A DNA stretch of 24,471 nucleotides from Promethearchaeota archaeon (GTDB lineage Archaea > Asgardarchaeota > Lokiarchaeia > Sigyniarchaeales > SOKP01): contig JBHLMQ010000046.1 of assembly GCA_048938005.1 (NCBI GenBank), forward strand, positions 1 through 24,471, written 5' to 3'. The notes below the pieces were generated by a model. That model saw nothing but the letters and a program-made list of their open reading frames with translations, was not told where the DNA came from and searched no databases. Shown in pieces: positions 1 to 24,471 of this stretch. Made by a program: the position numbers and the translations under genes. Positions within the stretch are counted from its first letter, which is position 1. The number at the start of each line of letters is the position of its first letter.

Positions 1-234
1 ATTACCTCCTCTTTTCTTACTTGAGCATTTGGAATAATTACTTGCTAATTGTTCGAATTTTTCACCTGCTTTTAGATCTTCATAAATTCCTTGAGCTTTA
101 CTGAACTTCTCGACTAAGATATGGCTCGCTTTTATTTTTCCACTACGAATAGGAGATCCTGCTTTTTTCGAATCCACACCTTTTGATTGTGTTCCTTTTT
201 TTTGATAACCTTTCCCATATTTATTTTTTCCCAT
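1..234 (-). CDS. Parvulin (PpiC-type peptidyl-prolyl cis-trans isomerase), 3'-truncated by the window edge
   Basis: Not in the ORF track. Manual translation from ATG at 234: MGKNKYGKGYQKKGTQSKGVDSKKAGSPIRSGKIKASHILVEKFSKAQGIYEDLKAGEKFEQLASNYSKCSSKKRGGN. It shows the parvulin signatures ASHILV, G.KFE.LA..YS.C.S..RGG. Confidence 0.92.
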   Translation of the reverse strand, partial: MGKNKYGKGYQKKGTQSKGVDSKKAGSPIRSGKIKASHILVEKFSKAQGIYEDLKAGEKFEQLASNYSKCSSKKRGGN

Positions 235-311
235 AATAACTTCAATAAATTGAATTACATTAGATTAAAATTGTAAATAATTTCAGATATTTAATAAGTA
301 AGTAGAGTATT

Positions 312-737
312 TTAATTAATAATCAAGTATCTGAAATTCTTAATTTCTTCAATACTGTTTATTTCTACAACAAGTTTTTGGAAATCTTCTAAACTACCGT
401 CAAAAAGCATAAACGTAATAAAATGTTGATTAATAAAATTTTGATTCTTACTTACTATTTGATCATTATATACACTTTCAATTCTGTTCAATTTCTTCTG
501 AACATTATAATCATTAGGAGCAACAATAATCATATTTCCTATTATATTTTTCGCTACTGGGATTAACTCGCTAGAAGTATCGAGACCAGTGGGTATATCT
601 ACAGTGGACATTAGACGTAATAGGGCATCTCTAATTAATTTAGATTTATTTTCATATTTATTTTTTGAGACAAGTTTATTGATGAATTTTTTAAGACTTT
701 CATTTAGAGAAACAGATATTATAGGAATTTTTTGCAC
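312..737 (-). CDS. CopG/NikR-like ribbon-helix-helix transcriptional regulator with C-terminal ACT-like domain
   Basis: N-terminal RHH pattern IISVSLNESL...YENKSKLIRDAL and NikR-like length and C-terminal pattern. The Ni-binding His/Cys residues are not evident. The true start may be ATT at 728. Confidence 0.8.
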   Translation of the reverse strand: MQKIPIISVSLNESLKKFINKLVSKNKYENKSKLIRDALLRLMSTVDIPTGLDTSSELIPVAKNIIGNMIIVAPNDYNVQKKLNRIESVYNDQIVSKNQNFINQHFITFMLFDGSLEDFQKLVVEINSIEEIKNFRYLIIN

Positions 738-807
738 CTTAAAAGAAGTAGTATTTTAATATAAAATATAGATTTAAAGACTTATAAATCTTTTTTAGGA
801 AAAAAAA

Positions 808-3177
808 TCACAATTTTATTGACCGCGCAATAACAGTTCTGAAATTTTCTACGTCATTAACTAGTTTATCCGCATCTTCATCGGAGATTTTATCATCTTT
901 TCCATATTTATTTAATTGTGTAAGCCAGAATTCAATTCTACCGAGAATTGCCTCTTTATCTCCTATAACTTTTCTCAATCGTACAAATGTATCGTGTAAT
1001 TTATTTCTTATATTTTGAGCTTTCCATCTTAACATACAATAATCGGAGATTTCCGCTAAATTCTGAGTAATCGCCATTACATCAATTGTTTTCTCACGCT
1101 CTTCCGATTTAATCTTCCGAATGATATTGATCTCTTCAAATAATAATTCTATAATCTTTGCAAGGAAACCTGTTAATTGTCCACTATGCCCACACCACAC
1201 TCTTACTTCCAAAGATTGATTTGCTTCAGATACATAAATTCTACTAATTATTCTCCCACCAGTGACTTTTGCCTCTGAACAATGCCAACTTTCTGCTTCA
1301 TATTTTCCTTTAGGATCATTTCCTTCGTGAGAAGTTACTGTACTTACTTCAAAACGTTTTAATGTCCTAACTGCTGCCCTAAAAGCTAACCTTGGATCCA
1401 AATCTGCTATTAAAAATGCTCGTGCATCATTTGGCATGTCTTGTATAGATATTTGGACATCTTCAATTGTCGATAAACATGAGACAACCAAGGGACATTT
1501 GATTTGAATATCTTTTTTCTTTATATGTTTTGTATATTTGGTTCCGTCAGCAGTTTTATAGATTACATCACCACCAATGGAAGAAGTACCACATTCTTTC
1601 GGCTCTAAATAAAAGTCAACACCCCTTGAATTTTTAGCTTCGATAACAGGAATATTAATTAAAGATTGTTTAACTTTGTAGCTAGATGGAACATCTAAAA
1701 TTACTTTTACTGAATTTATTGCCATTTTACTCTGATTGCGAACTGCCACTTTATAGTGTAATTGCCCCCCAATAAAATCATAATCACGAACAACCTCAAT
1801 TTTACCTTCATCTATGGGTTCTATATCTTTTGGTTTCTCACGAGATTTTGTTTCCACTGGTACGCTATATGCTGTAAAGGATCTTTTAGACATATCAATA
1901 TATCCATCAATATCTCCTCTGCTAATTATTATGGCTAAATTCTCTTCAATACTTGATTCTGTTACTCCTAATCTATTCGAAAGTTCTCTTAATGGCATTG
2001 TTCTATAAGCCCTTGCTATTTCTTTTATTTTCTTTTCAAGATATTTATTAGTCATAAATTCTCTTCTTTGAGTAAACAAACCTTTAATTTCGCCAGTTTT
2101 AATTAATTCATGAAGACTTTTCCTTGCTAATTCTACAGCAATTTTTAATTTTGAAGAAAGCTTTGAAAGTTCAAAAAGCCCCATTTCTTTTGAATAGCTT
2201 TTTATCTCGTTATAAATTTGATCTGTTGTGATAATTTCATTTCCACGATCTGCGAAAAAGCCGTTTACGGCTTTTGCTCTCATTAAATTAACACAAAAGG
2301 ATTTAATAAGTTCTTTTGGAATATTAAAATTATTGGCAAGATCTTTAAGGGAAGTCCTGCCTTTAGTCTTGATTTCTTTTATTAAATTATCCATTATATA
2401 CTGCTGGGTATAATAAATCTTTTTATCTAATGAAAATGAACCTTTTATTTGAAACTGATTAATTAATTTGTAAATCACCTTCGTAGCAATCTCAGAACTC
2501 ATATCGAGCATAACTCCTAAATCTGCCACATTAATTATTCCTTCATCTTGGAATTTTGATAATATTTTTTCACGCATTTCAGAAGATATATAATAAAACA
2601 TCTGATTCTTTTGATCAATAATTCCATAGATTCGTTCTTCTTCCATATATTTGTTGATAAATTTAATCATTTGTTCTGCAGAAATATTGAAGGAATTCAT
2701 AATAGTTGAAAAGTTAGTAAGTGGAGCTCTTTTTAATAAATCCAAAAAACATTTAGGACAAACTTCCCTCCCTATTATGTGTCTTAATTTCTTACTACAT
2801 AAGAGAAGCCTATTTCCTTTAATAAGATTATATCTTAATGCCTCTCTTGCAAGCTTTTCCTTTGATGGAAAAAACAATCCAGGGGTTTTTAAATACGAGT
2901 TCCATGCTTCTGGACATTTAGGATTTGTACACTCCAAATAATATTGCCCAGATGATAACCTTTCTAATCTTAGTAAATGTTTACAAACAGGGCATTCACT
3001 ATTTTCGACAACTGTACATTTATAATTCCTTTCTATAGCTTTTACTTTTGAATAAAAAAGATTATGTCTTCTACACTCATGTGTTTCTGTTGTTGCTATA
3101 TGATTAATACAGAAACTGGATTTACATCTTTCACACGTAAAATCGATTTTTTGGCTTTCACAGAATAAACATTTCAT
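808..3177 (-). CDS. Multidomain protein: AN1-like Zn finger, Zn ribbon, five tandem winged-helix (PCI/DDRGK/UFL1-like) repeats, Ig-like/platform appendage-like C-terminus
   Basis: 789-aa ORF. C-x2-C-x8-C-x2-C-x4-C-x2-H-x6-H-x-C at the N-terminus. About 60-aa repeats ending in (I/V)xGxx(D/S/A/T). The last repeat matches the PCI pattern (YRTMPLRELSNRLGV...IEENLAIIISRGDIDGYID). A beta-rich then alpha/beta C-terminal region follows. Confidence 0.75.
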   Translation of the reverse strand: MKCLFCESQKIDFTCERCKSSFCINHIATTETHECRRHNLFYSKVKAIERNYKCTVVENSECPVCKHLLRLERLSSGQYYLECTNPKCPEAWNSYLKTPGLFFPSKEKLAREALRYNLIKGNRLLLCSKKLRHIIGREVCPKCFLDLLKRAPLTNFSTIMNSFNISAEQMIKFINKYMEEERIYGIIDQKNQMFYYISSEMREKILSKFQDEGIINVADLGVMLDMSSEIATKVIYKLINQFQIKGSFSLDKKIYYTQQYIMDNLIKEIKTKGRTSLKDLANNFNIPKELIKSFCVNLMRAKAVNGFFADRGNEIITTDQIYNEIKSYSKEMGLFELSKLSSKLKIAVELARKSLHELIKTGEIKGLFTQRREFMTNKYLEKKIKEIARAYRTMPLRELSNRLGVTESSIEENLAIIISRGDIDGYIDMSKRSFTAYSVPVETKSREKPKDIEPIDEGKIEVVRDYDFIGGQLHYKVAVRNQSKMAINSVKVILDVPSSYKVKQSLINIPVIEAKNSRGVDFYLEPKECGTSSIGGDVIYKTADGTKYTKHIKKKDIQIKCPLVVSCLSTIEDVQISIQDMPNDARAFLIADLDPRLAFRAAVRTLKRFEVSTVTSHEGNDPKGKYEAESWHCSEAKVTGGRIISRIYVSEANQSLEVRVWCGHSGQLTGFLAKIIELLFEEINIIRKIKSEEREKTIDVMAITQNLAEISDYCMLRWKAQNIRNKLHDTFVRLRKVIGDKEAILGRIEFWLTQLNKYGKDDKISDEDADKLVNDVENFRTVIARSIKL

Positions 3178-3330
3178 AATTTGAAATATTTTTTTTTATT
3201 TCTTGAATCTATAATATATTAAAAAAAATTCTTGCTTAATATTTTTTATATAGACCAATTTTATTGTTTTAATAACAATGGAATTATTGATGGATTTTTA
3301 AATTTTTTATTGCAATCTAAAAGACTTTTT

Positions 3331-4059
3331 CTATATGTATACTTCTGGGAAGACCTGAATTCTTAGAAAGGATAAGATCATAACAACAGAATTAAAGATA
3401 ATAATAATTAATATCATAAAAATTAAAATCCAATTCTTTTGTTTTTCTTTAGATTTAATGATTTGAGATGTTCCTTGTTTCGCTAAAGCTAAGGGAAATA
3501 ACCCTATAAATGTCCCTAATGAAAAATAAAATACAGTAAAAATTCCATCTATAAAACCAAGTCCACCACGTAATGAAAATGCTAAACATTGGGAATATAT
3601 AATAAATTCAAAGATACATGGAGCAAATCCCGCTAAAATTCCAAAAAGATATGGTGTCTTCTTCTTTTCCCAATTAAATTGAAATATCTCATCCTTATGT
3701 TTTGAATGGGGGAAATAACCTTTTCTTGTAATGAAAAACAAAAGAATAAATCCAGCAAACATAGAGCTAAGAGCTCCAAAAAAATTAATGGTATAAGACT
3801 CAGGAATAATGCCGGGGATCAAAATCTGTGGAATAAAGCTAATTAAAACAGTCCCAATTGCAATTATCATATTAGAAGATATTAATCCTAATCCATAAAG
3901 CATTAATATAAACATACTTTTTTTGGGTGTTTTTGATATACCAAAAGACCAAAAAAAGAATATTGCTTTATCTTCGCATGGAATTAAAGTATGAAGAATT
4001 CCCAGTGTAAATGCCGGGGCAAAAATCAATAATAATGGTGGCGGATAAAAATCTAACAT
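3331..4059 (-). CDS. Integral membrane protein of the NicO/RcnA - DsbD_2/CcdA (LysE-like) superfamily
   Basis: About 6 hydrophobic helices, GILHTLIPCEDK in TM1 and GFAPC in TM4, short His-containing central loop (PHSKH), F.LGT motif in TM5. Confidence 0.65.
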   Translation of the reverse strand: MLDFYPPPLLLIFAPAFTLGILHTLIPCEDKAIFFFWSFGISKTPKKSMFILMLYGLGLISSNMIIAIGTVLISFIPQILIPGIIPESYTINFFGALSSMFAGFILLFFITRKGYFPHSKHKDEIFQFNWEKKKTPYLFGILAGFAPCIFEFIIYSQCLAFSLRGGLGFIDGIFTVFYFSLGTFIGLFPLALAKQGTSQIIKSKEKQKNWILIFMILIIIIFNSVVMILSFLRIQVFPEVYI

Positions 4060-4180
4060 TTTTTTTTGAATTTCTAATTCGTTTAATAATTATAGGAATT
4101 TTCGTTCTGTAAATATATTCTTAATGATCATATTTAGTATTTTTTATTATAAATATGTTTAAAATATTTAAGATGACAGA

Positions 4181-5452
4181 TCAACTCTTTTGATTATTTC
4201 TATCTTCTGTTAAGCAGAATTTACTTGAACCATAAAATAATATAAATAAAAACACAGTACTCGCGAAATTAAAGGGAAACCAATTTTGGATAATAAACCA
4301 AATTCCAATGAATCCCAAATCGAAAAAACTAAAAAAGAAAAAGCTGGGTTTTACATAATTTTTCGTTATTTCGGATTTTCTAGGTAAATAAAATATCAAT
4401 ACTATTAAAATTGGTGTTAATGCTAAAAGATGATGAGTCCAAGAGTCATAATAAGCAATTAACATAATCAAAATACCAAATAAATAAGCAAAAATAATAC
4501 TTTGATTATTAGTCTTTCGGAAAATATACATAAGAAATCCTATTCCCCCAATAATGAATAAAATCAGGAGAAATATTAATAATGGATTATAGGAGATATT
4601 ATAAAAAATACAAAAATTAATTATTATCTTAGTTAGACTAAATGAGTGATTTAAAATAATTGGCTCCTCACCAGTAAAATTAGTTGCTAAAAACCCTTCC
4701 CATAATTTTGGATATAGAAGAAATAAAAAAAGATTTAACGATAAAGGTAGAATTACGCCTATTATTCTAATTAAACTTCTTAAAATATCAAATTTAAACC
4801 TTCCTTGTTCATTATTGAATTTTAAAATTAACAAGAAAGGAATCATAAAAATAGCAATTGGTTTTATTATTACGCTACATCCTAAAATAATGCTTGCCAA
4901 TAAATCCCATTTAAGACCATCACGTGTTAAAAACAGGAAAAGTGATAATAAAATTAGTAGAGTGATGTATAAATTAATTTGACCTAAAATGTAGTTGAAT
5001 AGGTTTGGTAAGCTCATTAAAAATAAACTAATATATAAGATTATTCTTTTATCCTCTCTTTCGTGATCGTCTCTTCTAATATGAAGAATTATTTTATATA
5101 GAAGAATGCAGATTAAAATGTTTAATATTAAATTAATGAAATTAAATAGTATAAAACCTAAAATGAAACCTACCAAGTAAAAAGGTACAAAAAAAATAGC
5201 TGAAATTGGAAAATATCTAAATGGCCATAAATAATTAGCCCTATTATAAAGATCATTGATATTATGAATAAAAACTTCACCTACCTTATAATAAACCAAA
5301 AAATCATTTTGGTCTCTAAAGAATATTAATGTTAGAATCATTGATAATATAAAGTAAAATCCATGAATTATTATAGCAAATCGAAAAACCTTATGTTCCC
5401 ACAGCGCCCCAAATCTGCTTTTTATTTTTACTAAATAAGTTGTCAAATTCAT
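4181..5452 (-). CDS. Glycosyltransferase family 87 (DUF2029-like, GT-C fold) membrane protein
   Basis: Motifs DFLVYY, LY...PFRYFP, GQIN, IIKP, NHS and SWTHHL in a polytopic membrane protein. Confidence 0.8.
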   Translation of the reverse strand: MNLTTYLVKIKSRFGALWEHKVFRFAIIIHGFYFILSMILTLIFFRDQNDFLVYYKVGEVFIHNINDLYNRANYLWPFRYFPISAIFFVPFYLVGFILGFILFNFINLILNILICILLYKIILHIRRDDHEREDKRIILYISLFLMSLPNLFNYILGQINLYITLLILLSLFLFLTRDGLKWDLLASIILGCSVIIKPIAIFMIPFLLILKFNNEQGRFKFDILRSLIRIIGVILPLSLNLFLFLLYPKLWEGFLATNFTGEEPIILNHSFSLTKIIINFCIFYNISYNPLLIFLLILFIIGGIGFLMYIFRKTNNQSIIFAYLFGILIMLIAYYDSWTHHLLALTPILIVLIFYLPRKSEITKNYVKPSFFFFSFFDLGFIGIWFIIQNWFPFNFASTVFLFILFYGSSKFCLTEDRNNQKS

Positions 5453-5470
5453 CCTCTAGAAACCATTCTC

Positions 5471-6223
5471 TTATTTAAGGATATATCTTGTTTTTCTTTT
5501 TTTAACAATATAAAAAATAATACTGAGAGAAATAATAACTGTTAAACCAATTAATGTCGGTATTACATAAAAAGGTAAGAAATCAAGTGAAATATCAACA
5601 ATGACAACATTACTTCCAATATATAGTTTATAAGAATTTAGTAATCCCTGATCATTGTAGATAGCAATTATTTGTATATCTTCTGATGGAAATCCTGGTA
5701 ATATCTCATCTTTACTAATTTCAACATTTAAAGTAGGTAAAACTCGATTATCGACATCGTACCACTCAATTAAAGTTAACCCTCCTACATATTCTCCTAT
5801 AGGAACAGGAAACAAAAAGGGGACGAAAGATGAATATTGTGAGAAATTCAATTTTTGAGAATAATCACTAGGATTTACGAAATAATCTAATTCTGAATCA
5901 TTATCTTTAACTCCCCACATATTTTCACTTGTCCATTCCCAGATACTAAAATTAATATTAATATTTGTTTCATTAAACTTAACGCTATTAATTTTCCATT
6001 TCATTCTTTTTCCCTGACTCAAATTATTAAAAATTCCCGAATCATCCCAATCACTGCCAAAAATAATATCCATATTTAATTTATTACAAACATTACATTT
6101 CCATATCAACTCTTGATCCTTATGAACCCCCATTCTATATTCAACAGCGTTCACAGTTGATATTGTACTGCCGATTAATAAGAAAAAAAGAAAAAAATTG
6201 AAAAAGAATATTTTTTGTTTCAA
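5471..6223 (-). CDS. Secreted surface protein with signal peptide and C-terminal membrane anchor, function unknown
   Basis: TTG start preceded by GAGGT. Hydrophobic N-terminal signal ending VNA, beta-rich ectodomain with several N-x-S/T sequons, C-terminal TM helix followed by basic KKRK tail. Confidence 0.75.
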   Translation of the reverse strand: MKQKIFFFNFFLFFLLIGSTISTVNAVEYRMGVHKDQELIWKCNVCNKLNMDIIFGSDWDDSGIFNNLSQGKRMKWKINSVKFNETNININFSIWEWTSENMWGVKDNDSELDYFVNPSDYSQKLNFSQYSSFVPFLFPVPIGEYVGGLTLIEWYDVDNRVLPTLNVEISKDEILPGFPSEDIQIIAIYNDQGLLNSYKLYIGSNVVIVDISLDFLPFYVIPTLIGLTVIISLSIIFYIVKKRKTRYILK

Positions 6224-6227
6224 TTTC

Positions 6228-7490
6228 TTAAACCTCCTTATTTTTCTTGTTTTGTTTAATTAGGCAATACTTACTTATTCCATAGAATGCTAAAATAAGA
6301 AAGAATGTAGACTCAAAATTATATGGAAATAATGGATATATTAAGTACCATATACCTACAAAAGCAAGATCAAAAAAACTAAAGAAAAATAAACTTAGCT
6401 TGATAGGTTTGGTAATTTTAGAGTGTCGTGGCAAATTAAAAATAATTATAATTAAAATCGGTGTTATATTGAGTAAATGATGATCCCAAGAGTCAAAATA
6501 TGCGAGTAGCATAATGATGAGCCCAAAAATATAACCATAAATGATAGAATTTTTCTCAAATCTTCTAAGTACAAAAATTATAAAACCGATGCCTCCTGCG
6601 ATAACAATTACTCCTATTAAAATAAAAAGTTGATTAAAAGGAATATTGTAGAAATAACAGAAATTTGTAATTAACTTAGAAATACTGAAAGAAAAATTTA
6701 GAGCAATTGGGTTACTCCCTGTAAAATTACTATCTAAAAAACCTTCCCATAAGGGAGGATATAATAAGAAGAGAATAAAGTTCAACAAAGTAGGAGTAAT
6801 AGCACCTATTATCCGGATTGAGCTTCTAAGAAAATCGAATTTAAGCTTCTTTTTCTCCAAATTGAAATTGAATATAATTAAGAATGGAATTAAAAAAATA
6901 GCTGTAGGTTTTATGATAATACTTATTCCTAAAATAAAACTTCCAAGTAATTGCCATTTATATTTATCGTATTTAAGAAAAATATAAAGAGATAACAAAA
7001 TAAAAAATGTAATGTACAAATTAATTTGCCCATAAATATAATTTAACACATGAGGCAACCCCATTAGGTAAATAGATATATACAATATTACTCTTTTATC
7101 ATCTTTTTCATGATCCTCTCTTCTTACTAATACAATTATTTTGTAAAGAATAATGCAAATCAAAACATTGAGGAACATATTAAAAATATTAAAAATTACA
7201 AATGCAACTTCAAAACTCAAGATAGTGAATGGGATAAAAAATAAAGCTGACAATGGAAAATATCTAAAATCCCATAAATAATAAGTTTGATTGTAAAGAT
7301 TTTCAATATCATTGAGAAATATATTTCCTACATTATAAAAAATTATAAAATCATTTTTTTCTCGATAAACCATAAAAAATAAAACTATTGAAAGTACTAA
7401 GAAAAAACTATGAAGGACTAGAGCATATCTAAATATTTTATGCTCCCATAGCTCTTTAATTCTCTTAGTTATTTTGGATTTTAAATTCAT
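6228..7490 (-). CDS. Glycosyltransferase family 87 (GT-C fold), paralog of 4181..5452
   Basis: Motifs DFIIFY, DFRYFP, GQIN, IIKP and SWDHHL; colinear similarity to the other copy along its full length. Confidence 0.8.
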   Translation of the reverse strand: MNLKSKITKRIKELWEHKIFRYALVLHSFFLVLSIVLFFMVYREKNDFIIFYNVGNIFLNDIENLYNQTYYLWDFRYFPLSALFFIPFTILSFEVAFVIFNIFNMFLNVLICIILYKIIVLVRREDHEKDDKRVILYISIYLMGLPHVLNYIYGQINLYITFFILLSLYIFLKYDKYKWQLLGSFILGISIIIKPTAIFLIPFLIIFNFNLEKKKLKFDFLRSSIRIIGAITPTLLNFILFLLYPPLWEGFLDSNFTGSNPIALNFSFSISKLITNFCYFYNIPFNQLFILIGVIVIAGGIGFIIFVLRRFEKNSIIYGYIFGLIIMLLAYFDSWDHHLLNITPILIIIIFNLPRHSKITKPIKLSLFFFSFFDLAFVGIWYLIYPLFPYNFESTFFLILAFYGISKYCLIKQNKKNKEV

Positions 7491-7581
7491 TTACTAATTA
7501 ACAAATTTTATTTTAGTTTTAAATTCTTAAATTAAATTACTAAAATTAAATTTTTTAATATTTTATTCAAAGGGAGATAAA

Positions 7582-9012
7582 ATGTCATTTCTAACAGGAA
7601 AAATTGATAAACTAACTTATGGTGTAATAGTTGGTAACCGCGATGTTTTTCCGGATAACCTCGCTAGAGAAGGAAGACTTGCAATTATAGAGGTTTTAAA
7701 TGAAATGGGCTATGAATACGTTATTTTAAATGAAGATAATACTAAATATGGTGTTGTAGAAACTTACCAAGACGCAAAAAAATGCGCTGAATTATTTAAA
7801 GCAAATAAGGATAAGATTTATGGAATTTTAGTAATATTACCTAATTTTGGAGATGAAAAAGGAATTGCAAATACGTTGAAATTATCAAATCTTAATGTTC
7901 CTGTTTTAATTCATGCCTCTTCAGATGAAATTGATAAAATGGATCGAACTCATCGGAGAGATGCATTTTGTGGAAAAATATCTGTTACCAATGTGCTATA
8001 TCAGTATGGAATTCCATTCACATTAACCAAATATCATACTTGTCCTATAAAGTCTGAGATATTTAAAGAAGATTTAAAGAGATTTGAGAAGATTTGTAAA
8101 ATTGTAAAAAAAGTTAAAGGAGCAAGATTAGGTCAAATTGGAACAAGACCGAATGCATTTGAAACTGTTCGATATAGCGAAAAAATCTTGGAATTTAATG
8201 GAATAAGCATAGAACCTATAGATTTATCTGAGATTCTTGGCAATATTAACCATTTAAATGATGATAATCCAAAAGTAAGAAAGAAGATTGAATTTATAAA
8301 GAGTTATACCTCTACAACTAAATTTCCCGAAGATCGTGTTATTAAATTAGCAAAACTAGCGGTTATCATTGAAAATTGGATACAAGAAAATGAATTGGAT
8401 GGCTTTGCTTTTCAATGTTGGCCTTCAATACAAGATAACTTTGGGATTGTCCCATGTGCTGTTATGAGTATGTTTAGCGAAGGGCTTATACCAGCGGCTT
8501 GTGAAGTTGATATTCCAGGACTATTAGGCATGTTAATATTACAAATCGCATCTGAAACACCATCAGCTATTTTAGATTGGAATAATAATTATGGTAATGA
8601 TCCAAATAAAATGGTGTTATTTCATTGTAGCAACCTTCCTAAATCATTCTTTCAAGACACAAGAATGACGATTCATCCTATAATGTCTGATCAAAAGGGA
8701 GAAGAAGTTACTTTCGGAGCTATACAAGGAAGAATTAAAGATAAATCTTGCACACTTTTAAGAATGGAAACTGACGATATATATGGAGAATTGAAGGGAA
8801 TATTAGTGGAAGGAAAATATACTAATGACTCATTAGACACATATGGTGGTTTTGGAGTAGTTGAAATTTCTAATCTACAAGGATTATTAAAATCTTTATG
8901 CTTAGGGGGTTTTGCTCATCATGTAGCAGTGACTTTAAATCATGTTGGAGATGTTGTTTATGAGGCTTTAAGCACATATTTAGGTTTAGAAATTGAATAT
9001 CACAAACCATAA
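7582..9012 (+). CDS. L-fucose/L-arabinose isomerase family protein
   Basis: Motifs RRDAFCGKISV, QCWP, ACEVD, FHCSN and GFAHHVA; GGGAG upstream of the ATG. Confidence 0.85.
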   Translation: MSFLTGKIDKLTYGVIVGNRDVFPDNLAREGRLAIIEVLNEMGYEYVILNEDNTKYGVVETYQDAKKCAELFKANKDKIYGILVILPNFGDEKGIANTLKLSNLNVPVLIHASSDEIDKMDRTHRRDAFCGKISVTNVLYQYGIPFTLTKYHTCPIKSEIFKEDLKRFEKICKIVKKVKGARLGQIGTRPNAFETVRYSEKILEFNGISIEPIDLSEILGNINHLNDDNPKVRKKIEFIKSYTSTTKFPEDRVIKLAKLAVIIENWIQENELDGFAFQCWPSIQDNFGIVPCAVMSMFSEGLIPAACEVDIPGLLGMLILQIASETPSAILDWNNNYGNDPNKMVLFHCSNLPKSFFQDTRMTIHPIMSDQKGEEVTFGAIQGRIKDKSCTLLRMETDDIYGELKGILVEGKYTNDSLDTYGGFGVVEISNLQGLLKSLCLGGFAHHVAVTLNHVGDVVYEALSTYLGLEIEYHKP

Positions 9013-9021
9013 AAAAATTTT

Positions 9022-10116
9022 TCATTTTTTTCTTTTTATTAAGAATTCTTTTTGAAAAAATCCTGACTTTATAATGTTCTCTTTTTCTTCATTTAAATGC
9101 GTAAAGATTTGAAAGGGATAAATAATTTGGCTTTTATCCTGATAATCTAAAATTCTATTTCTTGTTAAATATATTGAATATTTTGAGACATCACAGCCAA
9201 TCCACCTACGTTTTAATTTCTCAGCAGAAAGAATAGTTGTACCAGAACCGCAGAAAAAATCAGCAATTAAATCACCTTCATTCGATCCAAGTTTGATTAT
9301 TCTTTCAAGCAAATCATGGTGTTTTTGAGTAGGAAATCCTGTCCATTCCTTTGAAGCTGGTTGTAAACAAGGAATCTTCCATACATCATCTAACTTTTTA
9401 TCTTTAACAATTCGATATCTTACATGTCCATTCTCATCTTTTACATTCTTTAATACCCCATTCACCATTTCTCTTCTTAGCTGTTTTATCGGCTTTTTAC
9501 GAGCTATCCTTAACTCGTTAAATGTATAATCTTTTGTCTTGGAATATACTAAGATATCATCATGGGCTCTCGGTAAATTCTTTTTCCCTGCAGAGAATTT
9601 ATTAAAATAATACCATACAATATTATTTACAAATCTACTTTGTCCAAACACCTCATCTAAAATAAGTTGGATATAATGGCTAGCATGCCAATCTAAATGA
9701 ATAAATAATAATCCCCTCTTTGAGAGTAATCTTCTAAATAAGACTATCCGTTCATAAAGCATTTGTAAATAAGAATCTAAATCATTATTCCAGTGATCAA
9801 GATATGCAATAGAATCATATAGTTCGTTATCTTGCTCTATTTTGATTTGATAATTAGTTCCAGAGAAGAATGGGGGATCAATGTAAATTAAATCTATTTT
9901 TTCTTTAAAATTGTTTAATAAAAAATATAAAATTTCTAAGTTATCTCCCCAAAATAGCTTATTCGCCCAAAATTTAGATTTATCGATTTCAATTAATTTT
10001 TCATTATTATTAAACGAATAACTTTCAAAAGCTTTAAAAAAATTAAGAGTATATTTTTTTAGGTCTTCTGATTTATATACCTTATCTATTTTATTGTCCC
10101 AAATTAATTTAGGCAT
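9022..10116 (-). CDS. Site-specific DNA methyltransferase (N6-adenine/N4-cytosine, beta class, Mod-like)
   Basis: GDNL, IYIDPPF (motif IV) precedes DVW...FPTQK and DFFCGSGTT (motif I), which is the beta-class motif order. Confidence 0.92.
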   Translation of the reverse strand: MPKLIWDNKIDKVYKSEDLKKYTLNFFKAFESYSFNNNEKLIEIDKSKFWANKLFWGDNLEILYFLLNNFKEKIDLIYIDPPFFSGTNYQIKIEQDNELYDSIAYLDHWNNDLDSYLQMLYERIVLFRRLLSKRGLLFIHLDWHASHYIQLILDEVFGQSRFVNNIVWYYFNKFSAGKKNLPRAHDDILVYSKTKDYTFNELRIARKKPIKQLRREMVNGVLKNVKDENGHVRYRIVKDKKLDDVWKIPCLQPASKEWTGFPTQKHHDLLERIIKLGSNEGDLIADFFCGSGTTILSAEKLKRRWIGCDVSKYSIYLTRNRILDYQDKSQIIYPFQIFTHLNEEKENIIKSGFFQKEFLIKRKK

Positions 10117-10141
10117 TCTAATTATAAAAAAAATTTATTTT

Positions 10142-10807
10142 CTAAATTTCTTTTTTTTCTAATAGATCATCAAACTCTCTATCTGATAAAAATCCTTTAT
10201 GGATCATAATATCTTTGATATTTTCAATGAGTTGGGGCGCTCCTTTAGCCTCTCCAATTGTTTGCTTAAGTAAAGTCACTTTTTCATTAAGTTCTTTGAC
10301 TTCTTTTAATTTAGCATCTCTTTCTTCTTTAATGGTTTCTACTTCTACATATTTATCTGAAACTGCTTTTTGTAAATCACTTTTAAGGCTCTCGATTTCA
10401 TTTATTTTCTGCTGTAAATCTGCTTTAATATCTTCCTTCTCTTTTAATTCATTTTCTACTTCTGATATCTTAGAACTAGATTCATTAAGCTTGGATTCTA
10501 AGGCTTGTTTTGCCGATTTTAGTTTATTAATTTCAGCCTCAGCATAAAGTTTTTCTTCTTTCACGCGTTCAAAATTCTTTTTTAAAGAATTTATACTTTC
10601 CTCCAAATTTTCATCCTTTTTTTTCGTTTCAGAGAGAGTTTCTTTGGTTGTTTTTAAGTCGCCTGAAGATTTTTCTAAATCTTTTATTTTTTGGGCTAAT
10701 TGTTTTTCTAGACTATTAATCTTGGATCTAAGGTCTAACAACACTTTTCCTTCAATGGATAATTTTTTATCCGGGCGTGCTTCGGCTTTTGCCCAGTCAA
10801 TACTCAA
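10142..10807 (-). CDS. Coiled-coil protein with conserved N-terminal head and C-terminal KGFLSDxEF tail
   Basis: TTG start with GGTGA upstream, long K/E/L heptad region, paralogous to the adjacent gene. Confidence 0.8.
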   Translation of the reverse strand: MSIDWAKAEARPDKKLSIEGKVLLDLRSKINSLEKQLAQKIKDLEKSSGDLKTTKETLSETKKKDENLEESINSLKKNFERVKEEKLYAEAEINKLKSAKQALESKLNESSSKISEVENELKEKEDIKADLQQKINEIESLKSDLQKAVSDKYVEVETIKEERDAKLKEVKELNEKVTLLKQTIGEAKGAPQLIENIKDIMIHKGFLSDREFDDLLEKKEI

Positions 10808-10945
10808 CTTTTAATTTTCACCATATTTTGTTTTTAAAGATTTTAATTTATATTGCTATATATTTATTTTCTTAAAATTGATTATTTATAAATTTTACAA
10901 TAAAGTATTTATTTAAGTTTAAATGTTATTGTCATTGAATTATTT

Positions 10946-11695
10946 TTATTCTTCTAATTCGTTTAACATCTGCTCGAATTCTTTATCAGATAAAAATCCT
11001 TTAATTTCTATTAACTTTTTTATTTCTTCTATTATTTTGGATGCAATTATAGCGATTGACATTTGAGCTTTAAAAGAGTTAAATTTTTCAATTTGCTCCT
11101 TCGTTTTATTTTTCTCCACGTTCAACTTTTCCTTTAGAAAATCGACCTCTTTTTGTCTATGATTTATTCTATCTTTAAGATCTTGGATTTCTTTTTCTTT
11201 GTTTAAAAGTTCCTTTGCTTTGTTTAATATCTCCTCCCCTTTGTTTTGAATTTCTTTATCTCTTATTAAAATTTTCTTTTCCATTTCAGCAAAATTTTCT
11301 GCGGTGTTTTTCAATTGATTTTCAAGGATAGTAATTTTAGCTATAGCTTCAGTGAGATTTATTTCTAATTTCGATTTATCAGTTTTCAATTTAGCTACTT
11401 CTATATCTACTTGTAATTTTTCTTCTTTAACCTCATCTAGAGATTTTCTTGCTATAGATTTTCTTTCCGTAAGTTCCATCAAACTTCTTTCACGACCTGC
11501 CAATTTCTCTTTTATTAAGTTTGCTTCATTATTTACTTTATTCAGAATTTCTTGATTCTTTGTTAATTGCTGTTCTAAGTCTTCTATTTTAGATCTAAAT
11601 TCCAATAAGACTTTTCCTTCGATAGATATCTTCTTATTAGGTTTTTCTTCTAGCTTTATCCAATCAAGACTAATCTTTTCCCACCTTTGTATCAT
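10946..11695 (-). CDS. Coiled-coil protein, tandem paralog of 10142..10807
   Basis: Shares DW.K.E..P.KK.SIEGKVLL..RSKI, VKEEKL and KGFLSD.EF with its neighbour. The start may be ATT at 11674. Confidence 0.8.
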   Translation of the reverse strand: MIQRWEKISLDWIKLEEKPNKKISIEGKVLLEFRSKIEDLEQQLTKNQEILNKVNNEANLIKEKLAGRERSLMELTERKSIARKSLDEVKEEKLQVDIEVAKLKTDKSKLEINLTEAIAKITILENQLKNTAENFAEMEKKILIRDKEIQNKGEEILNKAKELLNKEKEIQDLKDRINHRQKEVDFLKEKLNVEKNKTKEQIEKFNSFKAQMSIAIIASKIIEEIKKLIEIKGFLSDKEFEQMLNELEE

Positions 11696-11853
11696 GGATT
11701 TGAATTGAAAGTAATTTCATCGTGATTTTATAAAATCATTCTATACCTTTCTTAAAAACTTTAGAGTAAATATAATTTTTTATAAAAATTAATTATTTCA
11801 GTTTAAAAAAATATCGAATCATTAAAATAAAATGATATTCAGTTTTACAATAA

Positions 11854-12657
11854 ATGACTAAAATTTCAATCGGAACCGCTGGATGGGATTATAAAGATTG
11901 GATTGGTCCATTTTATCCAAAAAAGTTAGAAAAATCCCAACATTTAGAATACTTCTCTAAAATCTTTAACCTTGTTGAAATTAATTCTACTTTCTATAAC
12001 CTACCCTCTGAAGAAATGGTAATTAATTGGAATAAGCGTGTCCCAAAAAATTTTCGGTTTATAGTCAAAGTATGGCAAAAAATTACTCATAATCTAGAAG
12101 ATCCTGATTTAGATTCATATATCCTCGAATTCTTCTCTAGATTGAAGTTATTAAATCCCAAGATTGCCGGATTTTTATTACAATTTCCTCCTTGGTTTAA
12201 GTATTCAGAAATTCATTTATTAAAATTGAACAAAGTTTTAAGAGAAATTCCGTCAGAATATAAATACATTATCGAATTACGAGATAATTCTTGGTTAGAC
12301 CCTCAAATTCTTACTAAATTTATAGATGGAAATCAGAAAATACTTGGCACTACCTATAAGCCTGGAATTACGCCATATTATTTAATAAATCAAAATTATT
12401 ATTATATAAGACTTATAGGAGATCGAGAGCTTACTATCTTTAATCATGTTCAAAGAGATCAAATAGAAGCATTAAATAATCTTGAAAAAAATATTCAAAA
12501 CCTATTAAAAATTTCAAAGATCTATGAAATATTTATTATAGTTAACAATCATTTCGCTGGATTTGCCCCCGAGTCCGCAAATGACCTAAAAAAGAAGTGG
12601 GGTCTGTCTTATCGAGTATTCAACAAACAAAAAAGATTAGTTGATTTTTTGGAATAA
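11854..12657 (+). CDS. DUF72 (YecE-like) family protein with C-terminal PIP-box-like motif
   Basis: Motifs IGTAGWDYKDW..FYP, VEINSTFY, KITH, LLQFPP, ELR..SW, YIRL.G and NNH..G.AP. Confidence 0.92.
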   Translation: MTKISIGTAGWDYKDWIGPFYPKKLEKSQHLEYFSKIFNLVEINSTFYNLPSEEMVINWNKRVPKNFRFIVKVWQKITHNLEDPDLDSYILEFFSRLKLLNPKIAGFLLQFPPWFKYSEIHLLKLNKVLREIPSEYKYIIELRDNSWLDPQILTKFIDGNQKILGTTYKPGITPYYLINQNYYYIRLIGDRELTIFNHVQRDQIEALNNLEKNIQNLLKISKIYEIFIIVNNHFAGFAPESANDLKKKWGLSYRVFNKQKRLVDFLE

Positions 12658-12693
12658 GAAAGCTTTAAATATATTTAGTTTGACTATTTTTGT

Positions 12694-13929
12694 ATGGTTG
12701 TATTCATTGAGAATCTTAAAAAGGTATTTATCAATTGGCGTTTAGCAGTAATAGTAATTTGGCTGTTAATAGGAGTAGCTATAATCCCTTCTCCCAATCC
12801 AACTGTTTCTTTAATAGGTATTATAATCTTCTTTCCATTTTTAGTATTTTTAATGTTCTTATTTTTACTTTCTCTTATATCAAAGAAGGATATCTTTGAA
12901 TACCCCACATGGAAAATAGTTTTATTTTTAGTAATTTCTTTACCAATCATGCTACTGATTTCAATAGTTTTGATAGTCTTATTTATTGCGTCTGTAATTT
13001 CGTATTTCTTCTTTACTTCTTGGTTTATTTTATATGGATGTTATTTAATGGGGAAAAGAGTTGATACACATACATTTAAAACTCCAAAACTAAGACCCCT
13101 TATAAGAACCATTGCATTTTTTGGAGGATTCACATTATCTATACTATTATTATATCTGTTTATTATAGGACCAACATTAATTGATCTTTCTGGCCTAACA
13201 GCAGATCCTTTTGAAATCCCATTGTATTTTAACATTGTTTATGTGCTTGTTGGAGCAGTTCTTATCGGACTTGCAATTACCTGTATAGTGTTGATGTTTA
13301 AAAAAATCTTTAATGCTTGGTTTGGAGGTTTTGCAATATTAGTCTCCGTTTATACATTATATCTTGTAATAAAGATCTATCTTGGTTTAGTTGATACTAA
13401 CCCAGAAGAATTTGTTTCCATTGGGGCATATATTGTAATGATAATTCCTGATCTATTTATTATTTTCTACACTCTAAGTACTCTAATGGGCTCACAGGCA
13501 GAGTTTTTAAGCAAAAGACTTAAAAGATTTGGCCTTGATACTATCATTATTTGGTTAATTCTTTCAAAAGTAACTTATGAATTTATCCATTATTTTCCTT
13601 ATGATATTTTTACAGCCATAAATATTCCTTGGTTGCAATGGTTCTCTAATATAGATAACATTATTATAAATAACATAAAAAATATAGCTGTATTGATATT
13701 TTTTGTTGCACTTTTAGTTATAATAGGAATATATGAAATTAGGAAATACAGTTTAGCAAAGAAAGAATTAAAAGCGGAAGTTGAGGTTGAAGTCAAGAAG
13801 CTTTTAACTCCTCAACTTATTATTGAAGAACCAAAGCCTATTATAGAAGAAAATGAGACATTAGAAGATATCAGCACTAAGGATTATGAAAAAGATACTG
13901 AATATAGAAATAACAATGAAACAGAGTAA
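12694..13929 (+). CDS. Polytopic membrane protein of unknown function with acidic C-terminal tail
   Basis: 411-aa ORF with roughly 10-11 hydrophobic segments and a Glu-rich tail; no family recognised. Confidence 0.7.
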   Translation: MVVFIENLKKVFINWRLAVIVIWLLIGVAIIPSPNPTVSLIGIIIFFPFLVFLMFLFLLSLISKKDIFEYPTWKIVLFLVISLPIMLLISIVLIVLFIASVISYFFFTSWFILYGCYLMGKRVDTHTFKTPKLRPLIRTIAFFGGFTLSILLLYLFIIGPTLIDLSGLTADPFEIPLYFNIVYVLVGAVLIGLAITCIVLMFKKIFNAWFGGFAILVSVYTLYLVIKIYLGLVDTNPEEFVSIGAYIVMIIPDLFIIFYTLSTLMGSQAEFLSKRLKRFGLDTIIIWLILSKVTYEFIHYFPYDIFTAINIPWLQWFSNIDNIIINNIKNIAVLIFFVALLVIIGIYEIRKYSLAKKELKAEVEVEVKKLLTPQLIIEEPKPIIEENETLEDISTKDYEKDTEYRNNNETE

Positions 13930-14038
13930 TATAAGTCTCTAAGATTTTTTAAAACTCTATTTATTTTATAATTAAAACACTTCTTTAAAATAAATTAAAA
14001 ATTTCCCATAGATTAATAGTTTAATAATTAGTTTTATT

Positions 14039-14082
14039 AAACACTAATTCAAAAAATGTCATACTTAATCTAATTAGTGTTT
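14039..14082. repeat. Inverted repeat, 11-bp perfect arms with 22-nt spacer
   Basis: aaacactaatt (14039-14049) and aattagtgttt (14072-14082), ending 3 nt before the ATG at 14086. Confidence 0.6.
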
Positions 14083-14085
14083 CAA

Positions 14086-14604
14086 ATGAGTAACTTTAAA
14101 GTTAGTTCTGAAGAATTATTTCTTAAGAAATTTGAAAAATTAGCATTGAAGATCGAACAGTTGACAGATGAAATTTCAAAAATGAAGGTAAAATTAGATA
14201 AGAATTACAAGCTTAATAGAACATTTGGTCTAAAAACTATCAGAAATTCCGAACCATTACAATTTGCTAGAGATGTCATGGGTATTGGAAGCCCTACTAA
14301 AAGATACTTGTTATCTTTAAGAGCAATAACCGAAGAATGGAAAGGAAGAAAAAATGATATTTTAGTTACGATAAGACAACAAGAAAAAGAAACGCATATG
14401 GATTTGAAAGCTCTTGGTATTAGAATTCCAATTAATGATATTAAGAATATTCGTGTTCTAGCTAAACAAATACTCTCATTATTATATATTTCCTGCGAGT
14501 TAAGTGGACTTGCCATCAACGAGATTCTTAGGGAAATAATAACTGAGATAAACAATGAAGGACATAAAATGGTTCAAGAAATTAAACAGAAAATGGTTTT
14601 TTAA
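14086..14604 (+). CDS. Hypothetical protein: N-terminal coiled coil plus possible PC4/YdbC-like ssDNA-binding domain
   Basis: The ORF track starts at GTG 14077; the in-frame ATG at 14086 is preferred. The segment EEWKGR...LVTIRQ...GIRIP-helix resembles the PC4 strand pattern. Confidence 0.6.
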   Translation: MSNFKVSSEELFLKKFEKLALKIEQLTDEISKMKVKLDKNYKLNRTFGLKTIRNSEPLQFARDVMGIGSPTKRYLLSLRAITEEWKGRKNDILVTIRQQEKETHMDLKALGIRIPINDIKNIRVLAKQILSLLYISCELSGLAINEILREIITEINNEGHKMVQEIKQKMVF

Positions 14605-14833
14605 GGATTCTTCAGTAACGACTATTTTATCACCTTTTCAATAGAAAAAATTGAAAAAAAATCTTTAAGATTAATATAAAAATTTCGTGAAATTCTTGTT
14701 TTACGAATAAAAAAGTAAACTTGCCAAATCGTAAATTTTAGAGTTTTATTAACCGTAAGAAATATATTAAGATCGATTTAAATGATTAATCATTGAAATT
14801 TAAATTATTAAAAATTCAAAAGAGTGTGAAAAA

Positions 14834-15631
14834 ATGGATTATAAAGAAATAATTTTTGAAAAAAAGGACAGAATTGCTCGCGTTACAATTAATCGACCTC
14901 AACGTTATAATGCATGCAATCTACAAGCTGTACATGAATTAATCGATGCTTTCAATCAATGTTGGGATGACGAAATTGGTGTTGTAGTTTTCACAGGAGT
15001 GGGAGAAAAAGCTTTTTGTACTGGAGGTGACCAAACAACTAGGGATAAAGGGGGTTACGAAGGAGAATTGTTATTACCGTTAGAAGTAGGTTGGCAACGA
15101 GTGACATATCTGATCCGTACACTGCCCAAACCAGTAATTGCTCGAATCAATGGCTATGCGATTGGAGGAGGGCATGTATGGCATGTTAATTGTGATCTTA
15201 GCATAGCAGCAGAACACGCACAGCTGGGTCAAGCAGGACCACGAGTTGGTTCATTTGATCCAGGTTTTGGTACAGGAGATCTAATGAGATCGGTCGGAAT
15301 TAAGCGTGCAAAAGAAATCTGGTACTTATGCCGTCGATATACAGCAAAGCAAGCTCTCGAGATGGGACTTGTGAATACTGTAGTTCCTTATGAAAAATTA
15401 GATGATGAAGTTGATCAATGGTGTCAAGAATTGTTAGAAAAGAGTCCAACAGCTCTAAAAATGTTAAAATATGCATTCTTAGCTGAGACTGATGGTGTAA
15501 CAGGAATAACTCAGTTGGGTGTTGGAGGATTATCACTTTACTATGGTACTGAAGAAGCAGTTGAGGGAAAAAATGCCTTTATTGAGAAACGTAAACCTAA
15601 TTTCAATCAATTTAGGAAGAAATTAGCATAG
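14834..15631 (+). CDS. menB: Crotonase-family enzyme, MenB (1,4-dihydroxy-2-naphthoyl-CoA synthase)/BadI-like
   Basis: Motifs AFCTGGDQ..R..GGY, PKPVIA..GYAIGGGH, GQ.GP.VGSFD, EIWYLCR.Y and LYY.TEEA.EG..AF.EKR.P.F. Some positions (CTGGDQ, DPG.GT) are BadI-like, so the menB symbol is provisional. Confidence 0.75.
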   Translation: MDYKEIIFEKKDRIARVTINRPQRYNACNLQAVHELIDAFNQCWDDEIGVVVFTGVGEKAFCTGGDQTTRDKGGYEGELLLPLEVGWQRVTYLIRTLPKPVIARINGYAIGGGHVWHVNCDLSIAAEHAQLGQAGPRVGSFDPGFGTGDLMRSVGIKRAKEIWYLCRRYTAKQALEMGLVNTVVPYEKLDDEVDQWCQELLEKSPTALKMLKYAFLAETDGVTGITQLGVGGLSLYYGTEEAVEGKNAFIEKRKPNFNQFRKKLA

Positions 15632-15909
15632 ATTATAAAGAAATATTTACAATTTTTATGATCTTTTTATTTCTTGAAAAAAATTTTTTTTATATTTTAA
15701 TTTAAACATATTATATTAAAATTCTCTTTATTATAGATAAATTTTATATCACAAATGTGTATTAATATAACGAAATATTCAGTCTTTGCTAATTTTTTAA
15801 TATAAAAAGTTAAATTAATTATTTGAAATATAAGATCCTTAGGAAAAATTTATTAGGGGATTCTAAAATTAAAAACCTCTTCTTCTAAATACCACTAAGT
15901 TAAGAAAAA

Positions 15910-16410
15910 ATGAGTGATACAAGGTTAACCAAAGATAATTTGGAACTTGAAACCAAAAATAACAGCGTAAATAAAGTTGATAAAAATTATAGCGATTTAC
16001 AAAAAAAGATCCATAAATTAAAGAATGATAATCAAATTTTAATCAAAGAAAATGGAATATTAAAAAATTTAATCATAGAGAATACAAAGCCAAAATTCAA
16101 AGGTTCATTAATAGAAGGAGATCTTTTAAAGCCTGTTGTTAAATACCCTAAAATCGGAAAAAGTTTCTATATCCAAATCTTCCTAGGAATCTTTGTTATT
16201 ATATTGTCATTAGGATTCCATATTTTATACTTATCGGTAACGAGTTGTTTAACCTATTCGGATGGAAATACTAATTGCTGGATTGTTAATTGGTTAGGAA
16301 TTGATATACATGCCAGCTTTTACCTCGATGTTTTTTTATATTCATTAATAGCTATTCAAATAACATTAATATTCTTAATAATTCGTACAAAGCTCAATAG
16401 ACTGTATTAA
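15910..16410 (+). CDS. Hypothetical membrane protein: N-terminal coiled coil and two C-terminal TM helices
   Basis: Heptad segment LQKKIHKLKNDNQILIKENGILK; two hydrophobic helices joined by a loop containing two Cys. Confidence 0.65.
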   Translation: MSDTRLTKDNLELETKNNSVNKVDKNYSDLQKKIHKLKNDNQILIKENGILKNLIIENTKPKFKGSLIEGDLLKPVVKYPKIGKSFYIQIFLGIFVIILSLGFHILYLSVTSCLTYSDGNTNCWIVNWLGIDIHASFYLDVFLYSLIAIQITLIFLIIRTKLNRLY

Positions 16411-16441
16411 AAATTAAAGCTAAGTAATATCGATCAATTTT

Positions 16442-18190
16442 TTATTTTTTTACTAAGACTAATTTATTTTTCTTGATGATTATTTTATCTTTATTAAAAG
16501 GGCTGAAATTATAGGTAATTTTCATTGTGTATACAATAAAAGTTCCCAGAAACTTTAATTTCAATGTATTAAACAGATCATTAATCATTTGGAGGTCCTC
16601 TGGAATTGAAATACCAAAGAATGGATTTAATAATAAATATAAAATTGCTCCAAGTATAACTCCAATAATTAAACTTATCGTACTATTAAAAGGAAATACC
16701 CATAAAATAATGAAAAGAATAATCAAATTGGGTATTAATCTATAAATTTTGAAGTTGTAATCAACATCGAGCTTTCGTTTAAGTTGAATTAAAATATATG
16801 GCAAAAGAAAAAGAGCCGATATTAACATTACAATTCCTATACCCAATATTCTAAAAATATATATAAAAATTGGAGTTGTTCCAATTATTATTAATAAAGT
16901 TATTCCGAAACCTTTTGCTGCTAAATCTGCATTTCCAGATCCAATTAAAGCATTCCCAAATAAAGTTGAATAACCATAAATAAACTGTCCTAAAATGATT
17001 AAAATAAATAAGATTTGCGTCATAGAAAACAATTCTAGATTAAAGACTCCTGCATCCATAAATAGATCTCTATGCAAATAAAGTAATAGTTTTCCAGATA
17101 ATGCTATCATTGCTGTTAAAAACCCTAAAGCTAAAATACTTGAGATTCGTGTAGAAGCATTAATAGATTCTTCTACAGTTTCATGACGATCTTTAACACA
17201 TGCTTCAGCAATTTCTATGTTTAATGGGGCCGCATAATATAAGATTACTCCTTTTACAGCACCATAAGTCATCAATACAGTTAATAGACTTAATCCTAAC
17301 GCTTGATATACCGGATTTGTAAAAATTGCTAAATATATAGCTGCAAATAGAAATAAAATATCTTCAAAAAATTTTGAATTTTGAATATTAGTTATCATAG
17401 AAAACGCAGAATTTTTCATATATGACCAAATTTGATGATCTTCGATTAATTCTTTAACCTCCGGAGATGCTATTTTTTTCATATTCCGTGTTCTTAAACT
17501 TGCTTTAAAAATATCCTTAATTGAATAAGGTGCTATCTTATTAAAAAAATAAATTAATAGAATTATTGTAGTGATGTTGAAAAATGGATAGAATGCAAAC
17601 CAAAATGGATTAAGATTATATGATATAAAAATAAAACCAGAAATTAATAAAAATATTCCATTAAAAATTGATAAGAAAGCAAGAATATCATATCTATTTT
17701 TAATCTCCAAGCCAATTTGAAATATAAATGTACTAAATATAAATATTGAAGCAAAACCAGAAGCAAAAATACATACTCTTAATAATACATTGGTTAAAAA
17801 AAACCCAAAAATAAAAGGAGTAGCAATCATTGCCAATCCTAATCCCAATCCAATTAGGAATATTAATTTTGAATATGTCGTGGCTTTTATTCGTCCAAAT
17901 TCTTCATTAATAATAAATGCAGCCTTAATTTCTGCTATAAAATATCTAGAAATTCCAATTCCAATTAAACTTAAAATCCCATTTATCGCAGTTGTTAAAC
18001 CAAAGTATTTTAAACCTTCCCACCCTGTAGCTAAAATTATAAATATCCATATACAACCAGCATTGATTAACGAAAAAAACATATATATAGATCCGGAAGT
18101 AATTGCGCGAGAACTACCTTCCTGTTCAAAAAATTTCCTATCTCTTTCGAAATCAATTTGAAGCCTTTCTTCTTGTGGTTGATTTTCCAT
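16442..18190 (-). CDS. MOP-superfamily (Wzx/MurJ/MATE-like) flippase-type membrane protein
   Basis: 582 aa with about 14 TM segments, GISRYFIAE early motif, ALIGSG...G..G second-half pattern, and a C-terminal EDL-amphipathic tail typical of archaeal flippases. Confidence 0.65.
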   Translation of the reverse strand: MENQPQEERLQIDFERDRKFFEQEGSSRAITSGSIYMFFSLINAGCIWIFIILATGWEGLKYFGLTTAINGILSLIGIGISRYFIAEIKAAFIINEEFGRIKATTYSKLIFLIGLGLGLAMIATPFIFGFFLTNVLLRVCIFASGFASIFIFSTFIFQIGLEIKNRYDILAFLSIFNGIFLLISGFIFISYNLNPFWFAFYPFFNITTIILLIYFFNKIAPYSIKDIFKASLRTRNMKKIASPEVKELIEDHQIWSYMKNSAFSMITNIQNSKFFEDILFLFAAIYLAIFTNPVYQALGLSLLTVLMTYGAVKGVILYYAAPLNIEIAEACVKDRHETVEESINASTRISSILALGFLTAMIALSGKLLLYLHRDLFMDAGVFNLELFSMTQILFILIILGQFIYGYSTLFGNALIGSGNADLAAKGFGITLLIIIGTTPIFIYIFRILGIGIVMLISALFLLPYILIQLKRKLDVDYNFKIYRLIPNLIILFIILWVFPFNSTISLIIGVILGAILYLLLNPFFGISIPEDLQMINDLFNTLKLKFLGTFIVYTMKITYNFSPFNKDKIIIKKNKLVLVKK

Positions 18191-18376
18191 AAATCACGAG
18201 CTTTCTTTAAATTAATTATTGATATTGAATTAAAGAATTATAAAAAAGTTTTAGAAACAAAATAATTAAACGGAAGATAAGGATCTAAGTGAATTTATTT
18301 ATGGGGTAATAAAATGGATTTTTATGATAAATTATTTATATAGTATATCTGTAATCTATAAATCGAAACCGTTAAT

Positions 18377-18550
18377 ATGAGCAAAGAACAAGTTATTTGT
18401 GAAAATTGTGGTGAAAATTCATCCACAGAATTATATGAATGCATAGAGTGTTTTAACCAATTATGTGATGAATGTGCTAATATCTGCAAAAATTGCGGAA
18501 AATATCTATGTGATGGCTGTTATCATGATCATAAAAACAAATGTAAATAA
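18377..18550 (+). CDS. 57-aa cysteine-rich zinc-binding microprotein (B-box-like)
   Basis: Not in the ORF track. MSKEQVICENCGENSSTELYECIECFNQLCDECANICKNCGKYLCDGCYHDHKNKCK has five CxxC pairs. Its TAA directly abuts the ATG of the next gene. Confidence 0.85.
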   Translation: MSKEQVICENCGENSSTELYECIECFNQLCDECANICKNCGKYLCDGCYHDHKNKCK

Positions 18551-18955
18551 ATGAAAGGCTGTTATATCTTAGTTATATTCATCCAAAAGAAAATTGAACT
18601 CATAATTGGTGCTCTTGGTAAAATAGTATTTGATAAAGGTTTTTACTTATATATAGGCTCCGCCATGGGAAATTCCGGAGCAACAACATTAATCAATAGA
18701 GTAAAAAGACATGTTTCCTCCCCAAATAATAAAAAAGTTCATTGGCATATTGATTACTTACTTAATAATAAGAATGTAGTTATAATTTATCTATATATAA
18801 TTCCTTCTCATCAGAAACTAGAATGCTTAATAGCGAATGAATTCTTAAACATATCAGATGGCTACATTAAGAAATTTGGCTCTTCAGATTGTCTTTGTAA
18901 TTCCCATTTGCTTTATTTTAAAGACTTTAAATCATTAAAAAAATTAATCCAATAA
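18551..18955 (+). CDS. GIY-YIG (Uri) nuclease family protein, DUF123
   Basis: Motifs KGCYIL, GFYLYIGSA, RVKRH, HWHIDYLL, EC and FGSSDC.C.SHL. Confidence 0.9.
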   Translation: MKGCYILVIFIQKKIELIIGALGKIVFDKGFYLYIGSAMGNSGATTLINRVKRHVSSPNNKKVHWHIDYLLNNKNVVIIYLYIIPSHQKLECLIANEFLNISDGYIKKFGSSDCLCNSHLLYFKDFKSLKKLIQ

Positions 18956-19424
18956 TTAAAGCAATATCAATTAATATCTCTGATATTACTGCTTTTTTTT
19001 CATAAATCCAATATGGGAGCCAAAAGAGTGTTTTTTCTCTGATTTTATCAACAATTCTATGGAAAAAGTTATTATGATGATAATCAATTTTTCCATTTTT
19101 ACTTCTTCTCTTTTTAATTCTTCTTACTATTGTCCAATCCCAAATATCTGGTAAATTTGCAAATAACATTCCTAAATAATAAGGATAAAAAAGAGCTATA
19201 GAAATATAACCAATAACACGTATGCTAATATTCCAAGAAACCCAGAACTTGTCATCCCAATGTGGTTCAGGAGTATGATATGTAATTTTTGAAAATGCAT
19301 CAGTTATAAAATGGGATAAAAAAGCAATGATAGAAGTGAGCAAAAAGTTAAAAGGAAATGAAAAAAACATAAAACATAAAATTTGAATGAGCACACCAAT
19401 TAAATTGTGAGTAATTAAATTCAT
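18927..19424 (-). CDS. Membrane-bound metal-dependent hydrolase-like protein (YdjM-like)
   Basis: N-terminal THxxxG, SHFITD, NLPD..D and a later His within a hydrophobic protein. It overlaps the DUF123 gene convergently by 29 nt. Confidence 0.65.
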   Translation of the reverse strand: MNLITHNLIGVLIQILCFMFFSFPFNFLLTSIIAFLSHFITDAFSKITYHTPEPHWDDKFWVSWNISIRVIGYISIALFYPYYLGMLFANLPDIWDWTIVRRIKKRRSKNGKIDYHHNNFFHRIVDKIREKTLFWLPYWIYEKKAVISEILIDIALIIGLIFLMI

Positions 19425-19576
19425 AATCTTTTCATTTAAAACAGTTATGAAACTTAAGAAAATGATACTTAAAAAAATCCTTAAGTTTAGAAATAATTTT
19501 TTATTAGTACATATTATTTAGCACATAGACTTTTGAACTAAAAATAAAAAAATAATTTAGAAGAGGGAAAAATATT

Positions 19577-20524
19577 ATGGGAATGTTAGATGGTAAGGTG
19601 GCAATAATTACTGGTGCTGGTCGCGGTTTGGGGCGTGAAGAAGCCTTATTATTTGCTAAAGAAGGGTGTAATTTAGTTGTAAATGATTTAGGTGCTAGTC
19701 ATGATGGTAGTGGATCTGAAACTAAGATTGCTGATGATATAGCAGAAGAATGCAAAAAATTAGGAGTTAAGGCAGTAGGAAATTATGATTCAGTTACCGA
19801 TTTTAATAAAGCTAAAGGTATGATTGATCAGGCGATATCTGAATTTGGAAAGTTAGATATATTGGTAAATAATGCAGGGATTCTGAGAGATAGAATGATT
19901 TTTAATATGACTGAAGCAGAATTTGATGATGTTATAGCAGTACACATGAAAGGTACATTTAATATGACTCGTCATGCAGCTGAATATTTTAGAGGACAAG
20001 TAAAAGTTAATGAAGATTTAGGAAATTTTGGTAGGATTATTAATACTGCTTCTGATGCTGGTTTGTTAGGAAATATGGGTCAATCTAATTATGGCGCTGC
20101 GAAAGCTGGAATTGCTGCGTTTACGAATATTGTTTCTATGGAATTAAGAAAATATGCTACTGTTAATTGTATCGTACCTGTAGCTAGAACAAGACTCACA
20201 ACGGATGCAACACCGAAAATGGCAGGAGATATGAGTAGAGTAGATAAAAGAGGTTATGATGTCTTCAATCCAGTTAATATTGCTCCAATGGTTGCATTTT
20301 TAGCTTCAGATGAAGCAAGTAATATCACAGGAGAAGTTTTTAGAGTAGTAGCTGATCGTGTTGCTATATTAACAGGATGGCACACTCATAAATGGATAGA
20401 TAATAATGGAGAACGATTCACTCCTCAAATTTTAGCTGAACGTGTTAAAAAGGAATTATTAAAAGGGAAACCTAGCAAGGAGTCTTTCATGAGTGTATTT
20501 GCTTCTTTAAACTTAAAAATGTAA
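19577..20524 (+). CDS. Short-chain dehydrogenase/reductase (MFE-2/hydroxyacyl-CoA dehydrogenase-like subfamily)
   Basis: Motifs TGAGRGLG, VVNDLG, NNAGILRD and GQSNYGAAK (YxxxK). Confidence 0.93.
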   Translation: MGMLDGKVAIITGAGRGLGREEALLFAKEGCNLVVNDLGASHDGSGSETKIADDIAEECKKLGVKAVGNYDSVTDFNKAKGMIDQAISEFGKLDILVNNAGILRDRMIFNMTEAEFDDVIAVHMKGTFNMTRHAAEYFRGQVKVNEDLGNFGRIINTASDAGLLGNMGQSNYGAAKAGIAAFTNIVSMELRKYATVNCIVPVARTRLTTDATPKMAGDMSRVDKRGYDVFNPVNIAPMVAFLASDEASNITGEVFRVVADRVAILTGWHTHKWIDNNGERFTPQILAERVKKELLKGKPSKESFMSVFASLNLKM

Positions 20525-20543
20525 TTTTATTATAATTTATTAA

Positions 20544-20559
20544 TTTTTTTTATCTTTTT
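20544..20559 (+). terminator. Putative archaeal oligo-T terminator
   Basis: ttttttttatcttttt about 20 nt after the SDR stop codon. Weak evidence given the AT-rich background. Confidence 0.4.
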
Positions 20560-20757
20560 GTAAATTAAATAATTCGAGATCTTTAAAGAGTTCTTGATTG
20601 ATATACTTAAATCTGAAATACATCATCTAAGTATACATTTACTGACCATTAGTAAAGAAGGTTTAAATTTTTAATTAAAAAATAATATTTAAGAATTGAA
20701 AATCTAAATACAATTGGAATTTGTGGAATCAAAAATATGTGAGTAAATTAATCAAAA

Positions 20758-21585
20758 ATGAGAGGAGAACGAGTGAACGTTCAAAAATCTCTTAGCTATG
20801 TAAAAACTTATGGAAATCTTGTTGAAAAAGCCCGTCTTTCAGCTATTATATGGGAAAAAAAACCATCTATGGAGGTTCTAGACGAATTAGCTTCACTTCA
20901 AAAACCAGATGGTGGGTTTTCTTATTGGGTAAAAAGTATTAGCAATATTACGGATACATGTTATATACTCGAGTGGTTTGATGATTTAAAAGTATATAAG
21001 GGAGAGATAGTTGATCCAGCATGTCGATATATTTTAGAACACCAGCAAAAAGACGGAGGTTGGGATGAAATATCTGAAATTGTAAACTACAATCCACCAG
21101 AATGGATGGTGCCTAGTCGGACTGAAACTCGTGTATGGTTAACTGCTTACTGTTCTCATGTACTAATCCGTTTTGGTTATGCTGAAGCAGAAGGGACATA
21201 TTGTCCAACAGATTTCTTAGTTGCTAATTGTGATACGTCGGGGAGATTGAAGGGTTATTTACGTGCTACATGGCTGGCATTACCTATGTTGGCTTTTTAC
21301 CCAGGTCCGGATCCAGAATCATTTAATAGAGCAGTTAAAGTTGTTGAAGATAGTTTCTCTCTAGATTGGAAAGGTTCTTACATTGCGTGGTTACTGCGAT
21401 GTTTAAAAGATAGTGGGTTATCTTCTGACCATCAATTAGTTTTACGAACAATATCAGAATTAAAGAAAAAACAAAATATTGATGGAAGTTGGGATCCTGA
21501 GGAAGGTGAAGGAGAAGAATATAGAGTTAATGCAACTATATTAGCATTGAGAGCATTAAAAGAATATAATATCTTTAAACCCTAA
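20758..21585 (+). CDS. Prenyltransferase/squalene-cyclase repeat (QW motif) alpha-alpha barrel protein
   Basis: QKPDGGF, QQKDGGW and QNIDGSW repeats. GAGGAG precedes an in-frame GTG at 20773, the likelier start. Confidence 0.82.
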   Translation: MRGERVNVQKSLSYVKTYGNLVEKARLSAIIWEKKPSMEVLDELASLQKPDGGFSYWVKSISNITDTCYILEWFDDLKVYKGEIVDPACRYILEHQQKDGGWDEISEIVNYNPPEWMVPSRTETRVWLTAYCSHVLIRFGYAEAEGTYCPTDFLVANCDTSGRLKGYLRATWLALPMLAFYPGPDPESFNRAVKVVEDSFSLDWKGSYIAWLLRCLKDSGLSSDHQLVLRTISELKKKQNIDGSWDPEEGEGEEYRVNATILALRALKEYNIFKP

Positions 21586-21868
21586 TATCCTGTTCTAAAT
21601 TATCAGCAATTTCTTTAAAAATGCGATAAATAAGCATAAGTGTTTTGTCAAAATCTTCTTCAGGCATATCAGAACTATATTTCTTTAACTTATATAAGAG
21701 ATATTCTAATTTATCTAATGCTTTTTTTAGATGATATATCTCTTCTTTATTTTTTGCTCTTTCAAAACGTGTTTTTAGAAATATAATCTCACTAATAAGC
21801 ATCTTGACTAATTTATCTTTCCTCGATTGAATGAACTCATTATATTGCCATATTAAAGCTTTACTCAT
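21575..21868 (-). CDS. Small helical hypothetical protein
   Basis: 97-aa ORF with GAGGT upstream of the ATG and amphipathic helices. Confidence 0.65.
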   Translation of the reverse strand: MSKALIWQYNEFIQSRKDKLVKMLISEIIFLKTRFERAKNKEEIYHLKKALDKLEYLLYKLKKYSSDMPEEDFDKTLMLIYRIFKEIADNLEQDIRV

Positions 21869-22040
21869 TATTTTTACCTCGTAATTTAATATTTTTCCTA
21901 AATAGTAATAAAATAAAGTAAAATTAATTTCTTTGAGAGTCCAATGATTGAGTTATTTTGATTTTTTTTACTAAACAGAGATATAAGATTAACTCTAAAT
22001 CATGCTAAAATAGTAAAAAAATACTAGAATTTTTTTAAAT

Positions 22041-22505
22041 TTACTTCTCAATTAAATCTTGGAAAAAATCATCACTAATAGTATCATCTTCTTTTTCTCT
22101 TGCATCCTTTGTCATATAGTACCAACCTAATAATCCTCCAATTATCAAGCCTAAAATGAGCCCTGATGTGCTTAAAAATCCTATATAAACAAAAAGCCAA
22201 TAGATACCTAGCCTAAAAAAAATAATTATATAACATGCTGAAACAAGAGCTGCTAGAACACCTCCTACAAGTCCAACAATAATCCCGAATTTTAGGGGAG
22301 ATTGGTCAGATTTTCGATTTTTCAGAGCGAATAATACGCCTACAAATGCTCCAGCTAGAAATTCTAAGTCTTTAAACAAGTATACCCCATACCATAAAGG
22401 ATCAACAGCAGAGATTACAGCGATCAAGATAAAAGTAATAATAGTGAAAATAATAATGCCAGAAATCAGGTTATTTTCTTTTGCTTTTTCATATAACTTA
22501 GAAAT
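22041..22505 (-). CDS. Small four-TM membrane protein with acidic C-terminal tail
   Basis: The ORF track starts at TTG 22427 in the middle of a hydrophobic helix. The frame is open up to ATT at 22505, adding SKLYEKAKENNLISGIIIFTIITFI. Gly-rich TM helices follow. Confidence 0.7.
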   Translation of the reverse strand: MSKLYEKAKENNLISGIIIFTIITFILIAVISAVDPLWYGVYLFKDLEFLAGAFVGVLFALKNRKSDQSPLKFGIIVGLVGGVLAALVSACYIIIFFRLGIYWLFVYIGFLSTSGLILGLIIGGLLGWYYMTKDAREKEDDTISDDFFQDLIEK

Positions 22506-22569
22506 TTAAATCACTTAATCTAATATTTTTATTAAACAATTTAGAAAGCTTTTAGATAATAAAAAATAC

Positions 22570-22589
22570 AATAACTTAAGTAAGTTATT
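22570..22589. promoter_or_regulatory. Palindrome in divergent intergenic region, candidate transcription-factor site
   Basis: aataactta-ag-taagttatt: 9-bp perfect arms with a 2-nt spacer. Confidence 0.4.
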
Positions 22590-22792
22590 ATTGACAATTT
22601 AAATTAGAATATTTGTATTTATTTTAAAACTACTATTAAATATTATTAATAATAAAATATAATATGCAGCAAGACCTTTTAGGTAAAAATATCTTAAGTA
22701 ATTCTTTCTACAATATTTTAAATTAAATAAAAACAATTCCGAAATATTCTTGTCCGAATAAGATCCTTGTACTAGCAAAGAGGTAAATTATT

Positions 22793-23809
22793 TTGTCAAA
22801 GGTTTTAGTTACTGGTGCGAATGGTTTTATTGGAGCGAATATAGTGCGTGCTGCATTAGAAAAAGATTATGAAGTCAAAGTATTTGTTAGAAAAACTTCA
22901 AATCTCCAATCAATTAGAGATCTATCAATAGAAATTGCTTATGGAGATTTAAGAAATATTCAATCTATCAGTAAAGCTATGAACGATTGTGATTACATAA
23001 TTCACAATGGCGCAATTTATATCTTTTCTCCAAAGTGGTTTTGGGCAGATTCAACAAAAATTAAAGCAATTTATGATGTAAATGTTAGAGCAACTAATAG
23101 AATAATGAAAACAGCAAAAGAGAAAGGAATTAAAAAAGTAATTTTTACTAGTTCTGAAAGTGCCATAGGTATGCCTCTAGATGGCTCTATTGGAAATGAA
23201 ACTCGTTTTGCCACTAAAAAAGAATTACCAGGTCATTATAAAATATCGAAGTATTTAGGAGAATTAATGGCATTAGGATGGAATAAAAAAGGATTGCCAA
23301 CTTGTTCTATTTTACCAACCACGCCAATTGGTCAATATGATATAAAACCTACACCTACTGGAAGAATCATCATGGATTTTATGAATGGAAAGATGCCTGG
23401 ATTCGTTGATACAAAAATGAATGTGGTGCATGTGAAAGATGTGGCTATGGCACATGTTCTTGCGATTCAAAATGGAAAACCTGGAGAAAGATATATTGCG
23501 GGAAATAAAAATTTGACATTTAGAGACTTCTTGCGTTTAATTGCGGATGTAGCAGGGAAAAAAGCACCAATTCTATCAATACCGAAAGTATTAGCAAAAT
23601 TATTCGCCTTTTTTGATGAATTCATTTCATGTAAAATAAAACATAAAGATCCAAAAACACCGTTAGAGAGTGTAGCTGCTGCTAAGTATCGAATATTTGA
23701 TTGTACAAAAGCGTGGAGCGAATTAAAAATGCCAAAAACAAATATAAGGACCGCAATTAAAGAGCAAATTGATTGGTTTTATGAAAATGGATATATAAAA
23801 AGTAGATAA
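22793..23809 (+). CDS. NAD-dependent epimerase/dehydratase (extended SDR, HpnA/dihydroflavonol-reductase-like)
   Basis: TTG start after GAGGT; motifs VTGANGFIG, GDL, TSS, YKISK, PIG..DIKPTPTG and GERYI. Confidence 0.88.
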   Translation: MSKVLVTGANGFIGANIVRAALEKDYEVKVFVRKTSNLQSIRDLSIEIAYGDLRNIQSISKAMNDCDYIIHNGAIYIFSPKWFWADSTKIKAIYDVNVRATNRIMKTAKEKGIKKVIFTSSESAIGMPLDGSIGNETRFATKKELPGHYKISKYLGELMALGWNKKGLPTCSILPTTPIGQYDIKPTPTGRIIMDFMNGKMPGFVDTKMNVVHVKDVAMAHVLAIQNGKPGERYIAGNKNLTFRDFLRLIADVAGKKAPILSIPKVLAKLFAFFDEFISCKIKHKDPKTPLESVAAAKYRIFDCTKAWSELKMPKTNIRTAIKEQIDWFYENGYIKSR

Positions 23810-23826
23810 AAAATGATATAAATAAT

Positions 23827-24471
23827 TTAAATTACTTTCTTTACTAATTCAAGAAGATCTACCACTTTTAAATGTGTTTTTAAAATTGTTGATGCTTCCC
23901 TTAAATTATTAAGGCAGAAAGGGCAAGTAGATGTTAAATACTCCGCACCAGTCTCTTCTGCTTCTTTAATTCTGTCCAAAGCAATATCAAGAGCCAAATC
24001 TGGGAATGCTGATTTAACACCTCCTCCTGCCCCACAACAATAAGAATACTTTCTATTCCTTCTCATCTCAACAAATTCATCTTTCTTTATAGCATCTATT
24101 ACGTTTCTTGGAGCATCATAAATTCCCGAATGCCGCCCTAAATGGCATGGATCGTGATATGTAATAATTCCTTTTATTTTGTCTCTAATTTTCAGATTAC
24201 CTTGATTAATTGCTTCATCAATCATTTCAATAGAGTGTAATACCTGAAAATTCCAATTATCAAGATATTTTGGATAATCTTGGCTTAATGTCTTATAACA
24301 CCCAGAACAGGTAGTAACTATTTTTTCTATTTCGGAATTTTTAAATACCTGATTATTATAGTTAGCATATTCCTTGAATAGCGCTTCAGTTCCCGTTCTA
24401 AGATTTATTGAACCACAACACCATTCATCAGGAGAAACTGTTAAATTGATATTAGATTTATTAGCTATTTC
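23827..24471 (-). CDS. Fe-S oxidoreductase with two CCG domains (HdrB/HdrD/GlpC-like), 5'-truncated by the window edge
   Basis: The frame stays open beyond the track start (24225) to the window end, adding EWCCGS...IVTTCSGCYKTL. The C-terminal part has YHDPCHLGR, CCGAGGG and CPFC. Confidence 0.92.
   Translation of the reverse strand, partial: EIANKSNINLTVSPDEWCCGSINLRTGTEALFKEYANYNNQVFKNSEIEKIVTTCSGCYKTLSQDYPKYLDNWNFQVLHSIEMIDEAINQGNLKIRDKIKGIITYHDPCHLGRHSGIYDAPRNVIDAIKKDEFVEMRRNRKYSYCCGAGGGVKSAFPDLALDIALDRIKEAEETGAEYLTSTCPFCLNNLREASTILKTHLKVVDLLELVKKVI

Follow-up and report, generated by a model that had tools for sequence, protein, structure and literature searches.

Genomic locus and domain organization

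Within the window, namely the whole 24,471-nt stretch of Promethearchaeota DNA analysed here, positions 808..3177 of the minus strand form one real open reading frame with an ATG start, which the ORF list and its translation give as a protein of 789 amino acids (P0001). We modelled the protein in two parts, residues 1-450 (pLDDT 90.7) and residues 441-789 (pLDDT 93.2). A first-pass annotation of the DNA had described a Cys/His N-terminus, five repeats of ~60 amino acids, a charged linker and then beta-sandwich, alpha/beta and helical segments, and all of these are present in the two models. The features, with the evidence for each in brackets, are:

808..3177, minus strand: whole coding sequence, 789 amino acids plus stop (ORF list, translation, single copy, full-length relatives)
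3058..3177, minus strand: AN1-like finger, residues 1-40, with eight candidate ligands, C3, C6, C15, C18, C23, H26, C35 and H38 (ligand conservation)
2758..3057, minus strand: further Cys sites and one helix, residues 41-140 (conservation, pLDDT about 90)
1870..2757, minus strand: five tandem winged helices (WH1-WH5), residues 141-436 (Pfam, profile, Foldseek, VIA)
1801..1869, minus strand: charged linker with SREKPKDIEPIDEG, residues 437-459 (position, low pLDDT)
1498..1800, minus strand: Ig-like beta sandwich, first appendage subdomain, residues 460-560 (model)
1186..1497, minus strand: alpha/beta platform, second appendage subdomain, residues 561-664 (structure matches)
811..1185, minus strand: 51-residue helix running into a Vps28 C-terminal-like four-helix bundle (695-787), residues 665-789 (Pfam, profile, structure)

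The gene is present once in its own genome, and it is single-copy and full-length in 63 of the 68 genomes of its family and in 6 of the 7 of the sister family. Overall, 315 proteins match P0001 at E <= 0.001; the 120 matches listed are near full-length (716-820 amino acids), 74-100% identical and come from many separate contigs. JGI names among these relatives include ArsR, Lrp and ribosomal protein S25. The first-pass annotation had named beforehand, as grounds for abandoning its reading, a fusion absent from relatives or created by misassembly. Since the gene is single-copy and full-length in the genomes counted above, the fusion is not an assembly chimera. The reading frame is unbroken in full-length relatives on separate contigs, the listed orthologues share the identity and length given above, and both structure models are confident; the relatives' frames refute the notion of a chimera or dead gene, for which we found no point in favour and which retains next to no probability. 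Averaged over 19 residues, hydropathy peaks at 1.37 in P0001 and at 3.2 in the adjoining membrane protein, so no membrane segment is expected in P0001, and the sequence predicts a soluble protein.

An N-terminal module of conserved cysteines and histidines

Fourteen of the 21 cysteines in P0001 fall within residues 3-143. The alignment of relatives reveals 16 conserved candidate ligands, namely the eight listed above for residues 1-40 and C54, C62, C65, C83, C88, C127, C140 and C143, while H33 is not conserved and is replaced by Y or W in most. AN1 fingers follow the ligand pattern C-x2-C-x9-12-C-x1-2-C-x4-C-x2-H-x5-H-x-C. The first six ligands of P0001 fit this pattern save for an x8 spacer, and H33-x-C35 fits its end, but relatives conserve C35 and H38, not H33. 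The zf-AN1 model scores residues 11-37 at 20.9 bits, under its 27.9 cut-off, and three true AN1 genes of the genome rank above P0001, which comes fourth; zf-AN1 is absent from the whole-protein Pfam scan. Two solved chains that we take to be AN1 fingers, 1x4v and 1wys, match at E about 2 only. With residues 1-40 modelled at pLDDT 88-92, we infer from the ligand pattern an AN1-like finger that would have room for two zinc ions. The AN1-like finger of the first-pass annotation needs qualifying: the score is under the cut-off and the last ligand pair differs.

Residues 41-140 would supply additional metal sites, judging from their cysteine layout: C54, a C62-x2-C65 ... C83-x4-C88 ribbon, and C127 with C140-x2-C143. 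The N-terminal module as a whole is predicted to hold four zinc ions per chain. Weak ribbon matches here include Zn_ribbon_Top1 in Pfam (E 8) and RPC10 in the profile search (E 0.053). Matches to p300 TAZ2 (E 0.16-7) were ascribed to Cys/His composition and set aside. Neither VIA-align nor Foldseek returned any row for the zinc module with the 450-residue N-half model, and looking residues 1-145 up in the ESM Atlas yielded scores no better than 0.76, under the chance-match level.

A winged-helix array colinear with DDRGK1 and UFL1

The model places five winged helices of 56-60 amino acids each at residues 141-196, 199-257, 258-317, 318-376 and 377-436. PCI is the top Pfam family on P0001 (69.8 bits against a cut-off of 22; E 2.3e-19), matching in five stretches, and E3_UFM1_ligase (70.3 bits against 23.2) and DDRGK (49.2 bits against 27.8) also exceed their cut-offs; orthologues P0122-P0124 likewise match the UFL1/DDRGK1 Pfam families. 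Searched against the PDB, the family profile matched the human DDRGK1-UFL1 chimera 8b9x at E 4e-25, UFL1 27-255 at E 1.8e-12 and DDRGK1 217-297 at E 1.1e-8. Foldseek matched the N-half model to the same chimera (E 1.8e-13, TM 0.70), and VIA superposed the array on it at Z 15.3 and rmsd 4.0 over 243 of 255 residues, the next row standing at Z 10.8. Foldseek also retrieved the UFL1 chains of 60S-bound structures (8qfc_B at 1e-11, 8ohd_A at 5e-11), with the RNA-binding winged-helix array of SelB, 1lva, as the next structural match (7.4e-6). DDRGK1 aligns with WH1 and the first half of WH2, and UFL1 with the second half of WH2 to WH5. The array is homologous to both proteins and runs colinear with them, DDRGK1 first and UFL1 second, in an unsplit form. 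The PCI/UFL1-DDRGK-like array of the first-pass annotation is borne out by these Pfam scores and by the superposition on 8b9x.

The correspondence covers part of each eukaryotic protein. In the profile alignments, the UFL1 C-terminal part and DDRGK1 before residue 217 are unmatched, and UFL1 begins at residue 27, leaving residues 1-26 unmatched, with the preceding P0001 residues aligned to DDRGK1 217-297. The N-terminal helix of UFL1 (residues 1-26) reportedly binds UFC1. After WH5, where UFL1 has its C-terminal domain, P0001 continues into the linker, appendage and bundle, and at the hydropathy given above it has no DDRGK1-type membrane anchor. Searches of the 95%-complete genome for UFM1 and UFC1 with PF03671 and PF08694 gave nothing over cut-off; the frames behind the weak matches, read by eye, are probably an aspartate kinase and an acyl-CoA synthetase. 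Divergent Ufm1 homologues have been reported in nine Asgard clades (Kostlbacher et al. 2026), and the origin of UFL1 and DDRGK1 has been placed in Asgard archaea, with a UFM1-independent function suggested (Picchianti et al. 2023).

Taken singly, the winged helices match more widely. WH5 superposes best on CSN subunits (VIA Z 10.8 and 10.7, rmsd 0.9-1.3), and matches to the family profile include Rpn6 and CSN4 at 1e-3 to 2e-5. In VIA, many repressors from bacteria and archaea match single winged helices at Z 8-10. LrpA is matched at E 0.023, and weak eS25-like matches lie within WH4.

A coat-adaptor-like appendage behind a charged linker

Low pLDDT is confined to residues 440-450 of the N-half model and residues 1-20 of the C-half model, the region of SREKPKDIEPIDEG (residues 445-458), and the linker is probably disordered according to the models. 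Past the linker, the C-half model folds residues 460-559 into a beta sandwich and residues 564-662 into an alpha/beta domain, with helices at 665-786. COPI, AP2 and BBS9 chains fill the top 17 Foldseek rows, at E 2e-10 to 2e-6, with the ear-chain alignments covering about 230-250 columns. The AP-4 beta ear 2mj7 matches at Z 13.8 (rmsd 2.7, 118 residues), and matches to both subdomains include beta2 3h1z (Z 13.1), alpha 1w80 (Z 12.8), BBS9 (Z 12.8) and gamma-COP (Z 11.0), those to beta2, alpha and gamma-COP spanning about 200 residues. The Ig subdomain matches the GGA2 GAE domain (Z 10.8) and the gamma2 ear (Z 10.2), and generic Ig domains score equally or higher, up to Z 13.5. By sequence, GAE_BBS1 (E 0.034) and PTHB1_GAE (E 0.16) remain under their Pfam cut-offs, and the adaptin/COPI appendage families give nothing at E <= 10. 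The structural agreement of the Ig and platform subdomains with AP2, COPI and BBS9 appendages upholds the coat-adaptor-like appendage proposed earlier. These ear matches, with those to UFL1/DDRGK1, also speak to the other outcome that the first-pass annotation had set beforehand as fatal, matches to generic HTH or CARDB-type domains only: the observed matches are more specific than that.

A Vps28-like C-terminal bundle

The Pfam VPS28 model matches P0001 at 25.3 bits against a cut-off of 24.5, over profile positions 88-180 of 188, and in the genome scan it scores P0001 at 28.2 bits. The family profile matches the Xenopus Vps28 C-terminal domain 2j9w at E 0.0076, and the bundle superposes on its yeast counterpart 2j9u at Z 13.1 and rmsd 2.1 over 93 of 94 residues. 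Other four-helix bundles also match it, CheA P1 at up to Z 11.8. Three methods describe the bundle as Vps28 C-terminal-domain-like, with a marginal sequence signal and a thin margin. The helical segment that the first-pass annotation placed here is present, but in place of the link to a proto-coat that it suggested, the bundle points more directly to ESCRT.

The genome separately encodes a full Vps28 (contig C97) that matches profile positions 2-175. A stand-alone protein of the NF045535 family shows profile-level likeness to P0001 residues about 594-776; BLASTP of residues 593-789 against this protein and the genome's Vps28 found nothing. The NF045535 gene adjoins a gene read as selenocysteine synthase, and the Vps28-C-like module is therefore not confined to ESCRT contexts.

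Genomic neighborhood and relatives

We compared the neighborhood at five loci, the window and four relatives. Within the family, the gene sits among GT87 glycosyltransferases, a NikR-like regulator and a DsbD_2-like membrane protein; in the sister family the neighbors are unrelated genes and synteny is lost. At none of the five loci is an ESCRT, ubiquitin or ribosomal gene adjacent, and one of the five has a gene for a proteasome subunit near the orthologue, on the opposite strand. Elsewhere in the genome, Vps22-like and Vps25-like genes adjoin a Vps4-like AAA ATPase (contig C34), and ubiquitin, E1, E2 and JAB genes form a cluster. A winged-helix protein in this cluster on C97 resembled a P0001 paralogue in the profile search; with a BLASTP E of 0.01 only and an ArsR-like Pfam assignment, it was rejected as such. 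Two shorter relatives, P0134 and P0136, are built along the same lines, with a zinc ribbon, a winged helix, an appendage and a helical end. A complex prediction of the C-terminal 130 residues of P0001 with the Vps22-like protein returned a score of 0.00 and a mark of 0.32, values that carry no weight for or against binding.

A tentative role as an ESCRT-linked adaptor

P0001 is best read as one of a class of ESCRT-related multidomain proteins specific to Asgard archaea. The text on Fig. 5a of Liu et al. 2020 (preprint, 10.1101/2020.10.19.343400), a paper that predicts 'ubiquitin-dependent membrane remodeling', describes Asgard proteins in which Vps28, adaptin/COPI appendage and UFL1 or HTH/PCI domains are fused. 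Such fusions also appear in the text on Fig. 6B of Makarova et al. 2024 (preprint, 10.1101/2024.02.06.579148), where an ESCRT-linked adaptor role is proposed. In yeast two-hybrid assays, Lokiarchaeal ESCRT-I (Vps28 and/or Vps23) made contact with Vps22 (Hatano et al. 2022).

Our tentative first choice is that P0001 may be a soluble modular scaffold serving as an ESCRT-linked adaptor for cargo or clients, an analogue of ESCRT-0 and not a UFM1 ligase. The bundle would dock the protein on the ESCRT machinery, like the eukaryotic Vps28 C-terminal domain, the appendage would recruit accessory proteins via short motifs, and the winged-helix array and zinc fingers would bind a client, which would be either a protein carrying a modification or some large particle, for example the ribosome. 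In this manner P0001 would feed cargo or clients to ESCRT, much as ESCRT-0 does. The genome contains the presumed docking partners (Vps22-like, Vps25-like, Vps4-like and the full Vps28) and the ubiquitin/E1/E2/JAB cluster, with UFM1 and UFC1 not found by PF03671 and PF08694. Predicted solubility, single-copy, full-length retention and the repetition of the theme in shorter relatives are consistent with this role, as are the proposal for the class, the prediction and the two-hybrid contacts in the three papers above. Against it, the gene is not linked to ESCRT genes on the chromosome, the VPS28 match is marginal and four-helix bundles match widely, the bundle region resembles the NF045535 protein, and the Ig subdomain matches generic Ig domains as well as GAE.

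The strongest signal in P0001 is the array (8b9x at E 4e-25, Z 15.3), and it might instead mark a UFM1-independent forerunner of the UFL1-DDRGK1 scaffold, in which the array would dock on a translation factor or on the large ribosomal subunit and the protein would serve the quality control of ribosomes or nascent chains, with the appendage and bundle as protein-interaction ends only and no ESCRT link. The matches to 60S-bound UFL1 chains, the weak eS25-like matches in WH4 and the SelB array fit this account, which we consider unlikely. In eukaryotes the pair is placed on ribosome and membrane by the C-terminal domain of UFL1 and by the long helix and anchor of DDRGK1; these elements are unmatched in P0001, and ribosomal genes are not nearby. 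The suggestion of a UFM1-independent Asgard function (Picchianti et al. 2023) belongs on the favorable side. An adaptor for proteasome or Cdc48 quality control, with the AN1-like finger as the contact to Cdc48 or the proteasome and the winged helices joining other PCI-like proteins in the manner of the lid, CSN and eIF3, would explain why PCI is the top Pfam family, why WH5 superposes best on CSN subunits with Rpn6 and CSN4 among the profile matches, and why an AN1-like pattern is present. AN1 (ZFAND) proteins act with p97 and the proteasome. We hold this to be quite improbable, as the PCI helical solenoid is missing from the model, the AN1 match is under cut-off and a proteasome gene lies nearby at a single locus, on the other strand.

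The automatic ArsR and Lrp names, as well as that of ribosomal protein S25, and the resemblance of single winged helices to repressors including LrpA would suit a DNA-binding regulator or chromatin protein built of HTH and winged-helix repeats. The DDRGK1-UFL1 chimera is the sole match to span several domains (Z 15.3), single-domain matches stay at or below Z 10.8, and we know of no precedent for an appendage with a Vps28-C bundle in DNA-binding regulators, so we regard such a function as very improbable.

Evolutionary implications

No relatives closer to eukaryotes than the Asgard archaea are known, and P0001 bears on how archaeal parts came to make up the sorting and quality-control machines of eukaryotes. 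It unites in one chain parts of three such machines, the UFM1 ligase scaffold, the coat-adaptor ear and the Vps28 of ESCRT-I, and it offers a testable account of how the two-chain UFL1-DDRGK1 scaffold originated. In a bolder proposal, which we judge distinctly unlikely, P0001 keeps the unsplit ancestor of the UFM1 E3 scaffold. DDRGK1 and UFL1 would then have arisen when one archaeal array broke within its second winged helix, and the human proteins would for that reason complete one composite domain together. This forerunner, wired to an ear and a Vps28-C bundle, would have taken a large client, perhaps the ribosome, to membrane machinery of the ESCRT type at a time before UFM1. If true, such delivery would anticipate the connection of ribosome UFMylation with ER-phagy in eukaryotes. 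Because it is retained almost invariably as a single copy across one Lokiarchaeal order, P0001 would be a practical bait for the partners of its modules; cultured Lokiarchaea exist, and pull-downs are thus feasible.

Comparison with known systems

The array of P0001 is homologous in sequence to eukaryotic UFL1-DDRGK1 (8b9x, 8c0d, 8qfc, 8ohd), has the same domain order and superposes as a single rigid unit of 243 residues. The eukaryotic UFL1 and DDRGK1 chains share one composite winged helix. In P0001, by contrast, the array is one chain instead of two, and, unlike its eukaryotic counterpart, it is joined to an appendage and a Vps28-C bundle. Its winged helices also match Pfam PCI over the cut-off, as expected of the PCI proteins of the lid, CSN and eIF3. 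True PCI subunits carry a helical-repeat solenoid before the winged helix; the P0001 model has none there, and zinc fingers lead directly into five back-to-back winged helices.

Like the AP2 alpha and beta2, AP-4 beta and COPI gamma and beta ears and BBS9, P0001 places an Ig sandwich before a platform, and BBS9 also aligns into the helical region past the platform (236 residues, model 19-323). The orientation of the two subdomains is unlike that in these proteins, with an rmsd of 13-14 A over both. Coat adaptors have a hinge and a HEAT/ARM trunk, whereas P0001 is without a trunk and has zinc fingers and winged helices instead; it is also without a beta-propeller. Relative to Vps28 of ESCRT-I, which binds ESCRT-II, P0001 is without the N-terminal half, the core (steadiness box) that joins Vps23.

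The first-pass annotation had put the protein forward as an undescribed system, a claim that does not survive: the domain mix is already described for Asgard archaea, in the texts of Liu et al. 2020 and Makarova et al. 2024 cited above. Its statement that no characterised protein has this architecture holds, in that our literature search found no experiment on P0001. The unsplit DDRGK1-UFL1 layout was likewise not found in print, in a comparison that covered the text of the papers. With the multidomain proteins of these two texts, P0001 shares the domain set, the lineage and the proposed ESCRT-0-like adaptor role; many of them have a longin domain, and none is seen in the C-half model of P0001. 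Compared by text description only, P0001 goes beyond them in its AN1-like multi-zinc N-terminus, its five winged helices and their DDRGK1-then-UFL1 colinearity, and in its near-universal single-copy presence across one order.

Architecture and distribution of P0001

P0001, the 789-aa protein under study, is encoded by an uninterrupted minus-strand reading frame (808..3177, 789 codons, ATG start) in a window of 25-34% G+C, and its own genome (3.72 Mb, 101 contigs, 95% complete) contains no second copy. A word-index search retrieved 315 relatives at E <= 0.001; the 120 matches listed, which NCBI names 'PCI domain-containing protein', measure 716-820 residues, are 74-100% identical and come from many contigs, labelled mostly Promethearchaeota or Lokiarchaeota, with some MAGs under other Asgard labels. 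When 50% representatives were searched exhaustively, 393 proteins matched at E <= 0.001, of which 119 also passed 1e-10 and 26 passed 1e-30; the lowest identity among full-length relatives was 40-46% (P0122-P0124), and residues ~450-700 were the sole shared part in many proteins of other lengths.

The architecture survey proposed by the first-pass annotation was run over 301 genomes of the phylum, 114 of which held a match at E <= 1e-5. Full-length matches were confined to the window's own family (63/68 genomes; 56-87% identical among the matches listed) and a sister family of the same order (6/7; 43-45%), and the five family genomes with no match are 81-99% complete, one of the five having withheld bases. 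Two families of the same class share the N-terminal half only (~25% identity, frames of 726-736 aa), and outside all these families we found single-module matches only. This particular domain combination is fixed in one order. The full-length fusion in so many genomes and contigs excludes the assembly chimera against which the first-pass annotation had cautioned, leaving an artefact as a negligible explanation.

We modeled the chain in two halves, residues 1-450 (alignment of 33 relatives, mean pLDDT 90.7) and residues 441-789 (57 sequences, mean pLDDT 93.2). The N-half model contains five consecutive winged helices, WH1-WH5 (141-196, 199-257, 258-317, 318-376 and 377-436), of 56-60 residues each, and the C-half model a beta sandwich (460-559), an alpha/beta domain (564-662) and helices (665-786) comprising a 51-residue helix and three more. 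The charged stretch SREKPKDIEPIDEG (residues 445-458) lies within the sole low-confidence part of both models. No segment of P0001 reaches membrane-span hydrophobicity (highest 19-residue mean 1.37 vs 3.2 in the adjacent membrane protein). The reading frame, the cysteine count and the two models thus confirm everything that the first-pass annotation had seen, namely a Cys/His N-terminus, five ~60-aa repeats, a charged linker, and beta-sandwich, alpha/beta and helical segments; its interpretation is partly supported.

A putative zinc module with an AN1-like start precedes an unsplit DDRGK1-UFL1-like array

Fourteen of the 21 cysteines fall in residues 3-143, and the alignment of relatives identified conserved candidate ligands (C3, C6, C15, C18, C23, H26, C35, H38, C54, C62, C65, C83, C88, C127, C140, C143) that, judging from the sequence, would suffice for four putative zinc sites. 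The proposed AN1-like finger holds for the first eight ligands, which resemble one, but the zf-AN1 model scored residues 11-37 at 20.9 bits (cut-off 27.9) and the last ligand pair is unlike AN1, with H33 not conserved and C35 and H38 conserved. P0001 ranks fourth for zf-AN1 in its own genome, after three true AN1 genes, and two solved chains, which we take to be AN1 fingers, matched the N-terminus at E about 2. 'AN1-like' is therefore a fair label, short of AN1 membership. Foldseek, VIA-align (N-half model) and an ESM Atlas look-up gave no fold match for residues 41-140.

The winged helices gave Pfam matches far above cut-off:

P0001, five stretches: PCI, 69.8 bits
P0001 residues 232-435: E3_UFM1_ligase, 70.3 bits
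P0001 residues 142-220: DDRGK, 49.2 bits

Against PDB sequences, the family profile aligned with the human DDRGK1-UFL1 chimera 8b9x in a single colinear stretch (E 4e-25). DDRGK1 alone (~1e-8) placed its residues 217-297 on profile positions 136-217, and UFL1 alone (1.8e-12) its residues 27-255 on positions 220-439. These ranges abut, so that DDRGK1 ends and UFL1 begins inside WH2: profile position 220 falls near P0001 residue 226, in the stretch that separates helix 2 from helix 3 of that domain. The best Foldseek match of the N-half model was again 8b9x (1.8e-13, TM 0.70, rmsd 3.8, 245 columns), as it was in VIA-align (Z 15.3, rmsd 4.0, 243/255 residues), where the second row covered one winged helix only (Z 10.8). 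Profile colinearity and structure together bear out the suggested PCI/UFL1-DDRGK-like array and show it to be the unsplit counterpart of DDRGK1 plus UFL1. In the eukaryotic UFL1-DDRGK1 pair, one composite winged helix is completed from two chains; in P0001 it is whole, in one chain. Nothing in P0001 corresponds to the ligase-specific features, which are the first 26 residues of UFL1, its C-terminal part and the anchor of DDRGK1.

A coat-type appendage and a Vps28-C-like bundle form the C-terminal half

With the C-half model as query, Foldseek filled its best 17 rows with COPI, AP2 and BBS9 chains (E 2e-10 to 2e-6), among them 9qpq_H, BBS9 and the ears of beta2 (1e42), alpha (1w80) and gamma-COP (1pzd), and the ear chains aligned across ~230-250 columns, that is, both subdomains. 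In VIA-align, beta2 (Z 13.1), alpha (Z 12.8) and gamma-COP (Z 11.0) each covered ~200 residues, BBS9 extended into the helical part (Z 12.8, 236 residues), and the match of the AP-4 beta ear was limited to the platform (Z 13.8, rmsd 2.7, 118 residues). The Ig subdomain alone scored no better with GAE domains (Z 10.2-10.8) than with generic Ig-like domains (lacto-N-biosidase Z 13.5, complement MG domains ~12), so the appendage call rests on the paired subdomains, which uphold the proposed coat-adaptor likeness. The Pfam scan of P0001 found no adaptin or COPI appendage family, its sole appendage-type rows being GAE_BBS1 (E 0.034) and PTHB1_GAE (E 0.16).

The helical segment, present as described and left unnamed in the first-pass annotation, has four results pointing to a Vps28 C-terminal-like domain, by a thin margin. 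The Pfam VPS28 model scored 25.3 bits (cut-off 24.5) on residues 690-779, which align with positions 88-180 of its 188, and 28.2 bits in the genome scan; the family profile matched the Xenopus Vps28 C-terminal domain 2j9w (E 0.0076); and the best structural match was the yeast domain 2j9u (Z 13.1, rmsd 2.1, 93/94 residues), with CheA P1 behind at 11.8. A precomputed PF03997 label stands on 33 of the 120 listed orthologues. BLASTP of residues 593-789 against the same genome's Vps28 gave no match.

Other Asgard lineages combine the modules differently

In class-level relatives P0138 and P0140 (723-724 aa), which lack the appendage and bundle, the zinc module is followed by winged helices up to the C-terminus, the last part being further UFL1/DDRGK-like winged helices; this makes fusion to ear plus bundle look like a feature of a single order. 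The shorter relatives P0134 and P0136 have the appendage-helical end together with a double zinc ribbon and a single winged helix of PCI type, and other Asgard families have UFL1/DDRGK-like arrays alone (~385 aa) or within 1127- and 1243-aa proteins. HEAT-repeat proteins of 792-793 aa resemble residues ~204-406, and Pfam found no UFL1, DDRGK or PCI family in them. Across Asgard lineages, then, the modules occur in shuffled combinations. Since the NF045535 HMM also matches residues ~594-776 (27.9 bits), the platform-plus-bundle module may, on this profile match, exist as a stand-alone protein; the genome's own NF045535 gene adjoins a 457-aa gene read by eye as selenocysteine synthase and lies ~6.6 kb from its Vps28 on contig C97.

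Genomic context

Features of the window and of contigs C34 and C97 of the same genome (with their loci L018, L047 and L048)
Window 312-737, minus: NikR-like protein, directly downstream of P0001; ribbon-helix-helix and NikR C-terminal-like domain, both near cut-off
Upstream of P0001, same strand: DsbD_2-like membrane protein
Window 4181-5452 and 6228-7490, minus: tandem GT87 membrane glycosyltransferase paralogues
Window 5471-6223, between the GT87 genes: 250-aa protein with signal-like N-terminus and C-terminal anchor
Window 9022-10116, minus: N6/N4 DNA methylase (PF01555, 162 bits)
Window 10142-10807 and 10946-11695, minus: two adjacent coiled-coil paralogues, 221 and 249 aa
C34, L018:1-2658: ESCRT cluster of Vps4-like AAA ATPase (read by eye, cut by the locus start), Vps25-like and Vps22-like genes
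C34, L018: Vps25-like protein, 301 aa, long charged N-terminal extension
C34, L018: Vps22-like (EAP30) gene, 237 aa, divergently oriented
C97, L047:5589-12185: ubiquitin-system cluster of ubiquitin-like, ThiF-type E1, UQ_con E2 and JAB/MPN protease genes
C97:99688-100269 (L048:11671-12351), minus: NF045535 member, 'putative selenocysteine system protein', 230 bits

Within the family the neighbors are constant (two GT87 genes, the DsbD_2-like and NikR-like genes): the GT87/250-aa block is syntenic with the P0001 orthologue in the family-level loci L029 and L030, and the NikR-like gene stays alongside, on the opposite strand in L029. Genes unrelated to these flank it in the sister family, with a histidine kinase and a purine synthesis gene in one genome; the other has an acyl-CoA dehydrogenase and, close by on the opposite strand, a proteasome subunit gene. 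Comparison of family and sister-family loci revealed no conserved functional linkage.

Among the ORFs scanned, no restriction enzyme gene was recognised beside the methylase. The coiled-coil paralogues share N-terminal W-x-K-x-E...KK-x-SIEGKVLL and C-terminal KGFLSD-x-EF motifs, and Pfam returned generic coiled-coil matches only. The genome encodes an ESCRT set, with full Vps28 on C97. The ubiquitin cluster contains three ubiquitin-like genes, two with terminal Gly, an ArsR-like protein with three winged helices, and a membrane protein, Cys-rich at its C-terminus, for which Pfam gave no match.

Function and relation to known systems

From the observed anatomy we tentatively infer an ESCRT-linked adaptor, the reading we favor: the bundle would dock on ESCRT, the ear would recruit accessory proteins, and the array and zinc fingers would hold the client. 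Three findings weigh against this reading: the Vps28 signal is marginal, the gene has no genomic link to ESCRT, and a stand-alone NF045535 protein, similar at profile level to residues ~594-776, lies beside a gene read by eye as selenocysteine synthase.

A UFM1-independent ribosome-associated scaffold, to which the UFL1 chains from 60S-bound complexes ranked by Foldseek next after 8b9x would point, seems less likely. Neither Ufm1 (PF03671) nor UFC1 (PF08694) exceeded cut-off in this 95% complete genome, the weak matches being frames read by eye as aspartate kinase and acyl-CoA synthetase. Divergent Ufm1 homologues are reported in nine Asgard clades by Kostlbacher et al. 2026, so these Pfam negatives do not establish Ufm1 absence. 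With its AN1-like finger and PCI matches, P0001 might instead be a proteasome or Cdc48 adaptor, which we hold less probable still, and a DNA-binding role for the winged helices is highly improbable; some other scaffold role takes the remaining probability.

The first-pass annotation regarded the architecture as undescribed. Makarova et al. 2024 already present Asgard proteins joining Vps28-C and an adaptin appendage, often with a longin domain, to HTH/PCI domains, and propose that they contact ESCRT-II without ESCRT-I, as ESCRT-0 analogues; appendage domains in Asgard archaea are likewise noted by Eme et al. 2023. P0001 is thus a member of a published class, with its function so far predicted. 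The literature text searched contained no single archaeal chain colinear with DDRGK1 then UFL1 and with the split inside a winged helix, which figures or supplements may hold. Our analysis adds a clear structural account to the published class, in which the unsplit DDRGK1-UFL1 layout is possibly a new evolutionary point.
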